Assembly: GCA_951406725.2 (NCBI GenBank)
Contig: OX597825.1
Span: forward strand, 60,264,001-60,328,000
Length of the DNA: 64,000 nt
Direction of reading: 5' to 3'
DNA from: Octopus vulgaris
Lineage: Eukaryota
Notes under the pieces: generated by a model
The model's database searches: none
Seen by the model: the letters and a program-made list of their open reading frames with translations, nothing else
Told to the model about the DNA's origin: nothing
Made by a program: the position numbers and the translations under genes
In this document: one piece after another, positions 1-64,000 of the stretch
Position numbering within the stretch: position 1 is the first letter of the stretch
Layout: each line of letters opens with the position of its first letter

Positions 1-760
1 ACACATTAATTGCAAAGTTTGAACTCAGTCCGTCGGATCTAGCTAGATTCCATTTATGACATAAAACGGAAAATTATTGGCTTATTATAAAGCAGGAATT
101 ATTGAATTATTATGCAGACATACTGATTTATTTTATTAACAATCTCTTCAAGTCTATTTGGGGAAATAACGAAATATAAATCTTAGATGACAGATGGTTA
201 TCTATCGTTAAAGCAGTTTACAATAGATACAGCATTATTCATTATCGTCTCAAATTTCTGCAATCTTAAAGGTGAAACAATTTTTCAGCTGGCCTCTTAT
301 CTATCACTGCTAGATTAGCGCTGTTTATCTTGATTCTATATAACTATTGGTAATACTGAGCTGATGTATTGTAGTAATTTGTTGGACTAAATGAAATTCG
401 TAATGAACTTGTGAAAACAATTTACTGAACCATACAATTCAGCTAAAACGGATTCTGTGATTGTTTATGGGAAGGTGAACTCTTAGCCATTCCTCGCATT
501 TACCATTCTGTCAAACAGATCGGTTACACCGCAGAGCTACAGCAGCAATGACACATTAACACCAAGCATTTCTTCGTTACTACAAGTCGTCACTTTCGTA
601 CTGATTGTCTATAAATCTAACTCAAATGCGTATCGAAGACAATGGACGTATGGAAAGTAAGAACAATCCCAGTAGAGTATGTACGTAGAAAATAAGAGTA
701 CAACAGTAAGCAATGAACAACGTTGTTGATTCAGTCAAACAATACTAAAGGAGTAAATAA

Positions 761-971
761 GGCTGCGAGCTGGAAGAAGCGTTGGCACGCCGGGTGAAAT
801 GCTTAGCGGTGTTTCGTCTGTCTTGACGTTCTGAGTTCAAATTCCGACGAGATTTACTTTGCTTTCATACTTTCGGGGTCGATAAATTATGCACCAGTTG
901 CGTACTGGGATCGAGCTAATCGACTGGCTCCCTTCCCCAAAATTTCGGGCCTCTTGCCTAGAGTAGAAAAG
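761..971 (+). mobile_element. tRNA-derived SINE, family A (Meta/MESC-like core), tail type B
   Basis: A-box-like head gagctggaagaag and B box gagttcaaattcc; core ctttcatactttcggggtcgataaattatgcaccag. A 20-bp target-site duplication with 2 mismatches lies at 741-760 and 972-991. Confidence 0.85.
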
Positions 972-1017
972 AATGCTAAAGGAGTATATAATTTTATTAT
1001 ATTTGTACTGAAAGTAC

Positions 1018-1436
1018 TCTCTGTTGCTCTCTTTTACTCTTTTACTCTTACTTGTTTCAGTCATTTGACTGCGGCCATGCTGGAACACCGCCTTTAATCG
1101 AGCAACTCGACCCCGAGACTTATTCTTTTGTAACCCCAGTACTTATTCTATCGGTGTCTTTTGCCGAACCGCTAAGTAACGGGGACATAAACACACCAGC
1201 ATCGGTTGTCAAGCAATGCTAGGGGGACAAACACACTCACACAAACACACACACGCATATATATATATACATATATATGACGGGCTTCTTTCAGTTTCCG
1301 TCTACCAAATCCACTCACAAGGCTTTGGTCGGCCCGAGGCTATAGTAGAAGATACTTGCCCAAGGTGCCACGCAGTGGGACTGAACCCGGAACCATGTGG
1401 CTGGTTAGCAAGCTACTTACCACACAGCCACTCCTG
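1018..1436 (-). mobile_element. tRNA-derived SINE, family B (CORE-like), with internal microsatellite
   Basis: Minus strand reads ggagtggctgtgtggtaagtagcttgct...ggttccgggttcagtccc...ccttgggcaag and ends in a gaaacaagtaagagtaaaagag repeat tail. Matches 17411-17830. Confidence 0.85.
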
Positions 1437-1548
1437 CTAGTCAGATTTTCACAATTATTTGCTTATGTCGGTAACTTCGATCTCGTAAAGAATCACTTAA
1501 CTTGGAGTAGTAATGGGATTTAAAGACTCCAATCAATAAATTATCTCA

Positions 1549-1714
<166 letters not shown>

Positions 1715-1734
1715 ACTTAAGTGTGTGTACATAT

Positions 1735-1942
1735 ATGGGTGTGTGTCTTTATATTTGAGTTTGACATCTCACCGTATAACAACCAATTCTTGGATTGTTA
1801 CGACCCTTAACGTAGCAGCTTAGCAATTATACAAAAGCAGGTGATGAAATACCTAAGTATCAGGCTTAAAAAATTATATACTGAGGTCAGCTAAACTCTT
1901 CAAACTGTTGCTCCAGCATGGCTGCATTTTAATAACTGAAAA
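1735..1942 (+). mobile_element. Decayed 3' half of SINE family B
   Basis: gctccagcatggctgca...actgaaa and aagtatcaggctta match the family B tail. Confidence 0.55.
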
Positions 1943-1943
1943 G

Positions 1944-2002
<59 letters not shown>

Positions 2003-2129
2003 TGCGCAGGTTAGTCGGGCTAACTTTGACAGTTTGGGTTAAAAGGAATAGAAATAATAATATCCTACCCCCAAATAGAAGGCTATTTTGTATAAAATCC
2101 AAAATATACCTACATTATGATTAGAGATA

Positions 2130-2455
2130 ACAGTTTACGCTTTGTAGAAGCCCTCAGCTTCCACCACAGACGGCTCTGGAATGTTGCGCATGCGTTTCTC
2201 ACTGTATACCTCCTTCATCTTGGCCACCAGCTCGGCCTTGATGTTGCAGACAAGGCTGCTGGAGTCTTTCCAACCGCACTTAACTCAAATTAAAACTATT
2301 CATTTGAATTATAGTCAGAGGAATTGCAAAGCCAGAATTTGGGACAAGTGAATTCATAGAAATTCGCTGACAACTAATCCTCACTCTTTCTGGAGTTATG
2401 GCAAGGAAATCAACCCTGCTACCATACAAATAACCTTCCAGTTGCTGCCCTGTTC
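2130..2455 (-). pseudogene. Decayed Tc1/mariner (DD37D/maT-like) transposase, C-terminal part
   Basis: Minus-strand translation with stops gives GRLFVW*QG*FPCHNSRKSED*LSANFYEFTCPKFWLCNSSD...VRNACATFQSRL. This resembles the WQQDSAPCH...WPPNSPD...RNACxRFRSRL motifs. Confidence 0.7.
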
Positions 2456-2729
2456 TGTATTATATATCCCCGCGATGCCGAATTCACATCGGGGCAGTTG
2501 AATTCAGAAAGTAACAGATATAAATATTAGCAGCAAAACTATTACTCCGGTATGCCAATTCATTTAATAAATTTGTATTTATTATATTTATTTCAGAGTT
2601 TACAATCGCGCAATATCCGTGTGAATGTAATCCTTCAGCTGTGCAAAATAAATCAACTGAAATATGATCCATTGCAACGTATCCGTTTCGAACTGAATCT
2701 TAAGCAGGGCTGTCTATAAATGCTGCCTC

Positions 2730-3559
2730 TCATAAGTATATGCAAATCTTGTATCGAATAATGTATCATAAAAAGGAATTCCATTTACTTGAAATACAAG
2801 ACATCATTCATGAAATTTACGAAATATGTCAGGTTCGTTGAGGAAGCTATACTCACCAATAACCTTTACGGCTACCCACACCATCTTGTGAATATCAAAT
2901 CAATTATAAACAAATTCTTCCACTAACAACACCATGACATGCTCCGGTAATGACCCTTACCTTCCAAATAATTCATGAAATAGCCTAAATAAAATAAACA
3001 AGTAAATTATTAATGGGCAAATACATACAGACTTCTTACATTCTACTTGTCCTTGAAAATTTCCTTACAAAAAATAGATGGTACACTTATTTACTACGCT
3101 TCCAAAAACTGGACCAAAGTTTCACGCAGAGGACTGAATTCAATAAAACAAAAACTAACCAAAACTAATGACACATCCACTGCCCAAAACATACCGCTAC
3201 CTACCTACATAATTTTGGTGGACTACTGAAAACAGTCCCATGACCTGAAGTTGATACACCTATCTATACACAGTTGTTTACAAAGTATTAGACGCATGAA
3301 TAAATTCTAAACCAAAATTTAATCAGGAAAAAATCCTCTAGCGACTCTCCATTTCACCCTACGTGACAACCGAATTACTATTCAACTGAACCTCACAAAC
3401 CCCTGAAATTTTGTTTTATCTCAACAGAGATTACATAAAGCTAAGACTGACGTAATTCAGTCTTGTGATGGCCGAAATTTACACGACACGATCAATATTA
3501 TTCTTGTTAAAAAATTAACAAATCACTATTCTTGTTAAAAAATAATAAATCTGTACTGC

Positions 3560-3562
<3 letters not shown>
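2730..3562 (+). mobile_element. Possible highly decayed Penelope-like element fragment
   Basis: ILTNNLYGYPHHLVNIKSIINKF at ~2848-2920 resembles the PLE thumb NGYP motif. The segment ends with AATAAA and a (TA)n tract. Confidence 0.3.
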
Positions 3563-3632
<70 letters not shown>

Positions 3633-3699
3633 GGGAGTATAGCTCCAAACTTACAAGGAAATATTAGCTTTAGTATTTCACAATATAAATATATAAAAT

Positions 3700-4250
3700 A
3701 TGAATTAGTGATAAAACCACTATTATGCAACGCAATATGAGTTAAGGATATTCGTGAGTTTATTATGTTTTTTATAAAGCCATATTATACCTTCAAATAT
3801 AAATACATATTTCTCTCTATTTTTACCTTTCAAATAAATATTTAACATAATAAATGGGTTGTATGACATAATCCTAATGTTTTTAGTATCTAATTTAGAT
3901 AATGGAGTTTTTTTATGAGAAAATGTTTTTTTTTATTTGTTTCTTTAAAAATATTGTTTAACTCTATTTGCTTAATTATTTAACTATTATCATTAGCCTG
4001 AAGAATGACTATAGTTTTATTTCGAATTTATTTCAATTAAATTTAACCTTAATTGTAATTCGAATTTAATTATAGCCATGAAACGTACGTAGTGTTTTTA
4101 CTTATTATATTTATCATTCTTTTTATACTTTTTGGAAACAAAAATAAAAAAATTATATATATATATATATATATGTTATTTATTATTTATGTATTGGTTT
4201 ATGTCTATCACTGTTTGAGTTGCATAATAGTGGTTTTATCTCTAATTCAT
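3700..4250 (+). mobile_element. Non-autonomous PLE-like (pLTR) element with inverted ends between (TA)n tracts
   Basis: 36-bp inverted repeat at 3700-3735 / 4215-4250 enclosing an HHR motif. Confidence 0.6.
3996..4093 (+). ncRNA. Type I hammerhead ribozyme motif with long stem II and decayed stem I
   Basis: CTGAAGA at 3998-4004; stem II atgactata/tatagccat with an inner ttcgaatt/aattcgaa extension; GAAA at 4080-4083; palindromic stem III ACGTACGT; GUA cleavage triplet. Confidence 0.65.
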
Positions 4251-4993
4251 ACTATATATATATATAGCAATATGTTTGTACGTGTATATATGTGTGTGCG
4301 TGCATTTAAGTATGTGCTTATGTACATACGAGGTGTATTTGAGTATACTTAATTATCAGAATGCTATACTCTTTATGACAATCATACATTTCCTTTTAAT
4401 TTCTTTCACATACTTAATGACAGCTAAAAGACTAACAAAAAAATTGAAAAGACAGGCATTCATTACTGCTCTATCTGTAAAAGTTAGGTGATTTAGAAAT
4501 TCCCTACTCCCTGCATGATCATATGTACACAAATTTCGGATGGAATTAGAAGCCTCTAGCCGGAATGCATCAAAGGTCTGAAAGGTTAAGAAAAAGAGAT
4601 ATTCAGCTGAATACACGTCATTGATTGGTTTAAATTACCGAAATAGGACTACTTTAACGTGAAATAACTTCGTAAATATAAGTTTTTCTCAAACATGTTA
4701 AGAGTAAAACATGTTTTGTATGACACATTCTACCAGTGTCCGAAGTTTTAAAGTGTTTAATTAGAAAAATAATTTTTTAAATCTGTAACTGAAAAGGTAA
4801 AGATCCATGCAAAGCGTTGCTTTGATCGCGACTTCTCTGGGAGGGGCGACTTTAAATTTGTCCCTCTCCCTTCGTAACATTTAAAATATTTGGCAAGCTC
4901 TCTTCCATATCCTATATATCTTGTCTTCACTCCGGTAGCTTGTGAAAAGTTTTTTTCCATTTATAACTTCTCTGCAACTGGCATACACTTTAA

Positions 4994-5574
4994 TTCATTT
5001 ACTTCGAAATTTGCTATAAAATTGTGGTTTTTGGCCCTGTTGGATGCTATTTATAGCATGTAAAATTACCTTTTAAAGGGTAATTTTCTATTTTGAAATA
5101 CGAGTATGTTGTCTATTGACTTTTTATACATGCTAGGCCACTGGCGGTGATATTTATAACGAGTATTCGCCACCCTATATATATATGTACCTTATGAATA
5201 TGTTCTTAGCATTCTCGAAGTTTCAGCTCGGTATTGTATCTATTGCTGACTGTAAATACGCCTGCGCGCGATATTTGGAAAATTATAGCATATAATGATG
5301 GGACACGTGTTATCTTGTCTCTGAATTATAAGTTAGTTGTTTAGGCCGGTTACTGACGAGGATTCGCCTGGTAGATAATATGGTCTTGCAAAATTATCTA
5401 TCAAAAATCTGAAACCGTTATATAACAAGGTAAAGGTTTTTATTTTTCATTTACTTCGAAATTTGCTATAAAATTATGGTTTTTGGCCGTGTTGGCTGCT
5501 ATTTCTAGCATGTAAAATTACCTGTTAAAAGTAATTTTCTAGTTTGAAATACGAATATGTTGTCTATTGACTTT
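4994..5574 (+). repeat. ~130-bp direct repeat with ~452-bp period (tandem pLTR/retrozyme-like)
   Basis: 4994-5123 matches 5446-5574. An HHR motif lies between the copies. The sequence is related to 14238-14423. Confidence 0.8.
5349..5426 (+). ncRNA. Type I hammerhead ribozyme motif, stem III decayed
   Basis: gtta-CTGACGA (5353-5359); stem II ggatt/aatct extended by tggtagataat/attatctatca; GAAAC at 5411; stem I gtta/taac. Confidence 0.6.
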
Positions 5575-6354
5575 AATTCCATCGACAGAACAGTTTTACT
5601 GGTACTTGGTCCGTAATTTGTGGTACATGATCCATGATTCGAACATTTGGTTGGTAATTTTTCCATTTCTTTTGTAAAAAATTTTTCCCTTTTTTCTTTC
5701 TTATTTTTTGTAGGTTTCCCCACTAGGAGCAAAACAACGCAATACAAGTCTACCTACGGCAGATAACAAATTTATGTTTAACAAAAGAAATTAACAAACA
5801 CAACAGTTAGCAGTAGCACCATCCTTCAAAAACAAGAACTCAGCAAAGTGAGGAGAACGAATTAATTCTTTATTGCCCACAAGGGGCTAAACATAGAGAG
5901 GACGGTACAAGGACAGACAGAGACATAAAATATAAAAGCGATGGATGAAATGAAATGTACAAAAGGAAGATGAACGCTATAGCTAGAGTCCCACAATAAG
6001 CAATCACGTTATTACTGTTCATTTTCTGTTCATTAACTACTAAATTATAGATGCTTTCGATCTAGTTTGGATTCTTTGCCACCAAATTTGAATTCTTTGC
6101 TATCAAATTTGAATTTTTTAATTAGTGCTCAAACCTTGAAAAAAAAAGAGAGTTAAACTACATCAGCCGTAAGGGAATATCTTAACTATCTCGTCCAGTA
6201 GAGCCCATCAATTGATATCTGAAAAGTTCGATCAAATAACTCATGAACCCTGCGATAGCTTCTACCGAAAGACGCTCCCTTACGTCGACAGTCTGAACAA
6301 GGGGAGATAATAAACGAATGATTATTTTTCTATTATCTCCCCATGTATATATAT

Positions 6355-6584
6355 ATGTGTGTGTGTGTGTATGTGTGTGTATGTTTGTGTGTATGTCTTT
6401 GTCTCCCCAACATCGCTTGACAACCTTTGCAGGTGTGTTTACGTCCCCGCAACTTAGCGGTTCGTCAAAAGAACCGATAGAATAAGTACTAGACTTACAA
6501 AGAATAAGTCCTGGGGTCGATCTGCTCGACTAAAAGCGGCGCTCGAGCATGGCCACAGTCAAATGACTGAAACAAGTAAAAGAG
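6355..6584 (+). mobile_element. 3' half of SINE family B
   Basis: catcgcttgacaacc...cttagcggttcg...gaataagtactag...atgactgaaacaagtaaaagag. Confidence 0.85.
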
Positions 6585-6765
6585 TATATGCATATAAATA
6601 TTTACGCATAAATGTCTGTGCCTATTTTTTCAATTTGTACAAATAACACGTTAAAAAATTAATAGTTACCAAGGTAGTAAAAATTCACATAAGTGCCAAG
6701 GATGTTACTGCCTTCTTATAAAAGTAGAAATTCCAGTGTTTAGTGAAATGTTTTGATTATCATGG

Positions 6766-6846
6766 ATAAATTAAGAAATTGAGTTAAACGCAGGTGTTAT
6801 TCAATAACAATATTTGAATAACACCCGCGTTTAACTCCATTTCTTA

Positions 6847-6852
<6 letters not shown>
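6766..6852. repeat. Fold-back inverted repeat (39-bp arms, 9-nt loop) abutting (TA)n
   Basis: ataaattaagaaattgagttaaacgcaggtgttattcaa pairs with ttgaataacacccgcgtttaactccatttcttaatttat, 2 mismatches. Confidence 0.92.
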
Positions 6853-6942
<90 letters not shown>

Positions 6943-7008
6943 GGTCCCGGGTTGATTAGGGGTTAACCACAGTAAATAAGGTACTCAATACATAGCAGAG
7001 TAAAATTA

Positions 7009-7140
7009 ATTTATTATATAGAAGGAGCTTCTACAGGACTAGAACTGTTTCATTCAAGAGAAATCTTCAGGAAGCTTCCTGAAGATTTCTCTTGAATGAA
7101 ACAGTTCTAGTCCTGTAGAAGCTCCTTCTATATAATAAAT
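7009..7140. repeat. Perfect 132-bp palindrome with no spacer, followed by (TA)n
   Basis: The two 66-bp arms are exact reverse complements centred on aag|ctt at 7074/7075. Confidence 0.97.
7073..7123 (+). ncRNA. Type I hammerhead ribozyme, apparently intact core (mirrored on the minus strand)
   Basis: Stem I agcttc/gaagct; CTGAAGA at 7079-7085; stem II t-ttc-tctt-gaa-t; GAA then stem III ACAG/CTGT; GUA cleavage after 7117. Confidence 0.75.
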
Positions 7141-7389
7141 ATATATATATATATATATATATTTGACTCTATGTATATTTATATACTTTCTTATTTTTTA
7201 AAAATAGATTAGTATGCAAATATAACTGCATATAGCTTTATAAATGTAAAGTACCTTCCATATAGCCTGAGTTTTTTTGAGGTTGGTTAGAGAGCGTGTG
7301 TGCGAAAATGTTACGAAAAACCTGCGTTCTTGCATATACATGTGTTTGGTTTTGTGTGGGTATGTGCGTGTGCGTGCGTGCGTGTGTGT

Positions 7390-7427
<38 letters not shown>

Positions 7428-9735
7428 AATCGAGCACCTTGCACTATGAAATATAGAAGTGTTAGTAAGTAGATTAACAGCACCATAAATGTTTGAATAG
7501 ATGCATTAAGATGTCCTGTTGAAATGGTCTCATATATATCTGAGAGTCTGTTATTTTTTGCATCATAAAAGTACATAAGTGGATATACGTTTACATGTAA
7601 ATGAATATATATAATATTAAGACATACTGACATTCATGCCACACACACACACATAGGAACACACATGCCTTCGACAAAATATAAATATCGATATGTATGT
7701 ATGCATCTATATATCTATCTATCTGTCTATATATCTATATATGTATATACTTATGTATATATATGTATATAGATAGATATATAAAAAATAGTTAACGGCC
7801 CATAGATACACACTCACACACACACACATATATTGTGTGTATCAGTGTATGTATGCATTATTCTTGAGTGCTTGTAGTACCATCGGAGATAAGATGCTTC
7901 TTTTTTATATGTTCCGCGCAATATTATTTCTTTTATGCTGTTCGCATATTTTGATGGAATATATCCTACTTTCTAGATAATGTCTTTTTGCTTCTACGTT
8001 TCAGTTATTTATCGCCCCTTTTTCCTCTCCTCTCCTCTCTAAACATCTAGTCTTCAATGAAAGATATAATTTTTTTTATTCTCAGTGTGTAGTTAAACTT
8101 AAAATTTTCTACTATCAATAATATAATGATCTGAATACTCGAAGAAGAAGTAAATTTATTTCAAACTACAGTGACTCATAGCCTGACCCTTACAAATGTT
8201 GCTGAGATTACTTAAACTATATCAGAGTTGGGAATATTTTTGCTAAATTCTGATGTACAGGTAACCTTTTACTGCAAGCTAATAAATCACGGGTGACTTG
8301 CACAGAGAAACACATTTTTAGTGTGTAATAATTCCTTTTACTCAAACCGTAATCAATATTGATTATCTTCAAGCGTAGACCTCTGTACATTAAGTAAAGC
8401 AATGCACTATATCATATGTATTCATATAAGATAGCAGTAAATATCAGGTCATCTTGAATAGCTTTATAAACAATATAATCATCTAATGTCTCCTTCGTAA
8501 GTTCAGATAATAAATAATATAAAATATTCCAAAACTGCCATTTGATATGCAATAGGAAATATTTGGTTAAATGACGACTTATTTGCGGGGTTCTTTTTTG
8601 TTTTTGATTTATTAATTTTAATTTCCATTCAATCCTGCGAAATAAAAAGTTGCTTAGTAAAGGCCGAACGTAATCGACCAAATTCCCATTGTATTCAATC
8701 AAGGAACAGAACACTACCGTACGAAATAGATACAAAGAATACTCTCCCTAATATATGATATTATGTGCCGTTAAATATTGTTTCAAACATTATATTACGT
8801 CACTCATTCAAATTGCTGAATTTTAAAAAATGGCTTCGCTACAGTTAATTTATATAAATCATCTAATGATGTCTTACGTGTTACATTTATATTTTTTAAA
8901 GATAAAGAAAGTAAGAACAAAATGTTTGGTTACTCTGACGGAGTATTATATGGATGATAAAGCTGAGTTAATAATATCATTTGATGTAATAATATCATGA
9001 TTTATTATTTTAGTGTTGAATTAAAAAGTTAGTAAACATCCAAATAACAATGTTCTGGAGTAATCCGTAATTAATTAATGGACTGACCTATCACATACAA
9101 CATGTTTGTCTAAGTATTAATTCCGTGCAGAAATGTGAGTTGATAGTTTAATAAAATCATAACATATTGAAATAATGTAACAGAAAATAGCTGCTCTGTT
9201 GCTGGTTTGGGCTTTAATTCTTAATCATATATAAGAATTCAGATGGAGAAATTGAGGGGTAGCTAAATTGGCGTAATGTATTTTGTGATAAATTAAAGCG
9301 CAGGCGGGGACATGGTATTTTAGATATAACACGTTTCCTCGAACTGGTTTTTGTAATTCAATTTGTTTCATAAAACATAGCCAACGCACGCTGCTTTGCT
9401 TTGTGGTCTGTCTTTGGATTTGATGGGACAGCATGTAATGGAGTATATTTTCCTTTTGCGCCGTTGTTGTTATTGCTATTATGTGCAATTCTAAGAAAGG
9501 TCCAGGCTACATATCATTGGTCAGATCTGTCTATTTGAGTAAGTTGGTAACACAGTTTGCTATGACTCATCAATATACACATATATGTTATTGGCGTTTT
9601 TATTGGCATGCATTGCTGAGTTCAGCTCTGCCTAAAGTGATTTTAGAACTGGCTGCTTTCTATACCCAAAACATAACATCCATTAAATATTTGCCTTTGA
9701 ACGTTACATAGATTCATCATACGATTACATTTACA

Positions 9736-9784
<49 letters not shown>

Positions 9785-12700
9785 GGAATAAATTTGACGG
9801 TGTACTTACTCGATAGAAATATATCAATTGATTTTATTCTTGCTTTTTATTAAATTAATTTGATTGTAGAAGGATATTGATCCTTTGTGGAAAGTGTATG
9901 TTTTCACGGACCTTGTAAGGTTAGCCTCTCAGGCTAATCCGTTTCCATATCAGTTTCTCTTTCTCTTTCCCTCTCTAACAGACATATATTTCATTTAATA
10001 TTTTGAATTCAAATACTTTCGCAGCTATCACTGCCCTAATATCTAACCCAATGTCTCTCTTTCCCAAACTAATCCAATTGATATCTCAGCTATTATCATT
10101 ATTATCAAAGTTCTCTCTCAAACCAGCTATCATTTCTTCGAACTTATTCTCCTCTTCTTCACATCCATCACGTTATTGGATTCCTATTGCTGAACATATA
10201 TTCCCTATGCTTCGGAAAATGGGAAATGGAAACACGAGCAAAATTGCGTTAAGTGCTTTAACAACGAAAGTGAAATGAAATTATTACTGTAATCAAGAAC
10301 TGAAATTGTGTTATAAACATGTATTACCGAACAATGCAGTTCAGAATTTCGAGCATTTATTGCATACATATTCCATAATTTTATATTCTAGTTTTGCTCG
10401 TGTTTATCTTCTTATTTTAAACAGTAACCTAATATCTGTATTTACACAATAGAAAGAAATAGATTTTATGAATTTCATGACATTTTTAGAGGATCAACAA
10501 TATACATCAAATGATGTGCTGGTAACTGGAAAACGAAATCGCCGACTTAGCTCTTTGTAAGTCGACACTTACTCCACAGGACTGATCTACATTTGTCGCA
10601 CGAGACTCTTCACAGTTTTATCTAATCTGGCGCCAGTTGCTCAGTTTACAGTACGGCTCCGCAACAGTGGCTTCTGTAACTAATTAAAGTAATTTAATTT
10701 GACTTGCGATTTTAGTTACATCACTTTACATGCTGTGTAGAATGTTCGCCGCCGAAGTCGATAAATTCGAATATTCACTCCCCTCAAACAGGAGGATGTG
10801 TACCTACTTAAGGAACACATACACATACGCCCATATAATTAATAAGCAGTCAAAGATATTCCGTAATGTAGGAACATCACAATATTTCGTTCAGCTCCTT
10901 TAAAATACAGTATCCATTAGAAAAAACCCAAATGCAGTATTACTACAGTGAAGTCAAATACTTCCAAATAATACTGTTACATATTCATTTTAATGAACGT
11001 AAGGTTTGTTTACTTAAAGCTTTGAAGATTTCGAAGGAAAATTGCAAGTTAATCAATACAGCTTTGTACAATCGGAGGAGCATCGGAAGAAATGTCATGC
11101 GGTATTTAGTTACTACGCATTACACCCTAATGTGGAACTCAGCCAAAATAGATTTTCATCACTCCGGTACAAGAAAATAAAATACCAGTCAAAACACAGG
11201 GCCAATTTTTTCGATTGTCCTTGTTTTTGTTATTTGTGACTCCGTGCTTATATTATACATTATTATATTCAAACCAATTCAGATTGCAAGGAAATTTAAT
11301 CTAGCTTATAAAATATAGAAAAAAAAAATGAAAATGTTGTTGGATTTTTCAACTTAGTACTCATTTCTTCCATTCTCGTTCTGATTTCAATTTCACTGAC
11401 GTGAACATTTATTTTACAGACGTTGATAAAATACATACTAATCAAATATTAGACACAATTTAATCAAACACTTCCTCTTTTAACCTGTGTGGCCTCACGA
11501 TTAAGAATATGGATAATATAACGTAGATAAATCGGGTAATCATCGTCGATTAGAAATAAGTTTAAATAATCTAAGGGCTTCAATCACCGCTGTTTGACTT
11601 CGTTTCATTGATCGTACTATGTTGGAAGAATTTAAACGTGACAAAATACCATATGTCTAACTATATGGAGCTGCATTTCTTAATCAAAGATACCGTTATA
11701 TTATATATGTATATATGAATTCTATTTCTCGTTTTAAAAACGATATATGTTTATTAAGTAAAATACAAAGCATTGATACATAGGTAAACTATTTCCTCTA
11801 TTACTCTCTCTTCCCGCTTTATGGCATGCAGAAGGCCAGAAACACCAGAAAATATTGATTGTTTTCGACGTCGATAATTAAAAATACACAACTACTGTAA
11901 CCTGAACTCTAGATTGTATTTGAATTGCATTTTAAGTTAACTACATGTAGCTTCGTTTCATGAAGTAATCTAAGTTAAATAAACCATTAAGCATTAATAT
12001 TTTAATATCTGGTATTGTCTTTGAAAACTAATGCTTATTTTCAAATTTCATTTCATAGACAGTTATCTAACGAGGAGACCGTAGGACACAATTCAATTTT
12101 AAGTATACAAAGCCTTGTGGTTAAAGAGAAACGATTTTCATCTATGTGATTTCAAGTTAGGTTTTAATGAGCAGCAAATGGTTTAACTTCTACCATAGCT
12201 CGAAGATGAATTCCACCTCAGTGAGTGAAATTACATAAATAGAAACTATGCAGAAACTCTTCTGAAAGATAGTTTCTGATCTACTCCAAATATAAAATGG
12301 CACCAAGTTAAATACAACCGCTCAGCCCTTGGATACCTTTACTAGAATTGCTTAAATGGAATTCAGATTTGACGGTAAAAATGTTATTAGAAAAGCGTTC
12401 TACTTTCAGAGCAACACTCTCTAACCGATTATAGAGGTTATGAAATGTGTTATGACAATCGCACTTTCTTCACTAAGCAATAAAAATTACATATTTCCGA
12501 ACTCTTCATGCTATAGTATTCATGGTTATTGTGTACGGGTTTCTTTATATCTGCTTATAATATATTAACGTATAAATTTACTTATTCTTGATATATGTTG
12601 ATATACAAAGGTATAAATTTACATGTTGTTTATATAAGCTTATATGAAAACATAAATTTATAACTTCGTACCAAGTATTTCCGTTCGTTTTATTCTCTCA

Positions 12701-12986
12701 CGCTATAACCCTATCTACCCGCCTGCCGTTTTGTGTCAAACTCACTGTTTACGTATTCATATTTGTTTCTACAACCAGTAAAATGCAGATCAAGTGTCTT
12801 TTTTAATATTATAACTAGAACATAGTACCAAGTATCACTACATGAACATTGTAGTTTCTTAGCATGTGGCTATAATAACTTTATGCACGGAGAAATTTAT
12901 TACAAATGCTGAAAGCTCTATACAATAGTCATACAATTTTCTCAGAAGTAAACTGAATTTTTATCAACTGATATAATTCATGGAAA

Positions 12987-13378
12987 GTGGAGGCGCACTG
13001 GCCCAGTGGTTAGGGCAGCGGACTCGTGGTCATAGGATCGCTGTTTCGATTCCCAGAACGGGCGTTGTGAGTGTTTATTGAGCGAAAACACCTAAAGCTC
13101 CACGAGGCTCCGGCAGGGGATGGTGGTGATCCCTGCTGTACTCTTTCACCACAACTTTCTCTCACTCTTACTTCATGTTTCTGTTGTACCTGTATTTCAA
13201 AGGGCCGGCCTTGTCACTCTCTGTGTCACGCTGAATAACCCCGAGAACTACGTTAATGGTACGCGTGACTGTGGAGTGCTCAGCCACTTACACGTTCATT
13301 TCACGAGCAGGCTGTTCCGTTGATTCGGATCAACCGGAACCCTCGTCGTCGTAACCGACGGAGTGCTTCCATCCATCA
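12987..13378 (+). mobile_element. Full-length tRNA-derived SINE, family C, tail 1
   Basis: Head tggcccagtggttagggcagcggactc...gtttcgattccc with A and B boxes. Perfect 12-bp TSD aattcatggaaa at 12975-12986 and 13379-13390. Confidence 0.9.
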
Positions 13379-13823
13379 AATTCATGGAAAATTCTTAACC
13401 GGCAAAAGATTTCTAAAATGTTTACATCTATGTGAATCATCGTTAATTTAGTAACTAAGTGCTCTTTACTATCGTACAGTTGTAGTTAAGAGTAGTTGGA
13501 GGTCCAGCACACGAGTTTAATGAAGGGGAAAGAATTCGGGAGACTACCGTTCTACGCGTTCTTGCCTCGAACGTTATTTTATTTCTCTAACACTAACTTG
13601 CTCATCTACAGTTGCTCCTGATTTCCGTGTTTCTATCTAATACACGGTAGGATAATAAAATTTCAGAATACTGACCTGCAATGTTACGACTTTTATGTCA
13701 AATACAAAATACAGTATCTGGGGAAACATAGAAACGCATGATAGGTTAGATCTAATATCGATTACACACACATATACACACACTCACGTACAATTTTATA
13801 TATATACATATATATATATATAT

Positions 13824-14423
13824 CATATAAAATCAGTGTACAGTTAAAAACAAAAGAGGTGACCCTAACAGAACAACGTACATACTAGAAGGACAGTCAA
13901 AGTTCAAACCACAGTTAAGAGGAATTTTGAAGGAAATGAAAAATAAAAACATTTACCATATTTTGTTCCCGGATCTAGGTTTCGAACTTTAATTAACAAA
14001 TAAATTTAGTAATTTTGAATGAAGTCGACATAATTATTTGCTGCCGATTAAAAATGCGCTTGTGCGGTTGATTTGAAAAATCATAATATATAAAGATAAG
14101 ACGTGCTATTTTGTCTCATAATTATATGTTAATTTTTGGCGCACCCGCTGATGAGAACTTCACCTAGCAAATTGTTTTATTTGCTAATTAAAGTTCGAAA
14201 TCTTGGTCCGGGAAGAAACTATGGTAAATGTCTATATTTTTCATTCCCTTCGAAATTGCTCTTAACCGAGGTTTGGATTTTGACTGTTCCTTCTAGCATA
14301 TAAGACGTCCTGTGAGGGTCACCTATTTTGTGTACACTAATTTTATATGGAAATATGTTGTCTATTTATTATTTTATACAAGCTGGGCCACTGGTAGAAA
14401 AATATCTATAATTTTCCTACCCT
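13824..14423 (+). mobile_element. Non-autonomous PLE-like element with inverted pLTR arms between TA-rich tracts
   Basis: Diverged ~180-bp inverted repeat at 13824-14004 / 14176-14349. The right arm overlaps an HHR; the left arm carries its antisense 3' half. Confidence 0.75.
14144..14212 (+). ncRNA. Type I hammerhead ribozyme
   Basis: Stem I cccg/cggg; CTGATGA at 14148-14154; stem II gaactt/aagttc with an inner tagcaaat/atttgcta hairpin; GAAA at 14197-14200; weak stem III; GUC cleavage after 14208. Confidence 0.8.
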
Positions 14424-15576
14424 GTATATATTTCTTAATACACACACTCACACACACATATATATATATATATATTCATTGTTATACATGTGTATGTAAA
14501 CTTGCACATTCACACACACTCAAATATATGTATCACCTATAATCCTTTTCATTGTAAATATATATATGCAGGCGTAAATACACGTATATAAATATATATA
14601 AAAAGTAATTCTCGTTTTCTTTATCGTTGTTACAGCATGTGAAAATTGTTCCTTTTCTTCGAATATTGTGAGAAAATGTCACTTACAATCATGACGATTT
14701 AATTTTTGAAGGGATTTATAAAACAAAAAGGAACTAAATCTATATAGATGTAAATAAATAAATGGAATTGTGTAAATAAAGAAAGGGGTCTCTAAATTAA
14801 GTACTTTTTCGTTGAACTAGTTCAATCGTGAAGATAACTTTTGACCAGGAAATTTCTTTTATTTGAGCCTAAACTCGACTTAAACTTTGTTTACAAGGAG
14901 CAGTTATATATTTGATAATGTGAAAATGATTTGAAAGTTAAGACAAATATGTCAGAAACTAAACTATGCCTATTATAAACGAAAAGGAGAAGAATAAAAA
15001 AATACGTATTGTATTTTTGTTAAATAATAAAGAAAAATAAAGAGATTATATAATGGCTTTATATCCTAAATTTAAAATTGTTTTAATGCTTATCTAGCAA
15101 TAAATAACCGACAGAAGCATTGTTTATTACACAGTCTACAGTTTATATAACCTTAAAAATAGAAACGAATACATGAAAACGTAGATTCAAATGGTTTTTG
15201 AACAAATAAAATGTTGAAATTTATTCTGTTTATTGATTAAAGTAAGGAGAGAATTGCTGCCCGTTTAGCTAAAAAAAGCGATACTATATGGTCAATATTT
15301 ATATATTTAAACAAAATGTTTCTATATGATTAATTTTAACAGAGTGTTCCTTGTCTTAAATATTTATCTTTTTCTAAGTAACACGAAACTATGAAGTTAG
15401 ATGAATAATATTGGCTTTCAGATTTATCGAAATATAGAGAAGAATATTTTTTTCCGGAATATTTTTCCCGCTATGTGAATATTGATAGGTGGCTCTGTAT
15501 GTATGTGTGTTCGTGATGCATGTATATATATATGCACATACATATATATGCATATAATTATATATATAAAATAGCA

Positions 15577-15591
15577 CTGCTGCTGCTGCTG

Positions 15592-15625
<34 letters not shown>

Positions 15626-15740
15626 CACTACTACTACTACAACAACAACAACAACTACTACTACTACTACTACTATTGATTATGATGATGTTGGTAATAA
15701 TATCAACAACAAAAACAACAACAACAATAATAATAATAAT
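15577..15740. repeat. Compound trinucleotide microsatellite (CTG)(CTA)(CAA)(ATG)(AAT)
   Basis: Directly visible. Confidence 0.95.
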
Positions 15741-16298
15741 ACCATACAGTGGCTATGCTCTGATGCAGTATCAAACAGTGGCTCTCATGGCTTCTGATTT
15801 TAAATGATTGGAAGTGTAATCATGTGCATTATTTTATCATGGGCTACAACAAATATTCAGCTCAATACCACAGATTTTCTCGTCATTTGTTTGACCTTAA
15901 CCAGTTGAGCATGTCCCTTAGCGACTGACGATATGTGCATCTCTGACCACGAGGGGAAGTAGTGGGGACCATCATAGCCGTGTGTTGAAAATAATTCTTA
16001 GACGTTTGGATAATTCACCTCTGGAAACATGGGTGGTTTATTCAACATCCTTAAGCAATCCTTGTTTAGGGACCTTTTGAGCGAGATGGGCTACTCGACC
16101 AGAGGAAAATTCTAACTGGGCCCCACCTGCAAGGTCATGTGCTGTTTATCTTGATATGAGATCACCATGTCGCGCACATATGGTTGTGATGCATGTGCCT
16201 GTTGTACCCTTATCAGAAGGATAATCATGATGGGTATACAGGGCTTCATATATTTAACCCCAGTGACATTTTGATGGCATGCACTGCTCTCGCACTCC
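15741..16298. mobile_element. ~555-bp non-coding interspersed element flanked by (TAA)n
   Basis: Clearly homologous to 48350-48787; both copies are bounded by AAT repeats. Confidence 0.8.
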
Positions 16299-16348
<50 letters not shown>

Positions 16349-17410
16349 TTTAGCTCTATACCAATGTATACAATGAGTTTCTTTGACCTAGGAGTCAGGA
16401 AGACACTCGGCAAGAAATGGAAGCAAATTTGAAAGAAGTAGAAAAAAAATAATAATAATAATAGCCACAATAATTATTATCCTTTTTATTGTTATAAGTT
16501 GATGAGCTGGCAGAATTGATTATTACATAAGACAAAAATGCTAAGCCGAATTTCTTCCAGAACTTCATATTCTGAGTTCAAATTATGTCGTGTTCGAATT
16601 TGCAGCTGATATTTTAGCTCTATATTTTCAGTACTGGTGGTTTTGCCACACTTGGCTCACGCTTGCTTGTTTGGTTCGTGAGCGTATAGGATCGCCTCTG
16701 CCTTTATATATCAGTATCTGTTTTAAACAGTAGTACACTTTTGTTCTATCGTGTGTGACAATCCTTTCAAAGTACAACGCGGATATTTCTCATATAATGA
16801 TTTTGACATATCTCTTAGATGGAAGAAGTATGTTTTCTTCTTGTTCACAAACTTTCGTCTATCAACTAACTGAAGGATACCAAAGGTGCTCTTTAATTGT
16901 GTTAAATCAAATATTCGAAAAATAATCATCGTATACCAAATTTCGACCAATAGGCGGATAGGGAAGTTAAACATCTACAAGGCTCATATACAGCAAATCG
17001 TCGATCACTCACAGACATTTTTATCGAAAACCAAGTCTTAGGCACCAGCACCTTATTTTGTGTCTTAAGCTCATCATCTCTAATGATTCGAATTTGACTT
17101 GGGGACAACTTACTTATACAGGTAAAATGCCACCTGTGTGTTTGCGATCGTGGATCACTCGAGCCTAGATCTTCTTCAGGTTTGGAACCTAGGTCATCTA
17201 AATCATCTAAGTCTACAGTTCGACCGTGTTACATGGGATCAAAAATGGATGTTTTACAGGAAACGAGTATTGAAGTGTTCTTCATTTGCTGTGCGCTACA
17301 TAGAGTCATTTGGAGGAACAACATTGGTGATCTTAGTATTATTTTATAGACGTCGACCTCAGCAGAGTGCTACTAAGTGTAATATACAATTTGAAACATT
17401 TGTAATCATA

Positions 17411-17575
17411 GGCGCAGGAGTGGCTGTGTAGTAAGTAGATTGCTTACCAAGCACATGGTTCCGGGCTCAGTCCCACTGCGTGGCACCTTAGCATAGTGTC
17501 TTCTACAATAGCCTCGGGCCGACCAAAGCCGCCTTGTGAGTGGATTTGTTAGACAGAAACTGAAAGAAGCCTGTC

Positions 17576-17614
<39 letters not shown>

Positions 17615-17830
17615 CGTGTGTATATGTTTGTGTGTCTGTGTTTGTCCCCCGAACATCGCTTGACCAGCGATGATGGTGTGTTTACGTCTCTGTAATCTAG
17701 CGGTTCGGCAAAAGAGACCGATAGAATAAGTACTACGCTTATAAAAATAAGTCCTGGGGTCTATTTGCTCGACTAAAGGTGGTGCTCCTGCATGACCACA
17801 GTCAAATGTCTGAAACAAGTAAATGAATAG
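17411..17830 (+). mobile_element. Full-length SINE family B
   Basis: ggcgcaggagtggctgtgtagtaagtag head, internal (TA)n, gaaacaagtaaa tail. Confidence 0.9.
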
Positions 17831-18368
17831 TCTTATGTAGAATAACAGAAAAGAGGTGTCAAGATGTCAAGGTCTCTAGAAGAACGGAGAAAATGATAAA
17901 GATTGTAAATAAATAAATAACTAATAAGTCGAAAAGATTATTCCAGAATAGTTGGAGCATTTTGTATTTGGCGTAACGAATGAAAAGGACAAAGGACGAT
18001 AATGACTGAAAATGCAGGAAACACACCAGTTAATGATGTAGATTAATAAATATACATAAGTTAGAGAATATCGGTACGCCTATCAAACTGGGATTTTTGA
18101 GAGCATGCGGATTGATCAAAAAGGTATTCTAAAAATTCGGCTGTTTGGAGCGTTCTATGAGAAACTAGAATTATCAAGAACTCGACTGTCAGTTAAACGC
18201 ATTTGAAATATGGTGAGTACACTATATATGAAAGCGTTGATTTTGTTAAAATACTATAACAAAAACATGAAAACTGGACTGTTTTAACTTTATTCGACTT
18301 ATGTATATGCATATATACATATATACACGCATGAATAAGTATGTATATACATATGTATGTATACATAT

Positions 18369-18594
18369 GCGAGCTGGCTGAAACGTTAGCACGCCGGGCG
18401 AAATGTGTAGCCGTATTTCGTCTGCCGTTACGTTCTGAGTTCAAATTCCGTCGAGGTCGATTTGGCCTTTTATCCTTTCGGGGTCGATAAATTAAGTACC
18501 AGTTACGCACTGAGATCGATGTAATCGACTTAATCCGTTTGTCTGTCCTTGTTTGTCCTCTCTGTGTTTAGCCCCTTGTGGGTAGTAAAGAAAT
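18369..18594 (+). mobile_element. SINE family A, tail type A
   Basis: gcgagctggctgaaacgttagcacgccgggcg...gagttcaaattcc...ggggtcgataaattaagtaccag...gccccttgtgggtagtaaagaaat. Confidence 0.9.
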
Positions 18595-19672
18595 ATATAT
18601 TTATGCATATATATATATTTATATATTCATACATGCGTATACATACAACCATATAATTGCACATTTAGCCAGCTCTATACGCCTTACAGATTCATGGGAA
18701 CTAAGAGGCATTTTTAAATTTTAAGTTATATGGAGCGGAGTCAAACTGTATCCAGAAAGGTCCATCGGTGTGAAAGACCAATTATAATTTCAAATGACGT
18801 AACACCGTCAGTTTGCAGCTAATATATATTGAATTTTAAACTTCTATAATTAGATATTGTTATTAATATTCAGTAAGGGTTCTTTGAAATTTAGCAAACA
18901 AATTGCACCGTATACGCATTACTGACGCACTATATACCAATTTAAAAAAGCAAAACGTGACAAATAGTTCATACCGTTTTGCTAATGCGTTGAGAAGAAA
19001 ATAATATATATACAGAAAAAAAATACAGATCACAACTTTAGTAATTGAAGAATATAAACTTTTAGAATATTCCACTGAATTGCATGCAATTTATCTGCAG
19101 TGCTTTTAAAACAGTTTATTATTCTGATTGATTGGAGCAAATTCTTTAAAAAGACTGACATTTTATTCATTTAAATGAGATATTTGCAACGTGTGTTTAA
19201 TTTACTAGCATCAATTATTTTCTCGAATCAGCAATTAGTTTGATAAGAACGTCTTGAGCCGAAACTACGCAAAACGAATGATTATATATACATATATATA
19301 TATATATACATTTATAGAGAGATAGATAAAAATATATATGAGTGTATATGTAATTGTTGGTGTGCGTGTGTTTGTCTCTGTACACGCACATACAAACAGA
19401 TACAAGCACACTTACATATACATGTACATATAAATGTATATATACATGTATATAGATAGATATGTTGCATATGTACACACGCGCGCGTGTATGTCGCAGT
19501 TTTTGGCACATGACCTTATTACTTTAGAAAAAGGCGCCTGATAAAACGATTTACACGATGGCCAGACTCTTCATGCATTTAGGTTTTCTTCATCATTTCT
19601 TATCAAAACGAAACGACAGGTAGAAATAAAAATTAAATGCAAAAGAAAGAGAAATGATTTCGCCGAATCAGC

Positions 19673-19726
<54 letters not shown>

Positions 19727-20384
19727 CGGCAGAGAGAGAGATAGGCCAAAACACATCCAGTAGATACTTACAGCACTATCTGTGCCAAGAAACTGATAAA
19801 TAATCAGACCTCAGGCAGAATGTACAGTAAGAAGTCAAGCGTAATGATGATGAAACCACCTGTTCAGACATAGATAGTGTTCCAGTGATAGGAAAGTTTA
19901 AAAAAAAAATTATATGAATGTGTAAAAGCATGTGAAAATGTCTGTGCAAATACATACACGAATGTAGCTGGGTGCATGTATCTCATTGTTTGTGTATGAG
20001 GAGGTGTCTAGTAATTGGTTATAGAGTGGAAGTAATTGTCTGGTGATAAGGTATCATTACAAAATTTTCAGCTTCGAGCAACTTCTAACACCTTCAGATA
20101 GTAGCTGCCTTGGATAATGGCGACGGATCGAATAATTTACGAAGTTAACAATGCAGTCGGCCATATTGACAGAAAAATATTTCAAACTCTGTTAAAGAAC
20201 AATTATCAAACTAATGATGTCAATGAATGAGAAAATAACAATAAAATCAAATAAAGTGCATATATGTATGTTTATGTGTGTGTGCGTTTCTATGTTTGTT
20301 TGTATGCATGTATGTATGTATATGTATGTGTCTATGAATGTACGTATGTGTAAACATATATACATAATATATGCGCATCTCTTA

Positions 20385-20826
20385 TCGTTTAATTGTTTCA
20401 GTTATTAGATTGCGGTCATGCAGGGGCAACGCCTTGAAGAATTTTAAGTCGAATTAATCGACCCCAATAACTTTCTGGTACTTAATCTATCGATCGCTTA
20501 TGTCGAACCGCTAAGTTGCGAGTATGTAAACATACCAATACCGCTTATCAAGTCGTCGTGGGGGGATATACATAGAAACAAAGACACAAACACAAAAACA
20601 CGCACACCCACAAACACGTATACACACAAAAACGCCCACACACAAACACACACGTACGCACATATATATAAGATGGGGCTTCTTTCAGTTTCCATCTACC
20701 AAATTCACTAACATGGCTTTGGTCGACCCGAGGTTATAGTAGGACACAGTGTGGTTTTCACGAAGTGGGATTGAACCCGAATCCATGTTGATGGGAAGCA
20801 AGTTTCTCACCACACCGCCACGTCTG
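20385..20826 (-). mobile_element. Decayed SINE family B
   Basis: Reverse-complement match to family B (ttctttcagtttccatctaccaaattcac; gaaccgctaagtt). Confidence 0.75.
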
Positions 20827-20900
20827 TATACATATAAATACATATATATATATATATATATATATGTGTACATATATATACATGTATATATATGTATGTA

Positions 20901-20977
<77 letters not shown>

Positions 20978-21096
20978 ATACATGTATATATATCTGTATA
21001 TATAAAAGGCAGGATATGTGTGTGTGTTGCCCAGTAAATGGTGTCGTGAATAAAAAAATAATTAATAGCGACTGCTATGATCTTGCTGGAAGTCCG

Positions 21097-21139
21097 TCCC
21101 TGAAAATCCCGAGGAAGGGTGAAATCACGTGTTGTGGGA
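21097..21139 (+). ncRNA. Degenerate hammerhead-like motif in a PLE-like remnant
   Basis: CTGAAAA (G8>A), t-ccc...ggg-t stem II, GAAA, near-palindromic cacgtg stem III. Confidence 0.35.
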
Positions 21140-21308
21140 TAAGGTTATCGCCTCTGTACTCTGTATTCTAGCAAAACATCGTCATTAAGTGGGAGATATA
21201 TATTAACTTTCGGTGTTTATACTGCTTTCTTTTTGCTATTATTGTTTAATAATCCCACGCGCTGAATGCAACACTCATGCTTGAATAGACACTGATATAT
21301 TATATATC

Positions 21309-21596
21309 GGAGGTGCAATGGCCCAGTGGTTAGGGCAGCGGACTCGCGGTCGTAGGATCGCAGTTTCGATTCCCAGACCCGGCATTGTGAGTGTTTATAG
21401 AGCGACAACACCTAAAGCTCTATAGCGATCCCTACTGTACACTTTCGCCACAACTTTCCCTCACTCTTTCTTCTGTTGGTCTGCTCGCTTAGCCAGCGGG
21501 GTGGCGTCATTTGACGGCTAAAACAATGCGAAGCGCATTGTGACCAGCGATGTGTTGCAACATCTGATAGCCTGGTCGGTCACGGTGATCACGGTG
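21309..21596 (+). mobile_element. SINE family C, tail 2
   Basis: Same head as 12987 but a different 3' tail ending (cacggtgat)2. 12-bp TSD atattatatatc at 21297-21308 and 21597-21608. Confidence 0.88.
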
Positions 21597-22515
21597 ATAT
21601 TATATATCACTGACGGGGTAATCGGAAGCTCACTCCGCTGGATATCTATCATTAACAAGCCAAATGAAGATCAAAAACGCAAGATCTGGTATTTTCAGCG
21701 GTCGTAGCAGACGTATAATGCCCGTGAACCAAATAAATACGAGGGCTTTTATGCACCATGATTTGATACCAGAGATACACTCATGGTAGATAACACAATG
21801 GTCTGTTCCGACGCAACATCGACTTTGAGAGGGAGACAAATGTTTATTTCTCACTTTTGGTGTTTAAACTGCTTCTAACGCTATTAATTATGAGCATATC
21901 TACACACGAATGCGCATGCTGCTATGTATATTTATCAGTATAAATCAGCGAAAGCACAGAGACCATGTTGGAAACCAAATTCAAAGGTTTTACTCGAATA
22001 AAATACCATAGTATTTCTCTTATGGTTAAAGACTAGGGAGGTAAAAATAGCAACACAAATTGTCATGGGCCGGGGACAAACTCAAAGACACACACGCTTG
22101 CTGCATTTTTCCATACAGTTTTCAGTCTAATTCAATCGCAAAGGATTACCCATTCCGAAGAAGTGTGAAATACTAGCACAATGTGCGTAATAGTAGAACA
22201 TAAAACACCAAGATACTGCGAAATGAAATTCATTTCCATACTGCTACCCATACATACATGTATGTATACACTCTCTCACGTATACGTACATTCATATCTA
22301 CATACATAAATACATACATAGTGATAAATATAAAAAAACTATAAATGAAAATGAACTAACATCTCTCTCGCACTGTATGTATATATATGTATTTATGTAT
22401 TTATGTGTGTGTGTGTGTGCATATATGTATGATTGTGTGTATGTATGTATATATGTATGTGTGTATGTATGTATGTATCTATCAATCAATCAATGTATCA
22501 AGCGAGCTAGCTCGC

Positions 22516-22519
22516 TATG

Positions 22520-22581
<62 letters not shown>

Positions 22582-22737
22582 TATATACATATATATACAT
22601 ATATATGTATATATATGTATACACTCATATTTATTAATATATTTCTATAAATTATATGCGCACGCACACGTACGCATATACAGGGATACATTTATATTTA
22701 CAGGGATGCATACATACATGTGTATATATATATATAG

Positions 22738-22814
<77 letters not shown>

Positions 22815-22830
22815 CATACATATAGATATA
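22516..22830. repeat. (TA)n, (GATA)n and (CATA)n microsatellites
   Basis: Directly visible. Confidence 0.9.
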
Positions 22831-24639
22831 TGGATATCTATGCATTTGATTAGACGTGTATTCGTACGTGAATATACCTACAAGCACATACATGAGATTT
22901 CATACCTATATGCATACAGACATACCTACACTTTTATTAGTATATAGATAAATTTCCGCACGAAAATAAATCCAGCCCTGTTTAATACAGTTTTATTTGA
23001 TAGGCAGCAGTTCGACACATTGTAATAAGTAGCTTTCACAGCAATTTAGTCCAACGAAATATTGTAATTGGCGTGATAACCCCTTCAACGTTATGATTTA
23101 TTTTGACAGCTGCATGTCAAGTGTTCCTACTTCCATCGCTTGGTCTTAATTGAAATATAGACAACTAAAGAACATCGCAGCATTTCGTCCACATTTACAG
23201 GGTGAAAATTTTAGGCCGGCTGTGCGCGGATTAACAAATTTCTGTCATTCAACGACGCTGTATTTCGTACAAATTATGAAAGGCACATCCTGCCAAGCGT
23301 TTTTTCTATTCTTATTAAAATATCTCTGCTGAAATTGGTTTATGATTCAGCGACAACTATCGATCGCATCTTTCATTGCACCATTAGAAATCATAATTTA
23401 TTCATCGAATGATATAAAACCTATGATATTTCTTTCCCATACTAATTAGTAAAGTACACGCTAAGTAATAACTGAAGTTCCTCCAAGTTAGAGGATCAAG
23501 TATGAATTCCGTTTTCATTATCTGTTGTCGCATAACACTTTTAAAATCGAACCTTGTAACCAATGAAATATCATATATTATGTGAACAATAGTGTATATT
23601 TAAATGCGTATAGCTCTGACAGCGACATTGGAGCATGTTGTTCTTTTATGTCTAAAAACTTGCTTATATACTACCATTTTGAACATACATTTTAGAAGAA
23701 TGCACAAGGCCGGAGTTGCTGAGATCCTTGATAAGTTTCACTATGTTTGTGGCAAATTGTTTCAAACTAATCGAAAGCAAGGTTGTTATCTGATAAACTT
23801 ACAGCGGAGAAGCTACGAATTCTGATATAGACATGTATATCTACGTTAATGACGTGTTTTTAATCTTTCTAAATCATTAACAAGCTAATGATACAGACTC
23901 TACATAGACATCTCACATCTTTCCAACTACTAGAATAACATCCAAATGAAATTTAAATCGCATTATACTGCATTCTTCAATGACTTAAGGAAATGAGATT
24001 TACAATATTGCTACAAAGATATCCTAATATTTGACTACACTTCTTGCTCATTTAAGAAGTTTAAATGTGAACAATATTTGTGTATTTCTCATGTACTGTA
24101 TATGGTACAATGATACTTCTGAACATGAACTTTATCTGAAATAGTGAGAAATAATAGTTTGCTAATACGCTACAAAACTTGGACAAATGTTCGGGTGTCT
24201 TTTCTGAGCTTATGTAGCTTCTTCAAAGATTTCCAATTCTATGAACACGTAAACCTGGAAATTACACACAATATGAGCTCCGTTACACCAGACGCAAACA
24301 TATTTATATTATTGTCTTATCAATGTATTATCCATCCCATGGAACCTATACACTGTATTTTGCTCTGCTATTGAGTTGTGAAGTTGTAGCTATTTCGAAA
24401 TCTCTACTGACCCATGTCATTTTCATTTTTTGCGAAAGAACAGCTATAGTCCTGACAATCTCGGCACTACAAAATAGCTGCTTCTATGCAGCTGATATTT
24501 TCATTTCCATATTTACTGACAAAGCGATAGGTAGGAAAAATACATATTGAGTCCGTTATGGAGTAGCTATGTTTTCAGTGGCTGGGTTACAAGTAGACAA
24601 AGTCGAAGTTCTTATGGAAGCAAACTATACACAAAAAAT

Positions 24640-24800
24640 GGCTCTAAACAATATAAAAGGCTAAGATCTCTAGGCATTATATGAGTAGGCAAAACCTTGA
24701 ACACTGATATATGACAAAATGAAAGAAAGAAATCTGAGAATATAAGAGAAAGCGTACAATGGTCTTGTCAGTTGGCTAGCGAAGAGCACTTTCTAAAATA
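24640..24800 (+). mobile_element. Possible decayed RTE/RTEX LINE C-terminal fragment
   Basis: With frameshifts it reads RLRSLGHYMSRQNLEH..., resembling LxFLGHIMRRExLEH. Confidence 0.35.
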
Positions 24801-25577
24801 GTTGTATGAGGAAGGTGGAAGGATAGGTTCATAATCACTAAAGCTTTTGGATGTTACGTGGTTGGTGAAATTGAGAAAAGCACAAGGAACCAGAAGCGGG
24901 GGAACTGGATAACCCTGGATGCAAACTATATATTTAGTTTAAAAGAGCATGACTACTGAACGTTGTAGCAGTAATAACTAGGTGAAAATTGAGTAAATTT
25001 AGCTTGAAGCTATTGAGTGCAGTTTGTTAATTTGTGGAAAACTCAACTCTCACATCAATGAGATAACTGTACAGACAATCATTACATGAATAATAGTCTT
25101 ACGTAAGTTCAACAATTGTCTGTGCGGTACCGCATTTGTAGCAAGATGATTGTGTTGTTCCTGATTAAAGGCGATCACTCACAAGCTCATTGTAAAAAAA
25201 ATTAAATTCAGTAATAAATGAATTGAAAATATGATGATGATATATAGAAAATATATGTAATATGCTTACAATATATCACAGTGATAAATGGGAATATATT
25301 AATATTATAAAATGCCTACTTCAAAGGCAAGCGGTTAAATATTTAATTGATTTAATTAATTAATGAGATACATGCGTATATATTAAACTCTGATATTTGA
25401 AAATAAATATCACGAACGTGGTCGGTATGATGAGAGGAAACAGTGAGAGAGAGGGAGCGAGAAAGAGAGAGATAAAAAGAGAGAGTTGTATAGGGGAAGA
25501 GAGAGAGAGGGAGAGAGAGAGAGAGAGAGAAAGACCTAAGTAAAATACGCGCACAGTTAAACATTTTAATATACAGG

Positions 25578-25780
25578 AAGGTGGCGAGTTGGTAAATGCG
25601 TTGGCATGCCGGGAAAAAGCTTGGCGGCATTTCATCCTTCTTTACGTTATGAGTTCGAATTTTACCAAGACTGATTTGCCTTTCACCCTTTCGTGGTCAA
25701 TGAAATATACACTAGTTGAGCATAGGACTCAGTATATCCAACTCACCCAAATTACTGGCCTAGTACTAATATTTGAAAGT
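25578..25780 (+). mobile_element. Decayed SINE family A
   Basis: ggtggcgagttggtaaatgcgttggcatgccggg...gagttcgaat...gcctttcaccctttcg. Confidence 0.7.
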
Positions 25781-25809
25781 AATATACCGGAAAGAGACAC
25801 ACACACACA

Positions 25810-25870
<61 letters not shown>

Positions 25871-26177
25871 CAACGTACGCGCACACGACAAACATACGCA
25901 AACACACACAAATGCATGTATATCATTTAATGCACAGTGTATGAAAATTAGGGCTACAAATATTGAAATATATTCCTGCTATTGATGTACGAGTTCCGGC
26001 AAATTTTTGTAATGTACTTTTGTCAGGTTATAAAAATCTGCCTAACTACGTGTCTCAATGGCAAGAAACTATTAAGTTAACTTTATACAGTATACATTAA
26101 ATGATATTTATCTTTCAAAACGTGGTGTACGCTTTGTTGTTCATCCTACCTTAACGGTAAACAATACATATGTATAA

Positions 26178-26211
<34 letters not shown>

Positions 26212-26414
26212 GCTAATACAACATACATATAATATACGCACTCAAACATACACGCATATTTCTATGAGTACACACACACACACATATATATTGATGTATG
26301 TATAAAGATATATATTGATAGATATATACACTCATATGTACATATCTATATATATATGCATATACACACATATATATATATACACGTGTACATGTATATA
26401 TATATATATATGTT

Positions 26415-26445
<31 letters not shown>

Positions 26446-26976
26446 ATGTATGTATGTATGTATGTGTGAGTGTATCTGTGTTTGTCTGTTGCAGATTAGT
26501 AACTGATGAGAATCCACTATATAAACATATATACTTTCAAAGCAAATATATTATGTAAACCAACATACTATGGCAAGTTAAAAATTATACGTGCCCTTGT
26601 TTCTTTATTTATTAACACAAACGCATTGGCTAAACAGTTATATCATTTTCGGTACACTTCGTCGAGCTGGCCACAAGCTTACTTCCAGCGGAAAGTAGGG
26701 TTTCGGCTGGCTGCGTATCTATTTGTGCATCGCTTCCGCCGCTTCTTGGTCCGTAAGAAATCGACAACCTCATAGCGCAAGTGTGAGCCGTCTAAAGTGG
26801 TGACACTCGGAAGGTGCAAGATCTGAACTATCTACAGGTTGATCAAAAAACTCGAAGCCAAATTGTCAATGGTTTCAAAGGTGAGTGCTGCCATTTGCGG
26901 GCATGCCTTTTATATATAGTTGTGTGCGTGTACACATGTACATGCATAGGAATATATATAGATGTGTATATATGTA

Positions 26977-27056
<80 letters not shown>

Positions 27057-27222
27057 AGAATTTATGAAGGTAAACAAATTACATACATTAAACATATCAA
27101 ATATATTAGATATTAAACAATAGTTTGGGTATGAAACACAAAATATGTATATATGTATACACGCAAAACGAGAGAAGATAAAAGTTGTAGACTTTTTGAT
27201 GATGAATTTTTAAGAATAAATA

Positions 27223-27268
<46 letters not shown>

Positions 27269-27337
27269 TAATAGGTCCAGGTTTAGATAGAGTTCAAATG
27301 ACAGAGAAAATTAAAGAGTAGACGAAAGATGTTATAT

Positions 27338-27441
27338 GTCCAACAGCTGTTTCTGGGAGCTGGTAGTTGTGGTTCATCACAATATGTTGCCGTAATGGAT
27401 ACACTCAACATTGAATAAGACGAGCCTCCTTCACCAGGGTC
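27338..27441 (-). ncRNA. Degenerate type I hammerhead motif
   Basis: Minus strand: gacc-CTGGTGA (A6>G)-aggaggc...gctccca-GAAACAGCTGTT-ggac, with palindromic stem III ACAGCTGT. Confidence 0.5.
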
Positions 27442-27739
27442 GACAAAATCTTACAATTCAGATCATAATGCATAGAAGGTCAATAATGGGATGATTAAAT
27501 GAGGAGAGTTAGTTGTATAAGAAGGAGTAATATGAAGGTTGGTGGTGTTATGAGGGGTGTATTGAGGCGGGGAATGCTGAGAGGAGAAAAGATAGTTCAG
27601 GAAGCGTGAGAGTATTAAGGGAGATGGCTGTATAAGTGGAGATTTGGGAGATGAAAAGTAGGGGTATAATAGAAAGTATTTGAGTGGCAGTGAGTTGTAT
27701 TTAGGTGTCAAAGTTTAGAGATAATAACTATAGAATTTA

Positions 27740-27896
27740 TTTACGTTATTTACATTTGACGGATATTTGTCCTCATCTTGTTTGTTGTTAGCAAAACGTT
27801 TCAGCTGTTATACCCTCTAGCATTCACCAGGTGTCTTGAGGAAATTTCGAACCTCAGTTCTCATTCCTAAGGTATTTTTCGATTATTATTATTATT
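27740..27896 (-). mobile_element. Short PLE-like remnant with degenerate minimal hammerhead (27792-27834)
   Basis: Minus strand: acac-CTGGTGA-atgctag...cagct-GAAACGTT. Abuts (ATT)n. Confidence 0.45.
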
Positions 27897-28550
<654 letters not shown>

Positions 28551-28551
28551 C

Positions 28552-28685
28552 TATTCAGGTCACTGCTAGGAATCGAACTCGGAATCTTGAGGTTTGTAGC
28601 TCACACTGGTTGGCATATGTCGTAGTGGTTAAGAGCGCGGGCTACTAATCCCATGATTCCAAATTCGATTCCAAGCAGTGACCCG

Positions 28686-28688
<3 letters not shown>
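28552..28688. mobile_element. Head-to-head pair of short tRNA-like retro-copies with outward trinucleotide tails
   Basis: 28612-28688 (+) has gtcgtagtggttaag...ttcgattcc; 28552-28605 is an inverted, 5'-truncated copy. Confidence 0.7.
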
Positions 28689-28717
<29 letters not shown>

Positions 28718-28730
28718 CAACAACAACAAC

Positions 28731-28791
<61 letters not shown>

Positions 28792-28805
28792 TTGTTGTTG
28801 TTGTT
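28687..28805. repeat. (AAT)/(AAC)/(GTT) microsatellite
   Basis: Directly visible. Confidence 0.97.
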
Positions 28806-29089
28806 AGCCGCGGAGGCACCTCATGTTAAGTGATAGAATGAGTTTTATGTTTGGATAGTTATTTGTGTATCTACTCTGTTAAAATTTGTTAAGTCTTGGT
28901 TTGTATGTTTGTATGAAAGTATTTTCTTTGTCCGTGCTTCATCATTGTTAGTTACTGAACAAAGGCAGCGTGGAAAGACATGGTATTTAGGGGACTTATT
29001 TTTTGCACAGATGCATAAGTATCCACTCAGTGGGATATGTCTTATACTGAGTATCGTATTTGTTGCTGGTGAATGGTCATTCTAAAGCT

Positions 29090-30030
29090 TACTATAAGAA
29101 ATAGACAGACCATTCGCTAAATTTTCTTCCCTAACGTTACGATATCAATTTCTTTCTACTAGAGAGGTTGCTGTTCAGTCCCTTATATTTTCTGGTGTAA
29201 ATTATGATTCTCCAGAGCATGTGGGGTTTGTCCATGATTTTGTCTATAAAGTTCCATAACAAATAAGATAAAGATGTGGTATGTATCTTGTTCTTATTTA
29301 TAAACAAAGTGAAGTATGGTATGTAACTTCCTATGAAGAAATTTCCAGCTATTGTAGTGTAAGTTCTTATGGTCCCATCATACATGTTATTGATGTTTGC
29401 GTTGTAAACCACAAATTTCTGCAAGGCATACCGTGTTTCGAGAACAGTTATCGCGGTATCTACACTTAGGCGATTTATGAAGGGATCTAATAATGATACT
29501 AACAGTATTATTGAATATCATCCATCCTATAATTTGTGTTTGGGAAGTGGAGATCTATAAGCTTTAGAAATCAACCAGATATATTTGTAGCAATGTTCAT
29601 GTTATAAGAATGATTTTACCTCAATATATTTCTACTGCGGCGTTCTAAATTTGATTTGATATGTTATATTGTTTTTAAAATTGGATCTTTCTTATACCGT
29701 GAACTGGTATGGGTAGCCTTTTTGAAAGTTGTTTCATCAGAGGACAGGTCGGAAACACGCCTATAATGCAGGTAACTAATTGTTTAATTATTGATGGTGG
29801 ATGACTAGAGCCACATTCGATGTAGAGTTCATCATTAATGGAAATATTTACATTTGCCTGTGCTAAGATTCATATTCCTATCGAAGGAATTAATTCCTTC
29901 AAGATTTTGAGTTGAAATAATTTTATAATATTTCTCAACTTATTCATATCTTTATTCATTCTTATTATGTACTGCTCATAGACCGACTTTCCTCTATAGC
30001 CCAATGTTGGCGGATTATATTTTAGTATTA
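29090..30030 (-). pseudogene. Decayed Penelope-like retrotransposon ORF (RT C-terminal/thumb, Cys linker, GIY-YIG endonuclease)
   Basis: Minus-strand pieces: NIGLYR (YRDD region); NDELYIECGSSHPPSIIKQL; VSDLSSDETTFKKA; NIATNI..FLKLIDLHFP; CRYRDNC; ORF 29137-29424 VVYNANI..RTY..TTSLSYLLW..WRII. These are collinear with PLE ORFs. Confidence 0.85.
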
Positions 30031-30042
30031 AGGTAGGACAGG

Positions 30043-30240
30043 ATGGTGAGTTGGCAGAATCGCTAAAGCGTTGAGAAAAATGCTCAGTGTCTTTAAGCTT
30101 TCAATTCAAATTCCAACGAGATCGACCTAGCTTTTCAGACATTTGCAGTCGATAAAATAAGTACCTGTTGAATAATGGAGTCGATGTAATCAACTTACAC
30201 CTTCCCTGGAATTGCTGGCCGACAGCCAAATTTTGAAATC
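30043..30240 (+). mobile_element. Decayed SINE family A
   Basis: ggtgagttggcagaatcg...caaattccaacgagatcgac...gtcgataaaataagtacc. Confidence 0.7.
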
Positions 30241-30399
30241 GTTAATAAGGTATAGTGTAGAAGACAACCAAATCGATCCCAATTATAGCACTAGCTTTGG
30301 AACAGCCCTCATAAACCATATAAATATAAATTTTCTGAACATGATGTATCAGTGAAATCAACATATGTATTTCTCTTACTCTCTCTCTCTCTCTCTCGC

Positions 30400-30476
30400 T
30401 CGCTCGGTATAAATACATATGTATAAATAAATATACTTATAGGCATATCTGTATATATACATTTATATATAAATAA

Positions 30477-30518
<42 letters not shown>

Positions 30519-30719
30519 GTAGTGTTATATAAGGTGTGTACATACATATGTTTTTGCATATATGCATATATATATATATGTATGTATATGTATTTACATA
30601 TGTATGTATATACGTATGTTTATGCATATATATATATGTGTATATATATATATTTACATAATATATATATATATATATATTTAGACTTATATGTGTATAT
30701 ATACATAATACATGCATAC

Positions 30720-30784
<65 letters not shown>

Positions 30785-31159
30785 CAGATGTATATGTATG
30801 TATACTTGTGCGGGGCTGTATGCTGGTATTTGCCTGTTTGTGTATTTATTTTATGTGTGACCCCCCAATGTATATGTTTCGGAATCCTATTTCTATTTGA
30901 TATGTTTAGTCTAATAAAAGATGAAAGGGTATTTATTAGCATTGATTTAGTGAAGTCAATCATCAATATATTGATATTAGTATTTTTAAAATATTCTTAA
31001 CTTCATATTAAAAACTGTCTTTGATCAGCAGGACAGATTAACAAAATATTTAAATATTGAAACAAACTACACGTATTTAGATAAACATATATACCGCTAT
31101 ATAAAAAAAAGAAACATACAAACAAAATCAGTCTTACAGTCACACATACATGCATTTAT

Positions 31160-31236
<77 letters not shown>

Positions 31237-31725
31237 TATATATATATATACATAAATATATATATAAAAATATTAACATGTACGTATGTATGTGTCACCT
31301 GTATATATAAGATTTATTTGTGTATTTATATATACTTATATATATATATATATATATACATATATATACATATACATACATACACATATATACACACATA
31401 AATGCAAACAAAAAACAAAAAACAAAAATACGAGCACATGCATGCACAGACGCAAACATTAATACATATCGATTCATACTATTTACCTACATATGTACCT
31501 TCATACATACATATATACTCACATATATACATACATGCATACATATATACATATATACATACACACACACATACATACATACATACATACACACATACAT
31601 ACACACATACGTATACACATACATACACATACATACATACACGCATACATACACACATACATACACACATACATACATACAGGCACACATACACACATAC
31701 GTAAATACATACATGCACACACACT
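30400..31725. repeat. Low-complexity TA/CATA/CA microsatellite fields
   Basis: Directly visible; they generate the YI/HT/MYV repeat ORFs. Confidence 0.9.
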
Positions 31726-32617
31726 TTTAACCACACGGCGATGCATACCTCTATATTTAATATATTATCTTTTTGAACTCCTATTCAGTTTCTTTGAAAT
31801 TAAATATATCTGCTGATGTAGTTAGATGCTTCAGAAACATTAAAATGACTAATTTAATCTTATAACTTGTTTCTATTACTATATCTTCCGATGTTTTCGT
31901 TTGAAATCTCTTTCACTTGCCGTAGCTGACTGTTTTTTTCTTCTTTTTTACTATAACTCTAACGAAATTATTATTCGTTAGCGTGAACCAAGACCTGAAC
32001 AAGATCTATGATAAAAGACATTCCAGTTTTGAGGGTCTCGTCTCTTTTATGAAGCACCCGGTGGCGTATTTATAGAGTTCCCTTTCCCCCTCTTCTTCCC
32101 CTCTGTCTTTCTGCTAATTTTTCACTCTCTCTCTCCCTCCCTCTCTCTCTCTCCTTTCTCTCTTCATGTGTGTCATCCCTGTATTGCATATAGGAATGGT
32201 TGTGGAAATCTGTTTTAAGATTCATGATTATTCTTACGAAAATATATCATTGTTTTTTATGTTACATTCTGCCGGTCTATTAAATGTTTACTCCCTACAC
32301 TCTGGTTCGCAGGTTTTTAGCTAATCTCTGCTCGGCAAAACATTATAGACGCAGAAAATTTGATATTTACGGTTTGCATGTGAGAGAAAGTCTGTTAGCC
32401 GACTCTGAACGATAGGTTTGTTAGTTGTAGCTGATAAAGCGTTACAACGACGGCAGAGGTGACCTACAGAGTGTACACCGACTGCCATACAGCAACTCGG
32501 TGTCTTTGCACAAACTTTGCCTATCATAATAATTTCTCTTCCGAGTAAGATACCACAGCAGCTACCTTTCCACATTTGAGTGTACGTGAAAATATTAATA
32601 TTAATATAAACAGCAAT

Positions 32618-33395
32618 GTGGCGAGCTGGCAGGAACGTTAGCACGCTAGTGGAAATGCGTTAGCGGTATTTCGTCTGTCTTTATGTTCTGAGTTCAAATT
32701 CTGCCGAGCTTGACTATGCCTTTCGGGATCGATAAATTAACTACTGGTGCCGATCTTCTCCAAAATTTCGGGCCTTGTGCCTAGGGTAGAAAAGAATATC
32801 AATGCACATGGTGGCATTTCTTCCATCTCTACGTCCTGAGTTCAAATTCCGCCGAGGTTGACATTACATTTCATCGTTTCAGGGTCAATAATATTCTTTT
32901 CTAATCTAGACAAAATGCCTGTAATTTTTGAGGGGAGGAGCAGTCGATTAGATCGACCCCAGTACGCTACTAGTACTTAATTTAATAATACCGAAAGGAT
33001 GAAAGGTGAATTCGACTTTGGTGGAATTTGAACTCAGAACATAAAGACAGACGAAATACCGCTAAGCTTTTCGCCTGCGTGCTAATGTTTCTTATTTCTT
33101 TACTGCCCACATGGGGCTACACACAGAGGGGACAAACAAGGTCAGACAAATGGATTAAGTCGACTACATCGACCTCAGTGCGTAACTGGTACTTAATTTA
33201 TCGACCCCGACAGGATGAAAGGCAAAGTCAACCTCGACGGAATTTGAACTCAGAACGTAACCGCAGACGAAATACGGCTACGCATTTCGCCCGGCGTGCT
33301 AAAGCTTTTGCCAGCTCGCCGCCTTCGGGGTCAATAATCGACTCATCGTATATCCTGAAACTGCTGGCCTTGTGCCTGAATTTGAAATTAATATC
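32618..33395. mobile_element. Nested SINE family A cluster: plus copy, plus copy interrupted by a minus-strand dimer (32893-33323)
   Basis: TSD ttc(a/g)gggtcaataat at 32878-32892 and 33324-33338 flanks the inverted dimer. Confidence 0.8.
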
Positions 33396-33565
33396 AATGC
33401 ATCTCAGCGATATTTAATCGATAAAGTGAGTGTCTTTAATCAATTCAATTTTTGTATTTTATCGAGTACTAGCTAAACTGCATCAAACGAGAAATATTCT
33501 ACCAACAGCGAAAATGCAATTTATACTCGTATGCATATGATCAATAGGATGCCCACTAAATACGT

Positions 33566-33905
33566 TTGTTTCAGTCATTAGACAAGGGTGGTGCTGGAAC
33601 ACTGTCTTGATGAATTTATTAGTCAAACGAATCGCCCCCAGTACTTACTTTTAAGCCTTATTTTGTCCGTTGTTTTGTCGAACCGCTTGCTGGCGGAGAC
33701 GTAAACACACAAGAGTACACACACACACGCACACACGCACACATCACAAGCTTCTCTCAAATTCCGTCAACAAAATTCATTTACAAGGCTTAGGCCCGTC
33801 CGAAATTGTATAGTACAAGAAACTTCCCCAAGGTACCTGCAGTAAGACCGAACCCTGCATCAAATGGTTGGGAAGCAAGTTTCTTATCACACAGTCATAT
33901 CTACA
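33566..33905 (-). mobile_element. Decayed SINE family B
   Basis: ttgtttcagtcatt...gctggaacac...gaaccgct...cccaagg...ggttgggaagcaag. Confidence 0.7.
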
Positions 33906-34180
33906 CCTCATTAGAGGTTACTTTTCATTTTACACACTTTTTACACGTTTTATAATATGAGCAAAAGCAGAATTTCCCTGCAGATATATGGTAAAAGGAA
34001 TTAACAGTGATTTTGAACTGCCAGCGGGATATTCTTAGTTATCAACTAAATATGAATAAACCCTTAATTTAGGGGAGTTCCTTTACTTTGCGATACGAGA
34101 ATAGTAACCGCCCCTAAGGCATGCCATATACATATCGTGTGTTTAAGTAAGTTGAGTAACGGTTACATACAAACGCACAC

Positions 34181-34221
<41 letters not shown>

Positions 34222-34277
34222 AGAATAATACACGTTTGCTCACAAATTATATATACAGGTGTATCTGTCTGTCATGT

Positions 34278-34291
34278 ATCTATCAATCTAC

Positions 34292-34380
<89 letters not shown>

Positions 34381-34400
34381 ACTCTCTCCGTCTATCTATC
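34278..34400. repeat. (CTAT)n microsatellite
   Basis: Directly visible. Confidence 0.95.
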
Positions 34401-34583
34401 TATGTAGCTATCTTCTTTTAAAAATGTGTGTGTGTTTATGTGTGTGTCTGTGCTTGTGTGTGTTTATACAGATATATAGAAATAAAGAGGGAGAGAGAGA
34501 GAGAAAGTGAGGGAGACGGACACAGACGTAGTTAGACAGACATGCACGGATGTGTATATAAATAAATAAATATATATACACAC

Positions 34584-34656
<73 letters not shown>

Positions 34657-35539
34657 GAAAGAGAGAGAGGAAGAAAAACAGAGAGAGAGAGAGGTAGAGA
34701 GAGAAATGGAGAGAAGGCGACGAGGGCATACTGTTAGTCGCTCACATACTTTGGGTTAAATTAGCAAGTACGTGAATGTTCTATATCTGCAATTTCAATG
34801 TTAACGTAATTGCCTTAAAAATAGAAACTATCAAAATGCTATCGGTCTTAGCTATTGACATTGAAGTGCATCTGTTATTTCTTTCATTGACGAACAATTA
34901 AATGCCCGGATTGGTAAGCTTATTTAATCTCAGTTTAAAAGTCGATATCCTGCTTTCTTTTTTATTTTAAATCAGCAATGCAAAAATATATACCCGAAAA
35001 ATATCTTACTGGTTAAGCATTTAAAATAATATTTTCTTTTTTTTTTTTGGTTTGTTGTTGTTCCTGTTGTCATGTAGCCAAAAATAAATCTCTTTCGTGT
35101 AAACTTATGATTGATCAAATGTTCTTTGCTATAAGTATCCCAAATAGAATTACATTATCGATTAAAAGTTAAGCTGGTAATATAAGAGTTTATTATTTTG
35201 TTTTGGTGGGGGGAATTGGCTGCTATATCGTGCATTGAGGCTCACTGGTTGGTATGGATTTTGGTCTGTGCAATTCCATGCCATATCTGTATTTCCTTTT
35301 AGGCTATCATTATTTTAGGCAGCAAATTGGCAGAATCGTTTGATAATAGGTAAAAGCTTTGGGATGTAAAACTACAGTCTTTAACATTCCAAGTTCAAAT
35401 CCTGCTGCGGTCATCTTAGCCCTTCATCCTTTCCTGAACGATGAAATAAATTCCTAGTTAAGTACTTCGGTTTCTCTCATTGAAAGTTGCGCTCCCTACT
35501 AAATTTTGACCTTGTACCTATGTATTATTAGTTAGCCTC

Positions 35540-36180
35540 CTTAATCTTCTGTCAGTAGTTGACATTTCCCTGTACTCATCGAACGCAGGCGGAGATTTTG
35601 GCACAGGCCGATCGCAGCTCACGTTGAAATGCTTTTGAAGTAATGGACAAGTATTTTCTCTGAAGGATTCTGTATACTGGAGCAGTGAATGCTTTTCAAA
35701 TTAGGGGCTAAACGTCTGACTTTTTCTCAGTAAAAGTTGTGAAATCAATGGAAAAGTGTGTTTTGGCGCTTGCGATATCTGGGCAGGAGGGTCAGGTTCG
35801 GGTCTTCGGGTCTCTGGTCCTCGCTGCCTTGCTGGATTGATTCTGTATTGATGCAGAATTTCAGTACTGAGGTCCCTAGGGGCCGCGTGATCTTCTTTGA
35901 TATCTTTACAGGATCATGTATTCGACGAACGACAATATCAGAAGCATCCTGTTACCTGCATGATTCAGGAGTATCAATCCAGACGGTTTGTTCATGTTGC
36001 TCGATTGTCCGTATCGTGATCTCTTCTCTGATGATACGGCTGGAGTAATGTCCATTTGTTACATGGTCACTGCGGATAAAGATGTAACTTGCAGATGTGG
36101 GAACATGTTGGGAAATTTTCTCCGGAAAGTCCCGAGCAAACAACATGCAGTCATAATTGCAACGTTCTGACAACGTTACC
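35540..36180 (-). pseudogene. Possible decayed R4/Dong-like non-LTR ORF fragment, upstream of RT
   Basis: Minus-strand LPRYRKRQNTLFH and NPSEKILVHYFKSI resemble R4-clade pre-RT motifs; GC content is raised. Confidence 0.4.
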
Positions 36181-37240
36181 TAATCTGACATGGCATTAAT
36201 CTTCTGTAGATAAAAAAGATCATCAACAACATATACTAATTGAATTAGCAGATACATTTCTTCAGCCACTATTTCCAACTTGCCTCAGAGTAGGCTTATT
36301 TGCCAAAAAAGTCTCTATATCAGTTTGTGATGTTATGCTTTTCGCTGAATTTAGTTTCTCACTTCACACAGGAACCTTCTCTGCAATAGAAGTCTACATA
36401 ATTTAACTTCACCGAGATTCACAAACAATAATGTGGCTAAATGATTTTGTTATTCAACCCGTATTTATGCTTCTCACTTTATTCCATTTTTAGGTTTCAC
36501 TGATTCGTGCTTAACTAACTCTAAAAGTGCCCTTCGAAACGCAAGCATGTATTTCTGATGATGTCATCATTGCAAGAGAGCTGCAATACAATCTTGTTTT
36601 GGCGTGGGGTATGTTTTGTGTACGTGTTATTCAGATTGTGTCGTCACGTGCGGTGTCATTTCTGTCATTTCTTTTCTGAAGGTACATACTGAGTGCTGAA
36701 GCAATGGATTCATGAAATAGTACTGATTTCAAGAGGGCACGTCAAAAGCTCCTTATAAAATTATTTACCATCAATGAATTCCAGATATCAATGATGGCTT
36801 CAGAGCAAAATGCTTGAGTAAAAGTTTATAAAAAGCAAATCGCAAATACCAGTAGCTAATAAAGTATAAGTATTGCCCAATCGTTATATCATACTTGAAT
36901 TGTTCATTAGTGTGATAAGCAGACATTGATGATTTTAACAATTGATGTAGATATAATTTAGTACGTGGTTTGCCGCAGTAATTTGTCGAATTTGCACCAC
37001 ATATAATTTGTGACTTTAATGATGACCCTACAATGCACAAATGTTTGGAGGGATCGCTTAAATTATAAGACGAATCTCTAAGAAAAAAGTATTTATTTAG
37101 ATCTTTCTTTATTTTGTTACGACATGGTGACCATAACCCGAATTTTCACAACCAACAATGATAGGGTGTACGCAAAACAACAACACATCATGAAGTTCTT
37201 TTAAAATATTATTAACAAAAATAAAATATATACAGTTTAG

Positions 37241-37498
37241 AAATTTAGATTCAGAAATTTGGTTTCATAACCTTGATTTCATAAATTTGAATTCGTAAAT
37301 TTGCTAACATAAATTTGTTTTCAAAAATATTGTTCCATAAATTTGGATTTCGAAATTTGGTTTCATAAATTTGGATTCCGAAATTTAGTTTCCGAACTTT
37401 TGACCTAAACATGTAATGTCTAATAAATCTAATGTAAAAACAACCATTTGACCTAAACATCTAATGTCAAATAAATCTAATGTCAAAACCACCATTTA
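37241..37498. repeat. ~12 x 14-bp degenerate tandem repeat followed by a 49-bp duplication
   Basis: Units gaaatttggtttca / taaatttggattcc at 37241-37408; ttgacctaaacat..aatgtc..ataaatctaatgt occurs twice. Confidence 0.8.
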
Positions 37499-40400
37499 AA
37501 CTAAAAACTCATGACACAAAACGGCTGCCAGACTACATTAAAAATTATAGTTGAAAAATAAATAGTAAAAAAATCTAGTTTGCTTTAAGTTCACACAAAA
37601 CTGCTTCATACAAGCATGCTGAGTAACCATTAGACAAAATTTACAGTTTAGTTCTCTAATACGAAAATTGGCAACATGAAAAATTAAATTCATACACCTT
37701 CTAGCCGTTTATACAAATTTTTCAACATTTATCTTAACAGAAAATAGCTCGCAAAATTACTACACAACCTGCCACAGATGCAGGGTTAAAAAATGCCCAT
37801 AACTATTACAATAACATAACTTAGATTTTTGTACTCATCCAGATGTGACACAGAAATTATTTAAATCTGACAAGCAAAAGTTCTGGCGAATTTCTGGAGC
37901 ATAAAATAAATCCATAAATGCCTAACACAAAGCACAAATTGCATAAACTAAACAGGCAATCATAGCTTCCAGAATCCAATTGAACAACCTTGTCTCACAG
38001 AAACAACTTTAACTGTAACAAAAACTGAGCGTACAATTATTTCTACTTATAAAGGTTTGCTATGGTCTAGCCAATTTGTTAGAGTTTCACAGTTTGGCTA
38101 TTAACACCTAACTTCCCCCATTTTGACAATGGTCTTCATCATCACCTTTCAGTGCAGCATGCAGTTCCCTGTTAAAATTATACGATAAGCCTTTTTATCG
38201 TTTTTATAATTTCCTAACAATTTGTTCATTTCAATGCCTATCCGAAACTTCAGTGTCGCTTATACTCAGCCAGTAAAAAATTATGACAGTGTTGCCCATT
38301 AAAATTTTCAGCCTATTCAAAATCGTTTTCTAGTTCTAGTACCACTTAGCTATTAAATCAAACACGGTGTTCACTGATCTTGTAGTTAACGCTTAATTGA
38401 ATAATCTACAGACGTTGCTGGTCCAGATCTCGCGATTGATGAAACACACACCAAATATAGAACACACACACTTTCTGCTTGGTTAATCTGAATAAGTTCT
38501 GTTAAAGTTTTATTATTATTCGATTCATAGTACGTGCCAAAAATGATTTTTTTGAAATGATGGCAGAGCATTATCCTCCATCCTTACGAAATACGTCTTT
38601 GAATGATTTTCTTCTACAACCCGTATGATTTTCTTCTACAACAAAACTTTTACCAGTTTTAGTCAGTTGACTGCGGCTATATCACGGCTCTGACTATTAA
38701 AATTATAGCCGGTCTTTATATGATTTTAGTCTGGTATTTAATGTTTATAATGTTTGTTGAACTGGGAACAAAAACAAACACGAATAAGAGACATAAGCAG
38801 ACACAAACGGGCTGTCACAAATGTGCCGCCACTCTCTCTTTCTCTCATACACACTCACGCACAGAAACACAAATATACACACAGAGGATTAGCTTCCTTA
38901 CAGCTTAGGTCTTCTATTTTCTCTCTGCCATAAACCAATGCGCTTTTGGAAATCATTACGTATTGATCTAACCAAAGGGTTATAATAAAAGGCAATTGTC
39001 TGGATCCAGCCTGAAAATATATGGCTGTAAATGAACTACTATACAACACAAGTATTGCTCTAGTAAACCACACATTCACTGTGAATTGGAGAAAATTGTT
39101 TGTATTAGGCTTTCGGAAAATAATAACCGCTCTAAGTGTTGTGTTTTGAAACGCAATTTTATCATAGTATTTTAATCATATTTCAGGTGAATTTCGACAT
39201 ACTTAATAATTAATGCATGCTCTTCAATAACTTTGTACTTATTTCAGACAAAAAACTTAATAATATCACAACAAATATTTTTTTCTGTTTCCTTTAAGTG
39301 ACAGCTTAATGTAGCACAATATAAATTAAAAGAAAATCATAATAAATATTGATGTATCTCACATATGTGTTGACTATATGAACCAAATTAAGAAATTACT
39401 TACAGATTTACATATCTATAAGCCTCTGACTGTTCCCACAATTGTTTATTTTTTTGGCCAGTTGTAAAAGCAAATGAAAAAGTGGATCTCGAAGCACATA
39501 AAACTATATATAGCAGCGTGTACATATGTGAAGGAAAATAACTTTGGGTAGAAAAGTTGGGACAGCCTTCTACTTTTCCTATCCAAAAGATTTTCTAATC
39601 AAGATTTATATGCTCAGCCACATTGGCACGAACACACTGCCCAGCCTTTCTATTGCCTCTACCAAAGTCATGCAAAAGTCGTAAAGCAAAAATTACTGTT
39701 GCAGTTATGTTGATAGCTTTATGCGCTTTGAGATCCACCATACCAAAAAAAAAAAAGAAAAGAAAAAAGGATATTTCTCGTTCTCTCAAAGTTTTATATA
39801 TTCATATAACTAAAGCAAGTTTCAACTTTAATCTCCCACCTACTAACTCTACTGAATGAAGAAAAGGATGGTTCAGAATGTGTTGGCATATCTTTCTGCT
39901 TAAAATGCTAAAGTTATTTCTAAAATATACATTAAAATCATTACCTTAATAGAAAATATTGGTTTCAATAAAAGCTATTTAGTGTTAATCTTTTCATTAT
40001 CTAAGAAAATATCGCTTTATTATTTGACAAGCAGGGCGTCTCTTAAATTGTTAGTGTTTCAGTCTGGAATATTTGGACAAATGCTGCTGCCAAAAACAGA
40101 ATTATGGCTGTTGTAAATTCAGCAGTCAACTGCAATAACTAGTGAATACTTTGGCAGGTAAGTCAGCATGTAATTAATCATTTGACTGGAAGCAAGCGAC
40201 TTTTACGTCTCTCGCTGCTAAGATTTCAATTTGAATCTTAATATCATATCTCGTTTGTTGCAGACAAAATATAATGTTTTCCCCTGCAGCATTATTCAAA
40301 CAAACACAGTCGTCTCTCTTTCCATTTAAAGCAATACAGTTAGGAGAGAGGTTATCATCATTTGGTGTCAGAATTGACAAGAAATGCCTTTAGAAACAGA

Positions 40401-40602
40401 TGTCATTCATTAGTTTTGTATTTTCTTTAAAATTAAGAAAAAAAGTGCCAGTGATAGACATAAATTAAACGCAATCATATATTTAGAACTGTGTATATAT
40501 ATATTTGTGTTCGTATATATAGGTTTATATGTATGTATATATATTATATATTTATATATATACATGTAAATACATGCATATGTGTACATGCACACATACA
40601 CG

Positions 40603-40657
<55 letters not shown>

Positions 40658-40661
40658 ATAA

Positions 40662-40716
<55 letters not shown>

Positions 40717-41529
40717 CACATACTCCAATAAGTGAAGAAAAAGCACTATGAATATTTTAGAATTCATAGAATTCGTGTGTACGTTGTGCGTACAAATATA
40801 TCTATATATTTCTATCTATATCCACACATGCACACAGAGAGGAAAATAACCCGTTTATTACACTGGTGCACACCTTCGAATTTCTCTTACTGGACGTTTC
40901 ATTTTGATGCTCATTTTTGAATGTGATAACTATTATTTATAGTCCCGTGTATTGTTTATAATGGTTTATATCAGACATCGTTCACCAATGAAGCTCGCAT
41001 TTCATTCTCGTTGAAATTTGTGATACAGGAGAGTTTGATTTGGTCCCACAGAAACAGAGTACTTTTCATTAAGTAGAGATTGATATGATGATAAAATATG
41101 ATATACTTGACAACTTTTCCACTGCCTTTGAGATGTTTGTGAAGATAGCACATAATCATTAGAAAGAGTTAAACATTCTATCCAACTTGTGAATGTAAAA
41201 CAGTGTAGCATGCTCTCTGAAATAGAGAGGGAAAGAGAGAAAGAGAGAAAGAGAGATAAAGAGGGGAAGAGACGGAGCGTGTGTTAAAGTAAGTAAAAGA
41301 GAAGTGAGTGGAGGAAATAGCGGCTAGCTTTGGATCTCAACGTTTCAATTTATACAAAAGTACACAGTCATAACCAATGCCTCATTGGGTTTTTAAAGCA
41401 TCCGCTGTTGAGTATTCACTTGGCATTTATTTCTAGATGTTAGAGCGGATGGTAGGGCTGTAAATGAGTTTTTGGACAAGTTTTAGTGTGGACAGTGTCA
41501 ATTAACATTAAATTGCGGTTGGAATACAC

Positions 41530-41566
<37 letters not shown>

Positions 41567-41576
41567 CACACGCACC

Positions 41577-41639
<63 letters not shown>

Positions 41640-42738
41640 CATGTCTACGTCGTGTGTGTTGCTAGCAGAACCAGCTTCATTACCTGGGAAAAGAAAGACC
41701 ATTTGACAATGTTGAACACTTCTCTTTCCTTTCCTAAATTGCTTAACGAGCACTATTGTTCTTATTGTTGTTGATGATGTTAGGAAATGTAGTTACTTAC
41801 AAGGAAGTTACAACAATTGTATTTGGTTCTTCTCGCTCAATGATCAATTAAACTAGATATATCAAGGAGAGGTGTAGTTTGGATAGTAAATATCGTTTAG
41901 AAATAATGATGAGATCATGTTTTGAAAAACACATAACACTACATGCTTATATGGGCTTTTGTGAAGGCGCATGATGTATTGTTAGTTATTCTCTTCGATT
42001 GAAAATCGGAAGATATGTTGATTGGTCGTTTATGCAACCACAAGTAGCTCGTTTCGTTAGGAACGCAATTCATTTCCTGCTCCTCTAGTTCAAACAGTTG
42101 TAACCAAATTTTAACCGTAAGACAATGGTGTTTTGTAGATCATTAGCCTGAAAGCTTGCAATTGAAAGTTGTCAACAACTTCTCAAGACTACTATGCACT
42201 TGATAGATAGTGGAAAGTAGAATACAAGTTAAGTTATTTCCGAAAAGTTGAAAAAGTGGCAATATTGTTCTATAGGTTATCGTTTTAGCGTTAGGTCATC
42301 CTAAATTATATAGGTTTATAGTCAAATTCTTCCAAGTACGACCATATCATCTTTTTGCACATTGATAACCGTTCGATGTTTATTTTCAGTCTATGAAGCA
42401 ATTCGGCTTCATTTTCAAGCACTTTGAGTGGTCATCTAGTGTATTCTACGGAAGTTCCTGTTCAAGAGGTTTATCGTGTGTAGTGCTGTGAATTTACTTT
42501 ATCCTTACCCTTGTCCAACCTCAGTTTCATCCAAAAGCCATTGTATATTGTGATCTGAAAATTATTGCTACTGATACATTATAATAGAAATATGGCGTTC
42601 TATCAAGTAATTAATATATACGTATCAGCAGCTAAGAAAGTTTTTATAAGTGAAACTTGGATATGCATTTTTACAATTCTATATTTACTTCTTATTTAAG
42701 CAGTGAGTTCGTGGATAGTTAATGGTATAGATATGGCT

Positions 42739-42773
42739 CTGATGAAGGAGCTAGAATTCCTGAAATAAGCATA
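42739..42773 (+). ncRNA. Degenerate hammerhead-like core
   Basis: CTGATGA-aggag-ctagaa-ttcct-GAAA. Stems I and III are not convincing. Confidence 0.35.
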
Positions 42774-42906
42774 TATACCCATTACCTATTTCGTCCATCT
42801 ACAATTACGTTATTTTCTTTTGACATGCAGATACGAGGTTGTAACAAATCAGTGCTGGCTATAATTTCTATAGGAAATCTGTGGATATAAGCTTAAACAG
42901 TGATCA

Positions 42907-43683
42907 AGCTAGCAGAAACGTTAGCACGCCGGGCGAAATACTTAGCTGTATTTCGTCTGCCGCTACGTTCTAAAATCAAATTCCGCCGAGGTCAACTTTG
43001 CCTTTCATCCTTTCGGGGTCGATAAATTAAGTAACAGTTACGCACTGGAGTCGATACAATCGACTGAATCCTTCTGTCTGTCCTTGTTTATCCCCTCTGT
43101 GTTTAGCCCCTTGTGGGTAGTAGACAAATAGGTATTTCGTCTGCCGCTACGTTCTGAGTTCGAATTCCGCCGAGGTCGACTTTGCCTTTCATCCTTTTGG
43201 GGTCGATTAAATAAGTACCTGTTACGCACTGGAGTCGATATAATTGACTTAATCCGTTTGTCTGTCCTCGTTTGTCCTCTCTGTGTTTAGCCCCTTGTAG
43301 TTAGTAAAGAAATAGGTATTTCGTCTGCCGTTACGTTCTAAGTTCAAATTCCGCTGAGGTCAACTTTTTCTTTAATCCTTTCGGTATCGATAAATTAAGT
43401 ACCAGTTACGCACTTGTGTCGATATAATCGACTTAATCCGTTTGTTTGTCCTTGTTTGCTACCTCTGTGTTTAGCCCCTTTTGGGTAGTAAAGAAATAGA
43501 TATTGCCTCTGCTGCTACGTTCTAAGTTCAAATTCCGCCGAGGTCAAATTTGCCTTACATCCTTTCGGGGTCGATAAATTAAGTAACAGTTACGGACTGG
43601 GGTCGACGTAATCGACTCAATCCGTTTGTCTGTCCTTGTTTGTCCCCTCTGTGTGTAGCCCCTTGTGGGCAGTAAAGAAATAA
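42907..43683 (+). mobile_element. SINE family A concatemer: one head plus 4 x 184-bp body units
   Basis: Units start at 42949, 43133, 43317 and 43501 (tatttcgtctgccg...gtagtaaagaaatag). Confidence 0.92.
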
Positions 43684-45902
43684 GAAAGATACTTCAGGAA
43701 TTAAAACTTGAATCAATCTGGTATCATTCTTCAGATCCACATCACTAAATCGTGTAATACTTTTCAGAAACGAGCAATTGCCATATTCACTCACCGCTAA
43801 TACAGAGGTTATATTAAATCTCATGAAAAATAAGCCAATACTTTAATAGAAATTAGTATTGCTTTTTGAAATATTCCACCCACACAAAATTGAATAATCC
43901 AATTGCGATTTTTGTTTAAAAAATTCGAAATACTGATTAGAATTTTTTTTAATGTCACACTATAACCAATAATCTTTGAAATATTTGTCGTTATTATTGC
44001 TTGACATTGACGCCATAAAAAACGCGTTCTATATTTTATATCCTTATTAAAAAGAGGTCAAAAACAGCTTAATGCCATCTGAGATGAAAGATTAAAGACG
44101 GTGACGTTGATGATGACAATTTCGAGAACAAATGACAAAACAATAACAAGAAAATACTTTTAATTGTTTTTAATTTGTCAGAAAGTTAGAAGTGTTTGAG
44201 TAAAGTGTGTGTAGTTATTTTAATAGACACGAGTATTTAACTGGTAGTTATTGGTATTAATGGTATATATTGGTATTTATTGGTATTTAACTGGTATTCA
44301 TTTACACCGAACAGAGAATATCTCCTTGATCATTCCTACAAGTAGAAACAGAAAACTAAGTACACTTTAAAGTATATCATACCATTTTACGATGTTATTC
44401 CGAAGTAACACCTTACGATCACATACCGAGTGTTCTGAGAGGTCATTGGCAATGTCAGAGAACATAGCTACAACAAGCATATGCAGAAGAAATACATGAA
44501 ATTTAGGAGCTTAAGTGGTTAGTGATATGCACTTCCTTTACAAAACCTAATTTTTTTCTCTACTGCTAAACAACACTGAAATAACTCGGTGGTAAATGCG
44601 TTGCAAGGTTTCAGAAAAAATATCTTCCTTGCATCACCGTGGGAGCCAATAAAAAATGGTCAATTAAATAAATGGTCATTGTTTTGCTTGAAATAGCAAC
44701 AGCATTTTAAGTTTAGCAACCGCTAGAGGCATTGCGGATCTTATTAAAAGGAACCAAAGATGCATATTTGTTCTGGAGATACTTCGTTAAGATATTGGCA
44801 GATGGGTAAGTAGGGAATGTTATTACTGGAACAAGAATACAACAAATTCCATGCAATTCCAATCGGTAATGCGAAATGGATATTTGTTTTTTACCTGATA
44901 GTTAATAATATTCAAGGGTTCATAGCCAGGAAAGCAAAAGATACTTTCGTATAGAGAAATACCATAAGCTTTCTCTTATTCTAAATTAAAAGGTAACGCA
45001 AGAAAGTCATCAAAACGATCTCTTCTAGGTTTGTTACTAAAAACAGTTTAACTGTAATACTTTTGAAAGAAGTCCATCACTTGATAGAACAACTGAATTA
45101 GTTTCCAATCTCTCTTTCAGTGCCACATTGCTTACATACAGGCAAAGCCAAACCAAACTTCTACATTACTAAAATTTGGTGGTTATTTAAAACAATGTGA
45201 AGTAGTGAGGACATATATGCCTAGTACATGTTTTATTAAAATTGCAAAAGTTAGACAGTCAGAGAAAAATGAAACTATTTCTTACACAGTTTAAAGTAGG
45301 TTGAAACAAAAGGACATAAACCAAAATTATATGATAAATCTAAACAATCTTGCAAGTTAGGGGAAAGGGTATAAAAAGAAAGATGAAGATGCATGAATAA
45401 AAGACAGAAACAAAATGGGTGAAAATATAAAATAGAAAGAGTGGAGGGAACGGGGCCAAGTAATAGATAGTAAGGAAGAAATAGACAAATATACCCACCA
45501 CATTAACTGAGAAAATCATTGAAGCTAGAAAAGGCATTTATGTGTGTGTGTGTGTGTGTGTAAATAATAATTATATGCATAGAGCTTATAAACGATTATC
45601 GTGTACTGCCTTAAGAAAAGAACCTAATACTGATCTATATAAGACATCTTCGGAAAAAAAAGTGTGTGTAGATACGCATGGTAGTATGATAGTACCCACG
45701 GCGATGGCTTATAAGCCTTATGCATATAATCATATGTATATATATATATATAAGTAGTTGAATGAATTATCTTAGTATGGATAATTCGGTTAACCGATAC
45801 CTGGGTAGCAAATTCACATCAGAAAAACACGGTTGAAGCTACATGCCAAGGGCAGAGATCACGTGCTTTCGTGTGGAAATTTGTGTGTTTTTTTAATACA
45901 AA

Positions 45903-46036
45903 TAAATGAAAGAATGGAGTTGAACGACGATTTAACAAAATTCCTTTATTCTCGAGATATGTTTCGAAGGTTCGAAACATATGTCGAGAATAAAGGAATT
46001 TTGTTAAATCGTCGTTCAACTCCATTCTTTCATTTA
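45903..46036. repeat. Fold-back palindrome (66-bp arms, 2-nt loop, 1 mismatch) containing a hammerhead 3' half
   Basis: Arms 45903-45968 / 45971-46036; cGAAACATATGTC at 45973-45985; followed by (TA)n. Confidence 0.93.
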
Positions 46037-46723
46037 ATTATATATATATATATATAGTATATCCAAAAAACGAAGAACAAACGCAAAAAAAAAACACGAT
46101 AATCTGAGGACGTGGTACTTGTAAAGTATTAGCAAACAATCAGGGAAGGAAATGCGCTTGTGCGATGCATATATTTGTAGGCTCAGATTTAAGCATTTTC
46201 CATGGTACAGTTTATAATAATGGCTACATATTTTAAACAGGAAACTCTCGTTGAAATAAAATATATACAACATGCAGATGAAAGTGAGTTCAGGTATATT
46301 TTGTACCAATGTTACCCGATGCATTTTTTACCATCTTACTATAAACCTTCAATAAGCAATAATGAACATTGCACCATCAGCTATATTCTGTTGACAATTG
46401 TTTCATTACCACAATCGCCTCTAGAGAGATTTGAAAAATAAACACGCGCATACACATACATTGGCATCCACACCTATATATTTGTGTGTATGTGTGTGTG
46501 TGTGCGCGCGAGAGAGAACGATAAATAGATTGAGTGAGAAAGATAGTGAGGGTGAGAGTGAGAGGAGAGACGTTCTACTTGTGTATATCTCAGATATATA
46601 CAGAGTGGGCCGAAACTCAAGCACGAAATCAGTACAATATACTCCGGAATTGTGAAAGACATGCCTCACGTTTTGCAAAATTGAATAAAATAAAGAAATT
46701 AATGATAACTATACACGTATGTT

Positions 46724-46758
<35 letters not shown>

Positions 46759-46867
46759 TAATAATAATAATAGTATTAATAATAATAATAATAATGATAA
46801 TAATAATAATAATAATAATGATAATAATAATAATAATGATAATAATAATAATAATGATAATAATAAT

Positions 46868-46953
<86 letters not shown>
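46724..46953. repeat. (ATA)n then (ATG)n microsatellite
   Basis: Directly visible. Confidence 0.97.
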
Positions 46954-46955
<2 letters not shown>

Positions 46956-47150
46956 CCTTGAAATCGAAATGCAAAAGATGTGGCATCTTAAAGCGAGAAC
47001 TGTTCCTGTTATTGTAGGTGTCTTAGATATGATAAAAACAAAAGGGATGTTGGAAAGATCTAGATAAGATCTCAGGGCAACCGTGTCTCAGAGAAATCCA
47101 AAAGATTGTACAGTAATGTCCTCATCCTTAGAAAAACCCTATCCATTTAA
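46954..47150 (+). pseudogene. R4/Dong-type non-LTR 3'-terminal fragment
   Basis: DLEIEMQKMWHLKARTVPVIVGVLDMIK...ILRKTLSI* matches the C-terminus of the RLE domain. Confidence 0.75.
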
Positions 47151-47194
47151 ATGTCTGTGTTGTATTACATGAAGATAGTTCGCTAATTCCCCTC

Positions 47195-48300
47195 TTGAAG
47201 AAGCGTGAATTACAAGAGATAGACCGGAGAACACGTAAATTAAAGGCAATGAACAAGGAACTATACCCCAAGAATGATGTGTCAACATTCTATTTAAAGA
47301 GGAAAGAAGGCAGACAAGGATTGGTGTGTTGTGGATGCTGTGTAATGGAAGAGGAGAATAGCCTGGCTTGGTGTGTCAAGGCGTGTAAAGAAGAAATGTT
47401 TGAATCAGTGAAAATGTAGGGAAGCTTAAAAGTGAACAAAGCTGTACATCCAACAGAATTTAAGAAAGACCAGAGAGAGTAGATGAAGAAATTGTGGCAG
47501 GACAAGAAAATGCACAGTTAGTTCTTCAAGAATAGAGATGAGATTGATTGGAATGGAACCTGGCAATGGCTGCAGAAAGGAGACGTTAAAGGGCTCACTG
47601 AGGCATTAGTGTGCAGCGCTCAAGAACAAGCTCTCAGAGCAAGCTACTCCAAATATCACATTTATAAAAGCACTGACTCACCACAATGTAGCTGAGAAGG
47701 GAGAAAGTATAAGCCATATTGTTAGTGAGTGCTGTAAGTTCGTTCAACGCGAATACAAAACGGGACACGACAATGTGGCCAGATATGCCCACTGGCTCTT
47801 GTTCGGTAAAGCAAACCTTAGAGCCGAATGATAGTAGGAACACAAACCAAAGAGAGTGATGGAAAACGATCATTACAAAATACTCTGGGATTTTAATGTG
47901 CAGTGCGACCAAGTTATAGAGGCGAGACGACCAGATATCGTGCTTATCTATAAAGATGAAAAAGAAGTAAAGATAATAGATGTTGCAATACCAGTCGATT
48001 CGAGTGTGAAATGTAAGGAAACAGAAAAGATTAACAAACAGCCACTGCGGGACGAGATAGGAAAGTTATTTGGCATGAGGAAAGTAATGGTGATACGAGT
48101 GGTAATTGGAGCATTAAGAATATTGGAGTTGCTGTCAGACTCGAGGTGATCCAGAAGACAGCATTGTTGGGTACAGCTCGCATTCTAAGGAGAGTATTGT
48201 CTCTTTGAGTCACAGAAGTCACTACTTCAGAGCTTTGGTGATTTGTTATTGCCTGCTTTCAAGTAAAGAACAACCACAAATAGAACAACGAGAATCAAAA
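47195..48300 (+). pseudogene. 5'-truncated R4/Dong-clade non-LTR retrotransposon (post-RT region, zinc knuckle, restriction-like endonuclease)
   Basis: IDRRTRKL..LKRKEGRQGL; TWQWLQKGD..TEALVCSAQEQAL; ESISHIVSEC..HDNVAR; KILWDFNVQCDQVIEARRPDIVL..IIDVAIP (PD..D RLE motif); IQKTALLGTARILRRVL*. Contains stops and frameshifts, and has a (CAA/TAA)n tail. Confidence 0.92.
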
Positions 48301-48349
48301 CAAAAACAACAACAACAACAACAACAACAACAATAATGATAATAATAAA

Positions 48350-48787
48350 TTTCCTGATGCAGTACCAGGCAGTGGCTATCATGGCTTCTGATCTTAACTG
48401 ACTGGAAGTGTTATCATGTACATTGTTTTGTCTTGGAATAAAAGATGGGCTACAGCAAATATTCTGCTCAATGCCACAGATTTCCTGGTCAGTTGTTTGA
48501 CCGTAACCAGTTGAGTATGTCCCTTAGTGGCTGATGATATGTACATCTCTGATCACGAGCAGAGGTAGTGGGGGAGCATCATAACCGTGTGTTGAAAGGA
48601 ATTCTTAGAGGTTTGGATAATTCACCTTTGGAAACATGGGTGTTTCGTTCAATATCCTTAAAAATCCTTATCCAGGGACTTTTTGAGTGGAATGGGTTAC
48701 TTAACCCCCCAAAATTCTAATTATGCCCCACCTGGAAGGTCATGTGCTGTTTATCTTGATATGAGATCACCATGTCGAGCACATATA
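48350..48787. mobile_element. Second, truncated copy of the (TAA)n-flanked element
   Basis: Homologous to ~15759-16180. Confidence 0.85.
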
Positions 48788-50688
48788 ATAATAATAATGT
48801 AATAAAATGTCAGGCGTTTTGGTGCGTGACTTTTGGCTCACGCTCTGTTAGCAACAGTAAATACTGTGGATATACATAAACAAGTTTCCTTGCCATAATT
48901 TCACTTTAACGAAAACGTTAATGTGATAAGTTAAGCTTATGTAGATTAGAAATTTGTTTTTTATAAGGAAGTGGTTACATAGAGGGTTTATAATCCGCAG
49001 ATATAGTTGTATATTTAGCGATAGCGATAACAAGTTCGCGAAGATGACATGGAAAGGAAACTCTGACAGATGTTCAATATTAAAAGTATTTGTTCTAATG
49101 GTTTCAATACAAAAAATACACAATTCCTTTTTAGTGTCCCTATCCAAAACTTGCTGATCTAAAAATAACGGAAAACAAAATACAAAAAATATCCGAAATT
49201 TCATATCCAGGATGCGTTTAAAGATAGTTATAGAAATGAACGTAGGTCATTTTTATTTAATCCACTAATGGTGTGAAATTTATGTAGTCGTTTGTTAGCA
49301 TCAGCTCTTAAGCTAACAGAACTGAGCAGATGACAATTATGTGAGTTATCTATGTTTGAAACAATATTGTGCCCACAGTCAGATGCGATCTGCCAATCCG
49401 CCAATTATTGATATACCATCATATTGATTTTGTCACGTGTAAAAATTTTGTTACAGTAAGAATGTTGCTGCCATAGCATACATCCTCATTGACTAAGGCA
49501 TGAAAAAAAAGCATTCAAAAACTTGAATGAAATAGCTTCAACGAATAATAGAGCCTCTTAATGGCAAGGTGTTTACTTCTTGCTTTATGACAATTACCAA
49601 GGTGTGTTTAATGCATTGACACATTTCCACCTTGAAAAATAAAGATATGGTAATATGTGAACTCAGAAATTTATAGAGAGAATACAAAATAAATAAGTAT
49701 ATTTTTAAATCGATACCAATTTGAAATAAAATAAATTAAAAAGAACTTAATACAAAATTAGTGTCATTTCACAAGTCAATTTCTAAACTAAAAGAGAAAT
49801 AAAGACAGAAAAATATTGAAATGGTGCAAAGTTTCCTCATAAAATTTCTATTTAGAATTCCTATTTTCACTTCATTTGATACTTGCCTATCTCTCAAGTG
49901 TTGCCATTTCGACTCTAATGCTGTCTCGTGAACTGAACGACACCCTATAAAAATAAGGCGACGCTACTTCAACAGTTTTCTAATAAGAGGCAATAAATAT
50001 TTATTTTCCTCTAAGCAAGCTGAAAGGAAGTATTTACGTCTAACTTCCAAGCAATTAGTATCAATTGTCTGAGATTGAAATAGATGACAGTTTGTAAAAG
50101 TTATCGTTCTTTCCTACTGATACGGAAGGAAACTAACGAGAAACATTAACAAAATGTGTATACCTTAAATAAATTCTATCGATAGAAGAACTGATGGCAA
50201 TAGTAGATGTCTTGAGTTCTTGAAGAGATTTATGGGAGTAAAGAAAATAAGAATTACCTCAAAAGTTAAAAAAAAATACATGTAATTCTACGGTAACTGA
50301 CGGTTTGCCAACGTAAAAAATTGCTGTGTATAATATATTTAACCACATGCTTGTTGAGCAGATCCGTTATATGACAGTGGTATATGGCATATGACAGTCA
50401 GGCTATGGTATATGGGAAACTATGACATATTAAACATTCATCGCCGTTTATGGTTTCTATGTATGTATTATATTACTGTTGTTGTTTTTTTTTTTGTCAT
50501 GAAAATTAGATATTATTCATAGGTGAGAATGATTCGATCTAAACACCAAATAAAGCTAAATTATATTTCTATTACTATTTCGATCAATACTCCGAAATTG
50601 AATCGTACCATATGCTTTCTCACTATATTCTGTCTCTTTTTGTTCCTCTCTCTCACTCTCTCCCACCTTTTCTCCATATCACTTTCCC

Positions 50689-50734
<46 letters not shown>

Positions 50735-50827
50735 TTTCTGTGTATGTGTGCGTGTGTATGTGAATACATGTGCGTATATGCACTTACATATAGGAATAAA
50801 GCCATAGTGATACAGAGATAAATAGAT

Positions 50828-50936
<109 letters not shown>

Positions 50937-51862
50937 ATGGGAAATAAAAAGCTATGTGTGCATTTATGGATATCTGCACGTTTATTGAAACTTGTGTTGT
51001 AAACACGCTTATATTTAACCTACCCCCATACGTACACATAGTAATTCGTATGTGTGTGTGAACCTGTGTTTGAAAATGTGTATATCAGTGGAGGACAATA
51101 AATATCACTGATGTCTGCACATGTTGAGTGCTTTGCTCTTTTGCAACTTTCACACATGAAATCAAATATCTACATGTGCATATATAAATGTGCATAATTA
51201 CACGCACACATATATACATACGTAGATATCTACATTTGTGTAAATGTTTGTACATACAGTGTACGAAATAGGCTGTATTTATTTAAGTTCGTGCAAATTA
51301 ATTTCGATGCCTAGTCCTGTCAGTATGGTAGTTCATCCTATCCACATTCTTTTCCGCCTTTCTAACAAATAACATGTTTAATTCTATGACAATTTCAGCA
51401 ACTCCACACTTCAACCACCCCGGTGCAAATCACTTAATCTCTTTTGAATTTATCCTGCGCTCATCTTTGATCAACAGTGCATTCAAAACCATTTTATACC
51501 ACACAAATCCTCCTTTATTCCTTACGCATACACAATTATATATGTGCGTTTGAGAGTGTGAACGAGTTTGTATAGTTGTGATTTCACAAAACTAATGCTA
51601 GTTTAATCAATTATCTCCCTGTGTTTTGGTGCGTTTACTTTGTATTTTTTAATGTATTAGGTGGAAATAAGTACAACTAGAAACTATTGCTAGCATTACA
51701 ACCAGTTACTCTCATAGTGATAGAATGAGAATCAGCACGGAATACCTATTTTATTTTGAAGATTTCATACATAAAATGATAGTAGGCGAAATCGTAACTA
51801 TTTCGTTGAGGAAATACTGGAATCAAATCTGTTTCCATCAAAGGCATTCAAAGTGTTGAAAC

Positions 51863-52790
51863 TACAGGATGTTCCAAAGCAAAGGCAACACACCTTTTTC
51901 AATTTTGCCAATGCAAATGTTATATTGCAGGCCGAGCGTTGTAATGCAATGGAAAAGAAATAACAATTATGATACTACAACATTTAATTGATGTGACGAC
52001 TCGAATCCTGGCCTCATATACTTCACACGCAGCACACAGCTGTTCTTGGAGAATCGTAGCACATTTCTGGCGCAATTTCGCCTTCAAAGTGGCGGGAAAT
52101 GTATAAGAAGGGCTCTAAACTCACTCTCGTTTCCAAAGTGAATAAGACAGAAAATCCAACGGGTTGAGATCGGGGATTCTTGGGAGCCCATAAATCCTTG
52201 CCAGTGAACGACGGAACGTTCTTCCGAATCCAGTGTTTTGTTTGTTCGGAGCTGTGGAGGCTTCAAGGAGCTCCTTGAAAGTGCTCATTCACCGACGGAA
52301 GCAGTTCAGCTTCCGAAATTTCACTAATGTATCGCTGGATGTTAATTTTAACACCCAAGGGTACAAAAACGAGAGGAGACCTCCAGTGGCTGTCACAGCC
52401 GTCCAAAGCATAATTGACTGTAGATTTTGACGTCGATTTACGAGTCTAACTTTGACAGATCCAGATAAACTCCAAAGTCACTCATTCTGGTAGCTTAGTG
52501 TCTGTTCGATGTCAAATTTCTTTTCATCAGTGAACAACAGGTTGGGTAGCGTGCCTTCAACAATCTGACGAAAAGATTTCTCTCCACTTTCATGGACTTA
52601 TAAACTTGCGTGAGCTCATGACGAGGGAAGATCTTGTAGGGTTGGGTCTTGAGATCCTCCATCAGTACTCTATACATCGTTGTACGTCTTATTTATGCCG
52701 TGGCAGCCAGTTTTCTGATGGAATGACGAGGATTTCGCTGTATCCTTGCTTTGATAAGGGAATTTTAAAAAAAAGTTTGATTCAGGAATT
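51863..52790 (-). pseudogene. Decayed Tc1/mariner (DD37D-like) DNA transposon
   Basis: Minus strand LLFTDEKKFDIEQ, SIMLWTAVT, GVKINIQRYI and SPDLNPLDF. A TA-caggatgttcc TIR-like end lies at ~51863. Confidence 0.8.
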
Positions 52791-53053
52791 GTAGGTTCAC
52801 TACTTCATTTTACTAACTGTAAATTTACTTCGGTGCCTACATTTCGCTCCACGTTCATCATATGTGTTTTATAATTGATCTCTAGACTGTCGTAGTTTCA
52901 TAAATCCTCTTATGCATCCAAAGGAGGAAGAGGTGAGGTTGATCGATCGTAGGAGATCATCATCGATATGTCTGTTTTATGATATAACACTGCCTAGGTG
53001 CATGGTTTATATATAATTGTGTATGTCTATATGCACACACACGCACGCACGCA

Positions 53054-53143
<90 letters not shown>

Positions 53144-53436
53144 TATTTAAATATTCAGAGTTATATAGATGAGATATAACAATTATAACAATTATATAAC
53201 AACTATGTTAACAATAAAACATGTGGTATGAAGACAATTCTCTGATGAACATGCATTTAGTTTTGCTGCTCATGCGCCCTCTCCCTTCCCCACTATTTAA
53301 TTTACTATCTATTAGTTCTTCGATATATAATAACAGCCTATCAGCCTTAAGTATTTTAAATGTCGGTACATGGGGTATAATATTTTTTACCCAGGTAATT
53401 TACTTTATAATACATCATTTTATAGGCAACATAAAC

Positions 53437-53478
53437 AATCTCTGATGATGCTTTAATAACAGGTAAAACTAGTCAATT
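53437..53478 (+). ncRNA. Degenerate minimal hammerhead motif
   Basis: aatct-CTGATGA-tgct..aggt-(A)AAACTAGTC with G12>A; palindromic stem III ACTAGT; GUC triplet. Lies in a segment between TA-rich tracts. Confidence 0.45.
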
Positions 53479-53550
53479 CGATCCATATTCGCATCTAACG
53501 AAATTTAAGTAGTTCCACATATGTATGTATATACATATATGTATGCGTAT

Positions 53551-53584
<34 letters not shown>

Positions 53585-55338
53585 GTGTGTACATATGTAT
53601 GCATGTTTGGTATGTATGTATGTATAATGTATGGATACAAGTCCATTTATATTCCTAGTAATATGTATTTATGTGTGGATATGCTACTCCAGTGCTCTTT
53701 TGTGGAGCTTTATTATAGTTTGCTTTATTATCTTACTACAATTGACGCTTTCAAGTTCGCCATATTTGATAAATGCATTATAGAATGTTACAGTTATTAA
53801 AATTATAATTCACTCAGATTGCTAGTCATGAATTTCAAAAGAAAGTACATGATTTAGCATATCTTTGAAATATATATATGTTGTTTTTTTTTACACAAAA
53901 TTCTATTCATGTGTTGATCTTTATAAAAAAAGTTCAGTTTCATGAAGTACTAATAACCAAACGTTTGTCAGGAACATTGAACTTTTAAAATAAAACAATA
54001 GATTCTTCTTTCAATAGTTTAACATTCATAAGTTTAATTCATTTACTATCATGGTAACTGAATTAATAATTAATTAAGATTTCTGGAAAAAAAATCATAA
54101 TATCGATTGTATGGGAGAAAAGCAGCACAGCATAAAATTAATATATCGTTTGAAAACATGGAAAACAAAACTAAAAAGATTCAAATATGGTTGAAATTAA
54201 CAACATTACGAATGATCTATAGAAATTTGTGTTCCACTTCATGGATTTGAATCAATTCCCAATCATAAATTTAACATAATGCTTTCTTCTCTTCTGCTGC
54301 ATAAATTTTGGTAAAAAGCCCAAAAGTAAAGAAAGACATTAAAATTTGATTATATCTAGTTATGTGATGAGACTGAAAAAGATATGGCTGAAGAGTTGAA
54401 ACTTCATGAATTTATTTAAAAGAATATAAATATTTTAAAGAAAACAAAACAGACAAAATGTGGATGAGCGAGAAAAGGAGATGATATAAAAGGAATGGAT
54501 GGGGGCGGAGGGGAGAAGTGGTGTATAGATTAGATGAAAGTGATAATTCTGATTGCAACTGAAGTAATAAAATGACACGCGTAATTCTTTTTAATGTTTA
54601 TGGCATTGGCTCTGTAATCAAACTGACGCTCTTCTATTAATCCTAGAATATTTATTAGGGAATTTAAAGATGTCTTTTGAATTTCAAGTAAGTTACTCAC
54701 ATAAATGTTTTATTTATTAAGAAGACAACGAATAAATTCAAATAGAGACGGCATATATCTAAATAGTTTAAAATTCCACATTCCTAATAATGATCTTGAA
54801 TTTCATGTTTTGGTTTTGAGATTTTTTTTCTTTTGATTTCTATGATGTTATGCCAGAAAGATTATGAATTGGCACGAAGATACAGTAAATTTTAGAAATA
54901 TCTATGTCGCATTTTTTCAAAGAAATATATTTGCAGAGGTGCCTACGCTAAGCAAAGAAATACCATTTTACATATTAAATTAATTCAACACTGTATGTAC
55001 TTTAAGTATAAATACAGATGTATATACATATATACATTTACATTTATGCATACATATGTGTGTGTGTGTGCATATGTGTATGCGTGCAGGTATGTGTCTA
55101 GGTATGTGTATCTCATAATCCGTTCTGTTTGCTAGACCAAAAACTAAGTTTACGAAATGCATGCATGCACACACCCACACGCCCACACACACACATATCC
55201 ACCCAAACACATATATATGCGAGTGTGTTTGTGTGTTGTATGTATTTATGTATGTATGTATGTATGTATGTATGTATGTATTCTTCATCTTACCGCTCTC
55301 GATGTGACAGTATAACTGAGATTCAATGGCTATAGGTG

Positions 55339-55606
55339 TTTCTTTTCCTTTTTTCAGTCATGTCGTATTTAGAGTTTATTCCCAAGTTAGACCCGCCTGA
55401 ACTAATTTATACTATAAATGTATGCCACGCATTATGAGCTCTAATTTCTCTCGGGTATGTGATGCTCTGTTTTTCTTTTCCTTTTTTCAGTCATGTCGTA
55501 TTTAGAGTTTATTCCCAAGTTAGACCCGCCTGAACTAATTTATACTATAAATGTATGCCACGCATTATGAGCTCTAATTTCTCTCGGGTACGTGATGCTC
55601 TGTTTT
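55339..55606. repeat. Recent 133-bp tandem duplication
   Basis: cagtcatgtcg... at 55355 and 55488; the copies differ by one substitution. Confidence 0.95.
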
Positions 55607-55914
55607 TCAAAAGATGAAGTGAAATTTGAAAGAGAGTTGCTAGCACTTTCTGACGAACTCGTTTCCGACTTAGATACTAGCCTATTTAGTATAACATTCA
55701 TTTTAATAATATTCATTTTAATAATGATGATTTCTGAATTAGATACAAGGTTAGTATATTGAGGCAGAGTATTAGTCAATGGCAGCAATCCAATGACTTT
55801 GCAGGTACTATATCTTATTGCTCTCGGATGTGGGTAACCACTCCTTGTTGAAATTTGTAGAAAAAACGCAAACTTCCAAAATGATTCAATGAAATCGGCA
55901 CTATAGTGCATGCG

Positions 55915-56032
55915 TTTAATATTGACTTCCGATTTTGGCACAAACCCAGCAATTTTGTTGGAGGAGTAAATCGATTGCTTCGAACCCAGTACTCAACTGG
56001 TACTTACTTTATCGGCCCCGAAAGGATGAAAG
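55915..56032 (-). mobile_element. Partial SINE family A
   Basis: ccagtactcaactggtactta..ttatcggccccgaaaggatgaaag. Confidence 0.75.
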
Positions 56033-59000
56033 CGTCGTTCTAATATTAGCATTACAACTATTTATGTATGTATAACGCGCGCGTGTGTCGGTGCTTTATC
56101 ATAAGAGAAACATCCATTGTTGCTTTGAATAACTTACTTGCGAGAAACACCACCTGACAGAAACATCTCAATTTTATTTATTACAAATATATTTCAAGTC
56201 TTGCAATTCATAATATTCTTTTTGCAATAACACTGCCTCATCCACCCGTTTCCATTATTTCCCTTATTCGTTTTCTGTCTTATATCTGGAGCCATGCAGT
56301 AAATATATTTCTTCGGAGAAACATAACTTCTATGTGGTATTGTCTCCCAGTTAAAATTTTTTTCTTTAGGACTTCTATCTACATATATCTAAACTCAATA
56401 TTAAGGCATCCCACATTCATGTCACGAAATCAAGTGATTCTACAAAGTTTACAGTTATGTATCAGCTCAAACCATTCCTCTTTTATTTTGCCAGTATTTT
56501 TAAATATATATTTTGAATTTAACCGGGTTTTCTTATGAAATTTAAAAATGTAAATATATATGTAACATTTAATAAAGAAGAATTACCACATTAGAATATT
56601 ATAGAGAATGGTTGAAATTAATTCTTTCATCCGAGAATTGACACACGCTTTATCAATTCCAGAGAAGAACATATATACTATGAAATGTTAACTTAGAAGT
56701 TTGAGGGATAGTATTAAATAATTTTGCTTATGATGCGAAGATACTACTGAAATTTATTAAACATCATGTATTTAGAAGGAATATTACAGTTATATTCCAG
56801 TTGTATTTACTATAAAATTAGATGTCATTTGTTATTAATAAACTAGTATATATGTTTTTGGGAATGGGTTTCAAGACTTCACTATAATGGCATTGTACGA
56901 GCTCTCACGTAAACGGTTTTAAATATTTAGTGGCATACAATGTATTTCAATAATATCCATTTTTGAACATTTAACAAGATTTTTTTTTATCTCAACTCGA
57001 AAAAGACGCTGACTTTACAACATGCTTATTGCTTCTCATATTGACAGTTTGAATTACCTGTTTATAAGTGAATTTCGGTAGATGAAGCTGAAAAGAGATA
57101 GCGAATAGATGTGTGAATGTAAGAAATAAAATTTGAATAAAATATATATTTATAAAAAACAACAGAATTGAAATACGTGAGAGAAATTATAAAGTGGAAA
57201 GATAAAATGAAACGATTTTATTTTAAGGCAGCGAATATATAAATAAATAATATGTCTTCCTATAGCGGCAAGCGCTAGAAGAATGCTAGCAGGAGATGTT
57301 TCTCGGTCTTACATAGATTTTCCTACCGTTGATGTGCAGAACTATGTTCAAAACAGTTGTAGAATAAAGTTCGAGAATTATTCGGAGAGGGGGCTGAAAT
57401 CATACGCAGGTCTATGGAAATAATTTTAATACGATTCTTTTACAGAATTAGTAGTAACTCAACACTAAAAGCTTAAAATGTTGTTTCCTTTCAAGCAGGT
57501 AAACACGTATATTACGAACATCATTCAGTAGTTATTCAAGATACGTAGATACGTAAATAAATAGACAAACATATATATAGATAGAGAGAGAGAGAACAGA
57601 GACAGAGAAAGAAAGGAAGAAGAAAAGAAAGAAAGAGACAGATTGACAGACAAGCAGAGAGTAATACGTGAAGAGGGGGTGTTAGGGAGGGAAAGTAATT
57701 ACAATTCTCAAGAAATTCAAATATATATACTTAATGACATAAACATACTACTTTATATAAGGCAAAAGTAAATTAATACAACGCATTACAATTCTTGAGA
57801 TGAACTCATAAGAAGATTCTTTTTTGGTTGCAAACAATGATTAAAAAAGAATTGTTTACAAGCAAAAGTTATATCATAATCTATTTAATATAATAAAATA
57901 AATGAGGTAAATTGTATTTTAAAGTGTATGGGTGACTATAAGATTCTCTTATCAGATGACATAAATAAATGATCCGATTAATCAACTTGAAATGATTGTC
58001 TGTCAAATATATACGTCTGAGATGATTTGAAGATAGCATGCAAGGTAATAAAATCGTTGAAAATTAGAATGTATTTAAGGTATTTGGTAATTTGTAAGTG
58101 ATCAATTTATTAAATGTTCATTGTGTTTACTAATGAACTGTACATCATCATGATAACTTTCCGTGACATCTACACTAAGTCCCTGAGATATCACTGCATA
58201 ACATCAATTTCAATACACAAAATGTTGATCAATCTTTTTCTGAATGCTTTCCTTAAAGTAAATCATTATTTTAGTGATTAATGTTTTCTAACGTTAGAGT
58301 TGATTAGACAAAATAGTTTAGTAAAGTCAACTCTTGTTACTGGTATAGTTCACACCCTTTGGACTATTAGGCCAGGTGATGGGGTAAAGATTCCTTCTGT
58401 CTAGTGTGGATATTAAAGAAAAATCTTACGTACTATAATGTGCCTTTTGATCCTCACAGCTAGCTGATCATATACCTTTAATACTCAGATGCCACCATCC
58501 ACTCGATTCCTTCTACTGGCCACCCTTGTTGTGTCCAATTATCTGCAGTCTGTATTAACCAATATGCCCAGTCCTTTTCTCCTCGAAGATCGGCCCTCGG
58601 GCAAGTCCTTCCTACCCATGCCTTTTTTGCACATGCTGAACGGCAGCTGTATAAACGGAGCACTAGCTGCATCAGCATTACCAGTCTCTAAAGTCCTGCA
58701 AGTGTTATGAGCTCTACCACTTTGTCTAGACTCGGCAAGTAACAACATATGAACTCATTTTGTCTCAGGTTATATATATTTTAGCAGCCCCCAAATCATG
58801 GAAAATAAATATGAAGATGGCCGGAAATGAATTAAGCACATACTAAAGTAAATTACACAACAATTCAGTATCAGCACCTCCCTATTGTTTTTTTTCATTC
58901 CCACAGTTAGAGTGTAAAAAGAGTTTTAAGTACAGATTAAATTAACGTCTTTTTGTCTTATCAGAAAGAAAAATATAAGCAAATTTGAGACTGGTGCTTA

Positions 59001-62000
59001 AATAAGTAAGCAGACTAAATGTCAAGATACTTTTACAATTACATATCTATATTGCAAAATTTCACCCTTCTTTGTGAAAATGTTAATAAACGTTAATGTA
59101 AATGCGAGCAACATTTTAAAACCAAGGACTCTAAAATACAAACAAGGTTTAAAATTCGTGGGAATTGATAATGAATTTTATTCTCTCCAATATTTAACTA
59201 AAATTTCCTTCTATCAGAGCCAGAAAAATGAGAAATAAAGTTGACATCGGATGGAGCTGATACAGAAATTAAAGACTAAATGAATTCTGTAAGCATTTTT
59301 GTCCAATGTTCCAAAGATCCTCACAGTCCATAGACTTCTTCTCTTTGTCTTTAATGATAAGATAAAATTTCAAAAATCACGTGAAGGGTACATAATTTGG
59401 GGAATAAATTTGAATTCTTTATCTTTACTGCAAAAATTAAAAATTCTGCGTCAAAGCCATCCTTTGGTAGTGAATAGTATATAATGAGATAAACAGCGGC
59501 AACATGAAAACGACTTCAGTTATAACAATAGCAACATCCACCACGATGGAGACAACGGCAGGAGCAATAGAACAACTACAAAAAAGAATTTAGCTGAATA
59601 TTATCAGTTAATTAAAATTTTTCTTCCGAGTAAAAAAAAAAAGACAAAACATTATCTAAATGAATAGAATAAATTCCTAATATGTGACAAAATGGAGCAT
59701 TTAATTTGTGTCAATTTAAAACTAGATTTACATAGAAAGTGTAAAAACAATTAACAGTTGTTTTATGGTTAGATTTATTAAATCTAAACATCTTCATTTG
59801 TTGCTTTGTTTATGATGCATTATATCGTTTTAGTTTACTTGGTACAGATGCCTATGTGATGAAACAACAAAGCCTTCTGATAAGAGAATAGTTATAGTGA
59901 AATGTATCGACACATTTTAAGCGTAACATAAAAATATTTACTTCATTTTACTGTAAAAATAGAACGTCCTTAGACTTGTAGATTGAATAACTAAAATGTA
60001 TGAAAGTTAGAGTAAAGAAGGAAGAAATCGAACTTGCCGATATTTGTTTCAGGCGTTGAAGTTTATCAGAAGTAACGACGCGCAGTGATTTTAATATCTT
60101 TGCTTATACATTAAGGCAGGTATGTAGTCAATAGAAAATTGGTTGTTGTTAGGAGAAATTAAGTAGCGTGTTCGTCATGCATCATGACTCAGAATTTTAC
60201 AATGAACTGATGATCAGAGTCGAAATATATGAGGCGGAAAACTTCGAATTTAAAGTAAAAATGGAAAATGCATTTCATTCCATTCCTAAAATGAAGAATG
60301 GAAACTGGGTCAGAAAATAGAATCAGTAAAACTCTTTTCCTATTCGACGAGGATTTCAAACTGAATCAATATTGATTTCGCTTTCTTCACTTCAATATAG
60401 ATTTTTTTCTATGTGAAAACTAAATTGAATTGACATCACATTATTTCTGAAACTTAAGTTGTTATTGATTCCAAAGCAAAGAATAGCAAAGGTGACATCG
60501 TAGAGATATGAAATTACGGCTTGTAGAAAAGGACTGTGATGGAAGGAAATTTGGACAAGTTCTGTTTGAATCAGTATATATATACCATTGCTCGTATTAC
60601 ATATTGATATCATAAATAATGAAATAATACATTAAATTCATCAATCTTATAAGCCTTAAGAAGACACGATGGTTACGGCTTGACTGACTTTGACCAAAGG
60701 CCTGAATATTTCGGAAAGTCATGAATATAAACAATCAAAATTAGTTAAATACATACATATATAGTCTAATATTAAAACAATCGGGTCGAATCAAATACAT
60801 TCTCGAGTTATACATGACAACATTAACTACTTATACTACGTGATCGAGGTTTGAAGTGTATAATCCGCATATGAAACTAAGTAACTCTGATAAGAGAGAA
60901 GTTACTTTCACTTCGGTCACTAGCTTAGAATTCCAGTGATACTGCTACCCGTATCTCTCGAAACAAAATATCTAACGATGTTATCCTGCGGCTAGAGGTA
61001 TGTTTCCATTCTGAGAATAACTAACGCAATAAAATATCAACAGAGATGTCTCACACTGTAAACCTTCGGGAATCATCAGCACGACAGAATTCATTGCTAT
61101 TTCGATCACGTATATATTTACATCTGGATAGCCTTTACATTTGTTTGCCTTATACACTACTTTCCGTGGTACTGTTTGGCAATTTCTGCTATCCAATATA
61201 AACAAACTCCAGCTGTCCTTGAGTAATGGCAATTTTACAAACGAGATACACAGTAATAGAGACCCGAACGTCTAATCCTGATAATCATCTACTCATGCTC
61301 TAAAAACGTATAATTATAAAAATTAAACTCTGAATTATTAGTTAGAAGTTGTAGTGTAACGTGATTCCAGTCCATAATCTAGGAAGCAAAAATATATATC
61401 AAAATCACAATATGTTTTTGAATGATTTGTGTTTAAGAAATAATGAAATTTGATCAACGGACAATGTGAAAATACTCTGTTTAATGATACTGCTGAAGGA
61501 CGATATGAGAATGAGGAAAAAGAAGTTCCTACGATACGATAAATTATCTGGTGAAATAAAGTTTGTTATTAAAATAGTTTTAGATCATAAATTGTTTTTA
61601 GTAGTTAATTAGATATCCAGAAAAGCTTGAAATTCTGCAGTTTCTTTTAATTGGATAAATATGTCAAACTGTCAGTCTGTATGAGAGATTAAAAAATACT
61701 ATATTGGCTAAATATTAGAAGAAAAATTAAGAAAAGAAATGTTTATTTTTTAAATCAAGCAAAAGACAATGAATGCCAAAAACAAAAAGCATAACATACT
61801 CCAAACGTCTCTAAATAAGAGACAATGGATGCTTCAGAGAATGATTTCATAATTTAAGACATCAATAAATGTATAATATTCTTCATTTAGCATTAATTTA
61901 CATTTGGTAAAACGAACACAAGCCATTGTAAAATGTACCTATAAATAAAACAAGCCAAGTATATAATTCCACGTTGTTGCTATATAACGTGGATCAGTCA

Positions 62001-63399
62001 CCATGCGGGAGATGCGGTGATAAGTAACCATAATAAGGTCATCCATTGAGTCGATTAGCTCCATAAATGTGAACACCATCCGTCTCAATATCATACTTAA
62101 GCGAAAATTCCCCTACCTTAAAATATCTCCTTTAAGTTGTATATTTTTATGCAGAAGACATTATTTCCACTCTACTTTTGTATCCTTTTGGATTTCCACA
62201 ACAAGGAAAGGCTAATCTCCAAAAAATATCTAGTTAATTTTTTGTAATTTTTCAAAATATCTAATATCTTTGGCATAATCTCGACAAATATTTTGACAAA
62301 TATTTTGAAGAAACCTCGTAAATTGATAATTATCTAATCGTACAACATACGTTGGGAAAATTGCCTCTAGTTATAATAATCTGATAGCAAGTACGAGTAG
62401 TTTTCATGAAGTTATGCTCTGTAGAGAATAATTTTTTCTGTTTTTTAAATGTGCAACTTCCTTATATATTAACTGAATTGGACGTTAGCGAATATTGCTA
62501 AATGTAACATATATCGGCGAATAATTGAGATGTCCTTATATTACTGATGTTCTTTTAAATAGCAACAGAGAAATGAAAAAGATATCAAAACTGAAACTGT
62601 AAAAGATGAAACGTGAACATGGAATATTGTGTTCTTGAACATTCACTTTGAAACCACACTTACCATACAAACAAGAACGACTTTACTTTTTTCTACTGTA
62701 AATAGAAGACCTGAAATCTGAAACTCTCAGTGGGAATGGTTAAGTCGATTCCATGGGCTTCCGTGTTTAACTTATACGTATTTAGCATTCCCGAAATGAT
62801 GACAGGAAATGTTGACTTCGATGGCATTTAAATTTAGGAAATCAAGAGCCAGGAATAATACCGTTACGCATCCATCTTTATGGTGTGTTAACGATTCAGC
62901 CTGATCGCCAATAATTACTATTGTAATTGCACTCGCTAACATACAGGGATGTGCGCGAACGCACATTTTATAAGCAAAAACACGCGTACTCTCTACGAAT
63001 CATTCACTTTACAATACGCAAACACGCACAAACGCACCTATATACACACACATTCACATTAACACACACACACACACACCTATACACCTACATGGATTTA
63101 TGCATATATACATTGCATTAATAGAAACACTTCTGAGCGCTTACATGTCAAATTCTGTATCAAAGTATGTTGTATTTCGAACTGACAGAAGCAAAAACTC
63201 ATGGTGGATCCAGGCAGATATCAGCCCTCTACACCTGCTGCCATGCTCAAACTCAGTTTCTGACATCCAGGTAGTATATATAAAATAGATCAAAATGCTA
63301 ATAATTACTACATATGATCCAAATCGTGGGATTCATTACAATAGAGCCTCAAACAGATGGAAAAATTATTGACAACGTAGATGTTCTGAGGGCCGCCTT

Positions 63400-63960
63400 C
63401 GCTCACGTATGTCACTGTACTAACAAAGGCAAGCAGTGTCTCTGCTAGACCTCAAAAACATGCTCTTTATGGAACAAACAGTGCTCCACCAAACAAGGTG
63501 TAAAAATGTTATGGACTTCTGCTTCACAAGAAACACGGCCCTCAGGTTAAGGTGGCCCTGACTATTTTCTGTCACTATAACTTAATAGATCTAAGAATGT
63601 ATGGTCCGTAGGAAACAACAAATGAGCAGGCTAATAGATACGCCTACTTTACTGTATGAACTTACAGAAAGCTTATTGAATGGTGATTTAGAAAGAATCT
63701 ATTGAACAAAATTGATCAGCTAGTCTCTCTACGCAAGATATTAACATAAGTCTACAGAAGTTTATGACAACCATGCGCGAAAAATGCAGTAAGTTTGCTC
63801 CAGAGAGAATCTCACACCGATAGAAATACATAATTCTCATGTATAGGAAATCTGGAATGATCTATGGGATGGAGAGAGGTAGCCAGGCTGGCCCGGGCAA
63901 TCAGCCTGACAGTATGATCCCTCGATAGAGAAACAAAGGAAGATTCCAATGAATCGACGA
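63400..63960 (+). pseudogene. Possible decayed RTE-type LINE, post-RT fragment
   Basis: LTKASSVSARPQKH..WNK, SLRKIL and MIYG..G resemble RTE RIAKASSAFGRL..W / CLRKIL / LYGEL motifs. Confidence 0.45.
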
Positions 63961-64000
63961 GCAAGTATCTCAAATCGTCTAAATGAGCCACTAAAGGGTG

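What the first reader, a model, noticed from the sequence alone, without database searches (positions are those of the whole stretch)
7009..7140. Perfect 132-bp palindrome that folds back at the 5' edge of an intact hammerhead
Seen: a zero-spacer, mismatch-free palindrome. The right arm encodes a full HHR (stem I agcttc/gaagct, CUGAAGA, GAA-ACAG/CUGU-A). The symmetry axis lies inside the 5' strand of stem I, so both strands encode the ribozyme. Stem II is closed by U.U rather than G-C, as also at 21107/21120. Inference: a very young PLE-type inverted insertion. In a read-through transcript the 66-bp duplex would compete with ribozyme folding and could be an ADAR or Dicer substrate.
Basis: partly seen in the sequence, partly recalled or inferred. 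Interest (0 to 1): 0.75.

Follow-up and report, generated by a model that had tools for sequence, protein, structure and literature searches.

The report
Head-to-head Penelope stub silencing its hammerhead
This perfect 132-base palindrome is two head-to-head copies of the end of a very common repeat sitting in a TA microsatellite, likely left by a Penelope-type jumping gene; the layout is already described, and the self-cutting RNA motif it carries is predicted to be unable to fold here.

Summary
The palindrome is real in the window: 66-bp arms, no spacer, no mismatch. It is part of a 201-bp insertion (6940-7140) between two TA tracts. The left arm runs on for a further 69 nt (a one-sided tail). 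The right arm stops at a place where other family copies also end. The family is very high-copy in DNA runs of three samples. The hammerhead has the full core, and its U.U closure of stem II is not a defect: 14 of 26 published Hydra-clade Penelope hammerheads have it. Inverted 5'-truncated copy, tail, hammerhead and (TA)n target are all described for Penelope-like elements. The parent ORF could not be reached, so clade membership is by resemblance only. Likely mechanism: both cut DNA ends prime reverse transcription at two start sites, and the cDNAs join at a natural self-complementary 4-mer. In read-through RNA the ribozyme fold is predicted absent (about 1e-54). No raw reads span this locus. 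One sample likely carries another allele. Editing, small RNAs and cleavage are untested. The window holds two more such stubs, and this scan found the same layout many times before, including in this genome. Ordinary.

The parts
6850..6939 (.). (TA)n tract, left flank and likely insertion target
6940..7008 (-). 69-nt one-sided tail: 3' extension of the long arm, absent from the short arm
   Evidence: high-copy table 2 (laid from 6941)
7009..7074 (-). left (long) arm: 5'-truncated element end, hammerhead on the minus strand
7073..7076 (.). self-complementary AGCT at the axis; part of the natural family sequence (stem I 5' strand), shared by both arms
   Evidence: table 7: family contigs match through 7076/7073 and then leave the window sequence
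7075..7140 (+). right (short) arm: inverted copy ending at the family's tail-less 3' end
   Evidence: table 7 (9 of 24 shown loose-end rows lie at the mirror place 7005-7012, mostly AT-repeat letters)
7073..7123 (+). type I hammerhead motif of Hydra-clade form (core 7079-7085, U.U 7086/7097, predicted cut after 7117); mirror at 7026-7076 on the minus strand
7114..7132 (+). predicted 8-bp hairpin over the cleavage site and the 3' strand of stem I; competes with the ribozyme even in a solo copy
   Evidence: folded on the minus-strand copy, mirror 7017-7035
7139..7162 (.). (AT)12 tract, right flank

Best explanation
The palindrome is two head-to-head, 5'-truncated copies of the hammerhead-bearing end of a high-copy repeat in a TA tract, likely a Hydra-like Penelope retroelement, and it likely arose in one insertion in which both cut DNA ends primed reverse transcription. 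Steps: (1, inferred from PMC11167929) the element's GIY-YIG endonuclease cuts both strands of the TA tract; (2, inferred; the two ends are shown) one DNA end starts copying at the far start site (6940, giving the tail) and the other at the near site (7140); (3, shown by sequence) both copies run through the uncut hammerhead and end at the 5' edge of stem I; (4, inferred) the two cDNA ends pair through the self-complementary AGCT and are filled in, giving a zero-spacer palindrome; (5, predicted) the result has no ORF, and any read-through RNA folds into a 64-bp hairpin in which the ribozyme cannot form. It is most likely dead debris. Odds: Penelope-type stub about 0.9; this two-ended route about 0.6.
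For: Long arm with tail plus short arm, TA on both sides. Summed contig depth 1.4e5-4.8e5 on 6955-7108 against 10.5 on the unique flank in X1; also high in X24, X2, X3 (not a copy number). 9 of 24 shown loose-end rows (16 contigs, 3 samples) sit at 7005-7012, so the short end is a family end, not a random break. The best-agreeing loose ends at the axis (X2, X3) show the family continuing past 7076 with other letters, so AGCT is natural and the junction is new. One diverged contig at single-copy depth crosses the same axis (X1 record 7: 7021-7110, 8 other letters, 1 gap). The 3 listed common variants map to N7 and loop II, the free positions of a hammerhead (mirror 7083, 7090, 7091; table 3). 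Hydra table: U.U form in 14 of 26 rows, the same stem III and A at the cut site in 3 of 26, (TA)n target in 26 of 27 families, an inverted copy with a hammerhead on the other strand in Penelope-13_HM. PAc cuts and extends both strands, starts at two sites that define the tail, and uses uncut RNA (PMC11167929). Fold probability of the hammerhead about 1e-54 in read-through RNA of either strand.
Against: No RT or endonuclease ORF could be tied to the family: no genome held, 0 of 16 metagenome hits extend beyond 22 nt. The tail (69 nt) is longer than the 30-40 bp in PMC8557442 and loop III (8 nt) is longer than in all 26 Hydra rows (1-3 nt). No TSD can be read inside TA. The axis is not fixed: X24 shows a joint 7045/7094 with 16 letters between, and loose ends at 7056, 7057, 7070, 7081. 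Only one other locus with this axis is shown (811 rows hidden). The second palindrome (45903-46036) has no natural self-complementary word at its axis if the family-B loose ends apply to it, so pairing by microhomology may not be needed. Identical arms fit snap-back equally well. No raw read spans this locus.
Confidence: 0.6

Rival explanations
1. Same Penelope-type stub, but made by self-priming: one cDNA folds back at stem I and copies itself, and the endonuclease resolves the intermediate, leaving the tail on one side.
For: Self-priming is the reading of junction palindromes in PMC3846280; PMC8557442 ascribes the tail to endonuclease resolution. The arms are identical, including the 3 variable places.
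Against: The natural sequence offers no hairpin at this axis: the junction is symmetrical with no loop, and the family letter after 7076 differs from the window's, so snap-back would have to start from about one base pair (inference). The short arm ends exactly at a second family end, which matches the two RT start sites measured for PAc.
Confidence: 0.22
2. The parent is a non-coding retrozyme (a tandem or circular ribozyme RNA) that borrows Penelope enzymes, not an autonomous element; the insertion route is the same.
For: Animal retrozymes are proposed to be non-autonomous Penelope derivatives (bioRxiv 10.64898/2026.07.22.740005, abstract). Earlier scan notes report such families in this genome (unchecked). 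Only about 27 letters upstream of the axis are known.
Against: No tandem unit at this locus. The hammerhead matches the table of ORF-bearing Hydra families, and its distance from the two ends (88 and 157 nt counted as in that table) falls in the range of 23 of 24 usable rows (87-210 nt; my arithmetic).
Confidence: 0.1
3. Assembly or library fold-back artefact, or arms made identical by polishing with reads of the high-copy family.
For: No contig spans this locus, and in X1 the contig on the unique right flank runs 124 letters left of 7173 with no listed piece on the palindrome (record 8). The window has the family majority letter at all 3 listed places. The axis reads as a HindIII site (recalled).
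Against: The arms are only 66 bp and lead into different flanks. The short arm ends at a biological family end. The six-base site is created by the junction and is not in the family sequence. Aged stubs of the same layout with mismatches lie at 6766-6852 and 45903-46036, and a diverged same-axis junction is in an independent short-read contig. Contigs of 31-letter words are not expected to cross a perfect palindrome of a high-copy repeat (inference).
Confidence: 0.04
4. A solo 137-nt stub inserted first, and a later replication template switch duplicated 66 bp in inverted form.
For: TA tracts and hairpins are prone to slippage (established knowledge).
Against: It would have to start at the element's own 5' edge and stop at the family's second 3' end by chance; three families in one window show the layout.
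Confidence: 0.02
5. The hairpin is a functional dsRNA or ribozyme switch used by the host (ADAR or Dicer substrate).
For: A perfect 64-bp RNA stem, -109 kcal/mol, would be a substrate if transcribed; the ribozyme reappears only if RNA starts within about 4 nt upstream of stem I.
Against: Very young, and one sample likely has another allele. No host exon found: 0 of 100 scanned ORFs reached a Pfam cut-off (100 of 406 candidates).
Confidence: 0.02

Closest known systems
Hydra clade of Penelope-like elements (Craig et al. 2021, PMC8557442; passages, supplement searches and supplement part 2 of 59 read)
   Same: (TA)n target; hammerhead near the 3' end; U after the core and U before GAA (14 of 26 rows); identical 4-bp stem III with A at the cut site (3 of 26 rows); 5'-truncated inverted copy with a hammerhead on the other strand (Penelope-13_HM).
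   Different: No ORF here, so clade cannot be tested. Loop III is 8 nt against 1-3 nt. A 17-nt piece of this hammerhead is absent from that supplement and the Hydra-1_oBim hammerhead differs, so the family is not one of those listed.
Inverted pLTR plus one-sided tail of endonuclease-bearing PLEs (Arkhipova et al. 2013, PMC3846280, passages read; PMC8557442 Fig. 2 legend)
   Same: Head-to-head inverted copy at the 5' end, palindrome at the junction, tail on one of the two arms.
   Different: Whole insertion is only 201 bp; tail 69 nt rather than 30-40; TSD unreadable.
PAc (Poseidon of Anolis) in vitro system (Frangieh et al. 2024, PMC11167929; parts 1-2 of 4 read)
   Same: Both strands cut and extended, AT-rich target, two RT start sites defining the tail, uncut hammerhead RNA as template, hammerhead inactive without protein.
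   Different: Another clade; the parts read do not explain inverted junctions.
Minimal PLE hammerheads (Cervera and de la Pena 2014, PMC4209133; parts 1-2 of 4 read)
   Same: Type I, near-palindromic stem III region able to dimerise, pairs of motifs on opposite strands 100-700 bp apart noted.
   Different: That paper calls G10.1-C11.1 highly conserved; here it is U.U, and stem III is 4 bp with an 8-nt loop.
Animal non-LTR retrozymes (bioRxiv 10.64898/2026.07.22.740005; abstract, outline and two passages read)
   Same: Non-coding, hammerhead-bearing, tied to PLE ends.
   Different: No tandem monomer at this locus.

Membership tests
Inverted insertion of an endonuclease-bearing PLE | 5'-truncated inverted copy joined head to head | tested here: met
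Inverted insertion of an endonuclease-bearing PLE | tail on one arm only | tested here: met
   69 nt, 6940-7008; short end is a family end; longer than the published 30-40 bp
Inverted insertion of an endonuclease-bearing PLE | hammerhead in the terminal repeat | tested here: met
Inverted insertion of an endonuclease-bearing PLE | dispersed multi-copy family | tested here: met
   depth four orders above the unique flank in X1; held in 3 samples
Inverted insertion of an endonuclease-bearing PLE | target-site duplication | tested here: inconclusive
   both ends lie in TA repeats
Inverted insertion of an endonuclease-bearing PLE | parent encodes RT and GIY-YIG endonuclease | not testable with these tools
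   no genome held; no relative in metagenome contigs
Hydra clade | RT phylogeny and C-terminal endonuclease | not testable with these tools
   no ORF available
Hydra clade | (TA)n insertion target | tested here: met
   26 of 27 families
Hydra clade | canonical-core hammerhead near the 3' end, of the tabulated form | tested here: met
   U.U form 14 of 26 rows; distance 88/157 nt within 87-210 nt of 23 of 24 usable rows; loop III longer than any row
Hydra clade | identity with a named family such as Hydra-1_Obim | tested here: not met
   17-mer absent from the supplement; its hammerhead row differs
Type I hammerhead ribozyme | core CUGANGA, GAA, NUH and three stems | tested here: met
   0 of 100 shuffles
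Type I hammerhead ribozyme | G10.1-C11.1 pair of canonical motifs | tested here: not met
   U7086.U7097; no variant listed there in family contigs
Type I hammerhead ribozyme | match to an Rfam hammerhead model at gathering score | tested here: not met
   0 matches in the window
Type I hammerhead ribozyme | self-cleavage | not testable with these tools
   predicted fold only 1.8% as an isolated monomer, z-score 0.17
Non-LTR retrozyme | tandem non-coding monomers each with a hammerhead | tested here: inconclusive
   absent at this locus; parent upstream unknown

The most novel reading that the evidence does not exclude
The 5' edge of hammerhead stem I is a built-in stop (or the RNA start) for this family: two target-primed cDNAs, begun at two fixed sites, halt there and are joined by the ribozyme's own self-complementary AGCT, so each such insertion switches its ribozyme off. 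A family-wide map of axes and ends would then read out Penelope second-strand joining and template ends in a living animal.
Probability: 0.3. Interest if true: 0.45.

Novelty: new member of a known kind. Interest (0 to 1): 0.2.

Why it matters
By itself little: it is one young stub among very many. How Penelope-like elements make inverted insertions is still open (PMC8557442 names it as a task), and clean stubs like this record the start and stop points of copying. A census of them, not this one copy, could decide between two-ended priming and self-priming. Young perfect hairpins of this kind could add to double-stranded RNA in an animal known for heavy editing, if they are transcribed.

Tried and rejected
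Rfam at gathering score: 0 matches. Other copies of the element in the window: none beyond the two arms. Whole genome: not held. Metagenome scan with a 17-mer: 16 loci, none extends beyond 22 nt, taken as chance. Pfam on 100 of 406 candidate ORFs: 3 weak hits, all under cut-off; no host exon or PLE protein. Empty-allele test: the left flank was laid to look for X1's 341-nt record; it was not among the 24 rows shown (996 hidden), so inconclusive. No cover on 7137-7164 is a repeat-skipping effect. Restriction-ligation artefact rejected because the six-base site is not in the family sequence. U.U as decay rejected. Motif at 21100 rejected as an intact ribozyme. Scan look-ups by sequence, near and relatives gave nothing. 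Literature: none of the 12 papers listed for Penelope, twin priming, pLTR (16 held two of the terms) joins twin priming to pLTR; this is one search of an open-access library, not proof of absence. The paper on dimeric PLE hammerhead variants that I recalled is not held; a review was read instead (PMC6765202, passages). PMC13282606 (passages) has no mention of palindromes or ribozymes. One search was a search listing only and is not used.

Full report
Observation. Window 7009-7140 is its own reverse complement, with 66-bp arms, no spacer and no mismatch; chance expectation is about 1e-32. The right arm with two bases of the left holds a type I hammerhead: 6-bp stem I, core CUGAAGA at 7079-7085, U7086.U7097 closing a 3-bp stem II, 4-bp stem III with an 8-nt loop, GUA at 7115-7117. 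A strict descriptor finds it once per strand and never in 100 shuffled windows. Rfam does not detect it. The motif at 21100 has the U.U pair but its core has lost G8 and it fails the descriptors.

Anatomy. The palindrome is not the whole unit. On the minus strand the left arm runs on for 69 nt to 6940 and then enters a 90-nt TA tract; the right arm enters a 24-nt AT tract at 7139. So the unit is a 137-nt long arm and a 68-nt short arm, sharing the four bases AGCT at 7073-7076. No other copy lies in the window. The AT-rich, microsatellite-rich window is animal-like; the label octopus comes from earlier scan notes on this genome and was not tested by me.

Family evidence. 24 runs were listed, all kept as contigs. 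Four were laid on 6941-7340 (three samples). Summed depth in X1 is 1.4e5-4.8e5 over 6955-7108 and 10.5 on the unique flank, so the element is a very abundant repeat (the tool warns that this is no copy number). Of 24 loose-end rows shown (22 hidden), 9 lie at 7005-7012 with mostly AT-repeat letters: other copies also end where the short arm ends. Six rows lie at 7073 or 7076; the three that agree best (X2, X3) show a shared continuation that differs from the window, so stem I and AGCT are natural and the junction is new; the other three agree poorly and may be old copies or copies cut at this place. Only three variable places are listed; they mirror to N7 (7083) and loop II (7090, 7091), and the window has the majority letter at each. 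One contig at single-copy depth bridges the same axis with 8 other letters and a gap (X1 record 7); a shorter one in the same sample (X24 record 22) has only 15 letters on one side and does not count. X24 also shows a different junction (7045/7094, 16 letters between), so the axis recurs but is not fixed.

Is the locus real? No raw reads were available and no contig spans it. X1 record 8 covers the unique right flank with no difference and runs 124 letters left of 7173, with no listed piece on the palindrome although 60-letter pieces were listed; the reading of record coordinates was checked on X2 record 10. That sample therefore likely carries another allele, perhaps the empty site. Laying the left flank did not show the record (24 rows shown, 996 hidden). 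This is a hint of polymorphism and also the main point left for an artefact. Against an artefact: short arms with different flanks, a short end that equals a family end, aged stubs of the same layout at 6766-6852 and 45903-46036, and the independent same-axis contig.

What it is. Inverted 5'-truncated copies, junction palindromes and a one-sided tail are described for endonuclease-bearing Penelope-like elements (PMC3846280, passages; PMC8557442, passages). The Hydra table in the supplement of PMC8557442 (part 2 of 59) matches closely: U after the core and U before GAA in 14 of 26 rows (two of them identical sequences), the same stem III and cut base in 3 of 26, (TA)n target in 26 of 27 families, and Penelope-13_HM with an inverted copy bearing an opposite-strand hammerhead. 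Counted as in that table, the motif lies 88 and 157 nt from the two ends; 23 of 24 usable rows lie at 87-210 nt (my arithmetic; the inverted row and one 5'-end row left out). A 12-nt word in the tail (6981-6992) matches the 3' end of Hydra-2_Amil at 11 places (by eye; weak). Differences: loop III of 8 nt against 1-3, a 69-nt tail, and no match of a 17-mer in that supplement. The parent ORF could not be reached, so it works like a Hydra end but is not shown to be one; a retrozyme parent is possible.

How it likely formed. PAc cuts and extends both strands of AT-rich DNA, starts at two sites that define the tail, and uses uncut RNA (PMC11167929, parts 1-2 of 4). Here the two ends are the family's two 3' ends and both arms contain the uncut ribozyme. 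The simplest reading is two target-primed cDNAs joined at the natural AGCT. Self-priming with endonuclease resolution is the published alternative; it fits identical arms but has no natural hairpin to start from at this axis. The 45903-46036 palindrome cuts against a need for microhomology: its centre looks like a once-perfect junction with one changed base, and family-B loose ends (the two family-B ends share only 33 of 46 aligned columns) show no self-complementary word there.

What it does. The hairpin is -109 kcal/mol as RNA and -72 as DNA. The hammerhead fold has probability 1.8% alone, 1% if RNA starts 4 nt upstream of stem I, 2e-6 at 8 nt and about 1e-54 in read-through RNA of either strand. 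Even a solo long arm gives 4e-5, with an 8-bp hairpin over the cut site in the best fold. Two isolated motifs co-fold at -27.0 against 2 x -8.5 kcal/mol, in line with dimer-type PLE hammerheads (PMC4209133, parts 1-2 of 4; PMC6765202, passages). These models omit tertiary contacts and proteins. No host exon was found and transcription was not tested, so ADAR or Dicer action is possible and unshown.

Verdict. A real-looking, young, non-coding stub of a known layout, from a family not listed in the one supplement searched. The scan recorded this layout in other genomes and in at least eight notes on this genome (AI notes, not independent support). Supplements of the bioRxiv preprint and most parts of the PMC8557442 supplement were not seen and could name the family. 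Interest 0.2.

Noticed in passing
window 6620-6852: A second fold-back stub of another high-copy family shares the TA tract: 39-bp arms (6766-6852), 9-nt spacer, 2 mismatches, short arm on the right and about 145 nt of extra repeat sequence on the left; loose ends at its axis carry the 3' half of a hammerhead.
   Followed up: partly
window 45903-46036: Palindrome with 66-bp arms, one mismatch and a 2-nt centre; the axis lies in stem II of a hammerhead whose 3' half only is kept; TA tract on the right; 3' end resembles the 6766-6852 family.
   Followed up: partly
window 21095-21150: Decayed hammerhead-like motif of a third family: U.U closing a 3-bp G-C stem II, core with G8 changed, stems I and III broken, about 100 nt right of a TA tract.
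   Followed up: partly
window 7114-7132 (mirror 7017-7035): Predicted 8-bp hairpin covering the cleavage site and the 3' strand of stem I; no family variant is listed there, so it may keep the ribozyme off in ordinary copies too.
   Followed up: partly
run X1, record 8, on window 7173-7340: The contig continues 124 letters to the left without a listed match to the palindrome: likely another allele, possibly the empty site.
   Followed up: partly
run X24, table 5: Another locus of the same family joins 7045 to 7094 with 16 AT-rich letters between, a fold-back with a different turning point.
   Followed up: no
run X2, table 7, place 6971: A contig joins a piece like 7015-7026 directly to the tail in the same orientation, suggesting a template jump within the element end.
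   Followed up: no
window 6955-7136, table 2: Summed depth on the arm region is roughly 2 to 4 times that on the tail in all four runs, as expected if half or more of the family's ends lack the tail; contig depth is a crude measure.
   Followed up: no
window 47838-48149 (+): 103-aa frame resembling the restriction-like endonuclease end of a non-LTR retrotransposon (recalled resemblance; no Pfam hit).
   Followed up: no
window 6400-6586, 1045-1067, 17803-17829: A dispersed SINE-like repeat whose 3' end recurs in the window; its likeness to an octopus SINE is recalled, not tested.
   Followed up: no

Follow-up and report, generated by a model that had tools for sequence, protein, structure and literature searches.

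Penelope-like elements and the retrozymes proposed to derive from them are the described systems closest to the repeat analyzed here. Penelope insertions carry an inverted, 5′-truncated copy at the 5′ end, form partial tandems, are extended on one side, and target microsatellites (PMC8557442, PMC3846280, PMC8969392), and the tails described for them are 30–40 bp long (Arkhipova et al. 2013, PMC3846280; Craig et al. 2021, PMC8557442). For Penelope elements, hammerheads have already been described both as pairs on opposite strands and as solitary truncated motifs, and 235 hammerhead loci have been counted in a squid genome. According to published work, in which Lunse et al. are cited, hammerheads with stems III as short as that of the present repeat act as dimers and cut weakly. 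A purified Penelope protein has been reported to nick AT-rich DNA, to initiate reverse transcription within the RNA at a point downstream of the hammerhead, and to use mainly uncut RNA (PMC11167929). Animal non-LTR retrozymes, in turn, have been proposed to originate from Penelope pLTRs (PMC7229834; preprint 10.64898/2026.07.22.740005).

The window, by which we mean the whole 64,000-nucleotide stretch of Octopus vulgaris DNA that was analyzed, contains an element with two inverted arms and a type I hammerhead motif; it belongs to a multi-copy family in which head-to-tail monomer joints occur and inverted junctions recur. Our best explanation, to which we assign a probability of roughly 0.68, is that the element is a mutated copy of an ORF-less hammerhead repeat of ~440 nt, likely a non-autonomous Penelope-like derivative of the retrozyme or pLTR type, that it was likely inserted in trans with a head-to-head inverted partial copy, and that its ribozyme is predicted not to cut. 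The element and its flanks comprise the following parts:

13774..13823, no strand: left flank, a compound microsatellite of (CA)n and (TA)n (sequence).
13824..14004, minus strand: left arm, an inverted, 5′-truncated second copy, head-to-head with the forward copy (BLAST, alignment).
13968..13983, minus strand: left-arm copy of the 3′ half of the ribozyme (GAAA to stem I), with G16.2 changed to A and no CUGAUGA half.
14005..14440, plus strand: forward copy of the ORF-less repeat unit, 436 nt (two contigs of sequencing run X5; paralogue homology).
14350..14440, plus strand: 91-nt 3′ extension, found in the forward copy only and tail-like, matching the paralogue up to 5188.
14438..14486, no strand: right flank, likewise a compound microsatellite of (CA)n and (TA)n (sequence).

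The hammerhead lies within the forward copy and is built as follows:

14144..14212, plus strand: type I hammerhead motif, predicted to cut after 14208 (stem-aware search, fold z).
14144–47/14209–12, plus strand: stem I, 4 bp (sequence).
14148..14154, plus strand: core CUGAUGA, CTGATGA in the DNA (sequence, stem-aware search).
14155..14196, plus strand: helix II arm, with a 6-bp stem (14155–60/14191–96), a 4 × 4 internal loop, and an 8-bp distal hairpin (14165–72/14179–86).
14197..14208, plus strand: GAAA (14197–14200), a short stem III with a 2-nt loop, and the GUC ending at 14208.

CUGANGA, GAAA, and NUH thus follow one another in order, helices I and II flank them, and the motif ends in helix I, as expected of a type I hammerhead. 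The core, the 4-bp stem I, the 6-bp stem II, and the extra hairpin are present as the initial annotation had described them. The core letters alone occurred at chance level (14 matches in the window against a shuffle mean of 16.2). In contrast, a stem-aware search, in which the core had to be accompanied by at least 4, at least 4, and at least 2 pairs in helices I, II, and III, returned 14144–14212 as its single match in the 64-kb window, and 200 dinucleotide shuffles yielded no match. When the isolated 77-nt motif was folded, its fold z was −2.98 and the helix II arm had pair probabilities of 0.86–1.00. No Rfam hammerhead family matched the window at the gathering score or among the 22 matches up to an E value of 10, and the miss at 14144–14212 is likely due to the long insert in helix II; matches to Rfam miRNA families tracked the inverted repeat and microsatellites and were set aside.

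Aligning the arms against each other showed that the left arm (13824–14004) is the counterpart of 14176–14349 plus 8 extra nt. BLAST gave 81.9% identity over 182 columns (E = 3.7e-47), and the full alignment gave 149 matches, 24 substitutions in 173 positions (14 transitions and 10 transversions), and 9 gap columns. Both arm motifs quoted in the initial annotation were found in the sequence. The left arm breaks off at the position matching 14176, in the loop of the distal hairpin; of the 6-bp stem II it carries the complete 3′ strand and nothing of the 5′ strand, and it lacks the CUGAUGA half. The proposal that this arm is truncated inside stem II is therefore right for the extended helix II arm only; the 6-bp stem II is passed completely on the 3′ side. 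On the right, the element had been thought to stop at 14423, and both the paralogue match and the family contigs extend it to ~14440. Compared for a target-site duplication, the two flanks have 14 identical nt in common, at 13774 and 14438, both low-complexity, and no empty insertion site was seen in the run contigs.

Inverted arms of 181 nt lying in (TA)n DNA could belong to a MITE or fold-back DNA element as its terminal inverted repeats, or could have arisen in assembly, with the hammerhead being incidental in either case, and none of the contig pieces listed from the sequencing runs bridges the inversion junction 14004/14005. Conversely, the arms are not co-terminal, leaving a 91-nt overhang, and the inner junctions differ among family copies, neither of which fits the fixed terminal inverted repeats of such elements. 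The 24 differences in 173 positions are unlike a fold-back artefact, run X2 contains both 13500–13760 and 14290–14433 with 0 differences, and the hammerhead helices covary in the paralogue described below. This explanation is hardly credible and has already been largely refuted. A different sequence in the window, 45896–46043, is a near-perfect 148-nt palindrome with AT-rich flanks and is possibly another fold-back insertion.

To define the repeat unit we relied on a second copy within the window and on contigs from other sequencing runs. Self-comparison revealed the following paralogue, which belongs to a sister subfamily and is absent from the initial annotation:

4994..5574, plus strand: partial head-to-tail tandem with a period of 452, of the kind that forms a pLTR (self-comparison).
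~5348–5426, plus strand: decayed hammerhead of the paralogue, lacking a proper cut site (self-comparison, fold).

The forward unit is homologous to the paralogue segments 5205–5574 and 4994–5188, the two subfamilies being about 70% alike. Upstream of the ribozyme, 105 columns aligned at 71% likeness with a score of 88, where the null reached at most 38; downstream, as far as ~14431, the likeness was 66% and the score 117, with a null maximum of 45. The match across the ribozyme itself was insignificant (score 22 against a null maximum of 29). Stem II of this single paralogue differs by two both-sided changes, A-U to G-C and C-G to U-A, and its distal hairpin is an 11-bp helix made of other letters with the architecture kept. 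Because stem II changed on both sides and the distal hairpin was retained where the sequence match had become insignificant, this one comparison suggests past selection on the hammerhead structure. The lost GUH of the paralogue probably reflects an 11-nt deletion relative to the form in one record of run X18.

In run X5, two contigs lead from 14421 and 14401 on to 14005 across 22 and 34 letters, and these bridging letters read as the 3′ end of the unit plus 4–5 nt; the strand of the two joints was assigned from their agreement with the junction of the paralogue. Since these contigs join the end of the unit to its start and the paralogue is a tandem with a period of 452, an ORF-less monomer of ~440 nt exists, of which the forward copy (14005–14440) represents 436 nt, ~4 nt short of exactly one monomer. 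In all three head-to-tail joints, which come from two subfamilies, the 3′ end falls within about 4–5 nt of 14005. The first 47 nt of the forward copy, 14005–14051, were assigned to it from the X5 contigs, because pairwise alignment was insignificant for both candidate sources (344, 543, and 85 of 2000 shuffles were as good).

We then surveyed four of the 24 listed sequencing runs at 80% likeness, namely three DNA runs from three organisms and one whose RNA label is a guess (X18). The DNA runs yielded 1330, 1284, and 944 family records, and the last yielded 90, among which short family pieces were present. In run X2, depth was 434–74,302 over the bins covering 13808–14423 against 17.8 in the left flank, values that we read only as showing a multi-copy sequence and not as a copy number. 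The left flank (13500–13760) and the right end of the element (14290–14433) were both present in X2 with 0 differences; neither X5 nor X6 covered the left flank, which is not evidence of its absence there. Joints that start in the left arm and enter the forward unit, at positions that vary, were found in 2 of 15 listed rows with the same strand stated and in a further 9 of 12 listed rows in which the strand was read from the letters, at depths of about 16–76 in X2 and X5; we read these as inverted junctions of other family copies. Head-to-tail joints accounted for 2 of the 12 listed rows, both from X5. One joint, 13959 to 14221, is the same inverted junction in all three organisms and could be one old shared insertion.

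Many junctions cluster just 3′ of the cut site (at the equivalents of 14213–14247), and we did not accept this clustering as evidence of cleavage, since subfamily divergence breaks the alignments there and depth is highest there. A 25-nt stretch of the unit had 0 matches in the metagenome and viral scans, and the 8 metagenome or viral loci that matched the core pattern were unrelated, having at most 13–14-nt seeds in common with the unit. Among such loci, six metagenome or viral contigs (L002 and L004–L008) carry one identical CUGAUGA–stem–hairpin–GAAA motif, unrelated to the element, that is possibly a microbial hammerhead.

With a head-to-head, truncated inverted copy of its own and 11 joints at variable places listed in other copies, the locus behaves like a Penelope insertion. 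The initial annotation had called it an inverted partial pLTR typical of such insertions. The architecture and the recurrence of junctions at varied places bear out the Penelope part of that description; the attribution to the pLTR of an autonomous element finds no support in the ORF-less monomer and the coding content of the window. No reverse transcriptase or GIY-YIG domain was found among the 147 filtered frames of the window (at least 62 aa, low-complexity frames dropped) or in the two frames within the repeat unit, so an ORF for a telomerase-like reverse transcriptase with GIY-YIG, which defines an autonomous Penelope-like element, was found neither at the locus nor among these window frames. 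Three of the 147 frames had any Pfam match, and all three were unrelated and below the curated cut-off.

The repeat could nevertheless derive from an autonomous Penelope-like element as its terminal repeat (pLTR end), a 5′-truncated stump with an inverted arm being all that is left; the head-to-tail joints would then be rare partial tandems or deletions and would not mark an ORF-less family of its own. Penelope hammerheads are mostly single motifs of truncated elements, with some opposite-strand pairs 100–700 bp apart, and the monomer joint was seen in just 2 of the contigs listed, both from one run, and in 1 paralogue of the window. A further hint comes from the sequence 3′ of the hammerhead, where a weak GT..AG resembling that of an intron and an open frame of 48 codons occur:

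14224..14296, plus strand: weak candidate for a 73-nt spliceosomal intron, whose GT...AG is also retained by the left arm and by the paralogue.

In this copy only, an ATG stands before this sequence and the 48-codon frame after it. At the threshold of the element itself, 16 of 149 donors had such an acceptor, and at that of the paralogue 28 of 149 did, so the intron is only a weak lead. Stops interrupt the 48-codon frame in both copies of the paralogue, which speaks against a stump, and frame 14297–14440 gave 1 homologue candidate, none with an E value up to 1, and only below-cut-off Pfam matches, a lack of homologues that counts weakly in the same direction. The position of the three joints, within about 4–5 nt of 14005 in two subfamilies, fits a defined monomer. 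We regard a stump of an autonomous element as unlikely and favor the ORF-less, non-autonomous repeat.

For this non-autonomous repeat, we propose the following course of insertion. The template would have been RNA from tandem units. As the scissile bond 14208/14209 is crossed by both copies, this RNA would have been left uncut or have been re-ligated at the hammerhead; the crossing fits the use of mainly uncut RNA by the Penelope protein (PMC11167929). A Penelope-type protein may have nicked the microsatellite DNA, which is AT-rich, and, starting internally near 14440, may have copied roughly one monomer. A second priming event or a template switch would then have produced the inverted copy running from 14349 back to 14176, and both arms would have decayed neutrally afterward. 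The reverse transcriptase and endonuclease would have been supplied in trans by a Penelope-like element; as no autonomous partner was found in the window frames or the unit, it is the architecture that points to these enzymes.

The length of the forward copy also raises the question of whether the template was circular. Were the element a genuine non-LTR retrozyme whose dimers cleave themselves and whose monomers then close into RNA circles, the insertion would represent one round of reverse transcription of the circle, halted ~4 nt before its own start. The forward copy does cover 436 of ~440 nt, is circularly permuted, and has the ribozyme intact in mid-copy; its size lies within the 150–450 bp range, its GC content is 0.32, and Penelope elements have been proposed as mobilizers of retrozymes. 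However, the circular folds predicted for the decayed copies had z values of −1.67 and −1.53 (40 shuffles each) and were not markedly stable, whereas described retrozyme circles are highly self-paired, and no array with two complete hammerheads is present within the window. The agreement in length comes from a single locus, where coincidence, or a transcription start near 14005 from the TA-rich upstream monomer end, would also fit, and uncut linear template is the dominant substrate of the Penelope protein in vitro. We judge a true retrozyme of this kind very unlikely. A combined version, in which the family travels as a 440-nt circular RNA and a Penelope enzyme copied one round via the re-ligated hammerhead, stalled ~4 nt short, and flipped into the inverted arm, seems quite improbable to us; if true, such a circular-RNA fossil would be direct genomic evidence of Penelope enzymes copying ribozyme-made circles. 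The reading that we retain is a trans-mobilized ORF-less repeat, with its RNA, uncut or re-ligated, as the probable template.

In stem III, the two arms have each departed from ACC/GGT by a single private change, C15.2 to U in the right arm and G16.2 to A in the left. The family majority is C at 14201 (26, 30, and 16 contigs in the three DNA runs) and G at the equivalent of 14206, read at 13974 (21, 22, and 19 contigs), and hence the ACC/GGT stem III is the family state. An ACC-AT-GGT palindrome occurred in 4 of the 24 loose-end rows listed and ACC-TT-GGT in 1 listed joint row; single-letter insertions yielding 3-nt stem III loops were found in 3 contigs each in X2, and none of the listed rows covers the two central stem III positions. 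The ancestral palindromic stem III proposed in the initial annotation is thereby supported as regards the restored ACC/GGT stem and the existence of a palindromic form in the family; its exact TA center is not, since AT, TT, and 3-nt loops occur. A consensus lacking the palindromic stem III or the core, named there as fatal to the proposal, is in principle not what we found, since that palindromic family form exists. A short palindromic helix III is present at family level and in neither arm of this copy, whose self-duplexes have predicted energies of −1.1 and −4.4 kcal/mol; the stem III octamer of this copy, at −1.1, compares with about −11 kcal/mol for the palindromic forms.

Cleavage in the family would be the work of hammerhead dimers formed through the short palindromic stem III. 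In this copy the ribozyme is predicted to be inactive, because it has no tandem partner, its stem III is weakened, and the inverted arm ties it up in read-through RNA. In equilibrium folds predicted for the plus-strand transcript of the whole element, stems I and II had a probability of 0.00 and 8 of 9 sampled arm–arm pairs reached at least 0.99; when the forward unit was folded alone, the pair probabilities of stems I and II were 0.00 and <0.1. Calling the ribozyme well formed was consequently an overstatement, given the damage to stem III and the predicted sequestration by the inverted arm.

Using the family as reference, the 24 arm differences divide into 7 changed in the left arm only, 7 in the right arm only, 1 in both, and 9 on which the listed rows give no information, and at one further site both arms agree against the family. 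The 17 within-arm rows used for this tally were those in which the other letter stood at about half or more of the X2 depth; four minority rows, at 13965–13968, were excluded. Such symmetric decay fits mutation after insertion. The window also contains, at 7009–7140, a perfect 132-nt palindrome of unrelated sequence that has hammerhead-like core letters and failed the stem-aware search. Its 66-nt arms show 0 differences, which would have a probability of 5e-5 at the rate of the element arms. That the element is older than this palindrome, as had been claimed, is plausible from 24/173 against 0/66. Spacerless palindromes can be homogenized or arise as assembly artefacts, and since 7009–7140 is spacerless, belongs to another family, and is open to homogenization or misassembly, the relative age is likely but not secure.

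Several other repeats were noted in the window. A second multi-copy repeat, 14488–14800, lies directly to the right of the element and was found in three organisms with 10–17 differences per 313 nt. A family of tandem units of ~184 nt, 86% alike, occupies 42907–43690, 18368–18602, 32620–33325, and 759–974, and just upstream of the first of these, at 42739–42795, is a core-like motif without proper stems. Self-comparison also revealed a SINE-like family (1045–1437, 6343–6586, 17414–17829, and 20385–20821), which we take to resemble octopus SINEs, and young local duplications at 27897–28429 and 55336–55608, 98% alike over 179 and 140 nt. The SINE-like repeats and the microsatellites would suit an octopod host.

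How the locus stands among known systems can now be stated. A description of this repeat family was not found in the retrozyme and Penelope literature in the portions available, and supplements or repeat libraries may already contain it. As a single decayed copy the locus is an ordinary example of a known arrangement and matters little; the family is of modest value. With the endonuclease-bearing Penelope-like elements (Penelope/Poseidon, Neptune, Nematis, and Hydra; PMC3846280, PMC8557442), it has in common the head-to-head, inverted, truncated 5′ copy, the partial tandem of the paralogue, the one-sided extension, the microsatellite context, and a hammerhead inside the repeat. It differs from them in that no ORF was found, the extension is 91 nt rather than 30–40, and no palindrome stands at the inversion junction. 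Assignment to Naiad is unlikely because Naiads are described as lacking canonical hammerheads. The published descriptions of Penelope-type hammerheads (Cervera and De la Peña 2014, PMC4209133; review PMC6765202) match the present motif in the 4-bp helix I, the long helix II, the G10.1–C11.1 pair, and the short stem III with a 2-nt loop favoring dimers.

With the animal non-LTR retrozymes (Cervera and De la Peña 2020, PMC7229834; Li et al. 2026, 10.64898/2026.07.22.740005), the family has in common an ORF-less monomer of 440–452 nt, low GC, one type I hammerhead per unit, head-to-tail joints, and a proposed Penelope origin. In contrast to those retrozymes, it shows no array of two complete hammerheads in the window, its predicted circular fold is not markedly stable, and it has a Penelope-type inverted arm, the word "inverted" occurring 0 times in the main text of PMC7229834. 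The family thus unites, in many copies, retrozyme traits (the ORF-less monomer and head-to-tail joints) with Penelope marks (inverted arms and varied junctions), and the ends of its copies bear on two questions, namely whether Penelope enzymes mobilize retrozymes and whether their template is a circle or hammerhead-cut RNA.
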